The notes under the pieces are model-generated. The model had not been told where the DNA came from. It made no database searches and saw only the letters and a list, made by a program, of their open reading frames with translations. 64,000 nucleotides of DNA from a virus (Duplodnaviria > Caudoviricetes), in the IMG/VR virus record IMGVR_UViG_3300031998_000025, positions 52,731 through 116,730 of that record. One strand, given 5' to 3'. Below are positions 1 to 64,000 of this stretch, piece by piece; the first letter of the stretch is position 1, and every line of letters begins with the position of its first letter. The position numbers were made by a program, and so were the translations under genes.

Positions 1-1484
1 AGGCTATTGAAGATGTGTGGCGAGCGTACCAGCTTCGCTTTGATGCAATCCGCAAGAAGATTGAGTTCGTCAAGGTAGAGGAACTTGTTCCCTCGTTCTA
101 CAAGATAAATGTCAAGGGACACAAGAAAGGTGACTTGAAGTCCATAGAGTGCCATACCAAGAAGACTGAACTAACGAAGGTACTTACTTGGCTTGCTCGG
201 TACGGCAAGGAAGAAACCGTTTATTGGCTTGAATCTGCTATTCCTACCGCAGTAGAATCCAAGCAGAAGTTCTATAGAACGATACTGGCCAAGATACGCA
301 AGTTCGGCTTCGCCCGCCTCATGCGGTTGGCGCTGTCAAGAAGGACATCTGTATTCTCCGAATACGAGAAGCGTGGCAAGATTACCTTCGAATCGCTCAC
401 ATTTTCCGGTCGTAGCCGTATCAAGCGTCCTATCGTAGATGCTAGGCGTAACGAAACCGGAAAGTTCGACTATTTCATCGAATTTTCATGGGATTGGTTC
501 GACCAAGGATACCGTGGTGATAGCAAGAATACCTTGTGTATGCCATTCAAATACAACAAGGCCTACCATCGCTCGTTGAACCGCTACTGCAACGGGGAAG
601 ATACATCCTATACGATGGTTGTCCGAGGAAAGGACATCCATATAGTCCTCGCAAGGGACGGTTACCGTTACAAGAATACCGATGAAATTACAGAAGAAAA
701 TACCGTCGGCATAGACGTCAATTCCAAGCACAACATGTTCGCTTTGAGCACCGGGGAGTTCATCCCACACGACGAGGAACTCGTTGCGGAACTGGAGACC
801 GAACTGCTAAAAATAGACCAGAAGCAGAAGAACTACAATGCCCGGTTTGCTAAGGACGAAGAACATGATGCGTTCAAGATTTCTCACAAGGACAAGAAAC
901 GCATTGAAGCCATTACCTTGAAGCTGAACGAGTCAAACAAAAGACGCATAGCGGCCATGTGCAAGGACCTGTACTCGCGGGGTTACCGTCACATAGTGAT
1001 GGAGAACCTGACCGGGTTCCAGGGAAGGCGGCTGGATTCGACGGATAGGAACGGTATGAACCTGGGCCGTCTGCATCTCCGGATAGGACTTTCATCTCTG
1101 AAGGACGAGGTCGAGCACATCGCCCCGAAGTACGGCGAATCGCTTTCGCTGATACACCCGGAATATACTTCCAAGATGTGCCCGGTATGCGGCGCGATAG
1201 ACGACCGTAACCGCCCTGACCAGGAAACTTTCGACTGTGTGGAATGCCACCATCAGGACAATGCAGACCGCAACAGTTCGGTAAACATAAAATTCCGCGT
1301 TACCTCGACCGTGTTAAGGGGGAACCTGCTTGAACTGGCAGGGGATGGCGGATACAGGTACTTCCAGCCAAAGAGCCTGCCCATGTGGAAGGTAAGGAGG
1401 TGCCTGGAAAAATGCCGTTGCAGTGGCCTGTTCAAGCAGGCCATGGGAAATCACACAATTCTTACTGCTGGTAAGTTTGAGTAG
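1..1484 (+). CDS. tnpB: TnpB RNA-guided endonuclease (IS607-type), 5' end outside window
   Basis: RuvC-I GIDVN, RuvC-II VMENL, Zn ribbon CPVC..CVEC, RuvC-III ADRNSSVNI; frame is open to the window edge. Confidence 0.88.
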   Translation, partial: AIEDVWRAYQLRFDAIRKKIEFVKVEELVPSFYKINVKGHKKGDLKSIECHTKKTELTKVLTWLARYGKEETVYWLESAIPTAVESKQKFYRTILAKIRKFGFARLMRLALSRRTSVFSEYEKRGKITFESLTFSGRSRIKRPIVDARRNETGKFDYFIEFSWDWFDQGYRGDSKNTLCMPFKYNKAYHRSLNRYCNGEDTSYTMVVRGKDIHIVLARDGYRYKNTDEITEENTVGIDVNSKHNMFALSTGEFIPHDEELVAELETELLKIDQKQKNYNARFAKDEEHDAFKISHKDKKRIEAITLKLNESNKRRIAAMCKDLYSRGYRHIVMENLTGFQGRRLDSTDRNGMNLGRLHLRIGLSSLKDEVEHIAPKYGESLSLIHPEYTSKMCPVCGAIDDRNRPDQETFDCVECHHQDNADRNSSVNIKFRVTSTVLRGNLLELAGDGGYRYFQPKSLPMWKVRRCLEKCRCSGLFKQAMGNHTILTAGKFE

Positions 1485-1498
1485 ATTTCAGCCAACGG
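1..1498 (+). mobile_element. IS607-family element (right part), right end ...GTAGATTTCAGCCAACGG
   Basis: tnpB followed 14 nt later by a GG dinucleotide at the junction with a truncated tRNA; a GG core is typical of IS607. Confidence 0.65.
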
Positions 1499-1556
1499 TC
1501 GAACCGGCGACAGTCTGCTTGGAAGGCAGATATTCTACCTACTGAATTACCGCCGC
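1497..1556 (-). pseudogene. tRNA-Gly(TCC) 5' portion (nt 1-60), interrupted at the T-loop
   Basis: Reverse complement GCGGCGG TA ATTC AGTAGGTA GAAT A TCTGC CT-TCC-AA GCAGA CTGTC GCCGG TTCGACC: D arm, anticodon arm and T-loop present; acceptor 3' strand CCGCCGC absent. Confidence 0.85.
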
Positions 1557-1564
1557 ATGCCCCC

Positions 1565-1576
1565 CAATATAGCAAA
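1565..1576 (-). promoter_or_regulatory. Early/host-sigma promoter motif (TTTGCTATATTG) for the tRNA
   Basis: Variant of the recurring motif, 8 nt upstream of tRNA position 1. Confidence 0.6.
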
Positions 1577-1590
1577 GGTTCCTCCCGGCG

Positions 1591-1848
1591 TCAACCGAAA
1601 AGTCCCCACTTTTGACGCTCGATTTCTGCAGGGTCCGGGTCCGGGACATTCCCGTTACATATCCAGCGGTCATCCTTGTATATGACAACCTTCTCCCGGT
1701 TCTCCCCGGGAGCTTCCTTAACCTCCCGGAGTTCCCTCCGGAGCCTGCCGATTTCCCTCTCGACGTCCTCGGCGAGGTAGAACCGGTCCTTTCCCGGTTC
1801 CATCTCGGCGATTTCCTCGCGCGAATACGATTTCAGTATACGGTCCAT
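1591..1848 (-). CDS. Hypothetical protein, paralogue of 1905..2132
   Basis: First 30 aa identical to 1905..2132; shared DRWI.NG.VPD motif. Confidence 0.7.
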   Translation of the reverse strand: MDRILKSYSREEIAEMEPGKDRFYLAEDVEREIGRLRRELREVKEAPGENREKVVIYKDDRWICNGNVPDPDPAEIERQKWGLFG

Positions 1849-2164
1849 TCTTTATCCCCGCACAGCCTGGTGCTGTCGTCGATGGTTATACATTCCTCCC
1901 GGTGTCAGCCGAAGATTCCCAACTTGCCCCTTTTGTTCTCATGGATGTCGTCCGGAACCTGCCCGTTGGTAATCCACCGGTCACTCCCGGTAGCAGCGGG
2001 AGGTTTCTCCCGGAGCTTCCTGTTCAGTTCCCCGATTACCTTCTCGACGTCCTCGGCGAGGTAGAACCGGTCCTTTCCCGGTTCCATCTCGGCGATTTCC
2101 TCGCGCGAATACGATTTCAGTATACGGTCCATTCTTTATCCCCGCACAGCCTGGTGCTGTCGTC
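1758..2164. repeat. 123-bp exact direct repeat (1758-1880 and 2042-2164), 284-bp period
   Basis: Direct comparison of the two segments. Confidence 0.9.
1905..2132 (-). CDS. Hypothetical protein, paralogue of 1591..1848
   Basis: Tandem duplicate in the ligA operon. Confidence 0.7.
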   Translation of the reverse strand: MDRILKSYSREEIAEMEPGKDRFYLAEDVEKVIGELNRKLREKPPAATGSDRWITNGQVPDDIHENKRGKLGIFG

Positions 2165-2275
2165 TATTGTGATGCATTCCTCGTCGGGCTGGCCGGTGAC
2201 CTCGTCGCCGCATGACTGGAGGGCGAAGAGGGCGAGCATCGAGACGAATATGGAAATTACAAACAACTTATTCAT
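2117..2275 (-). CDS. Small lipoprotein (52 aa)
   Basis: Manual translation MNKLFVISIFVSMLALFALQSC...: signal peptide with lipobox LQSC; below the ORF-track length cutoff. Confidence 0.65.
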   Translation of the reverse strand: MNKLFVISIFVSMLALFALQSCGDEVTGQPDEECITIDDSTRLCGDKEWTVY

Positions 2276-2498
2276 GGTTGCCCCAGTTGCTCTTGTGGTT
2301 CTGTACGAGTTCGAGCAGCACCTTCTTGCAGTTGTCGCACATGGCGAGTCCTACATGGGTTACTCCCGGTGGCAGGTCCTGGCCATTCCCGCATATCTGG
2401 CAGGTGAACCCGTTACCGAAACCCGATGCACAGTCTATGTATATCGTGCCTTCACTTTCGGTAGACATGTTGGAGTATTCGTTGTCTTCCTTTGCCAT
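2268..2498 (-). CDS. Small Zn-finger protein
   Basis: CQIC..CDNC; ATG at 2498 just after the ligA stop. Confidence 0.6.
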   Translation of the reverse strand: MAKEDNEYSNMSTESEGTIYIDCASGFGNGFTCQICGNGQDLPPGVTHVGLAMCDNCKKVLLELVQNHKSNWGNHE

Positions 2499-2505
2499 TT
2501 CATCC

Positions 2506-4617
2506 TCACTTGAGTAGGTCCAGGAACTGGTCGAGGGTTTCCGGGGTGTAGACATCGATGTGCTGTCCTGCAGCGGTAAGGTCCTTGATTTTCTGGACCT
2601 TGGAGGGGCCGGCATTGTCTCCCATGAGCACCACGTTGCATTTCTTGGTAATCGACGAGCAGACTGTACCGCCATTTGCTACCACCATGTCCTTGAACAC
2701 GTCGCGGTCGAGCTTCTCGAAGGTACCGGTCATGATGCAGACCTTGCCTGCGAGCTTGGCGGACTGGACTTCCTTGACTGTCTGGGCGATACCCATCTGG
2801 ACGAACCGTGCAATCTGGACCACGTTGTTCGTGATGTACTCGACGAACTTGTTGGCGAGGAGGTCAGATACGCCGGACGAGGATGCGTTGATTGCGAAAT
2901 CCCTGATGAACTCCGCGGACTCCTCCGGGTTGGACGAGACGAACTTTGCGAACCCGCCCGCGTCGGATACGCACTTGGCTATCGCCGGTGACACCTGGTG
3001 GCCTATGCCGGGGATGGAGAGCCCCTCGATGAGCTGGTGCAGGTAGTTGCCCTTGGATTTCTGGATTGCGTCGATAATCTTCTGTGCGCCCTTCTCCGTC
3101 TTTCCACACCATGATGCAACGGATTCCGCATTCAGCGTATACAGGTCGGCGAAGCATGTGACCATTCCGGACTCCACGAGCTGGTCGACGATGGACTCTC
3201 CGACGCCCATGATGTTCATGCACTCGCGGGAGACGAAGTTGGACAGCTTGCCGGTAAGCTGCGCACGGCAGTCAGGGTTGTCGCATACCCATCCAACCAG
3301 TTCCTTGCCGGATTCGTTCACCTGGCACTTCAGCACCGAGCCGCAATACGGACAGTGGGAAGGACGGGTGTAGCGGGCGTAATGGCGTTCTGCATCCGTA
3401 GTAGGGTTCCACGGCATTACGTGGGCTACGTGCTCGCGGTCGGCCTTGGTGCGGAGTACCTCGTACTCGTCCTTGGTACGGCCGGTCTCCACGCACTTGA
3501 CCAGCTCGGGGATAATCTCGCCCGCCTTCCGGATTACCACGTGGCAGCCCTTGTGCAAGCCGAGGTAGTCTACTAGGTCCCAGTTGTGGAGGGAACAGCG
3601 GGTGACCGTGGTCATGGCCAGGTTCACCGGCTCGATTACGGCTACCGGGGTGATTGCGCCGGACATGCCGATGGATTCCTCGATGTTGAGCAGGAGCGTC
3701 TCCTTCTCCTCCGGGGGGAACTTGTAGGCACGGTAGAAGTTGGGGGACTTTGCCGTGTAGCCGAAGGTGGACTGGAGTTCCTTGCTGTCCACCTTGATTA
3801 CCACGCCGTCGATGGGATATGCCTGGGCGAACCGGCGCTCGCGCATGGATTCGGCTATGTTAACGAAGTCCTGTATGGAGTTGACTGTGTGGTGCTCGGG
3901 GACCTCGAAGCCTAGTGATTCGAGGGTGTCGATGTCCTGGGTCTGGGTCATGTTCGGGCTGCCCTTGACGATGAGGTAGCCGATGAAGGAGAGCCCGCGG
4001 CGGCCTACCTCCTCCGGGTCGTGCATCTTGAGCGTACCGGCGGCGCCATTCCTCGGGTTGGCGAAGGTTTTCTTTCCGTCCGCCTCGAGCTGGTCATTGA
4101 TTGGTTCGAAGTCAGCGAACTTCCATACCACCTCGCCGCGGATTTCCACGTCTCCCATGAGGTCAATCTTGTGGGGGATTCTGCGGACTCTGAGAGCGTT
4201 CTCGTAGACAGAGTCGCCCACGTTGTCCTTGCCTCTGGTGATTGAGTCAATGAGCTGGCCGTCCTTGTACTTCAGGGCAAGGCCGAGACCGTCAATCTTG
4301 TATTCAAGTTCCAGTGTGGGAGCCTTGGTCATCGTGGCAGTGCACCACTCGGTGGCCTCCTCGATGCCGTTGGAGTTGGAGATGGAAATCATCGGGATTT
4401 CGTGCCTTACCTTCCGGAAGCCCTCGGCGCCGTCCTCGACGTGCCTGGTAGGCGACGTATCGAGGATGAAGTCCGGGTTCGCCGCCTCGAACTCCTTGAG
4501 CATGATGTAGTTCTTGTCGTATACGTCGTCCGGAACGGAGGGCGTGCCTGCTGCGTATTCCTTCGCCCACTGGGTGAGGACGTCGCACATCTCGGTGTAT
4601 TGCTTGAAATCTATCAT
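2506..4617 (-). CDS. ligA: NAD-dependent DNA ligase
   Basis: EYKIDG adenylation motif, EIRGEV, ANPRN, IDGVVIK, OB fold, C4 Zn finger, HhH repeats, BRCT. Confidence 0.97.
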   Translation of the reverse strand: MIDFKQYTEMCDVLTQWAKEYAAGTPSVPDDVYDKNYIMLKEFEAANPDFILDTSPTRHVEDGAEGFRKVRHEIPMISISNSNGIEEATEWCTATMTKAPTLELEYKIDGLGLALKYKDGQLIDSITRGKDNVGDSVYENALRVRRIPHKIDLMGDVEIRGEVVWKFADFEPINDQLEADGKKTFANPRNGAAGTLKMHDPEEVGRRGLSFIGYLIVKGSPNMTQTQDIDTLESLGFEVPEHHTVNSIQDFVNIAESMRERRFAQAYPIDGVVIKVDSKELQSTFGYTAKSPNFYRAYKFPPEEKETLLLNIEESIGMSGAITPVAVIEPVNLAMTTVTRCSLHNWDLVDYLGLHKGCHVVIRKAGEIIPELVKCVETGRTKDEYEVLRTKADREHVAHVMPWNPTTDAERHYARYTRPSHCPYCGSVLKCQVNESGKELVGWVCDNPDCRAQLTGKLSNFVSRECMNIMGVGESIVDQLVESGMVTCFADLYTLNAESVASWCGKTEKGAQKIIDAIQKSKGNYLHQLIEGLSIPGIGHQVSPAIAKCVSDAGGFAKFVSSNPEESAEFIRDFAINASSSGVSDLLANKFVEYITNNVVQIARFVQMGIAQTVKEVQSAKLAGKVCIMTGTFEKLDRDVFKDMVVANGGTVCSSITKKCNVVLMGDNAGPSKVQKIKDLTAAGQHIDVYTPETLDQFLDLLK

Positions 4618-4622
4618 GCCTA

Positions 4623-4636
4623 CAAATATAGCAAAA
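4623..4636 (-). promoter_or_regulatory. Early promoter TTTTGCTATATTTG, leaderless ligA
   Basis: Motif ends 5 nt before the ligA ATG; no RBS. Confidence 0.7.
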
Positions 4637-4643
4637 ATAGTCG

Positions 4644-4883
4644 CTATTTGTGGAATTCAGTACCATTCAGATAGCAAAGAACCCCATGATAGTCGTCCAT
4701 ATTGATGCCGGATGCCAATTTCTTACGAAGCCTCCGGCCTGGATACTTCCTCCATGGCAATATGTATGTTCCAAGAAACTCGAAGCCATGATATATGGAC
4801 TGGAGCTGTATCTTATTCGGGTGCAACTGCAGTCCAAGTGTGCCATCAAGGAATTCCCGTATTCTCGGTATGAAAGACTTTAA
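4644..4883 (-). pseudogene. DGR-type reverse transcriptase, C-terminal remnant
   Basis: LKSFIPRIREFLDGTLGLQLHPNKIQLQSIYHGFEFLG..ILP matches RT motifs 6-7 downstream of YxDD; N-terminal part including YxDD is missing. Confidence 0.8.
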
Positions 4884-4903
4884 AATACAAAAACTATATA
4901 TAA

Positions 4904-6199
4904 CTATGCAAAAGTGTAAATATTATAGCACTTTTGTATATAGTTCTTGCTGAAGACTGCATTCTGGACATAGTCCCGTAGCAGGAAACGGTATTTCAGT
5001 CCCGTTTCTTTGATTCTTGAGAATAGTCCTTTCCAGTCATCCACCGGACCGAGTGTTTGCTTCCATTGCTCATCTCGGAACTGAATATTGAATCTTGGAT
5101 AGAACCATCTCTTTTCAAATTTCTTGTATGCACGTCTGCCGATTTCGATGCTGGCAGCAACCATGTCTGGCGTATTCTCGCTACCGTAGGCAAAGTTTCC
5201 TACGATGGATGAATACGCTGGATTGACCTCAACCAAATCGAATCTATGCAGGTTAGCAAGCATCTTCAGCTTCGTAACGAACAATCGGCGTTCCCATTTG
5301 TTGTTGCACAGCTTGTTTAGTTTCTTGCCTTTCTTCTGGTCTTTCGGCTTGATGCTCAAGTCTTCGATAGCCACGGTCTTGCACTTCCATACATCTACTA
5401 GTTTGGAAATCTCGTGAGCAATTGCAATCGTCTCGTGCCTTAGCTTGCTCGTGATGTACTTGGACTTACTGTCAGTGCTCGCCTTGCCGGAAGAACCCGT
5501 CAGCTTGCTTAAATCGAACACTTGCTTATGGAGAACCTTGAACTCGTCGTTCTTGTCGAACTCTATTACCGAAAGCCCGATGTAGTTAGGATTCATGTCG
5601 ATGCCGAGAACTCGCCTACAGTCTAGCTTCTTGAACCTCGCATTGTATATTAGGCTCTCGTCATAGGTAAGCCATACATATTTTTCCGACAACTTGACGG
5701 AAACCGTTATCTTGTTCTGTTCGACAAGTTGCTGTACCTTTGCAATTTCACTGGTGATTTTCTTCTTCATCGGAAGGAACCGAATGTCTACGTGTCTGTC
5801 CTTGCTGGGCTTGTATGTAAGTCGTTGATGGTCAAGGTCAAAGGCAAACAGCCTATTGCCCTTATGCAGTTTCTCGCCCTGGATGCCTATCGGGAACATC
5901 CTGCGGTACTTGAAAGTAGTCTTGTCTATAATCCCGACAAGGTACTGGTGCAGGTTGTTCTTTCCACCGAACAGGATATGCTTCTCGCCATTCAGCTTGT
6001 ACAGCGCAGCAGCTTCCTTGACGGCGGACTGGATGAACCAGCTGTTGTGGTCGAACATCGAATTGCAGTACGCTCGTACTTCCTTCTCTTCCATCCCGTC
6101 CTGGTAACGGTTAAACGCAACACGCACGATACTGCTGAACAGCCTCATGTCGTCCAGCACATCTATCTTGTTGCTTATCGTCAGTCTAACCGTCTTCAT
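4904..6199 (-). CDS. tnpB: TnpB-related nuclease lacking the Zn ribbon
   Basis: GIDMN, AIEDL, VNPAYSS..PDMVAASIEIGRR RuvC motifs. Confidence 0.85.
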   Translation of the reverse strand: MKTVRLTISNKIDVLDDMRLFSSIVRVAFNRYQDGMEEKEVRAYCNSMFDHNSWFIQSAVKEAAALYKLNGEKHILFGGKNNLHQYLVGIIDKTTFKYRRMFPIGIQGEKLHKGNRLFAFDLDHQRLTYKPSKDRHVDIRFLPMKKKITSEIAKVQQLVEQNKITVSVKLSEKYVWLTYDESLIYNARFKKLDCRRVLGIDMNPNYIGLSVIEFDKNDEFKVLHKQVFDLSKLTGSSGKASTDSKSKYITSKLRHETIAIAHEISKLVDVWKCKTVAIEDLSIKPKDQKKGKKLNKLCNNKWERRLFVTKLKMLANLHRFDLVEVNPAYSSIVGNFAYGSENTPDMVAASIEIGRRAYKKFEKRWFYPRFNIQFRDEQWKQTLGPVDDWKGLFSRIKETGLKYRFLLRDYVQNAVFSKNYIQKCYNIYTFA

Positions 6200-6247
6200 A
6201 TAGATATTTATTCCATTTCATCTATAAGTTTATATAGTTGTCTATAA

Positions 6248-6874
6248 CTATTTATTCAATTTGGATGGGTTTTCTTGCTTTTCTAGTTCTTTTCTCAACG
6301 TATTGAGCTTTCTACGGTGAGAATAGTTCTTCATCGTGAAGTAGTGGATTATCGAGATTAGGTCTTCGGTGAGTTCCTGTTCGTATGTCTTGTTATCTAG
6401 CACATCATTCAATACAAGAATTTTACAATCATAGAACTTGAAAATCTGTTCCAGCAAGTCGAAGCCGAAACGAATCAGTCTGTCCTTGTTCTCCACGACC
6501 ACTAGTTCCAGTTCGCCCTGGATTACTCGTCTAATTATCTCTTGGAAGTCTTTGCGGTCACTGTTCATACCAGACTTAATGTCGCTGTATTGCTTGGAGA
6601 CTATCAATCCACGAGCTACGCACGAATCGTATATCCGTTGTTTCTGCTCTTCAAGTTGCTTCTTCTGGTTTTGTGTAGATACACGGGAATAGGTAACTAT
6701 ATCACGGTTCTTCTTATCTACTACCTTACCGATGAACGCATATACCGAATCGTCATCGTATTCATACCGTGTTCGGCTATATTTATGTTTTACCTTAATC
6801 TTGCCTTCACGGACATAACGGCATAGAGTTTCCCTTGTGACATCCAACAGGTTTAATGCTTCTTTTGCTCTCAT
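6248..6874 (-). CDS. tnpA: IS607 transposase TnpA (MerR-type HTH + serine recombinase)
   Basis: N-terminal HTH, YSRVST catalytic motif, DIKSG, DRLIRFGF, ELTEDL. Confidence 0.93.
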   Translation of the reverse strand: MRAKEALNLLDVTRETLCRYVREGKIKVKHKYSRTRYEYDDDSVYAFIGKVVDKKNRDIVTYSRVSTQNQKKQLEEQKQRIYDSCVARGLIVSKQYSDIKSGMNSDRKDFQEIIRRVIQGELELVVVENKDRLIRFGFDLLEQIFKFYDCKILVLNDVLDNKTYEQELTEDLISIIHYFTMKNYSHRRKLNTLRKELEKQENPSKLNK

Positions 6875-6948
6875 AATTGAGTTTCCTACCAATAACTATA
6901 TTAAATATACATTATTTTTATACAGTTATCAATAGTTTATAACAATTT

Positions 6949-7224
6949 TCATTTAATAATATGTGATTCCGATACAATATGTATATCGAAATGTTGTCCA
7001 GTTGATATCCGTTTAACCTTATCCAATGAAGTATCGGGAAATCCAATAAATAGCATTTCCTTATTAATCTGCTTATATGACTTATGCTGGACCTTGTATG
7101 GAATGATGTGCATATTGAATAGATAGGCTGACCTCTCCCAAGCCCGCCAGAATAACCGGTCTCGAACAAGATTGATTACACCGTTATTATCATTTTCCAT
7201 TATCTGTATTTCTTCTATCCGCAT
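6949..7224 (-). pseudogene. MutS-N-terminal-like (MSL) DGR accessory protein, probably 3'-truncated
   Basis: FWRAWERSAYLF..IGFP motif typical of MutS-I-like DGR accessory genes; ORF ends at the IS boundary. Confidence 0.7.
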
Positions 7225-7245
7225 ATGTGTTCCTCTGTTCTACAA

Positions 7246-7259
7246 CAAATATAGCAAAA
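7246..7259 (-). promoter_or_regulatory. Early promoter TTTTGCTATATTTG for the MSL(-TR-RT) cassette
   Basis: Recurring motif; overlaps the T-tract of the terminator. Confidence 0.65.
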
Positions 7260-7282
7260 GCCCGCCTGATGGCGGGCTTTTT
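7256..7282. terminator. Bidirectional intrinsic terminator
   Basis: AAAAGCCCGCC-TGAT-GGCGGGCTTTT. Confidence 0.8.
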
Positions 7283-7287
7283 AATTT

Positions 7288-7338
7288 CGGGTTCCTACCG
7301 CCGCGGGGCTGCGCCGGCCGCGGGCGCTTCGGAACCCG
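7288..7338 (-). other. GC-rich hairpin immediately downstream of the DGR variable region
   Basis: GGGTTCC...GGAACCC outer stem with CCGCGG..CCGCGG inner stem, directly after the target stop codon. Confidence 0.55.
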
Positions 7339-7339
7339 G

Positions 7340-8761
7340 TTAAGCGGAATCCTTTAGCAGCCGAACAGAAAACCCGAAGGACCTGCTAAGGTAGTACTCG
7401 TAGAAGTAGCTGCCGTGGCAGCCGAGGTAACGGTAGTACGCGTACGACGTACCATACGGTGTAGCTGACCAGAAGAAACCGCTGTTGCCACCGTAATCCA
7501 CCCTGGAATCACCGGGAGCGTAATACCCACAGGGCTTCCCGTCAAACCCGTAGATATCGAACCCGTTCTCACCGTCCCAACCGGAGGTAGACTTCAGGTG
7601 GGTTCCAGCCTTGAAATCGCCCCCGCAGAACCTGGACAGCTTATTCCAGTCCTCACGGGAAGGAAGTCTCCAACCGTTTCCGTATTCCTTTGCCACCCGC
7701 ATGGCGGCTTCCCATGTGAAGTAGGTCTCTCCGTTTTCCACATAGATACCGTGTTCGGGGTCTGCGGGCATCTGGAGGTTGTGGCACATCCAAATCTGGT
7801 CACCTATCCTCACCGAATCCTCGTCTACCCGGTCGATATGCTGCTCCGGTTTCGGCGGAGGCGGGCATAGTTCGAACACGTTTCCGCCGAGCAGTTTCGA
7901 TAGTTGACGGGCATCCATGGCCTGGTCGGAGCCTCCGTTGTCGTGGTTCCACCTGGTAGTGACTGCCCTCAAGTTCTCCCACGGGTCGACAATGATAGAA
8001 ATCAGGGAAAGACCGTATTCATCCAGTGGAGCCTTCTTCCCCTTTACCCAGCTAACTTTCTTGAAGTTCGGTTTGTAGGCAAAGTAGACCCTGTTCAGTC
8101 CGTCGGAAGTATAGCTGTCCCACATGTTCTTAAGGTAAGTGATGCACCAGCGGGAATCCGGGTTGGTATACTTGCTGAACTTCTTCGCAGTATCGAAGTC
8201 GGGTATCGGTTCAATAATGTAGTCGCTGTTCTTGTACTTGGCAGAAGTAAGTTCCGTCTTGAGCTCGTCGTCGGCCTTCTGGACGACCGTACCGAACCTG
8301 GCCTCCAGGCCGGAGTAAGACAGTCCGTTCAGGTCGGAATCGTATTCCTCCGCATGACCATCGGATATCAGCTTGACTATCTTCTTCAGGGAGGACAGCT
8401 TCCTGGAATCCTGCCCCCGGTTCTCCAGGTTCAGCTCGCCGTAGGCAATCCTTGCAACACCCGGCTCGAACTTCTGGTTCTCCCCGTCATGGAAGAAGCG
8501 GTTCCTGATGGTTCTCTCAAAATACTCGATATATGTCTGTTTCTTCCCGGTCATCGTCAGGATGGGACGGCCGGTATCGTCTACCGCTATAGAGTCCCAT
8601 CTGTCCGCCATTTCCGGAAACATCTCCCGGATGACCCTCTTGGTCCTGTGGGTGGCGGTAGAGGCGACGTCCTCGAACAGGACGCCGTATGCCTCCACTA
8701 TAGCCCGGTAGCACCCGGTATCCTCCCGGAGTCCCCCGAGTATCTCACTCAAGCTATCCAT
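7340..8761 (-). CDS. DGR target protein: central WCIT domain + C-terminal FISUMP/CLec-fold domain
   Basis: IGDQIWMCHNL, FTWEAA, GWRLPSREDW, FFWSAT, GFSVRLLKD; true start probably MDSLSEI at 8761, overlapping the upstream stop. Confidence 0.8.
   Translation of the reverse strand: MDSLSEILGGLREDTGCYRAIVEAYGVLFEDVASTATHRTKRVIREMFPEMADRWDSIAVDDTGRPILTMTGKKQTYIEYFERTIRNRFFHDGENQKFEPGVARIAYGELNLENRGQDSRKLSSLKKIVKLISDGHAEEYDSDLNGLSYSGLEARFGTVVQKADDELKTELTSAKYKNSDYIIEPIPDFDTAKKFSKYTNPDSRWCITYLKNMWDSYTSDGLNRVYFAYKPNFKKVSWVKGKKAPLDEYGLSLISIIVDPWENLRAVTTRWNHDNGGSDQAMDARQLSKLLGGNVFELCPPPPKPEQHIDRVDEDSVRIGDQIWMCHNLQMPADPEHGIYVENGETYFTWEAAMRVAKEYGNGWRLPSREDWNKLSRFCGGDFKAGTHLKSTSGWDGENGFDIYGFDGKPCGYYAPGDSRVDYGGNSGFFWSATPYGTSYAYYRYLGCHGSYFYEYYLSRSFGFSVRLLKDSA
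7343..7500 (-). other. Putative DGR variable region (VR)
   Basis: Run of NNC codons (TAC, GGC, TGC, CAC, AGC, TTC) between FWS and GFSVRL, as expected from AAC-templated adenine mutagenesis. Confidence 0.65.
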
Positions 8762-9329
8762 TCGCTCCCCCGGTAACTCCCCCGGCATCCCCGGCGTAGA
8801 CACCCTGCTGGTACCGGGGGTTGGTGATGGTGAAGCCGCAGCATGCGGGCATGGTGCTGTCGGGCACTCCCAGGTAAGCCTTGTCCTGCTGGTTCTTCTT
8901 CCCGTTCTTCTGGAGCTGCTCCCGGGTCTTCCGGTTGTAGTCGTTGAAGTTCTCCGGGGTAGGGGTCGGGCCGACCCTGCCGTGCAGGAGCTCCGCGTTG
9001 AGTTCACCCGGGGTGAACTGGGCGAACTCGGGAGGTTCCCAGTGTTCCTTCGCGGTCTCCTCCCCGGTATCCCTGGTGCACGTCCCGTTGATGATGGTGT
9101 TGACCTGTGCTGGGCACACGTCGGGCTGGTTGGTCCCTGCAGGCGCGTGCGCCACAGTGTGCATGAAGCCCTTGTAGTCGATTGCCGGGGTCTGCCTGGT
9201 GGCTGACGCCGAGAGCGCCTGCTCCATGAAGATACGGCGATATGCCCTGGCGGCCTCGAGGACTGCGGGGCTACCGGTCTTCCGGTACATGTCCCTCATG
9301 AAGGACAGTATGGCGCTATGCCTGGCCAT
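8754..9329 (-). CDS. Hypothetical late protein
   Basis: Translationally coupled in the late operon 9630>9329>8761. Confidence 0.7.
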   Translation of the reverse strand: MARHSAILSFMRDMYRKTGSPAVLEAARAYRRIFMEQALSASATRQTPAIDYKGFMHTVAHAPAGTNQPDVCPAQVNTIINGTCTRDTGEETAKEHWEPPEFAQFTPGELNAELLHGRVGPTPTPENFNDYNRKTREQLQKNGKKNQQDKAYLGVPDSTMPACCGFTITNPRYQQGVYAGDAGGVTGGANG

Positions 9330-9630
9330 TCTGCTGGTTCCCCTGTTCGTTCCCGGAGACTGCCAGTGCGTCCCTGAGGTCCTGCTTGGCCTTGTCGGCC
9401 TGTCCCTGGAGCTGGTCGGCCTGTTCCTGCGCCTGCTGCGCGGTCTTGAGTAGTGCCGGGATTGCGTCGGCGCTGTCGCTGTTGACGAGGCTGTCTGCGT
9501 CTACCGGGACGGTCTCGTCCTTCTGCTGTTCTTCCTGTTCGAAGATGGCCTCGTATGCGCCGAGGACGCTCTCGGTGAATGCACCGGGAGTACCTTCGCA
9601 TAGTGATTCAATGTCTTGCTTTGTAGGCAT
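9316..9630 (-). CDS. Hypothetical acidic late protein
   Basis: Preceded by late motif at 9656-9664. Confidence 0.7.
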   Translation of the reverse strand: MPTKQDIESLCEGTPGAFTESVLGAYEAIFEQEEQQKDETVPVDADSLVNSDSADAIPALLKTAQQAQEQADQLQGQADKAKQDLRDALAVSGNEQGNQQNGQA

Positions 9631-9655
9631 CGCGTACCTATCTGGTTCGATACCC

Positions 9656-9664
9656 GTAGTTTAT
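9656..9664 (-). promoter_or_regulatory. Late promoter ATAAACTAC
   Basis: Recurring motif about 25 nt upstream of structural genes. Confidence 0.7.
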
Positions 9665-10734
9665 TACCTGAGGAAAAACAGCACGGCGTTCACTATCATG
9701 GATACGAACGATACTATGGCACATATCTTGAACGCGAGACCTTCCGTCTTGCGTTCGGCTATGGTGAGCCCGAGCTGCCTCCGGAGCCCCCCGATTTCCT
9801 CCCGTACAGCCTCGCGTGTCACCGCGGAGGCCTCCTCGTAGTCCCGGATTACTCCCACCGCATGCTCGTCGAGGGCGGAGAACTTGCGGGTTAGTTCGTC
9901 ATATGACTTCTTCCTGGCGTCTGTCTCCTTGGCCAGGTTCTCCCCGAGCATCGCCAGGGTTTCCGACATGAGCTTCACCGTGCGGAGGGGAGCGGGCGAG
10001 TCGAGCGCACCGTCCTTGAGGGACTTCATGAACTCCCCGGAATCCGGGTCGTCCTCCAGGCAGCCGTCGTAGTCGTCCCCGTCGATGTCCCCGGTGACGC
10101 TGCCGGGGGAGGTGTTGCGGAGGAACTCGTTCATGTCGTGGCCATATCGGTCGAACACCTTCCACCCGCCGGATATTATGCCGTATATGCGGTCGAGCAT
10201 GTCCTCCTCCTTCTCGGACATGGGCTCGTCGGACATCTCGGTCTCCATGCGCTCTATCTCGGCGGTAAGGTCGTCCTCGGATATGTCGAGGGTCGCCTTT
10301 CGCTTCAACCGGGAGATGCTGTATATCCCAGTCGTCTCCGGTTCCTCCCGGTCCCACCCGCGGTAGCTGAATGGCTGTTCCGTGGAGGTATGCTCGATGA
10401 CCCACACGTCGTTGATGCGGTCGCAATCGAGAATGCCCCTGTAGGTGGACTCGTCGGCGAACACGGTTGCCTCTATGTCGTCCTGGGAGTCGACAATCTT
10501 CTCGACGACCTTCCTGAGCAGCCAGCTTCCGTTCACGGGTACGGATATGGGGCACATGGCGACTATTCCCGGGAGTGCACCGTGCTTGGCCATGAACTCG
10601 CTGAGAATGGCCACGGTACCGTAGAACTTGTCGGTAATCTTGTCCTTGTTCCATATGCCGGAAATCCCGAACACGTTCGTCCGGGCGAGCTTCCCGTCAT
10701 CGGAAATGCGGAGCATTACGTTAATCCTGCCCAT
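9664..10734 (-). CDS. Hypothetical protein with coiled coil and C-terminal TM helix
   Basis: Hydrophobic C-terminus ICAIVSFVSMIVNAVLFFLR. Confidence 0.7.
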   Translation of the reverse strand: MGRINVMLRISDDGKLARTNVFGISGIWNKDKITDKFYGTVAILSEFMAKHGALPGIVAMCPISVPVNGSWLLRKVVEKIVDSQDDIEATVFADESTYRGILDCDRINDVWVIEHTSTEQPFSYRGWDREEPETTGIYSISRLKRKATLDISEDDLTAEIERMETEMSDEPMSEKEEDMLDRIYGIISGGWKVFDRYGHDMNEFLRNTSPGSVTGDIDGDDYDGCLEDDPDSGEFMKSLKDGALDSPAPLRTVKLMSETLAMLGENLAKETDARKKSYDELTRKFSALDEHAVGVIRDYEEASAVTREAVREEIGGLRRQLGLTIAERKTEGLAFKICAIVSFVSMIVNAVLFFLR

Positions 10735-11146
10735 CTTCCACCTTGAAGGTAACGTACTGCATCGTGTAGTCGGTCACCTCGTTCTTGTCGTTCACATCCC
10801 CGGTGCCTACCGGGATGAACTTCATTTTATGCTCGTCGTATGTCTTCTTGAGGAGCTTGCCGAACTTGTTGTTGATGATGTCGAAATTTACCATGAGGTG
10901 GTTATCGACGATTTCGGCACCGGTGGAGTTCGCCATCGCGTGTTCCGGCCACGAGTAGCACACGGGAATCCCCTTCGCCTTGCGCTCTATAGGGGAGACC
11001 TCCTCTATTGTAATGGGCTTCTCCAGTATCTGCTGGAGGAGCTTCTCGACAAGTTCCGGGGGATATATGCGTCCTTCCTTGGTAGGAGTGGATGCCTCGA
11101 TGAGGTCCACCGTGAAAGTGGCCAGGGGCTTCTTACTTCTCGGCAT
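10721..11146 (-). CDS. Degenerate gp21-like prohead protease paralogue
   Basis: Aligns by eye with 58843..59556 (GRIYP, PVC, G.GD, VTDYT); catalytic His/Ser motifs altered. Confidence 0.6.
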   Translation of the reverse strand: MPRSKKPLATFTVDLIEASTPTKEGRIYPPELVEKLLQQILEKPITIEEVSPIERKAKGIPVCYSWPEHAMANSTGAEIVDNHLMVNFDIINNKFGKLLKKTYDEHKMKFIPVGTGDVNDKNEVTDYTMQYVTFKVEDGQD

Positions 11147-11441
11147 CCGAGGCCTCCTTGCGCCAGGTAACCAGCAGGTCGTTCATGCCTACCTGTTCCA
11201 TGGTGCGCTCGAGAGCGAGCCTGCGGCGGTTCCAGTAGTCCGTAGATGCCGGACGAAGAAGGAGGCGGACCTCCGGCCCTGTCTCCTTGGCGTTGAGCAC
11301 GGCGGCCGCCTTCCTGTACATGTCGTGGCAGAGCTTCCACTCGCGGTGGAGCTTCTCCGTATCGCCCAGCAGCACGTTGTAGAGTTCCCTCTGCTCGTCG
11401 GTGAACGACGCCTTAATCTTCTCTATCTTCTCTATATCCAT
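11133..11441 (-). CDS. Hypothetical protein
   Basis: Coupled ORF in the operon. Confidence 0.65.
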   Translation of the reverse strand: MDIEKIEKIKASFTDEQRELYNVLLGDTEKLHREWKLCHDMYRKAAAVLNAKETGPEVRLLLRPASTDYWNRRRLALERTMEQVGMNDLLVTWRKEASDAEK

Positions 11442-12259
11442 TAGAATACCGAATTCTGGTCAACGATGCCGCGCTGCTTCGTCGAGAGCTGCTCCAGTAT
11501 CTCCACTTCCCTGCTCATGTCCTTGACCGGGATTATCTGTCCCGCCTCGCGTTCCGAGGAGAACCAGCAGATGTAGCAGTTGCCGATGGGTATGCCCGTC
11601 ATCTTGGTGAAAATCTTCTTGTAGAATGAAACCTGCAGCGAGAACTTGTCCACGTCCGATGTAGATACGTGTCCCAGGGGGTCGTTCAGCATGAACTGGG
11701 AGGACATCTTGAGTTCCTTGTTCGTCTTCCAGTCCCAAATCTGGAACTCGTTCGCCGTCTTGTTCCAGAAGAGCTGGTCGATGATGCCGCATATCATCGT
11801 CGAGGGGTCGCCGACCACTAGCTCTGATGCCACCGGTATCATCTTGCCGCGGAACTTATCGCGCATCGCGTCGAACTGGGTGCATACCTTGGTGTACCTC
11901 TGGAACACCGGGTCCTCTCCCTGGAACGCCTTCTTGATTTCGTCGGCAGGGTAGCGGGCGAACTTGTTGGCGAGAGAAGCCTCGATGTAGGAATGCAGGG
12001 CGCATCCCAGTTCCGTCGAAATCTTTCCAGAGAGGTCCCACTCGGCTATGAGCTGTTCAGGCGTGGTAGGGGTACCTTCCGCAGTCAGCTTGGCTGCCTT
12101 CTTGGTCGCAGCAGACACCTTGTCGAAAGGAGGCGTGCATGCCTGGCACACCTTGGTAACACCCACCATCGGTATCTTGTCGTAGGTGAATGACTTGTAC
12201 TTGGGGTCCGCCTGTATCAGGGAGAACACTTCCAGTCTCTCGAAGAACTCGTGCATCAT
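11441..12259 (-). CDS. PD-(D/E)XK exonuclease (RecB/Cas4-like fold)
   Basis: GCALH, SE, GIIDQL, IWDWKT, LQVSFY motifs. Confidence 0.85.
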   Translation of the reverse strand: MMHEFFERLEVFSLIQADPKYKSFTYDKIPMVGVTKVCQACTPPFDKVSAATKKAAKLTAEGTPTTPEQLIAEWDLSGKISTELGCALHSYIEASLANKFARYPADEIKKAFQGEDPVFQRYTKVCTQFDAMRDKFRGKMIPVASELVVGDPSTMICGIIDQLFWNKTANEFQIWDWKTNKELKMSSQFMLNDPLGHVSTSDVDKFSLQVSFYKKIFTKMTGIPIGNCYICWFSSEREAGQIIPVKDMSREVEILEQLSTKQRGIVDQNSVF

Positions 12260-12313
12260 ATTTCCTCGCTAATTAAACTATTGCAAGAGGCTACCTCCCG
12301 GTAGCCCCATTGG

Positions 12314-12799
12314 TTATTTTACCTTCCAGTCAACCAGGTGAATGAACCGGGTATCCCGGCGGTATCCCGGGGGCACCTCGGGAGCAGCCCCCAGCGACTC
12401 CTCTAGTGTCTCGTCCCACAGGGACTCGAGCGAGTCCTTGATGGAGTCCTCCAGTGTGCAGCTGATTGCCGAGTCGATTACCATGTCGGGACCGGTGGTC
12501 TTGTCGAATGCGTCGTCGTAGTTGGTCATCAGGAACTTCTTCCACTTCTTGACGACCTCCCTCGGGGCATCGTATTCCGGGATGAGTGCCCCGTCCTTTC
12601 CGCCCTTGATATCCGGGTTGTCCCTCAGCTTCATACCCTCGACGTAGGCCGGGAGGTACTGCTGAAGGTCGTCCGGTATCTCGAGTTCCAGTTCGACTGA
12701 ATACTTGCTCACCGGGAGCATCTTCGGGAGGTCCCGCTCGATTTCCTTGAGCACGTACTGTACGGTGAACTCGGTGACTTCTACGTTTACTGTAGCCAT
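12314..12799 (-). CDS. Hypothetical protein
   Basis: Coupled ORF with phage-like codon usage. Confidence 0.65.
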   Translation of the reverse strand: MATVNVEVTEFTVQYVLKEIERDLPKMLPVSKYSVELELEIPDDLQQYLPAYVEGMKLRDNPDIKGGKDGALIPEYDAPREVVKKWKKFLMTNYDDAFDKTTGPDMVIDSAISCTLEDSIKDSLESLWDETLEESLGAAPEVPPGYRRDTRFIHLVDWKVK

Positions 12800-13641
12800 T
12801 ATGCGTCCTTCATGAGCTTGCGGAGCATCTTTGCCGAAATCGGGGAAGTGGCAAGCACTGTGTTGAACGAGTCGATGAACATCTCGACACGTTCACGTGA
12901 CATCGGGTGGGTGGCGAACTCGGATTCCTTGCCGCCATACATCTTGTTGTGCTTCCCGTCCATCCACATGAACGATATGTCGGCGAACACTGCACCCACT
13001 GCACCTGCGAAACCGTTTGCCAGTGACTGGGCGACGGACGAGGCGAACATGTCGGCGGAGCGCTCGTTGTTCCTGGATACGGAACTCTGCTCGCGCTGCG
13101 CGGTCTCCCCGCAGTGGCCGAGACACATGTGGCCCAGTTCATGACCGAAGATGCCTATAAGCATGGCTATGGCATAGATGCGGCAGACCTCCTCCCGGCG
13201 GCCGTCGCACTGGAGTCCGAACTGGTCGGCGAAACGGGCTACGAAGTCGGTGGCCGCGCAGCTGCGGGTGAGCCTGTTGGCCGCCCAGATGAGCATCTTC
13301 TTGGCCTCGCCAATCTTCCTGGTGCGGTCCATGTACTCGCAGATGGCGGACATCACGGTGACCCACCGGAGCATACCGGCGGTAATAATCATGATGTGGT
13401 CATACTTGTTCCAGTTGACCTCGGAGTATACCTGCTGGAGATACGACCTGGCCTGGTCGTTGATTCTGGCGGCGTATGCGTTAACCAGGTCAGTATCCTC
13501 CGCTATATAGAGGTACACCCGGTCTGCACAGTCCCTGTACCGCTCGTTGGACGAGACGTAGTTGCATCCCCTACACTGGTCGAATGCCGTCCGGCAGTCG
13601 GCCTCGGTTACATGATAGGTCGTTCCTGGTTTGTTAGACAT
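12799..13641 (-). CDS. Zinc metallopeptidase (M48/Lit-like)
   Basis: GHELGH, ERSAD, THP..RER motifs. Confidence 0.8.
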   Translation of the reverse strand: MSNKPGTTYHVTEADCRTAFDQCRGCNYVSSNERYRDCADRVYLYIAEDTDLVNAYAARINDQARSYLQQVYSEVNWNKYDHIMIITAGMLRWVTVMSAICEYMDRTRKIGEAKKMLIWAANRLTRSCAATDFVARFADQFGLQCDGRREEVCRIYAIAMLIGIFGHELGHMCLGHCGETAQREQSSVSRNNERSADMFASSVAQSLANGFAGAVGAVFADISFMWMDGKHNKMYGGKESEFATHPMSRERVEMFIDSFNTVLATSPISAKMLRKLMKDA

Positions 13642-13874
13642 CTTGCGATTCCTCTCTCTTCTAGTACTGCGAGGACCTTCCCCGGTATTTCCTGGGGTCT
13701 AGGCGCTGACTTGATTGCAGCCTTGATTTCCGGCACCGTCCTGACACGGTTCCACACGGCCCACTCCTTGTCGGTCATGTCGCCACGGTCGACGTTGGTG
13801 ATGCCGTAGTTGCCCGCGTTGAACATCGGTACGACCACGTAGTCTGCTGAAAAGTCCTCAAGTCTGGCATTCAT
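13608..13874 (-). CDS. Hypothetical protein
   Basis: RBS GAGGAGG; early promoter at 13892-13904. Confidence 0.65.
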   Translation of the reverse strand: MNARLEDFSADYVVVPMFNAGNYGITNVDRGDMTDKEWAVWNRVRTVPEIKAAIKSAPRPQEIPGKVLAVLEERGIARCLTNQERPIM

Positions 13875-13891
13875 GATTGAATTCCTCCTCT

Positions 13892-13942
13892 CAAATATAG
13901 CAAAGTTTTATACTGAAACTACTTCAATATAATGATAAACTG
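13892..13942. promoter_or_regulatory. Divergent promoters: early (-) at 13892-13904 and late (+) ATAAACTG at 13935-13942
   Basis: Both recurring motifs present. Confidence 0.65.
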
Positions 13943-13963
13943 CTAGAAAACCCGAAGGTTTCC

Positions 13964-14440
13964 ATGGATTCCGAACTGAAAATCGCCCTTATGGAGGGTT
14001 ACGAGGCCGCCCTGGCCGAATCCGGTTTCATCCGGAAGGCGCTCACCATAGGCGCACTGGTTGCAGGAACCATATTCTCCGGGTGCAGCACCGGGGGCAA
14101 GCAGCAGCTTTCCCTGGGTATGCCGGAGAACGCCCCGGTGAACCGCGACAGCGTAACCGAGCTCGCCCTGAAGATTGCCGACGGAATCCATACGGAAATA
14201 CAGGATTCCTCCCGGGTGGAGGACACCGAGTCCTGGAAGGCCGCCAAGAAGATTTACGACGACCTGAACAGGGGAAACACGAAGGCTCTTGCCAACACGT
14301 TCTCACGCATCATCAACCGGGAGAACCTGGACCTTTCTGCGCCGCCTTGCTGTGACGAGACGGCATACAACAACGCAGAGAACAACACCTTGACTAGCGG
14401 CGGGACGTACAACGCCGAGGACAATACCTGGGAGTACTGA
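13964..14440 (+). CDS. Hypothetical late protein with propeptide-like N-terminus and hydrophobic/lipobox-like segment
   Basis: LMEGYEAALAE followed by ALTIGALVAGTIFSGC. Confidence 0.7.
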   Translation: MDSELKIALMEGYEAALAESGFIRKALTIGALVAGTIFSGCSTGGKQQLSLGMPENAPVNRDSVTELALKIADGIHTEIQDSSRVEDTESWKAAKKIYDDLNRGNTKALANTFSRIINRENLDLSAPPCCDETAYNNAENNTLTSGGTYNAEDNTWEY

Positions 14441-14442
14441 TA

Positions 14443-15108
14443 ATGAACAGCATATTCTCCGACATGGAAGGCATGGATACCGCACTCATCATGTGCGAGG
14501 CTATCGGCTCGCAGGAAGAAATCACCGCCGATGCGCCGAAACTCGACCCGGAACGCTTCAAGGCGTTCGCCAAGTCCCCCGCGGACATTGACGAGTCCAC
14601 ACTGAGGGACATCGCGGCGGTCATCGACGGTAAGAACGACATCGTACCTCCTAGTGACAACCACGTCCCGGTGGCCACGCCGAGCACACTGGACAGGCTA
14701 CTGAACTCCGTCACGGTGGTCTACATCACCGACGACGACTTCCCGGTGGCGGCCGCTAACCTCATCGACCCTACCAAGGAGGACTACCGCGGGGTCTGCC
14801 CCATCAAGTACTACAGCCTCCTCAGCGGCTACAACCTGGACGGCCGCGTACAACAGGAGTTCTTCGCGGTTGCCGACGAGTACCGGAACTGCGGAGTAGG
14901 ACAGGAGCTCCGTGCCCAGATTAACGCCCTGGACACCCCCACGTTCATCGTGGTTGACTCCACCGACAAGGAGTGCATCGAGGGGCTCGCCAGGAGCGGA
15001 TACCAGTTCATTGGCCAACTGGACGACGAGACGTCCGATATCCCGGTGCAGCTCTGGGTTGACGACGCACCGGTGGCTAACCAGGACGAAACCATCGATT
15101 TGATGTAG
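14443..15108 (+). CDS. GNAT-fold acetyltransferase-like protein
   Basis: FFAVADEYRNCGVGQEL acetyl-CoA motif A. Confidence 0.6.
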   Translation: MNSIFSDMEGMDTALIMCEAIGSQEEITADAPKLDPERFKAFAKSPADIDESTLRDIAAVIDGKNDIVPPSDNHVPVATPSTLDRLLNSVTVVYITDDDFPVAAANLIDPTKEDYRGVCPIKYYSLLSGYNLDGRVQQEFFAVADEYRNCGVGQELRAQINALDTPTFIVVDSTDKECIEGLARSGYQFIGQLDDETSDIPVQLWVDDAPVANQDETIDLM

Positions 15109-15117
15109 TTTCGTAGC

Positions 15118-15348
15118 ATGATAACGAGAGTTCCCCAGAACCAGTACCTGAACATGTTCGAGCTCGCCTGGCTAGTCCTGGCCGCCGAGTTCATATACTC
15201 CATGGACTACCTGAAGCTGTACAGCATAGAAAACGACGAGTGGAACCTGAGGAGGCTGTTCTGGTACACTGCCGGGATAGTACTTGCGATGCCCTTGATT
15301 GTTGCAGTTGGCTTCGGGCTGGCCGCATCGGTGAAGTACCTGCTATGA
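15118..15348 (+). CDS. Small 2-TM membrane protein
   Basis: Two hydrophobic segments. Confidence 0.65.
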   Translation: MITRVPQNQYLNMFELAWLVLAAEFIYSMDYLKLYSIENDEWNLRRLFWYTAGIVLAMPLIVAVGFGLAASVKYLL

Positions 15349-15644
15349 CCGTAGACGAACTGCTGGAAATAAACCCGAACATCGGGCACGTTGCAAACTT
15401 CATGAAGGAGCACCCGGAAGTCCCGGTGCGCTTCTGGGATGACGGCACGGTCGACATCACCCTGCCCGCCAGGTCTAGCCTGCACAAGTTCATTGTCGGG
15501 TTCAAGTGTCCATCATGCGGGAAGGGAACCGACGGGCCCGCACTGCCTGCGCACGATGACATACGCGGGAGCTTCCGGGAGTGCCACGGGTGCGGACTCC
15601 GGTTCTTCATGCACAATACGGTGAAGTTCGGCGGGACTACCTAG
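15345..15644 (+). CDS. Zn-ribbon protein
   Basis: CPSC..CHGC; ATGA overlap with the upstream gene. Confidence 0.65.
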   Translation: MTVDELLEINPNIGHVANFMKEHPEVPVRFWDDGTVDITLPARSSLHKFIVGFKCPSCGKGTDGPALPAHDDIRGSFRECHGCGLRFFMHNTVKFGGTT

Positions 15645-15647
15645 TTG

Positions 15648-15797
15648 TTATGCCGGCTTCGCGTAGTCGATGGGGACGGACCACTTGGCCGCCTCCGTCC
15701 TGGAGCTGATTATCTCGGTGACTATGTCTCGGCCCTGCTCGACCACCGCCTGGGCGAGTTGCGAAATCCTCTTCTGCTTGTGTACGCTGTCCGCCAT
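15648..15797 (-). CDS. Small hypothetical late protein (49 aa)
   Basis: MADSVHKQKRISQLAQ...; late motif at 15822-15830. Confidence 0.55.
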   Translation of the reverse strand: MADSVHKQKRISQLAQAVVEQGRDIVTEIISSRTEAAKWSVPIDYAKPA

Positions 15798-15918
15798 CTC
15801 ATCAATCCATAAGCCGTTTTCGTAGTTTATGGATTTTCAAAATTCGGCTAGTTGTGGCCGGAGCCGTTGGATATCGAAAGCGCATCGTCCCTGGTGGTAT
15901 CGCCGACTGTACGGACCA

Positions 15919-18900
15919 CTATGTCGCCGGTAAATCATCCTGCGTATGGTCAACTTCCGGTACCTCCGTATCCGGCAAGTGGTACTCGGGCGCTCCCTTG
16001 GCCGGGTAGTCGTACTGACCCCACAGGACGGCGTCGGACATTATGCCCCCGCTCTCACCGTAGGTTTTCGTGCTGCCCGACTGACTGTAGCTGGGAACAT
16101 ATGTCCCGGTGAGCACCCCGGTGGCAGGCCGTAGGTTCTCCCGGACGCTCCAGAAGTTGGCACACTGCCGGTCCGCCGGGCTCAACCAGGTGTTACCCGA
16201 CTTGTTGTACGGGGCGGAAAGGCCGAGCCCGCCGTAGTCGACGGCATTTGCCGGCTGCATCAGACGGGTCATGCCGTTGCTTTCCGTCATCACCTCTTCA
16301 ACGAGGACGGGGTTGATGTCCATCGGCATGTACTCGCCGTACGTGTGCCTGGTGGCCTCCTTCCACCCGAACACGGGGCATGCCGGTTCGGTCCATATGC
16401 GCTTGCCGTCTATCTCCTCCTCGAGCGACTGAGCACCGTATAGGGGGGACAGGTACGACACCGGGGCCTGCCGGTAGTCCGTGCAGTACCACCTACCGGC
16501 ATCGGCCGAGAAGGTGAACTTCATGAACATCCTGATGTAGGCCACCGAGCCCTTGTCGGACTCCGTGCTGAACGGTTCCACCGCGTCACCCCTGGTCGGG
16601 TCGAAGGAACCTCCCAGTGCATACGGGGTTGCTCCCGAGTTGCGGGCCACCTCGGTCATCTTGACGGTATTGAGGTTGACGTCCTCGTACCCGTCGCTGC
16701 CTATGAATGCGTCCGCCACGTAGCGTCCCCTGAATGAGTCGCCGCAGCTGTTCCCGTACCACTTCATCCTCGCGAGGTACACGGGGTCCGTAGTTACCTG
16801 GTCAGTCCTCTTCACCCTGACCCTGAAGCTGTCCCAGTTGCGCACCGGGAGGTCTGCACCGTAGCTCGGGACGTAGTTGGCGAGGAAGGCTGAAATCTCG
16901 GAAAGACCGGGCTCGGTGTCACCCATCTCGGTGGCGATGAGCCCCCAGTTGCTCCCGGTGTCCCCCTTCAGTATCGAATAGTAGTTGTAAGCGTCCACGC
17001 CGTACCAGGTGGCTGCATCGTCGTCGCTGTCGCAGGAGGTAGCCCCCGCGGCAGGCACCGGGATGTTGTCGGGAGAGACCAGGGAGCCGAAGGCGTTGAA
17101 CGGCTGCATCCAGGAAGGAGAGGTACCTTCCATGTATGCGGAAAGCACTTCCTGCCCGAGGTCTACCGCGGCAATCTCCACGGCCCTGAGCAGGTCGTCC
17201 CTCGAGTCTGCGTCATCGAGCCATGACGGGTGCCTGGCGAGGCAGGCCATGGCGAAGCTGTTGCCGACATATGCCTTGCCGTACGTATCGTTGACGAAGT
17301 CGCACGGGGCCTCCTGCACGGCGTCCGTACTGGCGTACTCCCCGTATCCGTACGGGTTGCCGGCATGGAACTCTGATACTGTCCTCGTGGTTCCGTCGTC
17401 CCACACGTAGGGATGCATGTCGAGCAGCGGGGATACCGGGGTAAGGTCGTCCTTGGCAGCAGTGCCGGAGACTACCGGCGCGAGGTTCCTGAGGCGGATT
17501 GACCTTGCGGCCTCGTCCTCGTCGCTCCCGGAAATAGCGTAGGTGGACCCGGAGAACATCCCGGCCCAGTCACGTGTAACCGGGGAAGGCTCGGCGGTGA
17601 AGCTGTCGTCCTGTCCGAGCTGCAGCTCTCCGGTACGGGCCCTGGCGTTCCTGTAGTCCTCCGCGAGCATTCCAACCGCCCTGAGCGCCTGGCGCACCGG
17701 GTTGGATTCCGCGTTCACGGTACCGTCATCCCCGGCAACCGCAGGTGCCACCTGCAGCACGCTGGCGATGTACGAGTAACCTTCCGAGGAATCGGGCGCG
17801 GTCACCCTGGACATGTCAATCGGGTATTCCTCCGGGGTAAGCGCAAAGTCCGGACCAGCCGCGTCGACAAAGGCCTGGTGGCCGGCAAGTATCTGCCGGT
17901 TCATCCACGCGATTCGAGACATTATGCTGGATGCGCCGTCCTCGGCGGCCATAGTCATGAGGCTGTCCAGGTGGTTCAGTGTCTTGCGTCCGGAAAGCTC
18001 CCAGGCGAAAGTGTTGGTCACGGTCGGGTATACCGTCGCGACGACCTGCCGCTTGTCGGACTGCGTGATTACCTGTTCCCTTCCTTCGTCGTCCACGCCG
18101 TACATACGGTTGTACACCTGGATTCCTTCTCCGTTACCGTAGTCGGGACCAAGTCCGCCCTCCCCGGAACGGCGGGCGTTGTTGAGCCCGATTGGAGTGC
18201 TTCCATCCGGAAGGGTCTCGTTGTTCTCTTCAACGTAGGCGGCGCCACATATGGTATAGGATATACCACGGCGGAAGGTGACCTCCTGGCCGCAGTCGAG
18301 CGTTACCGTAGAGTCGGAAAGTTCGCCGGTAAAGGTTGTCTCCTCGGACGGGTAGCCCGAGCTTACAATTGTAGCACGTATCCTGGTGCCGTCAGGAATC
18401 CCCTCGAATGCATCCTTGATGTCGAAGGATGTCACCGTGGCGGTCTCCTCTACGGAACTGTCCGTTACCGGGTTGTCCACCTCCACCTTGCTGTCACTGA
18501 ACTTCCATGCGCCGCTGATTACGTATACTCTCGGCTGGGAGACGAAGGAGTAGTATCCGCTCTGGTTCTTCCTGCATGCGGTCTCGTATGCAGCGTATGC
18601 CGTCTCATATGCCGATATCTCTTCGGCAGTGGCACCATCAGCCGGCCTGGTAGGCTCGGCAGGTACCGGGAAAGCATCCGGGAGGTTGACATTGGGAAGC
18701 GAAACTGTCACCTCGAACTCGTCCCCGTCGTCGGTGTCAATCGGCGCAGCCAGGTTGATGAATGTCTTCTTGAGCACGGTGGTGCCGTCGACATGCCCAT
18801 TCTTGTTGTCGGTAGGAGTGAAGTCGTTATATAGGCACACGTGCACCCGGTTCATGAGCGTACCGGTCTTCGCATAGCCTGTACCGCAGCAGTCCGGGCA

Positions 18901-20715
18901 GGGCTCGCCGGAGACTTCCCCGGTGCCTCCACAGGTGGCACACTCGTCGTACTTAGCCAGCCGACCGTACAGAGTACCGTCAGCCTCGACGCCGTCCCTT
19001 GATAGGGTGATGTTGTTCTCGGTGGACTCGTCCACCCCGGTGACCACGTCGGTGAACGGCCAGTCGAGCGGGAGTGCTGTCTTGCCGACCTCTACCTGCT
19101 CCGCGTCATGCTTCGTGCCGTAGCCGAAAGTGAGCCACCTGCCGCCCGGTTCCAGCCCTTCCTCGGGAATGCTCCCGTCATACGATGCAGTGTTGCACTT
19201 GCCGGTATACCCGGCGCCCAGTCCGAAACCGGGAATGTTCACCTGGCGGTTTCCCGCACCTCCCGAGATATCCACGTCGGCGCACGATGCGAACCACCTG
19301 GTAAAGGCGCCGGCACCGTCCAGCCTTCCCTCGGCAGAATACGGGTGCTTGCCGTGCCCGATTACCGGGCCGAGCTTCTCGCGCACCCAGTCGGAAACCT
19401 CCCGGTCGCTGTAGCCGTTGCTCGCGTAGCACTTGTTCTCGGTATACTTGATGTTGTAGATGTAAAGGTAGAAGTCGTTATATAGCTTCCCATCGCTCGG
19501 GTTCTCATACGAGAACGCGTCGGACATCTGATAGAACAGCGCATTCTCCTCCACTTCGCTGGGGAAGAGGTTTGCTGGCACAGAATGAGTAGAATCACAT
19601 GCTGCCGACTGGACCAAGGGATAGTGTTTTGGCGGAATATCGTGACTGTACAGTTCTATCAATTCTCCCGGTCCCCGCACCACACACATCTTCTTGTTGG
19701 CCCCGGAATTCTCCAGTGACGAAAGGTACGGACCCCATTCCCCGTGATGGTTGCATCTAGTGGAGAAAAGCGGATTCATCCCGGAAACAGCAACGTGGTC
19801 GAAGTGAAGGCCGGTGCAAACCATCTTCACGTGGTTGAAGTCGTCACCCGCCTGGCGGCCGTCATATGCACCGTCATACCTGAACTCATACGACCCTGCG
19901 CACGAGTTGTATATCGGTTCCACTGTACCGTCGGTATGCATCACGTTCAGGTAATTGTATGCACCGGAATCGTATGCTATCATCAGGTCGAAGGAACATT
20001 CCATTTCTACCGGGATAAGTTCCCCGTAGTTGAACAGCTTCCTGAACTCGTCCTCCACGTCGGTACCCGGAATAAATATACCGTTCTTCTGCGGGTCTTC
20101 GTTACCGCTTACACACAGGTACTTCTTGGTATTCTGGGTCATGGAGTTCTGTGTCATCTTCACGCATAGCAGCAGCTTGCCCGCACCCACTATGCCCGAG
20201 AAACTCCCACTGAAGCTTATGCGGATAACTGAACCGGATGCGGAATGAGCAATGGAAAACGAGCCGATTGCGCTTCCCCGGTCCATCGGGATTCCTGTAG
20301 ACGAATAGTCGTCCGAAGTCACGTTGCGGAAGTAGAACTCCTGGTTCTCGTTGTCAGGGACGGTCTCCTCCACGGTAACGACCAGGTAGTTCCCGTCCCT
20401 TGCCATGGAAAGCACCGGGAAGGCCACGGCATCCCCGGTAAACACGCTGTACTTCCCCTCGACCACGTAGGATTCCAGGTAGGCCTGTTCAGGCGTAAGC
20501 CCGTCGACCTTGTACGGCATGAAGCACTCGGTACTGTCATGCACTCCCAGTGCCTCCCCGTCCTTGTTCAGGAAACCCAGGGGGCTCACCGGGTGGATAC
20601 CGTGCTCGTCCGGGAGCATCTCCTCCGGCTTCAGGGGGACACCGGTCACGAAATCCCTTATGGTGGCTGCCTTGCCTTCCTCTTCCCTTACGATATACGG
20701 ATTCTGCTCGCTCAT
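15919..20715 (-). CDS. Large virion structural protein (about 1598 aa) with DnaJ-type Zn-finger motif
   Basis: Late motif at 20740-20749; start MSEQN; CATCGGTG..CPDCCGTG; acidic Gly/Ser/Asp-rich composition. Confidence 0.75.
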   Translation of the reverse strand: MSEQNPYIVREEEGKAATIRDFVTGVPLKPEEMLPDEHGIHPVSPLGFLNKDGEALGVHDSTECFMPYKVDGLTPEQAYLESYVVEGKYSVFTGDAVAFPVLSMARDGNYLVVTVEETVPDNENQEFYFRNVTSDDYSSTGIPMDRGSAIGSFSIAHSASGSVIRISFSGSFSGIVGAGKLLLCVKMTQNSMTQNTKKYLCVSGNEDPQKNGIFIPGTDVEDEFRKLFNYGELIPVEMECSFDLMIAYDSGAYNYLNVMHTDGTVEPIYNSCAGSYEFRYDGAYDGRQAGDDFNHVKMVCTGLHFDHVAVSGMNPLFSTRCNHHGEWGPYLSSLENSGANKKMCVVRGPGELIELYSHDIPPKHYPLVQSAACDSTHSVPANLFPSEVEENALFYQMSDAFSYENPSDGKLYNDFYLYIYNIKYTENKCYASNGYSDREVSDWVREKLGPVIGHGKHPYSAEGRLDGAGAFTRWFASCADVDISGGAGNRQVNIPGFGLGAGYTGKCNTASYDGSIPEEGLEPGGRWLTFGYGTKHDAEQVEVGKTALPLDWPFTDVVTGVDESTENNITLSRDGVEADGTLYGRLAKYDECATCGGTGEVSGEPCPDCCGTGYAKTGTLMNRVHVCLYNDFTPTDNKNGHVDGTTVLKKTFINLAAPIDTDDGDEFEVTVSLPNVNLPDAFPVPAEPTRPADGATAEEISAYETAYAAYETACRKNQSGYYSFVSQPRVYVISGAWKFSDSKVEVDNPVTDSSVEETATVTSFDIKDAFEGIPDGTRIRATIVSSGYPSEETTFTGELSDSTVTLDCGQEVTFRRGISYTICGAAYVEENNETLPDGSTPIGLNNARRSGEGGLGPDYGNGEGIQVYNRMYGVDDEGREQVITQSDKRQVVATVYPTVTNTFAWELSGRKTLNHLDSLMTMAAEDGASSIMSRIAWMNRQILAGHQAFVDAAGPDFALTPEEYPIDMSRVTAPDSSEGYSYIASVLQVAPAVAGDDGTVNAESNPVRQALRAVGMLAEDYRNARARTGELQLGQDDSFTAEPSPVTRDWAGMFSGSTYAISGSDEDEAARSIRLRNLAPVVSGTAAKDDLTPVSPLLDMHPYVWDDGTTRTVSEFHAGNPYGYGEYASTDAVQEAPCDFVNDTYGKAYVGNSFAMACLARHPSWLDDADSRDDLLRAVEIAAVDLGQEVLSAYMEGTSPSWMQPFNAFGSLVSPDNIPVPAAGATSCDSDDDAATWYGVDAYNYYSILKGDTGSNWGLIATEMGDTEPGLSEISAFLANYVPSYGADLPVRNWDSFRVRVKRTDQVTTDPVYLARMKWYGNSCGDSFRGRYVADAFIGSDGYEDVNLNTVKMTEVARNSGATPYALGGSFDPTRGDAVEPFSTESDKGSVAYIRMFMKFTFSADAGRWYCTDYRQAPVSYLSPLYGAQSLEEEIDGKRIWTEPACPVFGWKEATRHTYGEYMPMDINPVLVEEVMTESNGMTRLMQPANAVDYGGLGLSAPYNKSGNTWLSPADRQCANFWSVRENLRPATGVLTGTYVPSYSQSGSTKTYGESGGIMSDAVLWGQYDYPAKGAPEYHLPDTEVPEVDHTQDDLPAT

Positions 20716-20747
20716 AATAACCGGTTTCCTCGTTTTCCGCAGTTTAT

Positions 20748-22064
20748 AAGACCGCGCCGTGAAAACTGCCACCCAGCGCCGCTAGGCGCTGGGGAACCCT
20801 TCAGGGTGGCAGATGAAAGGTGCGTCCCCTTGACTATACTACAGAAATTAACTATATAAACTATATAAAAAGTAACCGTACTGAGCCATGTTCCAGCGAG
20901 CCTACACAGTCAGACTGTATCCTAACAAGCAGCAGGAAGTCTTGCTGAGCAAGACTTTCGGCTGCTGCCGCAAGGTGTACAACTGCATGCTGGAAGCCCG
21001 CAAGAAGTCGTACGAGGCGACCGGCACCTCGTGCCGGTCGAAGCCGAGCGACTTCTACGCGGAATTCCCCTTCCTGAAGGAAGTCGACTCGAACGCCCTG
21101 ACTGCCGAAGTGCTTACCCTGAATGCCGCGTTCAAGAACTTCTTCGAGCGGAACGCCGACGGCGTCGGCTTTCCGCAGTTCAAGGCGAAGCACCGTGACA
21201 GGGACTCGTATACCAGCTACACGACCAAGGACAATATCCGAGTCGAGGGAAGGAAACTCCGCCTACCGAAGGTAGGCTTCGTTTCCTTCCGCAACTACGA
21301 GGACCTTGACTGGTCAAGCAGGAACATCAGGCACGTGACCGTGAACCGGTCACGCGCCGGACGGTACTACGCCTCCATCATGGTCGAGGAGGCGGTGCCG
21401 AAGGCACTGCCGATTACAGAAGCCGAGGTCGGCATCGACCTCGGACTGACTGAATTCTGCGCGACGAGCGACGGCAAAGTCGTCGCGAACCCGCGCTTCC
21501 TCAAGGAGGCCGAGGGCCGCATCGCGGCCCTCCAGCGCGCCTTCGCCAGGAAGCAGAAGGGTTCGAAAAGGCGCGAGGCGCTGCGCGTGCGCATCGCCCG
21601 CGAACACGAGAAGGTTGCCAACCGAAGGAAGGACTTCCTTGACAAGCTGTCCACGAGACTGCTCCGCGAGAACCAAACGGTAGTGGTCGAGGACCTGGAC
21701 GTACGCGAGGTCGCCGAGGGCGACCACGCGAAGTCCGAGCACGACACGGCCTGGAGGATTTTCCTGAACATGTTGCAGTACAAAGCGGACTGGTACGGAC
21801 GGACCATCGTCCGTGTCGGACGATGGTTCCCTTCGTCCCAGTTATGCAGCGTATGCAACTACAGGAACCCGTCGGTCAAGGACTTGACCGTACGCTCGTG
21901 GACGTGCCCGCTTTGCGGCACGCCGCACGAGCGTGACGTCAACGCCGCTGTCAACATCCTTGCCGAAGGCAAACGTTTAATCGCCGCAGGAACTGCGGTT
22001 CAAGGCGCGGGAGCCCCCAGGGGCGAACGCGAAGCTGCCGCCCTTTAGGGCGGCGGTAGTTCAC
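20748..22064 (+). mobile_element. IS200/IS605-family non-autonomous (tnpB-only) element
   Basis: Left hairpin TGCCACCC..GGGTGGCA; right end GCTGCCGCCCTTTAGGGCGGCGGTAGTTCAC; no tnpA. Confidence 0.85.
20888..22048 (+). CDS. tnpB: TnpB RNA-guided endonuclease (IS605 OrfB)
   Basis: [44 protein letters not shown]. Confidence 0.95.
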
Positions 22065-22081
22065 CTATTTCAACCCTATAC

Positions 22082-22108
22082 AAAAACGGGCGGCTCGCGC
22101 CACCCGTA
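22082..22108 (-). terminator. Intrinsic terminator
   Basis: ACGGGTGGCG..CGCCCGT followed by TTTT on the minus strand. Confidence 0.55.
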
Positions 22109-22127
22109 AAACTACTTTCTGTGCCGG

Positions 22128-23915
22128 CTATTCACCGGGAGGTTCCTCGGCAGGTTCCTCCGACGGTTCAACCACAGGTTCATCCTCCTCGATGCGGTTC
22201 AGGCGGATACGGGTAAGGTCCATTCCGCCGAACGGGTCCTGCATGAGCGGGAATCCGGCAGTCTCCAGCCCGGTATAGGTACCGTCTTCCGCATAGAGCC
22301 TGAGCGACGGGTCCACGAAGCCCTTCGGCGCGAGGAACACGTGGTCCGGAATCTGGTAGTAGTCGTAGGTCTTCCACTCGCCATGCGTAGCGGAATAGAT
22401 GAACTTCGCCTTGTAGAACACCGGGCGGTTCGGGATGGCCACGTTCTCCGCCCACACGTAGAAGTTGGTGACACGCGCCATGCTGAACTTGGCGATAACC
22501 TTTCCCCCAGCTAAGTTGTCGGTGCTGGGAAGGCTGTAAACGTAAATCTGCGCCTTGTTCACGATGAGGTCGGCACTCTCCCTGCCGTTCAGCTTGGTGT
22601 TCGGCCAAATCCTGAACATGAACTCGATAATAGCACCGTCCTTCGGCGAAACGGTATCGCCGCCGTCAACGTTGTCGTTCTCCGGGAGGTAGATGCACAG
22701 GCCCCTGTCCAGGTCCGGCCCGTCGTAATTCACTATGTTGGTGACCTTGGTTGCTGCGTCAGAGAAGTGGAACACCATCTTCGCCGCGTAGTCGTCCTCG
22801 TAGCCGTACACACGGCCTTCCTGCCATACGGTGGCCCCGCTGTCCGGCCACAGCGCATAGTTCGCCGTGTCGAACACCTTCAGTCCCTTGTGTGCCTCCG
22901 CCGGTGGCAGCCGGTAGGAAACGTTGGCCTTCACGTAGACGCTTCCGTAGCCGTATCCGGTAGTGACACAGCGCATGATGAACCCGCGCAGGTCGGTCTC
23001 CGGGGTATACCTTACCACCGTAGATTCTTCGACAGTGGACACCGGTACCAGGGCGACCGGGCCGTACCACGGATTATCCGCGAGCGAGTCGGTTATACCG
23101 GTATTCGGGTATGGACCGGCCGAGGTAAGAGCCTTCGTTGCACCACGATAGATGTATACCGCGCTGTTCCCGGACCCGTCCGTGTACACGTACGCCTGGC
23201 CGTGCCTTACCTGTTCGCCTACAGCAAGGTCGTTCAGGTACGGACCGAGCTCCTCCCATTCGTTCGACCGCTGGGGATTGTCCCTGCCGTTGCTCCCGAC
23301 AAGCAGGTATGCCGTCCTGGAAGAATCCTGGTTCCCGTACAGTGCCACAGTCCCCTTCGGGTACTGGATGTTCGCCTGCCACTGGGTCAGCACCTGCTGC
23401 GGCATCGAGGCAAGGCTGTCGTCCTTGGCTACGGCCGAGGTAACAATATACACATCGCCATCATTTTTGAAGTAGTCTCCGGCAGAGTACGCTCTTGATG
23501 CATGGGCGATGTCATCCTCTGCATGTATGGCGACGTCCCCGTACAGCTTCCACAGGTAGCCCCGGGAGTCGCTCACGGAAAGCCTTAGGATTGCCTCGTC
23601 GGAGAACTGCGCGTTACCGCCGGGAGTAACCGGGAGGGTGATGCGGTCGTCAACATCGAAGCAACCGGGAGATGCTGTGTCGTACGATATGAACAGCGAG
23701 TAGTCGTTGGCGTAGGCCTTCCTGGTTGGGAAGGTATAGTCAACGAATCCCGGGTCGGTATCGGTGGCCAGCCTGACGGTGACCGTTTTGCTGTCGCTGG
23801 CATTCCATGCGACCAGGCCGTTGAGTATTGACTCGTAGTTGAACCTGGTCTTCGCCAGGTCCGAAGTGATATGTTCCAGCGGGTTGATGTCCCGGATGTT
23901 AACTGTACTTGCCAT
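22128..23915 (-). CDS. Virion/tail structural protein with CBM5/12-like repeats
   Basis: WQANIQYPKGTVALY and AYSAGDYFKNDGDVY motifs; in the tail operon. Confidence 0.65.
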   Translation of the reverse strand: MASTVNIRDINPLEHITSDLAKTRFNYESILNGLVAWNASDSKTVTVRLATDTDPGFVDYTFPTRKAYANDYSLFISYDTASPGCFDVDDRITLPVTPGGNAQFSDEAILRLSVSDSRGYLWKLYGDVAIHAEDDIAHASRAYSAGDYFKNDGDVYIVTSAVAKDDSLASMPQQVLTQWQANIQYPKGTVALYGNQDSSRTAYLLVGSNGRDNPQRSNEWEELGPYLNDLAVGEQVRHGQAYVYTDGSGNSAVYIYRGATKALTSAGPYPNTGITDSLADNPWYGPVALVPVSTVEESTVVRYTPETDLRGFIMRCVTTGYGYGSVYVKANVSYRLPPAEAHKGLKVFDTANYALWPDSGATVWQEGRVYGYEDDYAAKMVFHFSDAATKVTNIVNYDGPDLDRGLCIYLPENDNVDGGDTVSPKDGAIIEFMFRIWPNTKLNGRESADLIVNKAQIYVYSLPSTDNLAGGKVIAKFSMARVTNFYVWAENVAIPNRPVFYKAKFIYSATHGEWKTYDYYQIPDHVFLAPKGFVDPSLRLYAEDGTYTGLETAGFPLMQDPFGGMDLTRIRLNRIEEDEPVVEPSEEPAEEPPGE

Positions 23916-23924
23916 ATTTTACCA

Positions 23925-26900
23925 TTACCGATTTATTAGATAGCGCATATCGTATGGTTCAGTCTCACTAATCAAATCCTGATAAGTCGGATGTTTCCCG
24001 CTCGTTTTAGATGCAATCATGCTATCTATCCATTTACTATTTGTGCTGAGCCCGCAACAATCCAACGTCGCCACCAGCGGTGTAATACCACTTATATTAA
24101 CATGGTACCTACGATTATTTACCCAAATAGAATCCACCGAGGATAGATTTACGATAAGCAAACCATCACCTAGTAAAACCGCCCGGCATTCTTTAGCATC
24201 ATTAGCATTAGCTCGATATACAGTCCCTGTCAATTGTGTATAATGCAGAGTATCCAGAAAACTAGTTGGATATCCATCATGCTCTGATGTCGCGCAACCA
24301 AGCATAAAGGGGAACGTTATATCATCAAACCCGCCAGTACCGGCATTATTTATAGGAACTATATCAAATGATACGGTCACTTGTTGGCCAGTCAATTGAT
24401 ACCTAATATGACTTATACGGAAATAATCAGTTCCGTTAGTTTCAATATCAAATGAATCAACTAAAGTTGCTTCATTGCTGTTATATGCAATATTCACGTT
24501 AGCAGCAGGATTACTCCCTACATATACCGGCAATTGTACGATACTGCCAGAAACACTAGGATATGTCCACGTAGTATCCGTATTGCTAACAAACCCGAAT
24601 GCGCCGGCCTTGCCATACGATATCCTAGTCAACCCGGAAATGTCGTCAACATAGGCAAGTTCCTTAGTATACCGTACCTCAGGGGATTCATTGCTGTTGC
24701 CTATTCCATGATAGACTGTAGACGATACGACCGGCCTGATAGCCTTGCCAACCTGTTCCGCATCGGGTATGGCGATAGTTACGCTGTTGTAGGTCTCGCT
24801 TCCAATGAGTGCCGTACTGTTGATGATATGCGCACTGGTCACCCCATAATTCCACTTCTCCGTACCGAGCAGCTTTAAGGAATCGGCATCCAGCTTCCCG
24901 TAGTAGAAGCCGCTATGTCCGGTGGTCTCGCCCCAGAGGATATCGTCGAGCTTCCCGGTCCTCCCGGTGCCTCCCGGTGCCTGCTTCAGGACGAACGAGG
25001 TTGCCTTGTCGGTTGCGGTCAGGGCACCGAAAGTGTTGCCCTCGAGCATGAGTCCGTTGAACGTCTGGGTGATGTAGCTGTTGGACCAGAGGTGGATTCC
25101 GCGGCTGTCGCCCACGGAACGGAGCTCGATGCCTCCGGCTGCATAGACCGCGACGTCGTGGTCATCCACGGTACCGCCGACAATCCTGGATTCGCCGATA
25201 AGGGTGTCAATCAGGCTGGACTGCTCGGAGGTGCCCGCCTTGATGTAGGAACCGCTGGAAACTACCGCAGTACCCTGGAGGCTGCTGAACACGGCGCTGA
25301 CCATTCCCGCACCGGAATACGAGCCGGCGGCATTGGCTGTACCAATCCTTGCAATCTCGTCGGTATCCCTGGTAATCATCATGCTGCGGTTCTCGGTAAC
25401 CTGCAGCCTGCTGTGGTGCGCCGTGTCGGCACCGCCGCGAACGGTAGCACCCTCGAACATGTGGTACCCGCCGTCCCAGTCGGAACTGCTGTCCTTGACC
25501 GACACGGAGAAGCCGGCTGCACCGTCAAACAGCTTGAAGTAGCCGTACTGCGGGGCGACAAGCATTCCGTTCGCCCTGGATACCGGCATGCCGGTCTCGG
25601 AATCGACGGTGTTGCCCTGCGTGGCGCTCCCGGTACCTACGATGAACCTCGCGAGGTAGTCCGGGAGATTGCTGGAGCCTACTACGGTCTGGCACCCACC
25701 ATGGGCCAGCGTATTGAAGTTGAGCGCAGTCGATGCGGTACCCAGGTTAATATTGACGTTCGTGGCGGTCGCCATTCCGGCACCGTAGTCCATTGCGACG
25801 GTCCTTGCCACCGCCTGGATATAGCCGCCACCCAGTTCGGACATCAGGTAGTTCACCGGAATCGGGTCTTCTATCCTGACCTCGTAGGTCACCGTATGGT
25901 ACTGGGGGTCCTCCACCGGTTCGGAAACGCTCGCCACCTTGGTGGTAAACAGCGGATATGCATAGCCGCCGTCATCGTACGGATTGACCTTCGCGCCGTC
26001 CTTCATGCCGTATACCCCGAAGATGGAAACTCGGTCGCCGACCCTGAGGTCGAACGGGAGCATCTGCACCCAGCGGCTAATCTTCACCTTGAGCACGGTA
26101 TAGTTGGCGTTGGAGGTCTGCGCCTCCTCGGTAAGGTAGCAGTCGCCGGAGGTAGCCGGGCTGCCGTTTCCGGTACATACGACGCTGCCGCCGGATACCT
26201 TGACTGCGCTGACAGGGTCTACCGTGAACCGGTACGGGTATCCGCCAGTTACTGTACTGTCGTTGGCCGCAAGAGAACGTATGCCACCCGACACCGTGCC
26301 TGAATTGAATGAGGAGGAAGTGTTGCCGGGCGCCATCGTGTAGCTGCCGGTGGCAAGGGAAGATTCCGCGTAGGCGATTGAGTTATGCCCGCCTATCGCG
26401 GCGGAGTTGCGCGCCAGGGCCAGCATGCGTTCGCCCATAGCAAGAGACCTGGTGGCGAGGGCATACGACTCGTCGCCCCAGCTGAAGGTATAATAGGAAT
26501 TCCTGTAATTGGTAAGCTTCGGCTCGGCGTTGGAGACGTTGCCCATGGTGATGTGGCTGGCACCCACCTTGAAGAAGTCGGTAACGTCGATTTCCCAGTT
26601 CTTTCCACCCGCGACGTAGTCCTCCCCGTTACCCGGTGTACCGAGGATTTCAGTGCGGCGGTAGCCGAGGGGGAACAGGTATGTCTCGTACTGGCTGAAC
26701 GACTTGACCGAGAGGTTCTCGTCGTACAGGGGAGTACGGAGATTGATTGGGATGGGGGCAGTAGATACCACTGCCTTTCCGGAAGCGGCTTCCTTAATCT
26801 TTGTAGTCCAGTACCCGGCATCGGTGGTATCCTTGTTGGAGGAGTCCATGTAGAGAATCATGGAATGCTTCACCACGGCGTCCGTAGCCAGGGTAGACCC

Positions 26901-27176
26901 GTCGTCCCTTCCCCTGCGCCAGCGGGTGTCCGCGTGGGCGAGGAGCCGGTCAAACTCTCCATCGGAGGGGAAGCCGGCCTGTTCCCAGGTATTGTAGAAG
27001 TCGTACAGCCTGTAGATGTCCGCACGGGCCATCGAGATGGTATGGTCGAACTTCGTGACCTTGTACCCGCTCGAAGAGCCGGTCGCGATGCAGGAGCGGA
27101 TTAGGGCGTTGAGCACCTGCTGCGAGTTCGCCGTCAGGGCGTCGATGCGTTTGACCAAGTCGTAAAGGGTGTTCAT
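23925..27176 (-). CDS. Tail fibre-like protein with YadA-head-like repeats
   Basis: SLAMG/SAAIG/SLATG repeats; low-GC C-terminal tip; late motif at 27205-27213. Confidence 0.7.
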   Translation of the reverse strand: MNTLYDLVKRIDALTANSQQVLNALIRSCIATGSSSGYKVTKFDHTISMARADIYRLYDFYNTWEQAGFPSDGEFDRLLAHADTRWRRGRDDGSTLATDAVVKHSMILYMDSSNKDTTDAGYWTTKIKEAASGKAVVSTAPIPINLRTPLYDENLSVKSFSQYETYLFPLGYRRTEILGTPGNGEDYVAGGKNWEIDVTDFFKVGASHITMGNVSNAEPKLTNYRNSYYTFSWGDESYALATRSLAMGERMLALARNSAAIGGHNSIAYAESSLATGSYTMAPGNTSSSFNSGTVSGGIRSLAANDSTVTGGYPYRFTVDPVSAVKVSGGSVVCTGNGSPATSGDCYLTEEAQTSNANYTVLKVKISRWVQMLPFDLRVGDRVSIFGVYGMKDGAKVNPYDDGGYAYPLFTTKVASVSEPVEDPQYHTVTYEVRIEDPIPVNYLMSELGGGYIQAVARTVAMDYGAGMATATNVNINLGTASTALNFNTLAHGGCQTVVGSSNLPDYLARFIVGTGSATQGNTVDSETGMPVSRANGMLVAPQYGYFKLFDGAAGFSVSVKDSSSDWDGGYHMFEGATVRGGADTAHHSRLQVTENRSMMITRDTDEIARIGTANAAGSYSGAGMVSAVFSSLQGTAVVSSGSYIKAGTSEQSSLIDTLIGESRIVGGTVDDHDVAVYAAGGIELRSVGDSRGIHLWSNSYITQTFNGLMLEGNTFGALTATDKATSFVLKQAPGGTGRTGKLDDILWGETTGHSGFYYGKLDADSLKLLGTEKWNYGVTSAHIINSTALIGSETYNSVTIAIPDAEQVGKAIRPVVSSTVYHGIGNSNESPEVRYTKELAYVDDISGLTRISYGKAGAFGFVSNTDTTWTYPSVSGSIVQLPVYVGSNPAANVNIAYNSNEATLVDSFDIETNGTDYFRISHIRYQLTGQQVTVSFDIVPINNAGTGGFDDITFPFMLGCATSEHDGYPTSFLDTLHYTQLTGTVYRANANDAKECRAVLLGDGLLIVNLSSVDSIWVNNRRYHVNISGITPLVATLDCCGLSTNSKWIDSMIASKTSGKHPTYQDLISETEPYDMRYLINR

Positions 27177-27231
27177 GCGGTATACCTTGGGCTATAATTT
27201 TCCAGTAGTTTATCTTCCACGACGCAAAATG

Positions 27232-27253
27232 AAAAGGGGCCCTGGCGGCCCCT
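27232..27253 (-). terminator. Intrinsic terminator
   Basis: GGGGCC-GCCAG-GGCCCC-TTTT on the minus strand. Confidence 0.65.
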
Positions 27254-27256
27254 CAG

Positions 27257-28399
27257 CTAGATGAAGGCGTCGTATCCGGGGACCGTGGTACCGAAGTTCA
27301 TCTGGGTAGGCATCCCGTCATACCCGCCGTAACCATATGCGCTGTCGATGGAATCCGGCTGGAGCGGGTCTATATCCAGCAACTGGGAGGAAGCCTCCCT
27401 CTGCAGTTCCTCCTTCACCATGAAGATGATGGAGCGGATTTCATCCTTGCTGTAGATTTTCGGGTTCAGCCACAGGTTGTGCTGTTTCGGTGCCTTGATT
27501 ATCATCAGTTTCTCGAGGGACTTCATCGCGTAGGTGAGGTCACCAATCTCGTAGTTGTACCTGGCACGATAGTAATACCCCTCGCCTCGGGTCGGAAACT
27601 CCTCGATGAGCTGAAGGGAACGGTATCCCAGTTCCTCCAGGTCGGTACGGGTGGCCACAATCATGGCGCAAATCTGCTCCAGCGACTTCAGCCGGTCCTC
27701 GTTGTGCTCGTCGGGAAACTCGTCGGCAGCCACGCTGTACCACTCGTAAGCATGGGCGTAGTCGTGGAGGTCGAAGTAGGAGTTGCCGAAGTAGAACGCT
27801 GTCCTCTGGGTACGCTCCTGCTTCCAGGACTTCTCCAGCCCGGCAATGTTGCGAACGATGTCCCTGCTGGACTTGTAGTTCTCGAACACCAGCTTGGTAT
27901 GGATTGTCGGGGCGTCCTTGTCGGTATTCACCACCATCTCGTGGATGATACCCTTGAATTTCGCGGTAGCTCTCGGGAGGATACGGAGTCTCGGGAACGA
28001 ATGCGTCGGGGTTACCTTGGTCAGCATGCTGATACCGGCCGTCGGGTACTTGGCGACGATGTTCTGGAACAGCGTTCGGGCACGCTTACCGTCTTGCAAG
28101 ATGTCGTTCACGTCCGCCCACATGACATACTGGCAGGTAGCCTTCGATATGGCATAGTCCTTAGCGGCTCCGAAGTCGAACACGCCGTCCTCGTCGTGGA
28201 ACTTCTTTCCCACCAGTTCCAGGACCACCCTCTGCTTCGGATGGCGTTTCTGCCAGTCCGCAATGAGTTCAAGAGTACCGTCGGTAGAACCGGTGTCTAT
28301 GATGACATACTCGTTTGCCATCGGCAACAACGCATCGAGGCACCTGAGTATGCTTCCCTTGCCATTCTTCACGACAATGCATGCACTGAGTGTAGCCAT
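27257..28399 (-). CDS. Glycosyltransferase family 2 with TPR-like C-terminus
   Basis: LSACIVVKN, IIDTGSTDGT, FDFGAAK, F.G.IHE; helical repeats. Confidence 0.88.
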   Translation of the reverse strand: MATLSACIVVKNGKGSILRCLDALLPMANEYVIIDTGSTDGTLELIADWQKRHPKQRVVLELVGKKFHDEDGVFDFGAAKDYAISKATCQYVMWADVNDILQDGKRARTLFQNIVAKYPTAGISMLTKVTPTHSFPRLRILPRATAKFKGIIHEMVVNTDKDAPTIHTKLVFENYKSSRDIVRNIAGLEKSWKQERTQRTAFYFGNSYFDLHDYAHAYEWYSVAADEFPDEHNEDRLKSLEQICAMIVATRTDLEELGYRSLQLIEEFPTRGEGYYYRARYNYEIGDLTYAMKSLEKLMIIKAPKQHNLWLNPKIYSKDEIRSIIFMVKEELQREASSQLLDIDPLQPDSIDSAYGYGGYDGMPTQMNFGTTVPGYDAFI

Positions 28400-28401
28400 G
28401 G

Positions 28402-28899
28402 TTATGCCTCCGGCTCGCGGATGATGCCTTCACCGTCATTGAAGAGGACCGTCCATACACGCCAGCCTTCCGGGTCCTTGAGCGTAATCTCGTCCGGGGA
28501 GATTGTATAGAGGTCCACCTCGACCTCCTCGGCAAGCAGCTTGCGGCGTTCGATTTCTACCGCGTTCTCCTTCTCGCGCACATCCTTGAACTCCTCGTCA
28601 AGGTCGGCGGACTTCTTCAGGAGCTCGGTGCGTTCCTCCTCCGGGAGGTTGGCCAGGTCGGCCTCCACCCTGACATTTGCCGCGGCAAACAACTGGTTGT
28701 GACGCTGCACGTACTCGTCCCACTTCGGGTCGGACGGGAACGCCTGCATGAACCCGTCATAGTAAGTCTTGGCAGTCTTGCAGTTCATGGAAATCTTGTA
28801 TCCGAGCGAACCGGTCACCAGCCCGGCAAACACTAGGTCCGGGCGGGAAAGGATGTTGGCCAGGTCGATAAGGTACTGGTGCTTGACTTTCATCTTCAT
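28402..28899 (-). CDS. Hypothetical protein
   Basis: RBS AGGAGAGG within a hairpin. Confidence 0.7.
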   Translation of the reverse strand: MKMKVKHQYLIDLANILSRPDLVFAGLVTGSLGYKISMNCKTAKTYYDGFMQAFPSDPKWDEYVQRHNQLFAAANVRVEADLANLPEEERTELLKKSADLDEEFKDVREKENAVEIERRKLLAEEVEVDLYTISPDEITLKDPEGWRVWTVLFNDGEGIIREPEA

Positions 28900-28967
28900 A
28901 TAAAAATCCTCTCCTAGAAAGGTTTTCCAGGAGAGGAAACTATATCATTCCGCCTAAGTACTGGCGA

Positions 28968-31688
28968 CTAGCTGAAATTCGACTTAATCTCGGTTACTAT
29001 GTAACCTCTATGTATCGTATCAGATACTATATATGATGCTGCACGGAATAAGTAGGTACCATAGGTATCTATAGTGCTAGAATCCATATCACCATTTAAT
29101 GCAATAGCATCGGCACCGATATTAGGAAAGTGAATGTTATACGACTTTCGGTTAACCAGAATAAACTCTGCACCGTCCGGAACCGTATTATTTATTTCCA
29201 ATGTAACTTCATTGGATACACCATACCGCTTACCAATTTCGGGAACAACAGTCCCGGATATACTGTCACTGTCGAACACCTTGGTAAGTCCGCCGCCACT
29301 GGGCTGCTTGTAAAGCACCAGCTTCATCGTACCGTCGATGTCCTGGTCCGGCCCGATGCCGAGCAGCAGGCCGTTGAACGGACACTTGTCTGTTCCCGTC
29401 ACAATCACCGGGTCAATGAAGTCCCTGCCAGCAAACCATGTATCCACCGCCGAAGACGATATGTACGAACAGGAATGGAACGAGTTCCCAAGCTTAATCT
29501 TGCTCTCGGTTAACCCGATTCCGCCGGTGTATATCATCGGGGTTTCCGGCTTGTTTACCAGGTCTTTGATTTGTGAGCGGGTCATGCCGTTCGCCCAGGA
29601 ATCAATCGCGTCTGTAGTGGAATAGACCCCGTCAGCATCTGGAGAACTGAACTTTCCGTCTACTATCGGTATATACGGCCCAATGTCCATTAATCCTACT
29701 GGATTATCTGGATATGGGAATATGCCAAACAGCGCCGGATTGCTATAGCTGGAGTTCAGGAATATGTGTGCATCCCGGTACTCCCCGGTAGACCACGCGT
29801 AAGGCCCGGTACCTACCGACTTCAGCACGCTACCTCCCAGTCCACCCAGCACCGAGACGTTGGATATCGCTATGCCGTTCTCCCTGGACGCGTCATTCAG
29901 TTCATCCGGGAGGACCCCGTTTCCGATAATCAGTACGTTGTTCAGGTCAACGATACCCGTACCATTGTCATCCCCGATGATGACGCTCCTTGAGCTACCA
30001 CCGGAAATGTTACTCCCGGTGCCAAGCAGGAGGCAGCCGTCGCCACCGTTGGTGGAACCGGCACCAACCGTAATGGACTGGTCTCCCGGAGTCTTGCTGT
30101 CGGTACCCATGGTGAACGAGCATACACCATACTCCGTGGATTCATCCGATGTAATTCCCCTGACCGCGCCGACTGCGTCGGCATCCACGAGGTTCCTGAG
30201 GTAGTCGTGCGTATGGTGAATGGGTGCGAACACGGAACTGTAGTCGCTGGACTGGGAGGTAGCGCAGTCGCTGCACGGCGTTGCCGCCCTGCTCTTTAGG
30301 TATGCCACGTCCACGCCGAGGCTAGTGACCGCCTCGGATAGACCGGCGGAGGCGAGCAGCTGGTTCTGGTACCAGGTAATCGCCTCGTTCTCGGCCATGT
30401 TGTAGTATACCTCGACATCCTTCACGCATCCGGCATCGCTGTCGGCGTTCTCCAGGTTGAGGATGAAGTCCTGCGACCAGCGGGTGAAACCCTTGGAGCC
30501 GTCCTCGGAGAGGAGGACCTCGTCGAGGGAGATGATTGCCACCAGCACCGGGTTCTCGTCCGGGTCGACCTCGACCTGACAGTGGTTGCACCCGGCCTGT
30601 CCCTCCTTGCGGAACTTGCGGACGCTTACCGGAACTGCATAGATGCCTACGCGGTTGAACTTAAAGGAATTGTTCGGGTTTTCGGCGAATACCGGGTACT
30701 CGTCGCTGCCCTCGAAATTGAGGACATCCCGATAGGCCCTGTTGTCGCCGCCGAAGTCGAGCGAAAGACGGTACTTGATTGACTTCGCGTTGCCGGTCCT
30801 CGTTTCCTTGGTCTCGGGGTCGGCATCGGTGACCTCGTATTTCGCGATGGGGAACAGCTTGGTGACCCTGCTCATGTTGTGGCAGGATTCCTGGTAGTCG
30901 GTCTCGTATCCCTCGGAAGATACCTGGGCATGACCCTTGTTGAAGTTGGAAATGCTTACGAAGCAGCGGTATTCCTCTAGGGTTCCCGAATCAGTCCTCG
31001 TGTCCTCGGACTCGATGATGTCCCCGTCGGAAAGCCCGGAATCCTTGTCCTTCCCGGAATAGCAGCGCATATCCGGGGTAACCATCGGGTAGCCGTCACC
31101 GGTCTTCGGCCAGTCGTCCCCGAGTTCTTCCTCCATCTCCTGCATGTTACCGCCATAGCCGAGGCCGGCACCGAGGTAGATAAGCGGGGCGGGCACGGGA
31201 ATGCCCGACTCGGAATATGTAACGGTCGCCGTGTCGCTGCCGTCGGAAACCACCGGGGTGCAACCGGTATATACCTTGTATCCCTCGCGGTCGTAGGAAT
31301 CGTACTTTACAGTGAACTCACCCTCGGCTTTGCCGGCGGTTGTCCATGCGACGAGTCGGTTGCAGCCGTTCTCCTCGTCGTAAGCGTACCTGAAGTTGGT
31401 CGACAGGTTTGCGTCGTACTGGGTTAGCCGAGTGAAGTCAGCGTCGGTCTCCCGGTATCCCCCGCCGGTCAGGTCGCCCTGCCAGATGTTGTAGATGTAG
31501 TCGCCGGTCTCTTGCTCGCCTACCAGGGTGTTCAGGCTCCCGAGGCCGAGGTCGGTATCCGTTTCGGGGTCGACCGTGTTCTGGACGGGCACGTAGGCGA
31601 GGCCGAAGTAGCCTACCCAGTACTGGTCGTTCGTGTTGACTCCCGTGAGGATGTCCTTTCCGCGTTCGGTTAGCGTAATCTGGTTCAT
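28968..31688 (-). CDS. Baseplate/tail-fibre-associated structural protein
   Basis: N-terminal ITLTERG, FKFNRVGIYA collar-like motif, small-residue repeats; late motif at 31724-31731. Confidence 0.7.
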   Translation of the reverse strand: MNQITLTERGKDILTGVNTNDQYWVGYFGLAYVPVQNTVDPETDTDLGLGSLNTLVGEQETGDYIYNIWQGDLTGGGYRETDADFTRLTQYDANLSTNFRYAYDEENGCNRLVAWTTAGKAEGEFTVKYDSYDREGYKVYTGCTPVVSDGSDTATVTYSESGIPVPAPLIYLGAGLGYGGNMQEMEEELGDDWPKTGDGYPMVTPDMRCYSGKDKDSGLSDGDIIESEDTRTDSGTLEEYRCFVSISNFNKGHAQVSSEGYETDYQESCHNMSRVTKLFPIAKYEVTDADPETKETRTGNAKSIKYRLSLDFGGDNRAYRDVLNFEGSDEYPVFAENPNNSFKFNRVGIYAVPVSVRKFRKEGQAGCNHCQVEVDPDENPVLVAIISLDEVLLSEDGSKGFTRWSQDFILNLENADSDAGCVKDVEVYYNMAENEAITWYQNQLLASAGLSEAVTSLGVDVAYLKSRAATPCSDCATSQSSDYSSVFAPIHHTHDYLRNLVDADAVGAVRGITSDESTEYGVCSFTMGTDSKTPGDQSITVGAGSTNGGDGCLLLGTGSNISGGSSRSVIIGDDNGTGIVDLNNVLIIGNGVLPDELNDASRENGIAISNVSVLGGLGGSVLKSVGTGPYAWSTGEYRDAHIFLNSSYSNPALFGIFPYPDNPVGLMDIGPYIPIVDGKFSSPDADGVYSTTDAIDSWANGMTRSQIKDLVNKPETPMIYTGGIGLTESKIKLGNSFHSCSYISSSAVDTWFAGRDFIDPVIVTGTDKCPFNGLLLGIGPDQDIDGTMKLVLYKQPSGGGLTKVFDSDSISGTVVPEIGKRYGVSNEVTLEINNTVPDGAEFILVNRKSYNIHFPNIGADAIALNGDMDSSTIDTYGTYLFRAASYIVSDTIHRGYIVTEIKSNFS

Positions 31689-31779
31689 AATGGCAAAATT
31701 CCGGGATATTCCGTTCGAAAAACTAGTTTATTATCTTCTGCGGCCTCCCGGAACCTGCCGGGAGACTGCCGGGAGGTTC

Positions 31780-34700
31780 CTAGAAGGCACAGTTGTTCAG
31801 CGAGGTGTCGGAGTACTCCACCACGAGCTCGTCGTCGGAGGTGCTTATTGCGCCACCGTTCCCGGAGACCCCGGAGCCTGCCAGGTAGGCATCCACCCGT
31901 AGCCGGACAGTATCGACCAGCTGCAGCATGACGTCCCTGAACACGACGTTGATTGGCTTGTACACGCGTACCTGCTCGCGTATCCTCTCTATGTCGGACT
32001 GCCTTGCGGCGAACTGGGGGAACTTCGCGTTGTTCGTGATGCGGATGTCGATGTAAGGGGTCGGCACCCACTTACCGGATTCGCCCCCCTCCACCTTCTC
32101 CTCGACCTCCTCGCGGTAAACCATGTCCCTATAAGGGTGTTCCGCGTCGGTCCACAGGGTGAGCGCCTCGCCGATTACGCCGAAGGCGGCCATAAGCATG
32201 TGCAGGCCGGGCTTGGTACCACCGAGGGTGTAGTACTGCGGAAGGTCGGCGATGGTCTCCCTAATCGCCTTCTCCCTCTCGGATACAGTACGGTATATGC
32301 CGCTCTCGTTGACGTCCTCGCCAAGCGCAGTGATGTCGTAGCCGAGGTACCTGGCGAGGTACTCGATTAGGTCGAAGTCAATCACGCTGGCATCCCTCAG
32401 GTAGCACAGTCGCTCAATCTTCTCCGCCAGTGGGTACTTCATCGCAGGCACTCCACGGAACCCGGGCTTCATGTCGTATCTCGGCGCCACGTTGGAGAAG
32501 TCCTCACCGGATGAGTATTCCGCGTCCGGATTCCTGGTGGTGTCCATGTCGGATAGAGCGGGCATGATGAACTCCGCCCTGGTGACATCCCTGAAGCCGG
32601 CCACGTACTTCATGCCGGCGTCATTGGCCACGTCGACGTCGCTGAACGTCTCGTACTTGTCCTGGTCAAGCCCGTCCTCCACATCGGCCTCGTCGTATGC
32701 CGAGTTGTAGTACTTGCGGATGTCGAGTCCGGTAATCTTGAGCGACCTCTTGGCACGTACCGGCTGCCACGGGGATTCCGCGGCGACCCTCCATGTCTTG
32801 AGTTCGGACGGGTTCTGCTGGGAGCCGGCGACCACTATGTCCCCGTTCCTGAACCGGTACATCTTCCCGCCGAGGCTCTCCAGTTTTACGCTGTATTCTC
32901 CCTCGAGTACGCCGATGTCGTCCATGCGGTCGCTGAGCACCACGCCGCGGGCGATGCTGTCCCCGGTATGCTCGCTCCAGTCGACTACGGAACCGTCAAC
33001 CGTTTCCAGCACTGCCGAGGACTTCCCGGTGACCGCCTTGACCCTACAGCAGCGTATCCTTGGAATCACCGAGGACACGTTCCCGCTGTCCATCCCGGTA
33101 ATGTCGGCCATGCTGCCGACCACCACGTAGTCACCGGCAGACAGCCCGTGCTCCCTCTCGGTCACGACTGACCCACTGTCCCCACCGGCAATCCTGTTGT
33201 CCAGCGAGAAGGTGACACGGTTGCTTACCTTGTCCCAGCCGACCGACTCTATACCGTAACCGTACCAGCGGCCCTCGTTCAGTATCATCTCACCGCCGTT
33301 CACCCCGGTTCCTTTCTCGGCAGTACCGGGAGCGAACCTGACTGTCATACGGAAGGACTTCGGGCTATATACTTTAGTCACGGTATGCCAGCCGTTGTAT
33401 TCACCGGGAGTTACGTGCCTCAGGCGGACCATGGTCCTTCCCTCGATTATGCCGGCGTTTCCGGTAACGAAGTGCGGAATCTGGTCCCTGAGCCTGACTA
33501 TGGCACCGTCGTTTCCATCGGGCACGATGCTCTCCACCCGGAGGTCATCCCCCAGTGCGAACGAGGGATTTGTCACTGACAGCGTCGCGATATTCTGCCT
33601 TGCATACAGCGTAGACGGAACGGCAATGTCGTGCATGTCCTTCTCTTCCCATATCCCGGAGCCTACCAGGTATGCCGAGTCACCGGCAATCACGTATTCC
33701 CCGGCGGAAGGAGTCCGCCTTACATGGAATGAGTGCGATGTATCGAGGCCGTCGCCCGCATCCTGCATCTCGATAAGAAGACTACGGTCATCGTCGGAAC
33801 CGTCCTCCAGCACCTCCACGGTATACCTTGCAGTACCCTCGCCGGAAATGTCGCTGTCAAGGTCTACCACGTCGACCATGCTTCCCGCATGGATTCCGTA
33901 CGGAACCTCGGCGAACACCAACCTGTACCTGGCCAGCCCGTTTCCTGCCGGTTCGACCTCGGTGACCTTCATGGGCTCCACCCAGTATTCGCCGACGTAG
34001 TCCACCGTGCCGCTACCTACCGGTATGTGCACGGCGATGGCCGAAAATCCTCCGGCAATCACCGGGACCTCGAATGCGACCGTATCACCGTCTACCACGA
34101 TGGCCTTCCAGTAACCGTTGATATCCAGGCCGTTAACTATATCGAACCCGGCAACCCTAAGGAGAGCGCCATCGACCAGCCCGTGACCCGCGGACATTAC
34201 AGTCACTGTCCATGAGTCGGACCCCATCTCGGCAAGGAGAGATACCGGGTTGTCTATGTCGACAGAGAACGAAGGCTCGGCTCCCCGCTTCACCACGGGA
34301 TAGTCAATCTTCCACCTGGCGATGCTCGCGAGCGTGGCGGTCACGATGTCGTTGCCGCTCTCGAACCCGTCTCCGTCGCTCCTTGCGGAACTGAACACCT
34401 CCATGGACCCGTTCCTCAGCCGGTCGGTCATGTCCATCATGGTACCGTAGTTGAGGAACTCCCTGTGCTCCCAACCGTACTTCAGGCGGTTCTCCTCCAC
34501 CTTGGTGATGTAGAGCGGCCTGGTAGCGACCTTTATGTCGCCGGAATAGTCAACCCGCTCGCCGAACTCCATGGACTTCACCTGGCCGTAGAACGGCATG
34601 AACCTGTTACGCACCCCGGTGTACCCGGAGCGGAACCTGACCATGGTCTCCGAGCGGAAATAGGGCAGCGCCGCGGGGTCGGTGTCGAACTCTCCCGGAG

Positions 34701-36870
34701 TGAACGCGGATACACACGTATAGAGCTTGCCGTCAACCGGGCTGTACACGGTAGTCCCCGGGAGGTACCGGGTGCCGGTACTGTAGAGGAGTACCGGGGT
34801 GCCTTCGTACCCGGCTCCTAGCTCGACGTATGCTGTATGTTTACCGTCGGTAATGCGGAAGAGTCCATCGGTGAACACGTCGCCGTCGTAGGACTTACAT
34901 GTCGCGCCAGTCCAGCCGTCCTGCCCGACAGAGACATCCTCCAGTCCTATCACCTTGCCGGATTCAGGGGCGGCGTTGCAAATCTCCAGGTCGTAATACC
35001 CTTCTTCGGGAGGATTTTCCAGAATTAGCATGAACCTTGCGTCATTGCTGGTCTCAAACCCGGTAATTGTCGTAATTCCCCTGGTGCTACCGGTAGAATA
35101 TACGGCAACAGTGCTTCCCGGCACGATATAGGAAGCATCGAAGTTGTTGCTGGACTTCGGGAAGCAGTTCCCGTCAGAGTCGACGTACATCGACCCGTTG
35201 AACCCGGTATATAGCTGCACCTCGGCCGTACCCGAGAAATCCCTCATGGATACGTCCGAATCGAGAGTCAGCAATCCACCCGTCTCGTTCCCGTAATAAA
35301 TCCCTCCCTGCAGTCCGCTATAGTTAGCATGCCCGCAGTTCCATACGGCACCCCCGCAGCTAAGCTCGGTATCTGCCGGCATCGACTTCAGTTCGTTGTA
35401 GATGTCGTCCGGGATGTACAGACTGGTATAGGTACCGTCGTTCCGGATACGTCCCGTTTCCATGGTAAACGGCTTCCCGATAGGAGAAACAGTATATTTC
35501 CCGCTCTGTTCCAGCCTTTCCATCCTTGCACTAGACCAGTCCATCTCCGCGCAGTCGTCCGATACGGTCTTCCAGTATACCCTGGCCGAAGAGCTGCCGG
35601 TATCCTGCAATCCACGGTTGAAGTACAGTGGGATTGTCATGAGGTACAGCCGGTCGCTGCTGTTCAGCTCGCCTGAACCCGTGTTGATGTCCTCCATCCA
35701 CACCGGCTGTGCTACTGTCACGAACTTGCCCTCGGCATATTCGCTCGGTTCGGCAATGAATTCACCCAGGCAGTCTCCAGTCTTCTTGTCCATGAGGTAG
35801 AACCTGCCGGAATCGCTCTGCGGGAAGCAGGTCGCCGTAACGAACCTGCACACGCCGGCTGCAACGTCTACCACTACGCTCTCGGCGAGTGCATACCGGT
35901 CGGCCTTCATCTCAACCGTGGGGTCCACCGGGGAGTCGTAGCTCCCGGAATCCCCGGTATCTACCGTGGCAAGCCCGGCGCCGCTGGTCTCCTTCAGGTA
36001 GAACACTCCGGTCGGGTAGCCGTCCTTCCATGCCCATCCTTCGGCACCGTAGAACGACATCGTCGCATGGTACTTTCCCTTAGGCACGTATGTCATGCCG
36101 TAATAGTCGACATAGACCTCGTCGGCCACCTGGTCCACCCCGTCTACATCGAAGTATGTCTTCTCAGTTGCCGGTGCGGACTGCACGTCGCGTACCCGAG
36201 CGGTGAACAGGACCTCGTAGTATGAATTGCCCGCGCTCTCCCCGCCGTACCGCTTGGAAATGCTCGAAATGTCATCGACGAGGAATGTTATCATCCTGTT
36301 GCCGGTATTTGCCGTACCGGTGAACGGGTCCTGAGACGACCATTCCGGGTCAAGTATAAGGGAGTTCGCCTCCCTGGAATAGTAATAGGCCCTGGTCTCG
36401 ACCGGGTCCATAGAAACATAATTCACGAATACGACGTCTCCGTCGTCCATCGAAGCAATCTTGCGGTCGATTGACGATATCGAACGGATTTCCTTCGCTA
36501 CCTCCGAAAGTCCTATGTCGATGCTGTACGGCGTATACCCAGTATCCTTTCCAAATACCCGGTTGGACTTCGCATTCGCCCGCGGCACGGACAGGTAGCA
36601 TACGCGTTCGCCCCTGGTGGAGGCAAGCTCGAACATGGTGCGGAGCCTTGCAAGGATAGCCTTCGCCCTCTGCATCCCGGCCTCGGTAGTGCACAGCTTG
36701 AACTCGAACCGTTCCACGTCCTCGATGTTGCGGTATGCGTCGTTGATGTAGTCGCTCATCACCTGGAGGAATTCGACTACGTCCGGTTCCTCCTGGAGGA
36801 ACTCCGGTATGTATCCTACTAGGTCAGTGTAGCGGAACTGTCCGCGGTCGTTTAATGGAATCGGATTCAT
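31780..36870 (-). CDS. Baseplate wedge protein, gp7-like (1696 aa)
   Basis: Follows gp6; IPEFLQE..FL N-terminus, YLARYLG..LPQYYTLGGT, YKPINV tail-protein-I-like motifs. Confidence 0.7.
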   Translation of the reverse strand: MNPIPLNDRGQFRYTDLVGYIPEFLQEEPDVVEFLQVMSDYINDAYRNIEDVERFEFKLCTTEAGMQRAKAILARLRTMFELASTRGERVCYLSVPRANAKSNRVFGKDTGYTPYSIDIGLSEVAKEIRSISSIDRKIASMDDGDVVFVNYVSMDPVETRAYYYSREANSLILDPEWSSQDPFTGTANTGNRMITFLVDDISSISKRYGGESAGNSYYEVLFTARVRDVQSAPATEKTYFDVDGVDQVADEVYVDYYGMTYVPKGKYHATMSFYGAEGWAWKDGYPTGVFYLKETSGAGLATVDTGDSGSYDSPVDPTVEMKADRYALAESVVVDVAAGVCRFVTATCFPQSDSGRFYLMDKKTGDCLGEFIAEPSEYAEGKFVTVAQPVWMEDINTGSGELNSSDRLYLMTIPLYFNRGLQDTGSSSARVYWKTVSDDCAEMDWSSARMERLEQSGKYTVSPIGKPFTMETGRIRNDGTYTSLYIPDDIYNELKSMPADTELSCGGAVWNCGHANYSGLQGGIYYGNETGGLLTLDSDVSMRDFSGTAEVQLYTGFNGSMYVDSDGNCFPKSSNNFDASYIVPGSTVAVYSTGSTRGITTITGFETSNDARFMLILENPPEEGYYDLEICNAAPESGKVIGLEDVSVGQDGWTGATCKSYDGDVFTDGLFRITDGKHTAYVELGAGYEGTPVLLYSTGTRYLPGTTVYSPVDGKLYTCVSAFTPGEFDTDPAALPYFRSETMVRFRSGYTGVRNRFMPFYGQVKSMEFGERVDYSGDIKVATRPLYITKVEENRLKYGWEHREFLNYGTMMDMTDRLRNGSMEVFSSARSDGDGFESGNDIVTATLASIARWKIDYPVVKRGAEPSFSVDIDNPVSLLAEMGSDSWTVTVMSAGHGLVDGALLRVAGFDIVNGLDINGYWKAIVVDGDTVAFEVPVIAGGFSAIAVHIPVGSGTVDYVGEYWVEPMKVTEVEPAGNGLARYRLVFAEVPYGIHAGSMVDVVDLDSDISGEGTARYTVEVLEDGSDDDRSLLIEMQDAGDGLDTSHSFHVRRTPSAGEYVIAGDSAYLVGSGIWEEKDMHDIAVPSTLYARQNIATLSVTNPSFALGDDLRVESIVPDGNDGAIVRLRDQIPHFVTGNAGIIEGRTMVRLRHVTPGEYNGWHTVTKVYSPKSFRMTVRFAPGTAEKGTGVNGGEMILNEGRWYGYGIESVGWDKVSNRVTFSLDNRIAGGDSGSVVTEREHGLSAGDYVVVGSMADITGMDSGNVSSVIPRIRCCRVKAVTGKSSAVLETVDGSVVDWSEHTGDSIARGVVLSDRMDDIGVLEGEYSVKLESLGGKMYRFRNGDIVVAGSQQNPSELKTWRVAAESPWQPVRAKRSLKITGLDIRKYYNSAYDEADVEDGLDQDKYETFSDVDVANDAGMKYVAGFRDVTRAEFIMPALSDMDTTRNPDAEYSSGEDFSNVAPRYDMKPGFRGVPAMKYPLAEKIERLCYLRDASVIDFDLIEYLARYLGYDITALGEDVNESGIYRTVSEREKAIRETIADLPQYYTLGGTKPGLHMLMAAFGVIGEALTLWTDAEHPYRDMVYREEVEEKVEGGESGKWVPTPYIDIRITNNAKFPQFAARQSDIERIREQVRVYKPINVVFRDVMLQLVDTVRLRVDAYLAGSGVSGNGGAISTSDDELVVEYSDTSLNNCAF

Positions 36871-36873
36871 CGC

Positions 36874-39504
36874 TTATTTTCCCGTGCCCGTAAGCAGTGA
36901 GCTGTACTGTGCCACGCTCAGGTTAATCATCTCGTTCGGAATGTTGAACTGGACAATCTCGTTGTCGTTGCTGTAGTTCGTGATGTTCCCGGTAACCGGG
37001 TCAATCAGCGTGGCCGCCGACTTGGAACCGAGCACCCTGCGTACGAGCTTGATGTAGTCCATCCCGTAGCGCATGTAGTCGAACAGGGTGCTCCCGTTCG
37101 CTTCCTCCATGTCCACGATGCCGTTCGCGTCCTTGAACTTGATTGAGTCCTTGCCCATGTCCCAGGTCTTTATGTTTCGTATCAGGGCGGTGTACTTACC
37201 TACATCGACGGTCTTTCCGCTGTCCATGGCCGCGTCAAGCGCTTCCTTGACCGGACGGTACACCTCCTCCATGACCTTGCTCCATATGAACGCGACGAAC
37301 CTGTCGGTAAGCTTGTCGCTCAGTGCGTTCTCGGCAATCTTCGGGTATACCTTGTTCATGTAGTAGTCGGAAATCGCGGTCTGGATATCCGCCTGGTCAC
37401 GAATCTCGAACTCCTCGGTTTCCCGGTCACCCTTGTACGTGTATGCCAGCTGATACTTCATCCCGCTGAACGCCGACGTGCCCTGGCTTACCATGGTGGC
37501 CGTAGACTCGCCCATCCAAGGGTAGGCGGCAAGGTCGATGTCCTTGAACGCGCTGTCGGCCACCTCGAACGTGACGTCAACGCCGGCGACTTCCTTCATC
37601 GTATGGACAATAGACGAGATGCGCGACCGGTAAATCGGGGTACCGAACTCGGTATTGTCCTTCAGGTACCGGTAGACGGCCTGCTTAATCTTCTCCCGGA
37701 TGTCGGTAAAGTTGTTGCCCTTGAAGAGCACGACGTCCATCTTGATGTTCATGTTGTGCACCGACGGGTACACGTAGTTGTGGAAGCCGTCACCCACCGT
37801 AAGCATGCCGCGCCGGTTCAACGCCATCATGATGCTGTGAAGCTCGCTACCCTCGACTACGAAATCGAGCGGGGTAAGGAACGCAGAGAACACCGACGTA
37901 TCCACCTCCCGGGCGGATTCCGGCATGGCAAAGGCCACCTTGGACATGACCGCCTTCACTATTCGCGGAAGCAGAGTTGAAGCCTGCTCGTCCGAAAGGG
38001 GCGCCTCGCTGTTGCTATCGATGACCGAAGCAACAATCGCATTCAGTCCGTCACCTATGCGCTCGATGATATCGCTCGCACTAGCCAAGGTGGTATCCTC
38101 ATTCGGGTCCTGGAAGTCATACAGCCAGTTGTACATCAGTCCGTTGACCTTGTATCCGTCAAGCAGGTACTCGTCCTCGGTAGTCGGATAGTACTTGCCT
38201 TCCTTCTCACGATACAGGTCCTTCAGGGCAGAGAACCTGACCTGGTTCATGTACTTCACGTTGATGCCGCCATTCAAGAGCTTCGTATTGAGCACGTCCT
38301 CGCCATAGGCGGACGCATACTTGACGTCGGCATACCTGCGGAGGAAAATCTTGTACGCCTCCCGGGTAACCAGGCGGTCAAGCGAGTTGTATACCGAGGA
38401 AGCGTTATTCCTTATGGAATCGATACTCTCGATGTTGAGGCCGCCGCGTATGTCAGTGGTAAGGCAGATGTTCAAGTCGGACAGGCGGACTTCGGTCTCG
38501 AGCCCGTCCATAGTGGTAAGGGTGATTCCGCCACCGGCAGTCGACAGGGCAGTACCGAACACGTTCAGCATGTTGCCAGCCTCACCGTGGGTGGAGAAGT
38601 ACCTGACTTCGATGTCGCCGAACGGGATTGCCGACTTGAGGCCGTCACCGAACCGGATGGCAACCTTGCCATCATTAGCCGTCTCCATCAGGACCGTATA
38701 GTTGTTGGTGTAGTTGTCCTGCTTTGCAGCAAAAGATGCCACGTCATTCCCACCGGTCTCCAGCGCCGGGTCTTCCAGTCCCCTCCGGGAGATTCTCCAG
38801 TAGAGCTTGTCGTCGATTACCACGCCCGGGTCGATGTTGTCCATCAGGGTGGCATCGGTTGTAACCGTGGTGAAGCATGCCGGACGGTGGGCGATATTGC
38901 CGTCATCGGAGAAATTAGGGTCTCCGTCACCGAAATAATCGGAGAAAGAGGCATCGGAAAGATAGAATACCTGGTTCTGCTGGCCGTTGGAAACAAGCGT
39001 CTCGGTCCGCATCTCGCCCTCGGCGAGTACGTTGAGGCCACTGGTAAGCTCCATAAGGCCGGTCTGGGCGGTGTCGGTGTCGTAGTCGTATGTAAATTCC
39101 ATGTCCGACATCGAGGTAAGCGTGGAACCCGGCATGGTGAATACAGTTCCCTTCGGGATGAACACCTTCAGCGTCCCGTGTTCCTTGATTTCGGCGATGC
39201 GGATACCGATGGAGCACTTGGCAGGCACCGGGCGGCGCAGGCTATAACCCAGGGACCGTGCGCCGGCGAACATTGCCGGCTTGGAGAACGCCGTCTCAAT
39301 CCAGGAGTTCTCGAACGCGGACTCGACCCAGTTTGCCGTAAGGTCGCCGAAGCCTGCGAACAGCTCCAGCATCATCTTGCCGTATGCGCTGTCCCCGAGG
39401 TCGGCCAGCGGGCCTTCCTTGGCCCTTACAATCTCAACCAGGTGGTCCCGAATCTCGTCGAAGGAGATGTTGGTATACTTTCTTGCTACTGCGGTCGATG
39501 CCAT
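36874..39504 (-). CDS. gp6: Baseplate wedge subunit, T4 gp6-like
   Basis: ISFDEIR, A..LGY, SNGQQNQ, IRFGDG, GG...ESIDSIR, RLVTREAY motifs. Confidence 0.88.
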   Translation of the reverse strand: MASTAVARKYTNISFDEIRDHLVEIVRAKEGPLADLGDSAYGKMMLELFAGFGDLTANWVESAFENSWIETAFSKPAMFAGARSLGYSLRRPVPAKCSIGIRIAEIKEHGTLKVFIPKGTVFTMPGSTLTSMSDMEFTYDYDTDTAQTGLMELTSGLNVLAEGEMRTETLVSNGQQNQVFYLSDASFSDYFGDGDPNFSDDGNIAHRPACFTTVTTDATLMDNIDPGVVIDDKLYWRISRRGLEDPALETGGNDVASFAAKQDNYTNNYTVLMETANDGKVAIRFGDGLKSAIPFGDIEVRYFSTHGEAGNMLNVFGTALSTAGGGITLTTMDGLETEVRLSDLNICLTTDIRGGLNIESIDSIRNNASSVYNSLDRLVTREAYKIFLRRYADVKYASAYGEDVLNTKLLNGGINVKYMNQVRFSALKDLYREKEGKYYPTTEDEYLLDGYKVNGLMYNWLYDFQDPNEDTTLASASDIIERIGDGLNAIVASVIDSNSEAPLSDEQASTLLPRIVKAVMSKVAFAMPESAREVDTSVFSAFLTPLDFVVEGSELHSIMMALNRRGMLTVGDGFHNYVYPSVHNMNIKMDVVLFKGNNFTDIREKIKQAVYRYLKDNTEFGTPIYRSRISSIVHTMKEVAGVDVTFEVADSAFKDIDLAAYPWMGESTATMVSQGTSAFSGMKYQLAYTYKGDRETEEFEIRDQADIQTAISDYYMNKVYPKIAENALSDKLTDRFVAFIWSKVMEEVYRPVKEALDAAMDSGKTVDVGKYTALIRNIKTWDMGKDSIKFKDANGIVDMEEANGSTLFDYMRYGMDYIKLVRRVLGSKSAATLIDPVTGNITNYSNDNEIVQFNIPNEMINLSVAQYSSLLTGTGK

Positions 39505-39527
39505 AACGCTTTTCCTCTCGATATCGG

Positions 39528-39567
39528 GAGTTTATACCTCCCGGACCTTCCCCGGAGTATAAACTAC
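39528..39567. promoter_or_regulatory. Back-to-back late promoters for gp6 (-) and gp14 (+)
   Basis: GAGTTTATA and TATAAACTAC. Confidence 0.7.
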
Positions 39568-39584
39568 ATCCCGAGAGGTTTCCG

Positions 39585-40607
39585 ATGCCGTCATTTCCGC
39601 TAGACATGAAGGGATACGTAAGGGCCAGGCACGTCATAGTGCCGGAGTTCAGCGTACGCGCCCACGTCACCAAGTCCCAGTGGGACGACAAGGCGGAGGG
39701 CTATGTCGAGAGGTCCCCGAAGGCGAACTACAACTTCCCGGACTTCGAGCACAATACCAAGCTCGGCTACGGCAACTATCTCAGGAAGCACAACGCCTAC
39801 CACGCCCAGAAGAAGTACTTCGATACGACGATGGACTGGATTAGGCTCCACGGGGACCACTTCCTGTACTACACGACTACATTCGACACTTCGGCGAACC
39901 CTCTCACCAAGGAAGACAACTCCCGTACTATCGACAGAGTGTTCGAGATTCCGATGAAGATTACCTTCACCCCGCAGAACGAGATTTACAAGCGGTTCGG
40001 TATCCAGTTCACCGACAAGACCGAGGTGTTCATCCACATGGGCCTGTTCCTCGAGAGGAACTACCGGAGCCTCATGGATGCGGGCATCAAGCCCCTGTGC
40101 GACCCGGGCACGCACGACCCACAGTGGTCCCAGCGCGGCTACTCGACCTTCTGCTACCACGGCTACACGGCCGCCCAGATATTCCCGAAGGCCGGCGACC
40201 TGTTGAAGCTCGAGTACAACAACATATTGTACACTATATCGTCCATCACGGACGAACTGCCGGACTACGAGTACATGTGGCACAAGTACTGGTGGAAGGC
40301 ATACATAGAGGTCGCCACCGACAGCGGCCAGAACGTCTCCCAGGATGTCATCGACAGCCCGGTCAACCAACACTTCATCGACAACCTGTTCGGCTCGACC
40401 TCCCTCGGGAAGGCCACAGACGGCACCGAGGACGCCTCCTCGAAGCTCGTGGACTCTACCGGGAACCCCCTGGTCATCGACAACGACACCCTGCTGTCCC
40501 TCAAGGAGGACGTCCTGTTCCGTCCCCCGGAGGTCGACAAGTGCGTCAAGGACATCACCGGGGACCCCAACTACTACCCGTGCGGCAACCTGCTCGGCGA
40601 GTGGTAG
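39585..40607 (+). CDS. gp14: Neck/head-completion protein, T4 gp14-like
   Basis: KRFGIQFTD and PKAGDLL motifs; close to gp13. Confidence 0.7.
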   Translation: MPSFPLDMKGYVRARHVIVPEFSVRAHVTKSQWDDKAEGYVERSPKANYNFPDFEHNTKLGYGNYLRKHNAYHAQKKYFDTTMDWIRLHGDHFLYYTTTFDTSANPLTKEDNSRTIDRVFEIPMKITFTPQNEIYKRFGIQFTDKTEVFIHMGLFLERNYRSLMDAGIKPLCDPGTHDPQWSQRGYSTFCYHGYTAAQIFPKAGDLLKLEYNNILYTISSITDELPDYEYMWHKYWWKAYIEVATDSGQNVSQDVIDSPVNQHFIDNLFGSTSLGKATDGTEDASSKLVDSTGNPLVIDNDTLLSLKEDVLFRPPEVDKCVKDITGDPNYYPCGNLLGEW

Positions 40608-40610
40608 GTT

Positions 40611-40624
40611 TTTTGCTATATTTG
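40611..40624 (+). promoter_or_regulatory. Early promoter, leaderless
   Basis: TTTTGCTATATTTG then GGGC then ATG. Confidence 0.7.
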
Positions 40625-40628
40625 GGGC

Positions 40629-41288
40629 ATGGCAGTTCATACATACCTTTCAATCGACACAGAGACCGGGGGCCTGTCCCCCGACAAGAACCCGCTTCTG
40701 CAGGTCGGCTTCGGGATTTATGCGCTTGACGACGCAACCCTCCAGTACACTACCGCATTCGAGGGGGAGTGGATATTCAAGCCCAGCCAGTTTCCCGGCA
40801 CCGAGATGGACGCTACCGCACTGAAGGTCAACGGGTTGGACCCGGAAGTGCTGGAAAGGGACGGCTGCATGGTGGAGGATGTCGGCAAGGTCCTGGAGGA
40901 ACAGCTCAAGCTCCACGAAGTGCACAATATCCTCGGGCAGAACCTCCGGTTCGACCTCGGGTTCCTCCGCAAGTACCTCCCGGCAACTACCGTGTTGGCA
41001 CTGGATTCGCTCAGGTACAAGGACCTGATGGACGTGTCCACCGACTACAACATGATGGTATGCGACGACTGGGACAACATGCCCAGCCGCTCCCTGGGCG
41101 CAATGGCGCCGAGACTGGGAGTCAAGAACGAGCATGCCCATACCGCGCTGTCGGATGCAAGGACGACCTTCATGTGCATGGTGGAAATGTTCAAGCGGTT
41201 CCGCATGATGTCGAGTATACTCAATACGGTAAAGAGCATCGACACAAACCTGCACCTGGCGAAGGCACTCATGGTAGACCTCAAGTAG
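40629..41288 (+). CDS. DnaQ-like DEDDh 3'-5' exonuclease
   Basis: IDTETGG, QNLRFD, HTALSD motifs. Confidence 0.92.
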   Translation: MAVHTYLSIDTETGGLSPDKNPLLQVGFGIYALDDATLQYTTAFEGEWIFKPSQFPGTEMDATALKVNGLDPEVLERDGCMVEDVGKVLEEQLKLHEVHNILGQNLRFDLGFLRKYLPATTVLALDSLRYKDLMDVSTDYNMMVCDDWDNMPSRSLGAMAPRLGVKNEHAHTALSDARTTFMCMVEMFKRFRMMSSILNTVKSIDTNLHLAKALMVDLK

Positions 41289-41308
41289 AATTTTGTCTGC
41301 TAGACGGG

Positions 41309-41335
41309 AAGGGCCGGGAGTAATCCCGGCCTTTT
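41309..41335. terminator. Terminator between convergent genes
   Basis: AAGGGCCGGGA-GTAA-TCCCGGCCTTTT. Confidence 0.75.
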
Positions 41336-41338
41336 CTG

Positions 41339-42094
41339 TTAGCTCAAGTCAGTCATCATGAGCGGGCCCGGCGACTCCTTCTGCATCAGCTCGAAGAGCT
41401 TGTCCCACTTGGCAAGGGCGTCACTGTAAATCTGCTGGCCGTTAATCTGGCCGCCTCCCGGAATGGTATAGGTGTCCCTCTTGAGAATCTCGCCCAGCTG
41501 AATCTGGGCGCGGGCCACGGCAAGGTCACGGAAGACGATGTTGTTGTAGAGTTCGGACATCTTCGCCTTGGTATAGACCATCGCTATCGCGTTCCTCGGG
41601 GTCTTAGGGGTGGGGAACACGCGGAGGATATGGTCAATCGGGTGCAGCTTGATGTTGTACTGCGTACCCACCAGCTTCTTCACGTCCTGAAGGTAGCGCA
41701 TCGCGCCGGCCATCGTCACCAGGTCAAACTGGCCGAGTCCGCCCATGCCGGCACCGCCGACACCGATGAGGGACTCGCCGGGACCGACGTCCCAGGCCAT
41801 CATCGGGGAGAAGGTGTTACCGTATGACGGGGTGAGCTCCACCACGTTCATCACTTCCTCGGGTACATGGTACTCGATTACTCCCGGCTGCAGCCTGATG
41901 AGCATGTAGTCCACGTAGGCCGACTCATCGAAGCAGTAACGGAACAGCCAGTCCGCAGTATCCTGTATGGCCATGTAGATGTGTCCGAGCCCCTTGTGCT
42001 CCTCGACCACCATCTCAATCTCGTTCACCTCGTCACCCATCCGGGCGCTGATGTAGCGGGCCATGTCGTCAGTAGTAATGAACTTTACCGGCAT
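41339..42094 (-). CDS. gp13: Neck protein, T4 gp13-like
   Basis: QLGEILK..IPGGGQING C-terminal motif; late motif at 42112-42121. Confidence 0.8.
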   Translation of the reverse strand: MPVKFITTDDMARYISARMGDEVNEIEMVVEEHKGLGHIYMAIQDTADWLFRYCFDESAYVDYMLIRLQPGVIEYHVPEEVMNVVELTPSYGNTFSPMMAWDVGPGESLIGVGGAGMGGLGQFDLVTMAGAMRYLQDVKKLVGTQYNIKLHPIDHILRVFPTPKTPRNAIAMVYTKAKMSELYNNIVFRDLAVARAQIQLGEILKRDTYTIPGGGQINGQQIYSDALAKWDKLFELMQKESPGPLMMTDLS

Positions 42095-42146
42095 ATCTTA
42101 CCTCTAAATGTGTAGTTTATATCCCGTCAGCACTAAACTATGTATT

Positions 42147-42860
42147 ATGAAGGCACTAGTCGACTACATCCATTATTCACCAGAAATATGCTGCATACTC
42201 GAATTTGGAAATGTAATGTTCGAGAGCCTAGAACCGTATCCGGAGGAAGTTTTCATCCGCCAGATGGAAATTCAGCTTCCTGGGTTTTCCAAATATGTAT
42301 CGGAACCGCCATTCGGGTCATATTTCGGCCACGTGATGGCCGGTGAAGGTGTGCTAGACCTGGCATCCATTGACGAACTCGAAAAGCTCGCAAGCAAGTT
42401 CTCGTATCGCCTGGCCAAGAACGCCATGCCGAAGGGATTGCTATTCAAGCCAGACCATGCACGGGCGGATATCCCGGTATCGGACAAGTTTATCCACCTC
42501 AGCCCGGTAGACGACCTCGACAGGAACGGGATACGTTGCAAGGCTTCCGGACGGTTCGAGCAGTATTCCCCAAGAGTATACCTGATTCCACTTGGCACCC
42601 TGGTAGACCACCACCTGCCACCTGAAGACATGTACTACAAGATAATGGAATCCTGCATACCGGTAGCCTCCCGGTTTAACGACTTATATCTCAGTAAGGG
42701 GTTCATTAGCGAACGGGAATCTTATTTTGTCTACCTGGTGACCCTACCGGAAACTTATCCACTATACAACGACATGTCCTCGCATGATGGTTCCGTTTAC
42801 GTACTCAACGAAATACCCGGAAAATTCGTAAGTAAAATAGGAACGCTGGAGAAACCATGA
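42147..42860 (+). CDS. Hypothetical protein with ART/Tpt1-like fold (paralogue A)
   Basis: FIHLSP..NGI..RVYL..SVYV.N.IP pattern; start MKALV at 42147. Confidence 0.6.
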   Translation: MKALVDYIHYSPEICCILEFGNVMFESLEPYPEEVFIRQMEIQLPGFSKYVSEPPFGSYFGHVMAGEGVLDLASIDELEKLASKFSYRLAKNAMPKGLLFKPDHARADIPVSDKFIHLSPVDDLDRNGIRCKASGRFEQYSPRVYLIPLGTLVDHHLPPEDMYYKIMESCIPVASRFNDLYLSKGFISERESYFVYLVTLPETYPLYNDMSSHDGSVYVLNEIPGKFVSKIGTLEKP

Positions 42861-43567
42861 ATTGCCTAGTAGACTATTTCCGCTGGCCGGACGAATTTAG
42901 ATGGCAGGAAGCCTTCCGGCATACCATGTTCGAGAGCCTGCAGCCATATCCCGAGGAGGTGTTCATCCGACAGATGAACATCAAGTTCCCGGGCTTCTCC
43001 GATTACGTCATGCCGAACCCGCTGGGGTTCTCCCTGGGAAGTATCGTGGCAAACTCCGCGGTACTCAAGCTTGCCACCCGGGAGGAACTGGAGAAACAGG
43101 CGAATGCACTTTCCTACCGGATAGCGTCACCAGAATCATATAAGGGGCTAATATTCAAGCCGGATAAAATACCAAGTGACCTCCCGGTAGGTTCCAAGTT
43201 CATACACATTAGTCCAGTCCCCGAACTGGGCGTGAATGGTATACGCTGCAAGGCTTCCGGTAAGTTCGAGGAATACGACAAGCGTATATACCTGATGCCT
43301 GTTAGCGAAATGGTTATACCAGGTTCAAGCCAGGAGGACATGTACGCACAGGTCATAGAGCAATCCCGGAAGCTTGCCCACCGATTCAACAACAAGTACA
43401 TCGAAACCGGCAAGATAGATGACAGGGAATCGTACTACATCTACCTGGTTGACCTGCCGGAGAAATATTCCCTGTATGAAGACGACGCACTGGAAGGCTC
43501 GGTCTACGTAATCAACAACATTCCACACCATTTCGTTGAGGAAATAGGATATCTGGAGAAACCATGA
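42857..43567 (+). CDS. Hypothetical protein with ART/Tpt1-like fold (paralogue B)
   Basis: Full-length similarity to the upstream gene; both end LEKP. Confidence 0.6.
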   Translation: MNCLVDYFRWPDEFRWQEAFRHTMFESLQPYPEEVFIRQMNIKFPGFSDYVMPNPLGFSLGSIVANSAVLKLATREELEKQANALSYRIASPESYKGLIFKPDKIPSDLPVGSKFIHISPVPELGVNGIRCKASGKFEEYDKRIYLMPVSEMVIPGSSQEDMYAQVIEQSRKLAHRFNNKYIETGKIDDRESYYIYLVDLPEKYSLYEDDALEGSVYVINNIPHHFVEEIGYLEKP

Positions 43568-44079
43568 CCGACGAGAACTACATAACCAACGACATGATGT
43601 TCATGAAGTACATCTCCGAACTCACGAACAACCAGCCGATGACGGATACGATATGCCGCATCAACACGGCATGCTCCGACCCGGACTTCAAGGGCGAGGA
43701 CGGACTCAACGCTACCGAGGCGTTCGCCCAGAGACTGTACAACGCAGTCCCCCTGATGGACCTGGTGACCGATATCTGCCGAATAAGGGACCTCATCTAC
43801 GGAGACGGTTCCATTACCCTGGATGTCGACCCTACATACCGGGATGCCACGGTAGAGACCGAGGCACGCCCGAAGAACCAGACCATTGCCTGGTTCCAGG
43901 CCGTCAAGCCCCAGGGCCCCGACATGGCCGACCAGATGAGGGGGATGCGGGAACGGATGCACGACATGAAATTCAATCCAATGAAGGCAATCGAGGACGA
44001 CCGCAGAGCCAACATGTCCGAGCTGGAGAGGCTCCTATACGATATGCCCGAGCAAAACCCGTTCTACGACCGGTTCTGA
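43564..44079 (+). CDS. Hypothetical protein
   Basis: ATGA-coupled ORF. Confidence 0.7.
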   Translation: MTDENYITNDMMFMKYISELTNNQPMTDTICRINTACSDPDFKGEDGLNATEAFAQRLYNAVPLMDLVTDICRIRDLIYGDGSITLDVDPTYRDATVETEARPKNQTIAWFQAVKPQGPDMADQMRGMRERMHDMKFNPMKAIEDDRRANMSELERLLYDMPEQNPFYDRF

Positions 44080-44115
44080 TTTTGCTATATTTGGGGCATA
44101 ACCAAGGAGAATCCT

Positions 44116-44424
44116 ATGAACATGACGTCAGAAGATACCCCGGTAGCCCCCGAGCAGGCACCGGAAGAACAGCCGAAGTTCACCGAGGCCCAGCTGAAGA
44201 AGATGCAGGAGAACCTGCGCAGGATGCAGAACGACCCCGAGATGATGCGCCGGTTTCAGAACATGCAGCGCCGCGACATGGAGTTCGACGAGCTCATGAA
44301 GATGACCCCGGAACGCCGTTCCGCCCTCCTCTTCCACGGCCAGTGCGTACTGAGCTACTACGAGAAGGAACGTGCCAAGGAGCGCGACAAGCGCGAGCGC
44401 CATAAGGAACAGCAGGCTGCCTAG
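44116..44424 (+). CDS. Hypothetical early protein
   Basis: Early promoter at 44080-44093, RBS AAGGAG. Confidence 0.75.
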   Translation: MNMTSEDTPVAPEQAPEEQPKFTEAQLKKMQENLRRMQNDPEMMRRFQNMQRRDMEFDELMKMTPERRSALLFHGQCVLSYYEKERAKERDKRERHKEQQAA

Positions 44425-44450
44425 ACTTTAACCTCTTGTTGAGATAGAAT

Positions 44451-44478
44451 GAAGCCACCGGTTAATCCCGGTGGCTTT
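44451..44478. terminator. Intrinsic terminator
   Basis: AAGCCACCGGG-TTAAT-CCCGGTGGCTTT. Confidence 0.75.
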
Positions 44479-44565
44479 CTACGTTGGCTTTGTCCACCCA
44501 AGTTGTTGCTCAGGCATTTTTCGCTACGAAATGAACGGGAGTTAGCCTATTGCAAATATAGCAAT

Positions 44566-45021
44566 GGCTATGTCCACCCAAAGTGTTGCTAGTTTTAAGG
44601 CATAGCCTTGATTTCCTTTATGTATTCAAACTCGTCACATTGGTCGTTGTCATCAAGATTCTTGAAATACAATCCGGTCAATTTGTCTTCTAGTAATATA
44701 GCGTCTTTCCAAACACCATCTACTTTATCATTATTTTCATATCCCCAGATAATCTCATAGTGAATATCTGGGCTTGGTTCAGCATTAGTCACTTCTTCGA
44801 CATATGCTCTAGCTAGTTTTTTAGACAGACGTATGACTTCTCGCCATATCGAATGTTCCATATTGTCAGTTTTGCCTGACACACCCAGCATATTCTTGGC
44901 TTCCGTAAAGAAGTTGTGCATATTATTGTTGTTTGATTTCATGTTTTTATTCCTCGTTTTGAAAGCACCGATAAACCCTACTTTCGTTCATTTTTAGGCA
45001 ACACTTTGGGTGGACATAGCC
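44566..45021. mobile_element. Inner IS1595-type non-autonomous cassette with passenger gene
   Basis: Perfect 24-bp IR GGCTATGTCCACCCAAAGTGTTGC; TSD ATAGCAAT at 44558-44565 and 45022-45029. Confidence 0.88.
44595..44942 (-). CDS. Low-GC passenger hypothetical protein
   Basis: 115-aa ORF with RBS GAGG, inside the inner IRs. Confidence 0.7.
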   Translation of the reverse strand: MKSNNNNMHNFFTEAKNMLGVSGKTDNMEHSIWREVIRLSKKLARAYVEEVTNAEPSPDIHYEIIWGYENNDKVDGVWKDAILLEDKLTGLYFKNLDDNDQCDEFEYIKEIKAMP

Positions 45022-45080
45022 ATAGCAATTTATTTTTGGTTATGCAATAGCAACACTTTGGGTTGACATAGCCTCTACGT

Positions 45081-45293
45081 TCATAACGGCATAATCTTCC
45101 GTACCTTCCAGGTCCTCCCGGTATCCCCCGGCACCAGCTCGAGCATCACCCGTTTCCCGTCATGCTCGGCCATCCGCCTCACCGGCGCATCAAGGAAGAA
45201 GTTGACGTTCCTGTCCACATACAGGAAAGGGAAGAACTCGCTGCCTATCGCACGGAACACAACTGTCCCGACTATGCACATACCAGGTTTCAT
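45081..45293 (-). CDS. Hypothetical protein
   Basis: ATGA-coupled ORF. Confidence 0.55.
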   Translation of the reverse strand: MKPGMCIVGTVVFRAIGSEFFPFLYVDRNVNFFLDAPVRRMAEHDGKRVMLELVPGDTGRTWKVRKIMPL

Positions 45294-45689
45294 TGTCGGC
45301 TCTCCATGTATGCCACGTTAGACTTGGGGTCCGGCAGCCTCCCGTCCTGGAAGATGAACCCGTTCCTCAGGTAGAAGTCGAATGCATCCCGCTTGGCCAC
45401 CAGCCGCACGTCGTCGTACTCGTCCAGTACACGCCTGACCAGCCTGGAGCCGATACCCTTCCCCCTCATGTCCGCCCGCACCTCCAGAGCCCACAGCTTC
45501 GCATACAGCGGGTAGGCGTCCGGGTCCACAATGGCTATTCCAACGGTATCGCCATCCACTTCATAGGCGAACACCGGTAGACCGTCGAAGTCGTTCTTCT
45601 CGCACATCGCCTTTATCAGGTTAAGATGGGAAATCCCCGGGAGGTCACCGGGATTGGTGGGCATAGTTATCTTCTTGATTGTTTCCATC
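45290..45689 (-). CDS. GNAT acetyltransferase
   Basis: LEVRADMRGKGIGSRL and FYLRNGF motifs; probable start METIK. Confidence 0.88.
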
Positions 45690-45701
45690 GCACTACAGAA
45701 A

Positions 45702-46292
45702 CTAGTGCTTCCAGTTGAAATGCGACGGGAATGCGTCAACGAATCCTGCCAGGGTCAGCATGCCGTCGTAATCATCCCAGGTGCGGATACGGTTTGAATA
45801 TACCGGCTTGCCGTCGGGAGGTACTGCCACAGTCACGTGGGGAATCTCGTTCTTGGTCACGATGTCTCCCGAAACTTCCACGGCTATCGCGTCGGTACTG
45901 GTACCGATACGGGTAACCGACATCTCCACACGCTTGCCCAGGTTCTTTGCCAGGTACATCAATACCTCCCGGTCATCCGATGGGTCCCCGAAGGCGATTG
46001 TGCAGTGGTGGCAGAACATCTTCCACCCGTTGGGTACATAGGGGAACATGGCATCCACCAGGGCTTTCCGGGAGGCGTCATCAAGGAATATGCCGAAGTA
46101 GACCGGCTTGCGCCCGTCACCCAGGTCCATCATGTGCTGCATGTTGTAGCCGACGTTCCATGCCTCGGCGTGCTCCCTGGTCCACTGGACCATCCTGCGC
46201 TCGCCAAGGTCTGTGCCGGCCTTCTCGGAAGCTATGTACTTGTCGCGGAGCATCTCCTCCGCCTGCGCCTCAGCCCGTTTCTTCAAGTCCAT
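45702..46292 (-). CDS. 2H phosphoesterase (cyclic phosphodiesterase)-like protein with N-terminal DUF4032-like helix
   Basis: Two HxT motifs: HHCTI and PHVTV; early promoter at 46318-46331. Confidence 0.75.
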   Translation of the reverse strand: MDLKKRAEAQAEEMLRDKYIASEKAGTDLGERRMVQWTREHAEAWNVGYNMQHMMDLGDGRKPVYFGIFLDDASRKALVDAMFPYVPNGWKMFCHHCTIAFGDPSDDREVLMYLAKNLGKRVEMSVTRIGTSTDAIAVEVSGDIVTKNEIPHVTVAVPPDGKPVYSNRIRTWDDYDGMLTLAGFVDAFPSHFNWKH

Positions 46293-46341
46293 CGCAGCCT
46301 CCTATGCTAACTTGTTCCAAATATAGCAAAAATATCAACAG

Positions 46342-47109
46342 TTAAATATCGCGTACTAGTCGCACGCTTTCCTCCCAAGACTTAAATGCATTTTTAAAAC
46401 CTATACGCCCCGTACAGCAAAACCACAAAGCCGCAGCAAGGTCTTCTGCAATTTCCGTTGACGTCCAATACATTGCATTACTCTTTATTTTCAACGCATG
46501 TAAGACATAATACGCCCTTCTATGACGGTAATACGCCTCATCATGTGCTTTGTCATTGGCAAACCTATCCTTGATACCTTGTACAGTTCTGCTGAACCGG
46601 GTTCCTTCGACAAATCTAATAACTCGTTGCCAGTCTTTCATCGTAGGTAAACGCCATCCATCTTTAGAATAGCCGTCTGCAATCTGCATTGCCTCAGACC
46701 ACGTACATTTGTTCTTGCGGGTTCTGGGGTTCACCAAGTCCTGACACATAAATTCTAGTCCATTAATAGCCACCGTGTTATCGGAAGTTTTTATGATGTC
46801 AATATCTGGTGCTATACCATATTCATGGCCATGTGCGTCATAAAATATTTCAGATATATCGCCAGAATGCTCATCAGAAATCGGTTCGTAATGCAATCCG
46901 GTTGACCCATTATTTCGAATGTCATCGCGAACTGAATTAGCATAACGACTAAAATACCCATCCTCAAGTAAGACATTATCCTTATTTATAATGCTTTCAC
47001 AGTATGTCTTAAATCCTTCCTGCAACGCCCGTTCGGCCTCTTCCGGCAGAGCATGCTGAACGGCAACATTATGAATATATTCGCTGTATGTAGATTCAAT
47101 AAGGTTCAT
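46342..47109 (-). CDS. CLec-fold (DUF1566/FISUMP-like) protein, low GC
   Basis: TWSEAM, GWRLPT, YWTSTE, SVRLVRD motifs. Confidence 0.75.
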   Translation of the reverse strand: MNLIESTYSEYIHNVAVQHALPEEAERALQEGFKTYCESIINKDNVLLEDGYFSRYANSVRDDIRNNGSTGLHYEPISDEHSGDISEIFYDAHGHEYGIAPDIDIIKTSDNTVAINGLEFMCQDLVNPRTRKNKCTWSEAMQIADGYSKDGWRLPTMKDWQRVIRFVEGTRFSRTVQGIKDRFANDKAHDEAYYRHRRAYYVLHALKIKSNAMYWTSTEIAEDLAAALWFCCTGRIGFKNAFKSWEESVRLVRDI

Positions 47110-47118
47110 AATATCCTC

Positions 47119-47658
47119 CTAGAACTGGAACCTTGACCACTTGTATATGATTGTGGTAATCTTCTCGTCGAAGTCCGCGAAGATGTTCTTGACTCCCTCG
47201 CTGAATTTCGGGTTCTTCCCGAAAGCCTCCTGCATCCTTGCCTGGAGGTTCTTCAGGTGGGAAAGGACCGCATCGTCGGACTTGTCGGTACTGGGGAACT
47301 TGGGAGCTTCCTTGACCTCGATGTCCTTGTCGGTAATGGCGATGTATGTCTCGGCGAGCTGGTCGCCAGTATCCCTACAGAGGTCATATGCCTCGTTGAG
47401 AAGTTCGTGCTTGCTGTTGTTGGAGACGTTCCAGTGGATAACGTTCAGCGCGTTGGATTCGGTAAGCAGCCAAACCGCCATGTCCTTCAGGGTGGCATAG
47501 CTGTCGCCCTTCCCGTCGGACGCTTCCATGATGGGAGCCATCCTGCCCGCGGCCGCCATAGCGGTCACCGACTCGCAAATGCCCATGATGAGGTCGGCCT
47601 TCTCCTCGTCGCCTACCACACCCATGATGCCCTCGCGCAGAACTGCCTTCATCGACAT
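47119..47658 (-). CDS. Ferritin/Dps-like four-helix protein (DUF5856-like)
   Basis: IHWNV..KHELL..YD..DQLAE motif. Confidence 0.7.
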   Translation of the reverse strand: MSMKAVLREGIMGVVGDEEKADLIMGICESVTAMAAAGRMAPIMEASDGKGDSYATLKDMAVWLLTESNALNVIHWNVSNNSKHELLNEAYDLCRDTGDQLAETYIAITDKDIEVKEAPKFPSTDKSDDAVLSHLKNLQARMQEAFGKNPKFSEGVKNIFADFDEKITTIIYKWSRFQF

Positions 47659-47684
47659 ATAAATACCTCTTTGTTTACAATCGG

Positions 47685-47717
47685 GAGTTTATACCGGTCC
47701 TTGCCGGGATAAACTGA
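47685..47717. promoter_or_regulatory. Back-to-back late promoters
   Basis: GAGTTTATA and ATAAACTGA. Confidence 0.65.
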
Positions 47718-47733
47718 GCGCGGAGGGAAAAAT

Positions 47734-48702
47734 ATGCATCCCAGTACAATAGCCGAAAAGGAGGCTAAATTCGCTGGCGACCTCAAGCTCGCCAACGGTA
47801 TCCAGCTCACCATGAATTCCGTCAATGACATCGGGAACGGTTTCTCAGTCAAGTCAATCCGCCCGCCGGAGCAGAACTATTACTACAAGGCCGACACCAA
47901 GAAAAAGAGCATCTGCCTGCACTTCACCGTCGGATACATCCTTTCCGACATCGCTGCGCTGTCCAAGAACGACAGCCATATCTCTGTTTCTTACGTAGTT
48001 GACCGTTCGGGCAACATCTACGAGCTATTCCCGGACAACTTCTGGTCATACCACCTGGGCAACGGGGCAATCGGCGGGAACACCGCCATGTCCAAGCAGT
48101 CCATCGGCATAGAGATTTCAAACTACGGCCCCCTGTCCGAGAAGGACGGGAACATGGTCGATACATACGGCAACACCTACTGCACGACCTGGGAGACCAA
48201 CTACTACGAAAGGAAGGACTACAGGGGCAAGTCGGCCTTCGCCACCATGCCCAGTACCCAGGTCAACGCGGTGGCCACCCTTATACAGTACCTGAGCGAA
48301 AAACACTCGATTCCCATGACTTTCTCCTGTACCGACGACGTATTCAAGTCGGCTGACGAGGCACTGTCGTTCGAGGGAATCTTCACCCACAGCAACGTGC
48401 GCAAGGACAAGTTCGACTGGCCCATGTGCGAGGCTCTGGAGTCCATCATGGTACACTGCGTACCCCCGCTGTCTGAACCGGTGGACGAACCGGAAGTAGA
48501 ACCCGAAGCAGAACCGGAAGCTCCCGACGAGACTCCCGAGGAAGCGCCGGAAGCTCCCGCAGCCGACCCAGAGACGCCGGCATGCCTCCCGGAAGATACC
48601 GCGGAGACACCGGCAGCACCCGCTGTACAGAAGAAAAGTTCCCTCGGCGAAATACTGAAGGAACTCATCATGAAGATTGCCGGGATTTTCCGGAAGGACT
48701 AG
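47734..48702 (+). CDS. N-acetylmuramoyl-L-alanine amidase (endolysin) with Pro/Glu-rich linker and C-terminal amphipathic helix
   Basis: ICLHFT, WSYHLG, SIGIE, FTHSNV..KFD Amidase_2 motifs. Confidence 0.88.
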   Translation: MHPSTIAEKEAKFAGDLKLANGIQLTMNSVNDIGNGFSVKSIRPPEQNYYYKADTKKKSICLHFTVGYILSDIAALSKNDSHISVSYVVDRSGNIYELFPDNFWSYHLGNGAIGGNTAMSKQSIGIEISNYGPLSEKDGNMVDTYGNTYCTTWETNYYERKDYRGKSAFATMPSTQVNAVATLIQYLSEKHSIPMTFSCTDDVFKSADEALSFEGIFTHSNVRKDKFDWPMCEALESIMVHCVPPLSEPVDEPEVEPEAEPEAPDETPEEAPEAPAADPETPACLPEDTAETPAAPAVQKKSSLGEILKELIMKIAGIFRKD

Positions 48703-49319
48703 GCTTCGTCCACGTTCATCTCTGGCTCCGCCGGTTCCTCGGCGGCCTTTGCCTTCGCCTTGCGGAAACGCTTGGGCCTAGACGGCTTTTCTTCAGGTAC
48801 CGTCACAGGGACCTCGTTGAGCCTGGTCTCGCTTTCAGCCGGGACGGCCTCGAACATGAACTCGCCTTCTGCGGTGGAGATGCCGTTGGCGTTGGCCTTC
48901 ACCTCCGCTGGGGCTTCCTTGGTCTCTTCCGGTGCCGCCGGGTTGAAGAACATAGCACCGAAGTCCATCGTGTCGAGCTGGGCGAGGAACTTCTTGTACT
49001 CGTCCTTGTACTTGGCGATAAGCGCCTGGTTGCTTGCACCGCTCACGTCACCCTTCCAGCCCTGCATCTCGCGGCGCTTTGCGGCAGCCGCCTTGGCGAT
49101 GCGTTCGGCCACCGTGAGTGTAGCCTTCCTGTCTTCCGCGCTGGGCGGCTTCGCCGGTACCGACGCTGCCGCCTTGTATGCCGCCTGCTTGCGAATGCGG
49201 TCGGCCACGCTCATTGCCGCGCCGGCGTTCCCGGCCGACGCCGAAGCCGGCCTGGCCACGTTCGCCGCATGTTTAATCCTGGCCTGCCTGGCCATCCTTT
49301 CTGCGATACTCAATGCCAT
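48699..49319 (-). CDS. Ala/Lys/Arg-rich low-complexity protein
   Basis: Three S/T-(I/V)-A-(E/D)-R repeats; RBS GGAG. Confidence 0.7.
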   Translation of the reverse strand: MALSIAERMARQARIKHAANVARPASASAGNAGAAMSVADRIRKQAAYKAAASVPAKPPSAEDRKATLTVAERIAKAAAAKRREMQGWKGDVSGASNQALIAKYKDEYKKFLAQLDTMDFGAMFFNPAAPEETKEAPAEVKANANGISTAEGEFMFEAVPAESETRLNEVPVTVPEEKPSRPKRFRKAKAKAAEEPAEPEMNVDEA

Positions 49320-49342
49320 GATATCGTCTCCTTTTGTTTAAG

Positions 49343-50023
49343 TTAAATTCCCTTGTTCATCCTCTGCGCCCGCATCGCGGCAAGCATCTGCCTCTGGACG
49401 GTGTTCATCTCGATGGGTCCGTCCTGCTTCTGGCTCTCCTGCACAGGCGCCGGCGGTACCGGGGCCTTCGTCTCCAGCCGGGTGAGGTCAATCTTCAGTG
49501 TAGGCACGCTGGCCGGTTCCGGGGTCTCCGGTGCGTCTATAATCCTGTCCCGGGCGTTCTCGTCCACCCGCGGGAGCGACCTGTATCCTGGTCCCTCCAG
49601 GAACTGGTTGTCTATCGTCATGAAAGACGGGCCACCTCGACGTACCTGGTCCTTCTCCCCGTTCACGAACTCAGCCGGCTGTTCCGCCCGGATTACCTTG
49701 GCCATGTCGGCTGCAGTCCGTATCTGGCTCACCATGTCAGCGTTTCCCTTGATGTCGTCGTATGTCCGGTCCTCCCGGAACAGCGCGAGCCGCTCCTCCG
49801 GTGTCGGCCTGGCTGCCGGCATCCTCGGCTCCCTGTACACGTAGTCCGGGACGGGCTTCACCAGTGCGGCGATGGCCGCGTTTACCGCCGCCCGATGCCG
49901 CTGCTTGGCAATACGGTCGAGCACCTTGGCGTCCGCCGGTGCCTGCGCAGGAGGTGCCGGGCTCCTGCGGGTTTCCCTCGCCTTGATTTCGCGCTGCCTC
50001 GCTATCCTCTCCTCGAGCGTCAT
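49343..50023 (-). CDS. Low-complexity hypothetical protein
   Basis: Start MTLEERIARQ overlaps the stop of the gp15-like gene. Confidence 0.7.
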   Translation of the reverse strand: MTLEERIARQREIKARETRRSPAPPAQAPADAKVLDRIAKQRHRAAVNAAIAALVKPVPDYVYREPRMPAARPTPEERLALFREDRTYDDIKGNADMVSQIRTAADMAKVIRAEQPAEFVNGEKDQVRRGGPSFMTIDNQFLEGPGYRSLPRVDENARDRIIDAPETPEPASVPTLKIDLTRLETKAPVPPAPVQESQKQDGPIEMNTVQRQMLAAMRAQRMNKGI

Positions 50024-51663
50024 TCGGTAACCTCGTGCGTTTCCAGCGCAATCATCGTGTCGCTGAAGTTTGTCTTGACACCGAACTTTCCGGACTGCCC
50101 ACCGTCGTAGAGGACGAAGTAGAACGAGTAGATGACCTGGTTGTCGAACTCGAACGTGTCGGTCTCGAACGTGCGGAACTGCGTCGTAGTCTTGAAGGTG
50201 AAGTAGAGCTTGGAATCCATGACTCCCCAGTCGAACCATACCTCCTCGGCAGGAATGACCGTTCCGTCGGCGAGGGTCACGTCGTCCGGGTTGTACAGGT
50301 ACTGGAACACGGTGTCGCCCGGGGTGTCCTCCTTGAACTGGAGAATCGCCCTGAAGGTGAACGGGCTGTTAATCTTTCCTTCCTTGTTGTCACCGAACCA
50401 CTCGAGAATCTGGGACCACTTCCGTGTCTTGGTCGGGTCCTCTGGGTCAGTCTCCAGTCCAGTCGGCTCGTATCCGTCGGGGGCGTAGCTGCCGTTACCG
50501 GGAGGAATGTCCGGGACGAACTCCCGGTTGCCCGGGTTGATTGCCACGAAGTCCCTGCCGAGGCCGCTCATGTCGTAGGCGAACTCAGTATCGTCGTCGA
50601 AGGTAAGGTGGAGGAGGTCAAACGATGGCACCTCCTGCGGACGCTCCACGTCATCTATGACCACTTCCTCCCAGTCGTACTCGGTGACCCACTCGGTGAC
50701 CGTGTTCCCCTGGTCGTCGATGGTCTCCACGGGTACCGGTTCCCCGGCAATCGGGTTGAATCCCTTCGGGTCTCCTTCCTTGTCGGTCCCGGTAATCTCG
50801 TTGTAGGTGAGCATCGCGTACCTGAGCGTCTCGTCGCTCCAGTACTCCTCGCCCTCTACAGTAGTCCTTCGTACCAGTGAACGGGCAAGCGACTTTAGCA
50901 GGGAGAACCCCTCCTTGATGGAAGGCGAGACGGTCTCCCAGGGCTTCCTCTGCTGCTGGGCCACCGCGTCCGGGTAGACAAGAATCTGCTCGGTGTTAAT
51001 CATCTGCTTGTTGACGATGAAGTCCATGCCGGCATAGCGGATTTCCGCCGGCAGCATGTAGGGACAGTGCATCACCCCGTGGGCCTCTATCTGGTAGGTC
51101 ACCTGGAACACCTGGCCGTCACCGGAAGAGTTCAGGTCGGTCTCGTCCCGCATGTCGTCGCTCCAACCCGTGATGCATACCGGGATGACTCGCTCTATTT
51201 CAGGGCAGAAGTCGAACTCCTTGATACGGATGGAACGGTAGGTCTGGAAATACGGCTGAATGTTCTCCTTCAGCTGCCACAGGTCGGACGTGTTGTTGCA
51301 GAGAATGGTAAGCTCGAACTTGAATACGTATGCACGCGGCTGGATGTCCCTAATCCAGAAATCGTTGTCCTTGCAGTAGATTTCCCTGGCATAGGTCGGC
51401 TGTGTCATGTTGGCATCATCCCGGGCATCCCCGGTATACCTCAGGCCAGCCACCGGGAGGACCGCCAGAATCTGCTTGGAGGTGGTCGACGACAGGTAGT
51501 TCGCGAAGTCCTTGGAGTAATGGGTGACAAGCGGCACCTTGACCGTCTTGTCGATTACCTTCCTCTGCGGGTCAAGGTACTTGTTGACCCGGAGGTTGTC
51601 AAACATGTCGTAGATTCCGACAAGGATTTTCTCGTGTTCACGAACGTAGTAGTACCGCTGCAT
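50020..51663 (-). CDS. gp15: Tail sheath stabiliser/completion protein, T4 gp15-like, with C-terminal extension
   Basis: YYY..H.K....F.NL.V, KVPL, LP, ENIQPYF pattern; late motif at 51669-51677. Confidence 0.7.
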   Translation of the reverse strand: MQRYYYVREHEKILVGIYDMFDNLRVNKYLDPQRKVIDKTVKVPLVTHYSKDFANYLSSTTSKQILAVLPVAGLRYTGDARDDANMTQPTYAREIYCKDNDFWIRDIQPRAYVFKFELTILCNNTSDLWQLKENIQPYFQTYRSIRIKEFDFCPEIERVIPVCITGWSDDMRDETDLNSSGDGQVFQVTYQIEAHGVMHCPYMLPAEIRYAGMDFIVNKQMINTEQILVYPDAVAQQQRKPWETVSPSIKEGFSLLKSLARSLVRRTTVEGEEYWSDETLRYAMLTYNEITGTDKEGDPKGFNPIAGEPVPVETIDDQGNTVTEWVTEYDWEEVVIDDVERPQEVPSFDLLHLTFDDDTEFAYDMSGLGRDFVAINPGNREFVPDIPPGNGSYAPDGYEPTGLETDPEDPTKTRKWSQILEWFGDNKEGKINSPFTFRAILQFKEDTPGDTVFQYLYNPDDVTLADGTVIPAEEVWFDWGVMDSKLYFTFKTTTQFRTFETDTFEFDNQVIYSFYFVLYDGGQSGKFGVKTNFSDTMIALETHEVTE

Positions 51664-51742
51664 ATCGGGTAGTTTATGGGTATTCCTCGCTGAGCCAGGA
51701 TATAAACTCTAGTTTAAAACACATTTTCGGACGGTATTCACT

Positions 51743-52387
51743 ATGACCAAGATGGAAAAGTTCATGTCTGAACTCGAGAAACTCAAGACGCCGGACAACG
51801 AGAAGGTCGTCGGCAAGCTCATGGAGGGCGTCAACCTCATCGCCGACGAGTACCGCCGCAGGAAGGCGAGCGAGAAGGCGGCCAAGCTGGACGCCGAGGG
51901 CTTCGCCAAGCTGGACGAACATCGCAATGCCTCCGGCCTCTCCACCAAGGCGTTCGTCGAGGGTGTCGGAAAGACCATCCTCGAGTCCAAGCAGCCGGAA
52001 GAAGTAAAGGCCAAGATGATGGACAGCCTCGCCAGGTACGCCAAGCACCTCACGGAGTCTGCCGGTGTCTGCGGGTGCATCTACAGCATGGAACCGGTAG
52101 ACGACCAGTGCGCGAACTACATCATCTCCAACGACATCAGCGGTCTCCTCCACAACTGCATCCTCCCTAACGCCGAACACAAGTACGGCGACGCTGCCAC
52201 CGCGAAGAAGGCGGGAGTCGACCAGGTCATCGCCGACAACGGCACGGACATCGGCGGCATCAAGTACAAGCTCACCAGGAAGCTGGTAGATACCGACCAC
52301 GAGAAGCTGTTCGTCCTCATGCCAGAAGACGGTTCGATGAAGATGCCATACGTGATGCACTACGCCGATACGCCGAAGGCCAACTAG
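51743..52387 (+). CDS. Hypothetical late protein
   Basis: Late motif at 51701-51708; several xxE(S/G) sites. Confidence 0.75.
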   Translation: MTKMEKFMSELEKLKTPDNEKVVGKLMEGVNLIADEYRRRKASEKAAKLDAEGFAKLDEHRNASGLSTKAFVEGVGKTILESKQPEEVKAKMMDSLARYAKHLTESAGVCGCIYSMEPVDDQCANYIISNDISGLLHNCILPNAEHKYGDAATAKKAGVDQVIADNGTDIGGIKYKLTRKLVDTDHEKLFVLMPEDGSMKMPYVMHYADTPKAN

Positions 52388-52406
52388 AGCTTTGCAGAGC
52401 CGAAAC

Positions 52407-52442
52407 AAAAAACGGGACCCCGAAGGTCCCGTTCTTTTTTTC
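52407..52442. terminator. Bidirectional terminator
   Basis: AAAAAACGGGACC-CCGAA-GGTCCCGTT-CTTTTTT. Confidence 0.8.
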
Positions 52443-52456
52443 GTGCAGCATTCCAA

Positions 52457-52864
52457 TTACACAATGGTCAACTTCCTGGCTTCCTCTTTCTTCTTCTCCT
52501 TTACGGGGATGGTGAGGAGACCGTCGACGAAGGTCAGCTTCATCTGTTCCGGGCCCACCGTGCCCTTCTCCGGGGTGAACTCGATACGGTAGCTGTCCTT
52601 GCGGCCGGCCACGTCGCGTTTCGCCTTCACGACCACGGTGTTGTCCGGGTTGGCGGTAACCTCGATGTCCTCCTTCTTGCATCCCGGTAGCTCCACGTAG
52701 AGCTCGGTGCCGTCCTCGTTGGTGTAATAGTTCGGCCTGCTGGGTTCTCCGGCAACCTTCCTGTAAGTGGACGGGAAGAAATTCCTGAACAGCCTGTCGA
52801 ACTCGTTGTCGTCGAACATGACGCCGAAACCGGGACGGAAGAAATTAGTAAGTGCGTTTGCCAT
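52457..52864 (-). CDS. hsp20: Small heat-shock protein (Hsp20/alpha-crystallin)
   Basis: VELPGCKKEDIEV and DGLLTI motifs; RBS AGGAG. Confidence 0.9.
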   Translation of the reverse strand: MANALTNFFRPGFGVMFDDNEFDRLFRNFFPSTYRKVAGEPSRPNYYTNEDGTELYVELPGCKKEDIEVTANPDNTVVVKAKRDVAGRKDSYRIEFTPEKGTVGPEQMKLTFVDGLLTIPVKEKKKEEARKLTIV

Positions 52865-52903
52865 TTTAAAGCTCCTTATGCTTTGATTGTTCGCAATACC
52901 ATA

Positions 52904-52920
52904 AGCAAACACCGTGCCAA
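52904..52920 (-). promoter_or_regulatory. Sigma54 (-24/-12) promoter
   Basis: TTGGCACGGTGTTTGCT matches the TGGCACG-N4-TTGC consensus exactly. Confidence 0.8.
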
Positions 52921-53012
52921 ACCGGGAAATAGGCAAAAACTTACAATTTTGTAGCAAAAATGACCGGTCCACTGTTGCAGGACCGGCCACTTCGAGTTTC
53001 TTAATGAACTAA

Positions 53013-53492
53013 CTAGCGGAGCTTGATTTGGTCCGCGTAGTCCTTCTGGGTAATCGGCTTGGCGCCGTAGGCGGATGCGGTTGTGCACATTGCCCACTTG
53101 TGCTGCTTGGCCAGTTCCTTCAGCTCGTCCACGGTAAGCACCTTGCGCTCGTTGGCAAGCTCGCGGTCCTCGGCGGCACCCTTGCCGTTCGGGTTCGGCT
53201 GGATGTCGTACTCCATGCGGCGGTAGTTCCTGTGGCCACGGCCCGGGGTGTTGTTGATGGGGTCGTCCTCGATGAACTTCTCCTGGAGCTCGGCCAGCTT
53301 GTCGGCGGTATGCCACCACTGCTGCTCGTAGGCACGGTCGAGGAAGTCGTCCGCCTTGCCGGACTTGATGTCGCCCACGCCGCGTGCAGCATTCTGCACG
53401 TAGTAGTACATGTCATGACGCCAGTCCGGATGGGTGTCGAAGTTGCCGACACCGCCACCATACATTCCAACTGCACCGAGTTCGATTCCCAT
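53013..53492 (-). CDS. Hypothetical late protein
   Basis: Late motif at 53519-53528; terminator-like hairpin at about 52958-52990. Confidence 0.75.
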   Translation of the reverse strand: MGIELGAVGMYGGGVGNFDTHPDWRHDMYYYVQNAARGVGDIKSGKADDFLDRAYEQQWWHTADKLAELQEKFIEDDPINNTPGRGHRNYRRMEYDIQPNPNGKGAAEDRELANERKVLTVDELKELAKQHKWAMCTTASAYGAKPITQKDYADQIKLR

Positions 53493-53592
53493 GGGAGACT
53501 CCAGTTATCTAAACACCCGTAGTTTATACCTGATGTCATACAAGAAAAGCTCCCGGGAAACCCCGGGAGCCCACCCATCACATCCAAAGTCC

Positions 53593-54351
53593 TTATTCGG
53601 CCTTGTCCTTGGGCTTCTTCTCCATCTTCCGGTGGAGTTCCTCGACCCACTCGTCCTCGATATGGATGCCGATTGACTCGTCGAGCTCCTTCATGATGTC
53701 AACCGTCTGGTCCATGTCGGAAATGTGCTCGTTGGCAAGTTCGGCCTTCATCTTCTCGGCCTTCTCCTTCTCCGCCTTCTCCATGACTCCGGCATACTGG
53801 TCCATCGCGGTAACCGCGTGATAGATGCCGTCAACCAGAGGAATGAACTTGATGCGCTTGTTCTGCTTGTCCAAAGTACCCCATACCTGGTTGAACGCGT
53901 TCCAGGCAATCTGGCCGATGTAGAAGTAAGGGTCTGCGCCCTGCAGCTTCACCGGGTCGAAGTTGTGACAGTAACGCAGAATCAGTTCCAGCGCATGTGC
54001 GTACATGTCCTCGTGCCATGCCGGGGTGTACTCGCGCCACCTCGGCAAACCCATAGTCTTCTTGATGATGATGTCGACCACCACGCCGAGCTTGTCGCTC
54101 ATCTGGGGCGGACGCAGCTTCGCCGCCTCGTCCTTCTTGCCGGCAGCAATCAGGGCCTTCTTCTCCTCGACATACGGCATCATTACCTTCTTGTGCTCCA
54201 TGATGAGCCTGGTGAGGTATGCCGGGTCGATTCGCCCGTACATCATCGATGCCTTGGTCTGGTCGCCGTTCTCGTCGAACTCCGGTTCCATTATGGCGAC
54301 CTTCTTGGTCCGCTTTCCCCTGTAACGCTTCTCCTTAGCACTGCATGCCAT
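53593..54351 (-). CDS. gp55: Late-transcription sigma factor, T4 gp55-like
   Basis: YT..WHEDM..ALE..LRY.HNFDP.K..PYFYI.QIAWNAF motif. Confidence 0.82.
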   Translation of the reverse strand: MACSAKEKRYRGKRTKKVAIMEPEFDENGDQTKASMMYGRIDPAYLTRLIMEHKKVMMPYVEEKKALIAAGKKDEAAKLRPPQMSDKLGVVVDIIIKKTMGLPRWREYTPAWHEDMYAHALELILRYCHNFDPVKLQGADPYFYIGQIAWNAFNQVWGTLDKQNKRIKFIPLVDGIYHAVTAMDQYAGVMEKAEKEKAEKMKAELANEHISDMDQTVDIMKELDESIGIHIEDEWVEELHRKMEKKPKDKAE

Positions 54352-54418
54352 GTCGTTTCCGTCCGTATTGTCTTTGCTATTAAACTAAGACATTTCTCCA
54401 GGATATTCCCGGAAACTG

Positions 54419-57253
54419 CTAAGGTTCTTCCGTTTCTTCCGAAGATTCTTCCTGGCTGCCGCCGGTAGCCTCCGGGAACAGGCATGAAGCCTTGTTGTAG
54501 ATGTCGCAGAACCTCTGCAGCGTAAGCGGGGTGTCGTAGAACCTGAACCCGTATATTCCGCGGGTACCCACCGGTACCACCACGTCCTCCCGGGTCTCCC
54601 CGTGAGCGAGAATCCTGGTGCCGTCCTTGCCGCCGTGCAGCGCCCATGCCTGGTACAGGTTGTCCGGGCCCAGCACGTCGGTCCAGCCGGCAAGCTCGCC
54701 GTGCTCGTCCACCTTCTTGAACTTCCACTTCGGGTCGTACATGGAGAACCCGTCGAACACCTTGCCGCCCGCGTGCTCCACGAACCATGCATCCCTGGTC
54801 CTCTCGCCGGTAGGACGCTCCTTCTCGTCGAGCAGGTACACGTCGGTGTTCTCGTCCACCATCTCCGGCACAGCGATGCCGCGCACGTGCAGGTGGTATA
54901 CGTCGTATGCCACAGGCATGCGCTTGTTGTACGAATACAGGTGCCACCCGTCCTCCCCAAGGTGCCAGAACACGATGCTGTACCCGGACTTCACCGAGGT
55001 ACCGTCGAATGTCACCGGGAGGTTGTAGTACCGCTCGCAGTCACAAATCATGTCACAAGTGGGAGCCTTTATGGGCGTACCCACCTCGCCGCAGCCATGG
55101 GTGGTCTCCTGGGTGGAGTTCATGTGGTCGATGTCGAACGTATCGACCTCCTTGACACAATCCTCCTGCTCCGGGTCGCCTGCGGTCATGTGCGTGTCGG
55201 TCACCAGAGAAGGCTCGGCACCAGCAGTGATGCTGTAGTCCGTAATCACCAGGTCGCTGTTCGGCACAAGCGATGCGCCGACCCCGGTACAGATGAGTTT
55301 CACCTTCCTGTTTGCCGTGGCCAGGTAGCATCCGGCGTTCAGGTAGTAGTACTCTATGTTGAATATGTTCTTCTTGCGTCCGTCCCTGCATGCGCAGAAG
55401 TCGATATCGTTCTGTACGAGGATGTTGCCGGCCATGTCGAACTCCGTTCCTCCCGGGTCCTCCACGGGTCCCCAGTACACCCAGTCGGCACAGGTCACTT
55501 CCCAGAGACCGTCCTTGCCGTCCTCCTGGTTGTACAGGAGCACGCGCATTCCCGGCTCGGCCATCCTGCCGCACACCTGCTGCGTCCCATACTTCACCGG
55601 GACGTCCTCGGTGCACCTCAGGTCAGCCCTGTCGGAAACCTTCGCACCCAGGTCTACAAGCACCGTGTCGTCTACCAGCAAAGGCTCGTTGTCCGTTCCG
55701 GTACACGGGTCGTATTCCCCGTCCTCCCGGTCAATCCCGGCATATCCCTTCAGCCCGACCCAGTCACCCGACTGCACCACCCAGAGGCCGTCCGTCTCGC
55801 CGTCCTTCTGCCCGTCGAGCCATACGATGTCCCCCTCCTCGACACGGGTGCCGTTTATGGTCATCTCCCCGTGCCTGTAGTCGAGCCGCTTGTTCAGCTT
55901 CGCCTTCACACGGACGTACATCATCGACTCGCAGTCCTGTCCGCGGTTCATGCGGACATACATAGTCTTCCCGTACTTCCCGGGAGCTCCCCCGGCCTGC
56001 GTCGGGTTGCCCGAGCCATCTGTCGTGTCGTACACCAGGTTGACATCGGAAGTGTAGAAGCAGGACGAGTTCGTGGTATTGGCCGCGCCGGCCGATGCCT
56101 TCTTCTGCTCGGCCGCGTTGGTAGAATCGTACCTGTACCTGATGAGCCCGACGTTGTTCTCCAGTGCCATCTTCGCGTCGCCCGTGCCGGCAACGGCGAT
56201 GAACCCGTTGGAGTCCCCGTATCCAATCTCGAGGTCGTACACTGAACACTGCTCTTCGCCCCGGGAGGAAACCGCGTAGTCACTGGACATCACGAAAGAT
56301 ATCGTCTGCCACGGCTCCTCCTCGTCGAAAGTCAGCTCAGAATGTGGGATGACCACCGACTTGCTCCCGTCGGCCGATACAAGGCGCACGTTCAGGTCAG
56401 TAGTGAAGTTGCCGCCAAGTATGGTGACTAGCTCGGAAGTGTTTACCCTGGATGCCAGGTTCCTCACGTACTTCACGTATGGCTCCGTGGACATGCCGCC
56501 GCCGAACCCGTGAACCGTGAATACCTTCCTCTCCTCCCGCTCCAGCCCGGTAGCCGCATCTATGTAGCGAATGTATGCCGGAACCTCGTACTGCTCGTGC
56601 GACACGCTGCCGCCGGAATACGAAGTATACAGAGTGTAGCCTCCGTCATCCTCGAACCAGAACGGGCACGGCATGCCATCCTCGCAGTCGCCGTCGTACA
56701 CCACGTCGAGCAGCCGGTCCACCGAGAGCTGGTTATACTTCAGCGTGCCCACCGCCGTACGTTCAGCCTCCTGCTCCGGGATGGTGAACGTGGAGGGCGA
56801 CAGGGCGAATCCCGGGAGCTCCCTGGAATAGTCCGGGTATGCAACCGGGAGGCTATAGGTACTGTACTGTCCCTTGCCGTCAATCCACTCGGCGAGCACC
56901 AGGTCGATAGTCTCGGGAACCTCGCCATCGAGGGCATAGAGGTCCCACTCGTCCTTGGCCGGGTCCCTCACCATGTAGTAGTCGGGAGCGGACTCCGCCT
57001 CCTTCCACCTCGCCCACGCATAGGATACCGTGTAGGGGTAGTCGGGGGACAGCACGAGGCTACCGGCGTATACCGCCTGTTCAAGCTCCGGGAGAACGCC
57101 CACCTTGAAGCGTTCGGTGTCGTACCTTACGGCAGGGCACCCGCCCTCTTCCATTGACGGGTCGGATACCAGCTTCATCGTGCCGGTGTCCCAACCCGAT
57201 AGCGGCGTTACATTCTCCTTGTAGCTACGGTATACGAGGTTGACTAGGGGCAT
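54419..57253 (-). CDS. Cys-rich virion structural protein with IPT-like and GD.V.L..Q....G.W repeats
   Basis: VTILGGNF; EGDIVWLDGQ..DGLW and GMRVLLYNQ..DGLW repeats. Confidence 0.7.
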   Translation of the reverse strand: MPLVNLVYRSYKENVTPLSGWDTGTMKLVSDPSMEEGGCPAVRYDTERFKVGVLPELEQAVYAGSLVLSPDYPYTVSYAWARWKEAESAPDYYMVRDPAKDEWDLYALDGEVPETIDLVLAEWIDGKGQYSTYSLPVAYPDYSRELPGFALSPSTFTIPEQEAERTAVGTLKYNQLSVDRLLDVVYDGDCEDGMPCPFWFEDDGGYTLYTSYSGGSVSHEQYEVPAYIRYIDAATGLEREERKVFTVHGFGGGMSTEPYVKYVRNLASRVNTSELVTILGGNFTTDLNVRLVSADGSKSVVIPHSELTFDEEEPWQTISFVMSSDYAVSSRGEEQCSVYDLEIGYGDSNGFIAVAGTGDAKMALENNVGLIRYRYDSTNAAEQKKASAGAANTTNSSCFYTSDVNLVYDTTDGSGNPTQAGGAPGKYGKTMYVRMNRGQDCESMMYVRVKAKLNKRLDYRHGEMTINGTRVEEGDIVWLDGQKDGETDGLWVVQSGDWVGLKGYAGIDREDGEYDPCTGTDNEPLLVDDTVLVDLGAKVSDRADLRCTEDVPVKYGTQQVCGRMAEPGMRVLLYNQEDGKDGLWEVTCADWVYWGPVEDPGGTEFDMAGNILVQNDIDFCACRDGRKKNIFNIEYYYLNAGCYLATANRKVKLICTGVGASLVPNSDLVITDYSITAGAEPSLVTDTHMTAGDPEQEDCVKEVDTFDIDHMNSTQETTHGCGEVGTPIKAPTCDMICDCERYYNLPVTFDGTSVKSGYSIVFWHLGEDGWHLYSYNKRMPVAYDVYHLHVRGIAVPEMVDENTDVYLLDEKERPTGERTRDAWFVEHAGGKVFDGFSMYDPKWKFKKVDEHGELAGWTDVLGPDNLYQAWALHGGKDGTRILAHGETREDVVVPVGTRGIYGFRFYDTPLTLQRFCDIYNKASCLFPEATGGSQEESSEETEEP

Positions 57254-57259
57254 ATTGCT

Positions 57260-57844
57260 TTATTTTCCGTCGAGTTGCGCTAATGCGTTCTTGAAAATCG
57301 TAAGTTGCTTGGCGACGATTCCGCCCTTTTCCTTGAGCGTGGCCACCTTCTGGGCGTTCACATTGCCCGGAATCCAGGAATCCACATCGCTAAGGAGACC
57401 GATGACCATGCCCATCGCGGAGGTCACCTTTCCAACGTCGCCCTTGCGGACGGCACCGGTATCGACCTTGAAGTCGACCTCGCCGTTGAGCGAATCCATG
57501 AACTGGTCCATCTGGCCGACGGAATCCTCCGCCTGCTGCTGGGTCCACTGGTCACGCACGTCGCCTAGCTTGATGTTCTGCCAGTCGTTCGTGTTGTACG
57601 CACCCTCGTAACCGGGCATCGTGTCGTTGTTCTGCTGGTAGTTACCGGGTCCGAACATGCCGCGGTTCATCATCTGCTGGGGATTGCCTGGTCTAGGCGC
57701 AAAGTTGCCTCCCTGCATCATCGGCTGCGGAGTGCGAGCGAAGTTCTGCTGCTGCGGCTGCATGGGCTGGCGCATCTGCGGCTGACCCATCGGACCGGGC
57801 ATCCTGCGGAAGTTCTGTCTAGGAGCGAAATCCTGCTGCTTCAT
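57260..57844 (-). CDS. Late protein with Q/M/P/N/G-rich prion-like N-terminus
   Basis: Low-complexity first ~80 aa; late motif at 57862-57870. Confidence 0.75.
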   Translation of the reverse strand: MKQQDFAPRQNFRRMPGPMGQPQMRQPMQPQQQNFARTPQPMMQGGNFAPRPGNPQQMMNRGMFGPGNYQQNNDTMPGYEGAYNTNDWQNIKLGDVRDQWTQQQAEDSVGQMDQFMDSLNGEVDFKVDTGAVRKGDVGKVTSAMGMVIGLLSDVDSWIPGNVNAQKVATLKEKGGIVAKQLTIFKNALAQLDGK

Positions 57845-57891
57845 GGTAATTCCTCTTTTTCGTAGTTTATCTTCCTGTATTAAACTACACT

Positions 57892-57918
57892 AAAAAGGCG
57901 CGGCATCGCTGCCGCGCC
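57892..57918 (-). terminator. Intrinsic terminator after the scaffold gene
   Basis: GGCGCGGCA-GCGA-TGCCGCGCC-TTTTT on the minus strand. Confidence 0.8.
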
Positions 57919-57953
57919 CGGGGAAGTGCCCAAGGAGACGAAAGCGCTCCCCC

Positions 57954-58841
57954 TTAAGCGAATCTCCCGAATCCCATTTCCTGGAACATCTCCATCTGCT
58001 TCATGGCATCGGCCACGTCACCTTCCACCGGTTCGGACGGCTGCTGAACCTGTTCCACCATGGCGGAACCGGTGGCGGGAATGCGCACGCGTTCCGGCCT
58101 GAACTTGCTACTGGCAGCCTCCCCGAGAGCCTTGCGCTTGACCGGGGACTTCTTCTCCGGCTGTTCGTCCAGTGCGAGGAATCCCGGCATGTCCATGTCG
58201 ACGTTGTCCTGAATCTCATCCAGTGCAGCCTCGACCTTGTCCATGTTGAGCCCACCACCGAGGTCCACGTCGATGTCCATGATGCCCGTATCACCGGCAT
58301 CATTGTTGTCGATAAAGTCCGCAATGCTGTTCTTGTCGATTGCACGGATGTCCTCGTTCTTGAAGTGCTCGATTACCATGTTGACGATGTCCGGACTGCA
58401 ACCCTTGGTCAGCTCGTAGATGCGGTTCAGCTTGCCCTGGTAGTTGAGCTTCTTCTTGATGTCCTCGCGCTCGGCGTATGCCTGCTGGAGGTTCTGGTCG
58501 GCCTGGGCGAGTTCCTGCTTGAGCCTCTTGGTGACCTCGGTAGCCGGAATGCCGATATCCTCGACGATTGCCGTAATCTTCTGCAGTGCCTCGAACAGCT
58601 TGCCGTTGATTGCGTCGGTCTTCATCTTCTCGACGCTGGCCTCCACGGCGGCACTCACCTTCTCGTCGACCTTGTTGCCTACCAATTCAACGAGGGACTC
58701 GAACTTGGCCTTCGACTTGGCGGCCTCGTCCTCCAGGGACTTGGAAAGGTCCGCACGGTAGGCAGCTTCCAATTTGGCCAGGACGTCCCCGTCCACCTTG
58801 CCCAGTTCGGCCTCGGTCAATACCTTCTTCACATCAAGCAT
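57954..58841 (-). CDS. Prohead core scaffolding protein, gp22-like
   Basis: Directly downstream of the protease; coiled-coil, acidic. Confidence 0.7.
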   Translation of the reverse strand: MLDVKKVLTEAELGKVDGDVLAKLEAAYRADLSKSLEDEAAKSKAKFESLVELVGNKVDEKVSAAVEASVEKMKTDAINGKLFEALQKITAIVEDIGIPATEVTKRLKQELAQADQNLQQAYAEREDIKKKLNYQGKLNRIYELTKGCSPDIVNMVIEHFKNEDIRAIDKNSIADFIDNNDAGDTGIMDIDVDLGGGLNMDKVEAALDEIQDNVDMDMPGFLALDEQPEKKSPVKRKALGEAASSKFRPERVRIPATGSAMVEQVQQPSEPVEGDVADAMKQMEMFQEMGFGRFA

Positions 58842-58842
58842 C

Positions 58843-59556
58843 TTAAATGTTCTCCCTCATGAACTGCATGAAAGCACCGGTTTCAAACTGGCGGTAGCCG
58901 AGGTCGCGCAGCGTGTGGTTGTATGCGACCTCCCGGCCAAGGTTCTCGATTGACTCGGTGATAATCTTCATCTTCTTCGGCTTCTCCATGCCTTCGAACC
59001 TGCTGGTGACGATGGCACTCTTGCCGAACGACGGGTTGCCCACCACGTCTATAGTAATCAAAGTGTAGTTGTCGGTCACGACCTCGTGGTCGCCCTTGGT
59101 CGTGGTGTCGCCGGCGCCACGGATTGAGTATCCCGGACGGTAGCCCGCCTTGATTGCACCGGCGAGGTTGTGGCCGGCCTCGGTCTCCTCGGCGACGACC
59201 ATCCGGCACCATACCTTGTTGCCCTCCATGCGGAGTTCCTCGACCACGGCACATAGCTTGGAGAGGTCCATCTCGCAAATCGGGTAGTCACGGGAGTTGC
59301 CCTCCTCGTCGAGCCTCGGGTGGTTGAGCTCGGCGGCCAGACGTCCGAACGGGACAGCCTCCCGGTTGAGCCTGTCAATCTCCCGGGAGATAATCGAGCT
59401 GGGATATTCGCGGCCGTTGATGCCAGCGATGTCGCACACGAGGGCGTATCCCTCGATGATGAGCCGCTTGACCGGCTTTCCGTCGAGACCCATCCTGTCC
59501 TCCATGCGGACACTGGACGCCTCGAGCATCGGATTCATTCTTTCAACCATCACCAT
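58843..59556 (-). CDS. gp21: Prohead core protease, T4 gp21-like
   Basis: NGREYP, ELNHP (His), SIRGAG (Ser), DVVGNPS motifs. Confidence 0.92.
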   Translation of the reverse strand: MVMVERMNPMLEASSVRMEDRMGLDGKPVKRLIIEGYALVCDIAGINGREYPSSIISREIDRLNREAVPFGRLAAELNHPRLDEEGNSRDYPICEMDLSKLCAVVEELRMEGNKVWCRMVVAEETEAGHNLAGAIKAGYRPGYSIRGAGDTTTKGDHEVVTDNYTLITIDVVGNPSFGKSAIVTSRFEGMEKPKKMKIITESIENLGREVAYNHTLRDLGYRQFETGAFMQFMRENI

Positions 59557-59566
59557 ATCTCACCCC

Positions 59567-59743
59567 CTAACCGACAATCGGCTTCCTGTCGGCAGAAATG
59601 CTCTCGATGACTGCCTTCGTCGCCCTGTCAACCTTCGCGTTGAACTCGGACTCCATGCAGGCGGACACGATGCGCGTCACCTCGGCATCGTCGCCGTTCA
59701 GTATCCCGCTCATCAGCGCCTTTATGCTCTTACGGTCAATCAT
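59567..59743 (-). CDS. Small prohead core protein (gp67/68-position), 58 aa
   Basis: Manual translation MIDRKSIKALMSGILNGDD...; late motif at 59770-59778; syntenic with gp21. Confidence 0.55.
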   Translation of the reverse strand: MIDRKSIKALMSGILNGDDAEVTRIVSACMESEFNAKVDRATKAVIESISADRKPIVG

Positions 59744-59835
59744 CGGTCATTTCCCGGTAAATTACGATGGTAGTTTATATTGGATGTCAGCAGGAAAACT
59801 ATTCCAAAGAACCACCTTTTGCTATATTTGGTGGC

Positions 59836-60363
59836 ATGAAGCAGTTCCTCATAGCGTTTTCCGCGAGAAGCACCAGGCAGGTACACCGGCACATACGGAA
59901 TGTCTTTTCCGAATGGTGCCAGATAATGAGCAGCGACCGGGGTGACAATTCATACCTCAACTGGTTCCACGGCTCGTGCTCGGTGTATTCCGTATGCTCC
60001 GACGGAACCGCCGACAACATACGCAACAGCATACTCTCGTTGTTCGACCGCGACGAACGGGAATACATACGGATAGCCGTCACGGAAACCACCGGGATAT
60101 CCGGGTGGCTCGAACGGCATACCTGGGACTGGCTGGACAATGCACATGCTTCGGTCGAACTGGCCAACATCGATAACCCGACACTAGTCCAGATACTGGA
60201 ACACGGCGGCTTCTCCCGGGAGCTCCAGAAGTGCTACACGGTGGCCGACATCGACAGGCTCCTGGAAAACTACCGGGAATATCCCGGAAACGACATTGCA
60301 AACTGCAGGGCACGGATGATTGCCTCCCTGCAGGTACGACTCAGGCTACTCAACACTATCTAA
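59836..60363 (+). CDS. Early hypothetical protein (ferredoxin/Cas2-like N-terminal pattern)
   Basis: Leaderless after promoter 59817-59830; TADNIR...GWL..TWDWL pattern. Confidence 0.65.
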   Translation: MKQFLIAFSARSTRQVHRHIRNVFSEWCQIMSSDRGDNSYLNWFHGSCSVYSVCSDGTADNIRNSILSLFDRDEREYIRIAVTETTGISGWLERHTWDWLDNAHASVELANIDNPTLVQILEHGGFSRELQKCYTVADIDRLLENYREYPGNDIANCRARMIASLQVRLRLLNTI

Positions 60364-60425
60364 CATACAAACTAATTCCTTCCACCAGAACCGGACCGGC
60401 ACCGCCAGTCCGGTTTCTTCATGCA

Positions 60426-60454
60426 CGTAAGTCGTTGATATTCAATGACTTACG
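60426..60454. repeat. 29-bp near-perfect palindrome
   Basis: CGTAAGTCGTTGA-TAT-TCAATGACTTACG. Confidence 0.8.
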
Positions 60455-60578
60455 ATACCCCTCCCGATATAAACGTTATCCTGGGTTCGGGTAAACCATG
60501 GGCAAAATCCGTCCCAATCGCAAAAAAGATGACCTTTCTTGCGGTTTCCAACCTCTGCCCATACAGAAGGATAACACA

Positions 60579-61061
60579 ATGGCAACATACAACGAAGACT
60601 CCTACACCTCCAAGGGCGTAGGAAACGCCGGGCTCACGCTCGGCATCATCGGTACCACCCTCGCATCCGGCATTCTCGGCGGAAGCGGTGTCGGCGGTAT
60701 CCTCGGCAACAACAACCCGACGGCAAGCGCCGCCTACCAGCTCTCGACGAAGGACACCGAAATCGCGCAGCTGAAGGCCGAACGCTACGCCGACGCCCAG
60801 GTCAAGGAACTCGCCTTCGAGGTCGGCAACCTGAAGCAGCGCGTCGCCGCCATCGAGGTCGCAGAGCCCCTCCGCGAGCAGATTCTCCAGCAGAACATCA
60901 ACTGCGTGGCGAACACCGTGAACAGGCTCGTCCAGCCGATGATACCCAACTCCAACGTCGCCCCCGGCTGGGGCCCGGCGTTTGTCAGCCCGTTCCCGCC
61001 GTCCGCAGTGACCGGCGGCTCCACGGTGACCCCCGCCACCTCAACGGCCTCCAACGGCTAA
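60579..61061 (+). CDS. SKGVG.AGL.LGIIG-family membrane/coiled-coil phage protein
   Basis: RBS GAAGGA; Gly-rich hydrophobic helix followed by coiled coil. Confidence 0.75.
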   Translation: MATYNEDSYTSKGVGNAGLTLGIIGTTLASGILGGSGVGGILGNNNPTASAAYQLSTKDTEIAQLKAERYADAQVKELAFEVGNLKQRVAAIEVAEPLREQILQQNINCVANTVNRLVQPMIPNSNVAPGWGPAFVSPFPPSAVTGGSTVTPATSTASNG

Positions 61062-61071
61062 GGAGTAGCCC

Positions 61072-61398
61072 ATGAAGATAGGTCTGGACAAGGCGGTGGA
61101 CGCCTTCATCGGATTCATGGCGGACCAGGTTTCCCAGATACCGAAACTCGGTGACAGGTTCCTCGGCTTCGCCGCGCTGGGCTCGCTCAAGGCAAACCCG
61201 GAGATGCTCGTCTCCAAGGTGAAGCCCTGGGCCGAGATGGCGGGTATCGCTACCGAAGGAAAACTTGACACCGACCTCCTCAAGGCGGCGTTCAAGGAAG
61301 CCTTCGACAACGTTCCCAAGGTGAGCTACTTCGGCTTCACCTTCACCGCCGAGGACGCGACCGCTCTTCTCAGGCGAATCCAGAACACGGAGGAATAG
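61072..61398 (+). CDS. Hypothetical protein (partner of the SKGVG protein)
   Basis: RBS AAGGAG; same operon. Confidence 0.75.
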   Translation: MKIGLDKAVDAFIGFMADQVSQIPKLGDRFLGFAALGSLKANPEMLVSKVKPWAEMAGIATEGKLDTDLLKAAFKEAFDNVPKVSYFGFTFTAEDATALLRRIQNTEE

Positions 61399-61401
61399 AC
61401 G

Positions 61402-61608
61402 ATGGAGAAGGACACGATGGAAAGGACCGGATGCGCACTCGACATGCACCTCTCGGAAATCATGGACGTCATCGACGGCAACGGCGGGAGGATTCCCTCC
61501 CGCAGGATGCTGTCCGACATCCACGAGACCCTGGAATGCATGTTCTGGGTCGCCTCCATGCCCGAAAAGAAGGCACCCGTGCCGGAAAACAAGGCAAAGT
61601 CCCTCTAA
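61402..61608 (+). CDS. Hypothetical protein
   Basis: RBS GGAGG; terminator-like hairpin at 61616-61645. Confidence 0.7.
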   Translation: MEKDTMERTGCALDMHLSEIMDVIDGNGGRIPSRRMLSDIHETLECMFWVASMPEKKAPVPENKAKSL

Positions 61609-61836
61609 TACCGACGGGGACTCCGGGAGACCGGGGTCCCCTTTTCAACACAAAGGAACGCACATGGAAAACGATATACCCAAGGAAACCCTATACGCCA
61701 TACTCATCGCCGCATCCCTGGACGACACCTCGCCCTTCTACGGGAAGGACCCGGGATGGCTAGACGAAATAGAGCAAAATAAAACTTTACACGGGAAACC
61801 AGTTGACATGCCGGAAGAAAAACCTACTTTTTAAGT

Positions 61837-63003
61837 ATGATTAACGCCTTCCAGCATTCAATAATCTGCGAGACGCTCACCATGTGGGCAGCCGAGGCCG
61901 CCGCGGGCTTCCCGGTAGTCCACGAGGCCATCTACGAGCTCCTCTCCATGCTCGCCATAGAGTTCGAGGCATGCGCAGCCGCCATGGAACCCGTCCAGGA
62001 ATCCGCCGAGGAAATCTGCGCCGAGCTCGTATCCCTCGAACCCGTTGCCGGACTGTCCGGAGCGATAGTCCCGCTGGCCACAATCCGTAGCCACGAGCTC
62101 GACAGGCACGCACTCTTCCGCTGCCCCGTACCGCACTGGGGAATTACGGACTTCCTCGGACTGCACCGGGGCTGCACCGTCACCCTCCGGAAGGAACTCG
62201 GCAAGAACCCGGAACTGGCGTCCTGTATAGAGACCGGACGCTCGGCACAGTCGTACTCGCATGCAGCAGAACCCTGGCTGCCGCCGGAAGGAAAGTCGGT
62301 GGAGTTCTTCCGCGAGCCGGAAACCTGCCCGTTCTGCTCGTCAGCCCTCATGCGCCGCTTCCTGGGACACCGTCCGGAACTCGTATGCCCCAACCAGGAC
62401 TGCGAGGTCCATGCCGGCGAGGCGCTCAGGAAGTTCGTCGCGGTAGGCGGCATGGCCATTCCCGGGATTACCGAGGGTGTCGTCATGCAGCTCGCCATGG
62501 CCGGAAAGATTCACTCCGTGGTGGACATATACGAGCTGGATATCGGAGACTTCATGGAGGCATGCCACAACAGCTACACCGACGCATACATGATGGTAAA
62601 GTCCGTGGCACGCTCGAAGCTCAAGCCAATGCACATGCTGCTGGACGCGCTCGGGTTCCCCGGTATATCCCGGGACGACACACCGGTGCTATCCAGGTGC
62701 ATAGCCGGGGCCGGCGGCATGGCACGCGTGGCCTCCGATGTCAAGGCCGCAGGAAAGTTCCGGAGGCTCGCCCGGGAGGCCGGTGTCAGGGAGGACAAGG
62801 TCGAGATAGTGGCTAAAGGGCTGATTAAGAAGGCGAAGGCGGTTGCAAGACTGTCGGAACTGGGTGTCGCCCAGGTGGCCGCGGGAGACGACGGGAAGCC
62901 GCTCGAGTTCAACCGCGACGGGAGCGTCAAGAAGAGACCTGGAGTAGTACGGGGGAAACCCGGGAAGAGGATGAGGAGAAGACGGGGGAAACCGGAGGGG
63001 TAA
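61837..63003 (+). CDS. LigA paralogue lacking adenylation and BRCT domains (pseudo-ligase)
   Basis: Domain Ia, OB, C4 Zn finger and HhH regions align with 2506..4617; no KxDG; basic C-terminal tail. Confidence 0.8.
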   Translation: MINAFQHSIICETLTMWAAEAAAGFPVVHEAIYELLSMLAIEFEACAAAMEPVQESAEEICAELVSLEPVAGLSGAIVPLATIRSHELDRHALFRCPVPHWGITDFLGLHRGCTVTLRKELGKNPELASCIETGRSAQSYSHAAEPWLPPEGKSVEFFREPETCPFCSSALMRRFLGHRPELVCPNQDCEVHAGEALRKFVAVGGMAIPGITEGVVMQLAMAGKIHSVVDIYELDIGDFMEACHNSYTDAYMMVKSVARSKLKPMHMLLDALGFPGISRDDTPVLSRCIAGAGGMARVASDVKAAGKFRRLAREAGVREDKVEIVAKGLIKKAKAVARLSELGVAQVAAGDDGKPLEFNRDGSVKKRPGVVRGKPGKRMRRRRGKPEG

Positions 63004-63025
63004 CCGGGAGGCACCGGGAGCTTGC

Positions 63026-64000
63026 CTACACATCAAGTACGTAATATTGCGTACCGAAGAAGCATACAAAGAACAGCTCGTCGTTGATAGATAGGAAGGT
63101 GTTGCCATATCCAATACGAGATCCGGTCGTAAACATTATATTGGAGCCGCTGTAATTTAATATTCCGTATATCTGTCCATTTACTTTTCGGAATTGGGCA
63201 GTTGTAGCCCATTGAATAAACTTCTCGATATCTACCCAAGTCCTCATATCTGTATCCGTTCCAAGCACTTGTCCGCCGCTACCAGTATATCGAAGAACTT
63301 CAGGCATGATGCACATCATCATCGGGGACATATAATTTACAGTCATGCCGGAACTGGTTGGAGAGTGTATCGCCGTCGCAGCTACAGACATCTTGGAATC
63401 AAGAGCAGTCTTGATTGTCTTGTTTCCTCCGGTGTAATTTGTAGCGGTAACTGCCAATGTGGCCTGGTCGGCACGTTCAACCCGTGCAAATTCTTGCGTC
63501 CACTTCGAAGAAGTTCTGCTCCACTGCTCAAGTTGCCCTCTGATAAAGGTCGTCTGTCCCGCATACATTTCCTGATTCGGATATGAGCGTTGGAATACGA
63601 ACTTGCTCGGTGAACCGCTTGAGAACTCTACCTTTATCAGTTCGAAATACGATATGTATGTGGACTCAACCTTTCTTACAGTAAGTCTCTTGTTCTGAGT
63701 ATATGCCGCCCCGATGTCGGAGAATGAAGTTCCGTCGTTGTTTCCGTTGGTTCCTATTGTAAGTTCGTATGCATTCTGCTTGCTGTCTAGGGCACTCTTG
63801 ATTGTGCCGCTGTTGGAGTAGTCGTTGGCAGTAAGAGCGGAAGTCGCTATGTCGGCATTGTTCGCATTTGTCGCGTTGTCCGCAAACTGAACAGTCTCGA
63901 AGAACTGCTCCCATTTGGATGCGGTTCTTTTCCATTGTTCCAGTTGTCCTCTTGCATACGAGCCAGCAGCTCCCACGTCCGGGAACGAGCGCTGGAAAAC
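63026..64000 (-). CDS. Tail-fibre-like repeat protein, 5' end outside window
   Basis: Repeated VFQRS..RGQLEQW.RT.SKW...AD.A..A..A..Y..TIK.ALDSK unit; frame is open to the window edge. Confidence 0.65.
   Translation of the reverse strand, partial: VFQRSFPDVGAAGSYARGQLEQWKRTASKWEQFFETVQFADNATNANNADIATSALTANDYSNSGTIKSALDSKQNAYELTIGTNGNNDGTSFSDIGAAYTQNKRLTVRKVESTYISYFELIKVEFSSGSPSKFVFQRSYPNQEMYAGQTTFIRGQLEQWSRTSSKWTQEFARVERADQATLAVTATNYTGGNKTIKTALDSKMSVAATAIHSPTSSGMTVNYMSPMMMCIMPEVLRYTGSGGQVLGTDTDMRTWVDIEKFIQWATTAQFRKVNGQIYGILNYSGSNIMFTTGSRIGYGNTFLSINDELFFVCFFGTQYYVLDV

Follow-up and report, generated by a model that had tools for sequence, protein, structure and literature searches.

Does the stretch downstream of the FISUMP-domain gene of this virus hold a working diversity-generating retroelement (DGR), or only the remains of one? 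The original prediction, made for the window analysed here (64,000 nucleotides, positions 52,731 to 116,730 of record IMGVR_UViG_3300031998_000025), had read it as a fossil DGR whose core was replaced by an IS607 element. Our results indicate that the locus is very probably a dead DGR of a large (~284 kb) rumen phage, and that an IS607-family element (IS) now lies inside the remnant. On the minus strand, a FISUMP target with its variable region (VR) is followed by a GC hairpin, a terminator, a promoter, codons 1–90 of an accessory gene, the IS607 element, the C-terminus of a reverse transcriptase (RT) and a ligase gene. All the features first listed are thus present, at or near the positions assigned to them:

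7340..8761, minus: DGR target gene with a C-terminal FISUMP / Fib_succ_major domain, 473 codons plus stop (PF09603, TIGR02145, L005 homolog)
7343..7520, minus: VR, the 3' end of the target gene (codon-position pattern of differences from L005)
7288..7338, minus: GC-rich hairpin just past the target stop, at the IMH/hairpin position of DGRs (DNA fold, kept in L005)
7256..7281, minus: intrinsic terminator of the target gene (11-bp perfect stem, then a T run)
7246..7257, minus: phage promoter box TTGCTATATTTG preceding the accessory gene (box overrepresented in the window)
6955..7224, minus: truncated DGR accessory gene, codons 1–90 of 252, MutS-I-like N-domain only (match to P0155)
4881..~6955-6958, minus: IS607-family element of ~2075 bp, whose left end starts TAAATGAAAATTG and whose right end finishes GTATTTTA (copies, break points, IS-free contigs)
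6248..6874, minus: tnpA, serine-recombinase transposase of IS607 type (NF033518, PF00239)
4904..6199, minus: tnpB-like RuvC nuclease gene, 431 aa, no zinc finger (weak TIGR01766 match, RuvC residues, Foldseek)
4881..5110, minus: structured 3' region of tnpB up to the right end, candidate omega-RNA scaffold (fold and covariation)
4644..4883, minus: C-terminal 78-79 codons of a DGR-type RT, from past the YxDD box to the stop (phrog_1423, RT alignments)
4623-4634, minus: second copy of promoter box TTGCTATATTTG, preceding the ligase gene
2506..4617, minus: NAD-dependent DNA ligase, first phage gene past the DGR remnant (PF01653, E=1.3e-60, with OB and BRCT domains)

The target gene retains a variable region and its hairpin

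PF09603 Fib_succ_major recognised the C-terminus of the target with 55.9 bits, above its cut-off of 33.9, and TIGR02145 did so with 77.1 bits, its cut-off being 41.65. Its homolog in L005, the only related phage found for this comparison, is 81% identical in amino acids and 83% in nucleotides, and the start at 8761 was adopted from the ORF start in that phage. Within 7343-7520, 43 of 178 positions differ between the two phages and 31 of these 43 lie at codon positions 1-2, whereas elsewhere in the gene the two sequences differ at 190 of 1159 positions, 134 of them at position 3 and 56 at positions 1-2 (Fisher p=3.9e-7 for the contrast). The region originally proposed as the VR (7343-7500) therefore behaves as one, with its end moved to ~7520. 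Judged by sequence, the gene appears to be a C-type-lectin-like DGR target with a C-terminal VR that varies at codon positions 1-2.

The DNA fold of 7284-7342 reaches -21.6 kcal/mol (z -3.4). The hairpin is conserved in L005, where the differences preserve the fold, and the VR of a further related locus, L059, is likewise followed by a GC hairpin. The DGR feature found 3' of the VR is the GC-rich hairpin only, since an IMH is defined with the help of the template repeat (TR). The terminator behind it (7250-7286) folds at -14.5 kcal/mol (z -6.6), and homology to L005 stops within it, at 7258. Box TTGCTATATTTG, for which 0.09 occurrences would be expected, is present in the window 8 times exactly and 9 times when one mismatch is allowed.

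The accessory gene and the reverse transcriptase are fragments

As predicted, a MutS-like accessory ORF ends at the IS edge. This 91-aa ORF (6949-7224) represents residues 1-90 of the 252-aa protein P0155 (88 of the first 90 residues match, sequences compared by eye), its final codon and stop being supplied by the IS. P0003, which represents the cluster, shares 98% identity over accessory residues 1-90, and the family comprises 490 matches. Profiles hint at a relationship to MutS: of 20 family members, PF01624 picks up 2, the better one with E=1.3e-3 and below cut-off, and the nearest Atlas clusters (scores 0.93-0.94) carry MutS_I in 13-15% of their members; no MutS chain is among the top Foldseek matches of the accessory model. 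That predicted structure consists of the N-domain and a four-helix bundle, and the bundle (P0155 residues 125-213) matches Avd 4dwl with a target-normalised TM of 0.67 and an rmsd of 2.0. In the window the bundle part is deleted and residues 1-90 alone are retained, so the locus has no Avd-type accessory.

An HMM search of 4644-4883, suggested together with the original prediction, returned a reverse transcriptase profile (phrog_1423, E=3.1e-7); no Pfam family matched this fragment. It also matches full-length DGR-type RTs, with 41-43% identity to P0002 and P0001, both of which carry YVDD, and it aligns with the final ~90 codons in the RT genes at loci L057-L066. The TTA at 4881-4883 is common to the RT fragment and the right end of the IS. 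Only the last 78-79 codons are left of a catalytic DGR-clade RT with YxDD, and no RVT_1 match was found in the whole 116.7-kb record, in a search whose control matched 4 of 14 genomes. Nor does this record hold a second or TR-like copy of the VR (7330-7560; best non-self match 14-19 nt, E=0.28), that is, a TR matching the VR except at adenines. The lack of a TR and of an RT catalytic motif, first noted for the window, thus extends to the record, which covers 41% of the genome, the remaining 59% being unsampled.

Related loci show what a complete cassette looks like. Alignment of the accessory family identified 12 viral loci, 10 of which have the intact order VR, accessory, TR, RT, in agreement with the initial reading of the locus as a remnant of the standard order target(VR)-hairpin-accessory-TR-RT. 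The TRs of L057-L066 measure 191-203 nt and are 88-93% identical to the VR; in L059 the TR/VR differences fall at TR adenines (judged by eye, uncounted). In the accessible text of two papers, CLec2-type VRs in DUF1566/Fib_succ_major targets with an MSL accessory are described as 'category d' targets and 'Architecture D' (Wu et al. 2018, PMC5758913), and Bacteroides DGRs are described with Avd plus Msl (bioRxiv 10.1101/2024.11.15.621889). As far as those texts go, our locus shares with these DGRs a hairpin behind a C-terminal FISUMP VR and an accessory family that combines an Avd-like four-helix bundle with a MutS-domain-I-like part, and its relatives share the order target-accessory-TR-RT. It differs in that msl and avd are separate genes there, whereas here one 252-aa protein has both parts, and in that the cassette in the window is a remnant from which the TR and the RT catalytic core are gone.

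An IS607-family element with TA ends occupies the gap

IS-free contigs and contig breaks at 4881 and 6958 support both limits of the IS; the right end GTATTTTA was set by alignment of nine IS copies and by blastn end points at 4879-4883. The limits first given are accordingly corrected to 4881-~6955/6958, and the TnpA start to the ATG at 6874, which is the likely one. The IS has a GC content of 37-46% against 57-60% in the flanks. TnpA scores 153.1 bits with the IS607 transposase model NF033518 (cut-off 110) and matches PF00239 (E=6.4e-20), with an HTH_17/MerR N-terminus; by sequence it is a small serine recombinase whose N-terminus carries an HTH, as in IS607. In locus L056, a 61%-identical TnpA adjoins a decayed TnpB.

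The TnpB-like ORF matches no Pfam family, and its match to TIGR01766 (E=1.3e-4) is below cut-off. Among 17 sequences compared, D201 and D345 never vary and E279 is conserved to at least 90%, whereas none of the cysteines is invariant. Top Foldseek matches of the model (pLDDT 71) are Cas12f, TnpB and RuvC structures, with E down to 5e-10. For ISDra2 TnpB (8exa/8h1j), ISFba1 TnpB (8iaz) and AsCas12f (7wju), probability is 1.00 with E of 5e-10 to 4e-4; the RuvC D-E-D residues are conserved, but full-length TM-scores are only 0.23-0.31 and the zinc ribbon is absent. At the sequence level no PDB match was found. The protein thus has a predicted RuvC fold with a D-E-D triad, and it lacks the zinc ribbon together with any Pfam OrfB_Zn_ribbon/OrfB_IS605 match. 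The candidate omega-RNA region has an MFE z of -3.65; in a 10-copy consensus structure, which ends at the right end of the IS, 17 of 45 pairs show compensatory changes, and no Rfam family matched.

In the available portions of the reports on IS607-family ISs with TnpA(S) and TnpB-omegaRNA (Zedaveinyte et al., bioRxiv 10.1101/2023.11.20.567912; PMC13565253), most members end in GG and insert at GG. Our element resembles the family as these portions describe it: TnpA is above the equivalog cut-off, tnpB follows on the same strand, a predicted structured RNA at its 3' end reaches the right end, and one dinucleotide is common to both junctions. No inverted terminal repeats, which the family lacks as it does a target-site duplication, were found; the two flanks, where such a duplication would be seen, belong to different genes. 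The element departs from the family in its TnpB without zinc finger or Pfam OrfB match and from most members (PMC13565253) in its A/T-rich ends: there is no GG core at termini or target, TA closes the right end of 7 of the 9 copies aligned, and the left junction is also TA.

This TA-ending, zinc-finger-less lineage is abundant in large phage contigs (39 viral loci, up to 4 copies per contig). The relatives in phage contigs are mostly solo tnpB genes, with a TnpA homolog in 4 of 50 loci only.

Loss of the cassette core

Contigs of run X7 carry IS-free alleles. In one of them the accessory gene continues 597 nt beyond 6956, and the first 30 letters of the extension translate as P0155 residues 91-100; another continues 115 nt beyond 4883, upstream in the RT frame. 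Alignment with IS-free relatives, another check proposed at the outset, thus finds both genes continuing past the IS junctions (run X7; P0155). The X7 extensions were each read for their first 30 letters, and the TR and intact RT were seen in the relatives' loci, not in this lineage. From these continuations and the relatives' intact layout it would follow that ~1.5 kb was lost at the IS. The ancestor would have had a target with a C-terminal FISUMP/CLec2-type VR, the GC hairpin, an accessory of the MutS-I-like/Avd fusion type, a TR and an RT, a cassette that would have hypermutated the tip of one phage protein. The missing stretch would comprise 162 accessory codons (the 3' part), the TR and ~250 RT codons (fingers and palm with YxDD), with the IS607 element now placed between accessory codon 90 and approximately RT codon 250-260.

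TA bounds the IS on each side, and the IS-free alleles read TAT-TA at the right-end site (RT) and TAT-CA at the left-end site (accessory). The junctions therefore look like transposase junctions, and either of two routes would fit: recombination between two IS copies, one inserted per site, or a TnpA-catalysed reaction of one IS end with a nearby target-like site. A strict matching-core model does not hold, as the empty accessory site has CA and the IS junction TA. We infer that the IS produced the deletion. The original claim of insertion plus adjacent deletion stands in that the IS lies exactly at the missing stretch; its causal part is weakened by deletions of the same kind without IS in other lineages, so that the IS need not be the cause. 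Fusions in which the accessory N-part runs into the RT C-part with no IS are present in P0011, P0006, L067 and a contig of run X5, the last joining 6956 to 4684 via 104 other letters, and they indicate that DGR decay by internal deletion is common in this family.

These fusions, found in three other lineages besides run X5, would allow that the deletion came first, unrelated to the IS, which later entered at or next to the accessory-RT junction. We consider this order of events improbable: each deletion end point falls within 0-3 nt of an IS end, the IS-free allele has an intact TAT-TA site at the right-end flank, and independent insertion precisely on an older junction requires a coincidence.

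Base composition raises a second alternative, which is by far the least likely of those weighed here. GC content is 37-48% in the accessory fragment, in the RT fragment and in the IS between them, compared to 57-60% around them, as if 4620-7250 were one imported block, with the IS already flanked by DGR scraps, and no DGR had ever worked at this target. Yet the block sits exactly downstream of the VR and hairpin, and the accessory gene carries the phage's own promoter box. Moreover, the IS-free accessory gene (P0155, run X7) adjoins the same target end and terminator, the RT end adjoins the same ligase gene in IS-free contigs (linked to it by a contig of run X7), and the X7 contigs already indicate IS-free alleles at this position. 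What we see is a well-documented instance of ordinary DGR decay, and no new kind of system.

Consequences for the target gene

Without a TR and RT, the decayed cassette would be unable to make mutagenic cDNA, and the target would keep its VR sequence, provided that no second DGR in the rest of the genome acts on it. With 59% of the genome unsampled, we regard a frozen VR as plausible. One contig of run X1 spans the whole VR (6929-7793) with 0 differences, although contigs hide rare variants; in run X7, which has the IS-free alleles, contigs break inside the VR. It is unlikely, though slightly less so than a deletion preceding the IS, that a second RT and TR in the unsampled part, or a co-resident element, diversifies the target in trans. 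In favor of such activity, the record is 41% complete, the identical 91-aa accessory protein also occurs on a 284-kb contig, the hairpin needed for retrohoming is intact, and a diverged VR is retained in L005, where no cassette was found in 170 kb. Against it stand the uniform X1 contig, the X7 contigs that break there, and the 116.7 kb without a TR. The state of L005, which has target and hairpin without a cassette in those 170 kb, suggests that cassettes in this group disappeared by more than one route, or may be located at other places.

A further proposal concerns the guide, placed beyond the right end by the established TnpB model and the covarying 3' RNA structure. If TnpB-omegaRNA were active with a guide of RT sequence, the IS would act as a homing element and carry a DGR-null allele through a phage population. 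The X7 IS-free RT allele, with TAT-TA beside the guide sequence, would be the natural 'empty site'; the nuclease would cut intact DGR alleles during mixed infection, and repair from the IS-bearing genome would copy the IS and the 1.5-kb deletion, using target/accessory on one side and RT-end/ligase on the other as flanks. We hold this to be doubtful, if a little less so than diversification in trans; the 'DGR-silencing drive' originally suggested would be only standard TnpB homing logic applied to this site.

Implications

The locus leaves the understanding of DGRs and of TnpB unchanged. Its unusual point is the IS607 lineage, with TA instead of GG at its ends and a TnpB without zinc finger; this lineage could be of interest as a family of compact RNA-guided nucleases. 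The locus is also a well-resolved natural example of the switching off of a phage DGR. One phage group displays at least four cassette states: IS-free past both junctions (run X7), deleted with the IS (the window), deleted without it (run X5), and absent (L005). With such a spread of states, existing metagenomes can be used to test what hypermutation costs rumen phages and what they gain from it.

The target gene and its 3' flank

The remnant DGR lies on the minus strand, and its genes and the inserted element comprise the following features:

7340-8761, minus strand: target ORF with a C-terminal Fib_succ_major/FISUMP domain
6949-7224, minus strand: accessory fragment (91-aa ORF), equal to residues 1-90 of a 252-residue protein
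6248-6874, minus strand: TnpA, IS607 transposase equivalog (153.1 bits; cut-off 110)
Frame 4644-4883, minus strand: RT C-terminal fragment, phrog_1423 (reverse transcriptase), E=3.1e-7

The target ORF matched PF09603 (55.9 bits; cut-off 33.9) and TIGR02145 (77.1 bits; cut-off 41.65), and Fib_succ_major targets with CLec2 variable regions (VRs) are described in DGRs by Wu et al. (2018, PMC5758913). One related viral target locus was found, L005 (3217-4722 of a 170-kb phage contig), at 81% amino-acid identity. Nucleotide homology between the two phages (82.9%) runs from window position 8679 to 7258 and ends at the terminator. Within the VR (7343-7520), 43 of the 178 aligned positions differ, 31 of them at codon positions 1 or 2, whereas in the rest of the target (7521-8679) 134 of the 190 differences, among 1159 positions, fall at codon position 3 (Fisher p=3.9e-7 for the contrast). 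Such a bias is the pattern expected if template AAC-type codons had been rewritten.

Past the target stop codon, 80 nt are nearly identical in both phages. This stretch forms a GC hairpin (-21.6 kcal/mol, z -3.4), which has the same fold in L005, and then a strong terminator (z -6.6). L005 has kept the target (with a diverged VR), the hairpin and the terminator, with other genes beyond, and no accessory gene, template repeat (TR) or RT was found in its 170 kb. An exact 22-nt pattern spanning the VR end and the hairpin occurred solely in the L005 contig, and no TR was recovered with it. Rfam searches of 4000-9000 gave nothing above threshold; three sub-threshold leader-like matches at the terminator region were taken as chance.

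Truncated accessory and RT genes

No Pfam, NCBIfam or PHROG family could be assigned to the 91-aa ORF. Among 1.84 billion representatives, a full HMMER search returned 490 matches at E<=1e-3, the best of which, P0003, is 98% identical to the ORF over residues 1-90 and then extends further. Since the P0003 cluster includes P0155, a protein of 252 aa, the ORF corresponds to residues 1-90 of a 252-residue protein; its final codon (K) and stop derive from other DNA. Members of this accessory family are typically 220-290 aa long. Three of 20 members matched the bAvd profile (best E=8.4e-5) and two of 20 the MutS_I profile (best E=1.3e-3); none of these matches reached the curated cut-offs. The AlphaFold model of P0155 (pLDDT 86.4) contains an N-domain of alpha/beta type (residues 1-113) and, at 125-213, a four-helix bundle, and the modeled bundle matches Bordetella phage Avd (4dwl_D; TM 0.67 normalised to the target, rmsd 2.0) as well as the Avd chains in the DGR RNP structures 8ub7 and 8ube. 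For the N-domain, MutS_I is found in 13-15% of the members of the nearest named ESM-Atlas clusters. The original prediction of a MutS-like accessory protein is thus reasonable, but falls short of proof. The accessory protein is a predicted MutS-I-like/Avd fusion, of which the window keeps the first domain alone. MSL accessory genes of 112-283 aa are reported from DGRs in which avd is present as well (Wu et al. 2018, PMC5758913), and a Bacteroides DGR study describes Avd plus Msl (10.1101/2024.11.15.621889).

With the 91-aa ORF as query, neither tblastn against 50,697 phage records nor a viral-contig scan gave a match, and with P0155 none came from a metagenome-contig scan, a scan that may omit records near the window; a profile of the family found nothing better than E=0.33-0.46 among PDB sequences. 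Past the four-helix bundle and near the TR start, the family has a conserved C-terminal tail, R..GE...ESS.P (alignment A5), which may be the trace of a conserved nucleic-acid element overlapping the gene end. A 19-nt inverted repeat (95% complementary) joins the tnpA interior (6400-6418) and the accessory fragment (7093-7111), and may be due to chance.

The phrog_1423 match agrees with the original assignment of the frame at 4644-4883 to an RT C-terminus; this frame gave no Pfam match. A search for longer proteins with the fragment returned P0001 and P0002 (43-44% identity), both of which have RVT_1 domains, YVDD and the motif IGNLTSQ. In DGR RTs, an SQ-containing motif of this type is the signature. 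The fragment aligns with residues 261-321 of the 397-residue P0002, past the YxDD box. Five weak RT matches were obtained by tblastn against the 50,697 phage records, and a viral-contig scan with P0002 gave none.

Intact relatives and the extent of the loss

Scanning viral contigs with the accessory alignment yielded 12 loci, ten of which (L057-L066) share one layout:

~4665-4863: VR
5001-5800: accessory gene
~5858-6056: TR
~6092-7150: RT gene

The TRs of these loci are 191-203 nt long and 88-93% identical to the VR. In L059 the TR/VR differences, read by eye, are at TR adenines, and the motif SVRL[VL]KDS ends the target both there and in the window. The RT fragment of the window aligns to ~6845-7110 of these loci. 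By this comparison, we estimate that about 1.5 kb is missing from the window: 486 nt of accessory gene, a ~57-nt spacer, a TR of ~200 nt, a ~36-nt spacer and ~750 nt of the RT gene. The remaining two loci are L068, which is truncated, and L067, where accessory residues 1-43 pass directly into the RT C-terminus.

IS-free alleles and the limits of the element

Contigs matching the window were found in several sequencing runs; stretches that no contig covers in X4, X5 or X7 were left out of the evidence. A 928-nt X7 contig spans 6956-7280 (4 differences) and runs on for 597 nt past 6956, and the first 30 letters of this extension translate (by hand) to the P0155 residues following position 90. 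Similarly, a 1705-nt X7 contig covers 4340-4883 and continues for 115 nt, the first 30 letters being in frame with the RT fragment. In X7, both the accessory and the RT frames continue past the junctions. The X7 contigs end at 7280 and resume at 7447, inside the VR, a gap of the kind that repeats or variable stretches leave in assemblies.

Over 6956-7374, a 730-nt contig from run X5 shows no difference from the window, and it is then joined to 4684 via 104 other letters; it is a different, IS-free deletion allele. Independent in-frame fusions of an accessory N-part to an RT C-part, with no IS, occur in proteins P0011 and P0006 and in L067 (464-810); P0011 corresponds to an L059-like cassette minus about 1.35 kb. 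Taken together, the X5 allele and these three fusions show that internal deletion of the DGR cassette is recurrent.

Nucleotide homology among nine copies of the element ends at GTATTTTA, window position 4881, and TA is terminal in seven of them. Run X1 holds 96% of sampled words and is possibly the sample of origin; its contigs break at 4881 and 6958. At the left junction, IS-free contigs from X5 and X7 agree with the window as far as 6956 and depart from it at 6955; at the right junction an X7 contig matches up to 4883. From the homology ends, contig breaks and IS-free contigs, the element is placed at about 4881-6955, with TA at both boundaries. Three nucleotides at each junction are common to the IS and IS-free alleles, TAT on the left and TTA on the right. 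For published IS607 elements, GG termini, insertion at GG and G-rich TAMs are reported (PMC13565253; 10.1101/2023.11.20.567912); with its TA boundaries, the lineage in the window differs from those elements.

The inserted IS607-type element

Downstream of TnpA, a 431-aa ORF gave sub-threshold TnpB matches alone (TIGR01766, E=1.3e-4; phrog_12300, E=1.7e-5). Relatives were found at 39 viral loci and 11 loci in prokaryote MAG contigs, with at most four copies per contig. Across 17 aligned sequences, D201 and D345 never vary and E279 is at least 90% conserved; no cysteine is invariant. The protein model (pLDDT 71.2) matches Cas12f, TnpB, Cas12k, Fanzor2 and RuvC structures (lowest E=5e-10), at TM-scores of 0.23-0.31 over the whole chain; phmmer against PDB sequences gave no match. 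Large phage contigs commonly carry this TnpB lineage, which has no zinc finger (L006-L055).

The final ~230 nt to the right end fold more strongly than shuffles (z -3.65), and 17 of the 45 pairs in a consensus structure of ten copies have compensatory changes, which fits a candidate omega-RNA scaffold; no Rfam family matched the region. A TnpA homolog lies beside tnpB in just four of 50 loci, and a fifth such locus, L056, was found with the TnpA query: there, a TnpA of 61% identity precedes a decayed tnpB. These five loci indicate that the TnpA-tnpB pairing is genuine, yet most copies are solo. Left ends and a TAM were sought from the solo copies and none could be defined, as the upstream regions are too divergent. 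Three close solo copies (L007, L011 and L045, ~2895-2995) have a conserved hairpin-rich segment of ~105 nt between ATATAAACTTA and the tnpB start codon that is absent from the window and from L006. Overall, the IS607/TnpB lineage of the window is somewhat unusual.

The 116.7-kb record contains one copy of the IS. In run X1, contig depth at the IS ends (36 at 4881-4968 and 32 at 6863-6958) is about double that of the interior (18), and position 4968 is linked to 6863 in one contig. These results point to a miniature, MITE-like derivative of ~180 nt elsewhere in that sample; the 116.7-kb record does not contain it.

Genome setting and a putative promoter box

The window forms the final 64 kb of a 116,730-bp IMG/VR record with a completeness rating of 41%. 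Because a 284,234-bp contig elsewhere also encodes the 91-aa protein, a jumbo phage genome of about 284 kb is probable. Sequencing runs containing the stretch come from animal gut metagenomes (bovine, sheep and others). GC content is 37-48% across 4501-7500 and 57-60% in the flanks on either side; megablast of 2500-10800 against the 50,697 phage records gave no match.

The 12-mer TTGCTATATTTG has eight exact copies in the window, with 0.09 expected, and is probably a phage promoter box. It is similar to the Bacteroidota -7 promoter box TAnnTTTG. Two copies lie just ahead of genes at the locus:

4623-4634: upstream of the ligase gene
7246-7257: upstream of the 91-aa ORF

The 12-mer occurs on both strands, other sites including 13892, 40613, 44082, 44553, 46318 and 59819, and these sites could serve for mapping phage transcription units. 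A 15-nt direct repeat (4622-4636 and 7245-7259) was considered as insertion scars of the low-GC block and rejected, because its core is this box.

Origin and consequences of the insertion

The original prediction, a fossil DGR with an IS607-type element in place of its middle, is supported by the intact relatives, the IS-free alleles and the truncated genes, and we consider it very probable. The right junction is as expected from straightforward insertion at the RT site TAT-TA, and the left junction as expected from insertion at the accessory site TAT-CA, if the donor's dinucleotide was taken there, as reported for a Clostridium IS607 element (10.1101/2023.11.20.567912). If two such insertions had occurred and the copies had then recombined, exactly the present arrangement would result; alternatively, a TnpA-catalysed reaction between one IS end and a nearby target-like site could give the same. 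That the deletion preceded the IS insertion is unlikely.

The local DGR cassette is certainly non-functional. Diversification of the VR in trans is conceivable, as 59% of the genome is unseen and could hold another DGR; against this, one X1 contig crosses 6929-7793 with 0 differences, although contigs hide rare variants, and we think it unlikely that the VR is still being diversified.

In our literature search, no TnpB/IS607 element was found described within a DGR; a report on crAss-like phages records both TnpB genes and a DGR in the same phages but draws no connection between them (PMC11054128). In the TnpB model, the guide is the flank beyond the right end, the nuclease cuts the empty site, and the TAM of that site is the transposase target motif (10.1101/2023.11.20.567912; PMC13565253). 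If the right junction is original, the IS-free RT allele would be such an empty site, with homologous flanks on both sides. The DGR-silencing drive of the original prediction would thus amount to the ordinary homing logic of a putative TnpB nuclease, with the deletion as unusual cargo.
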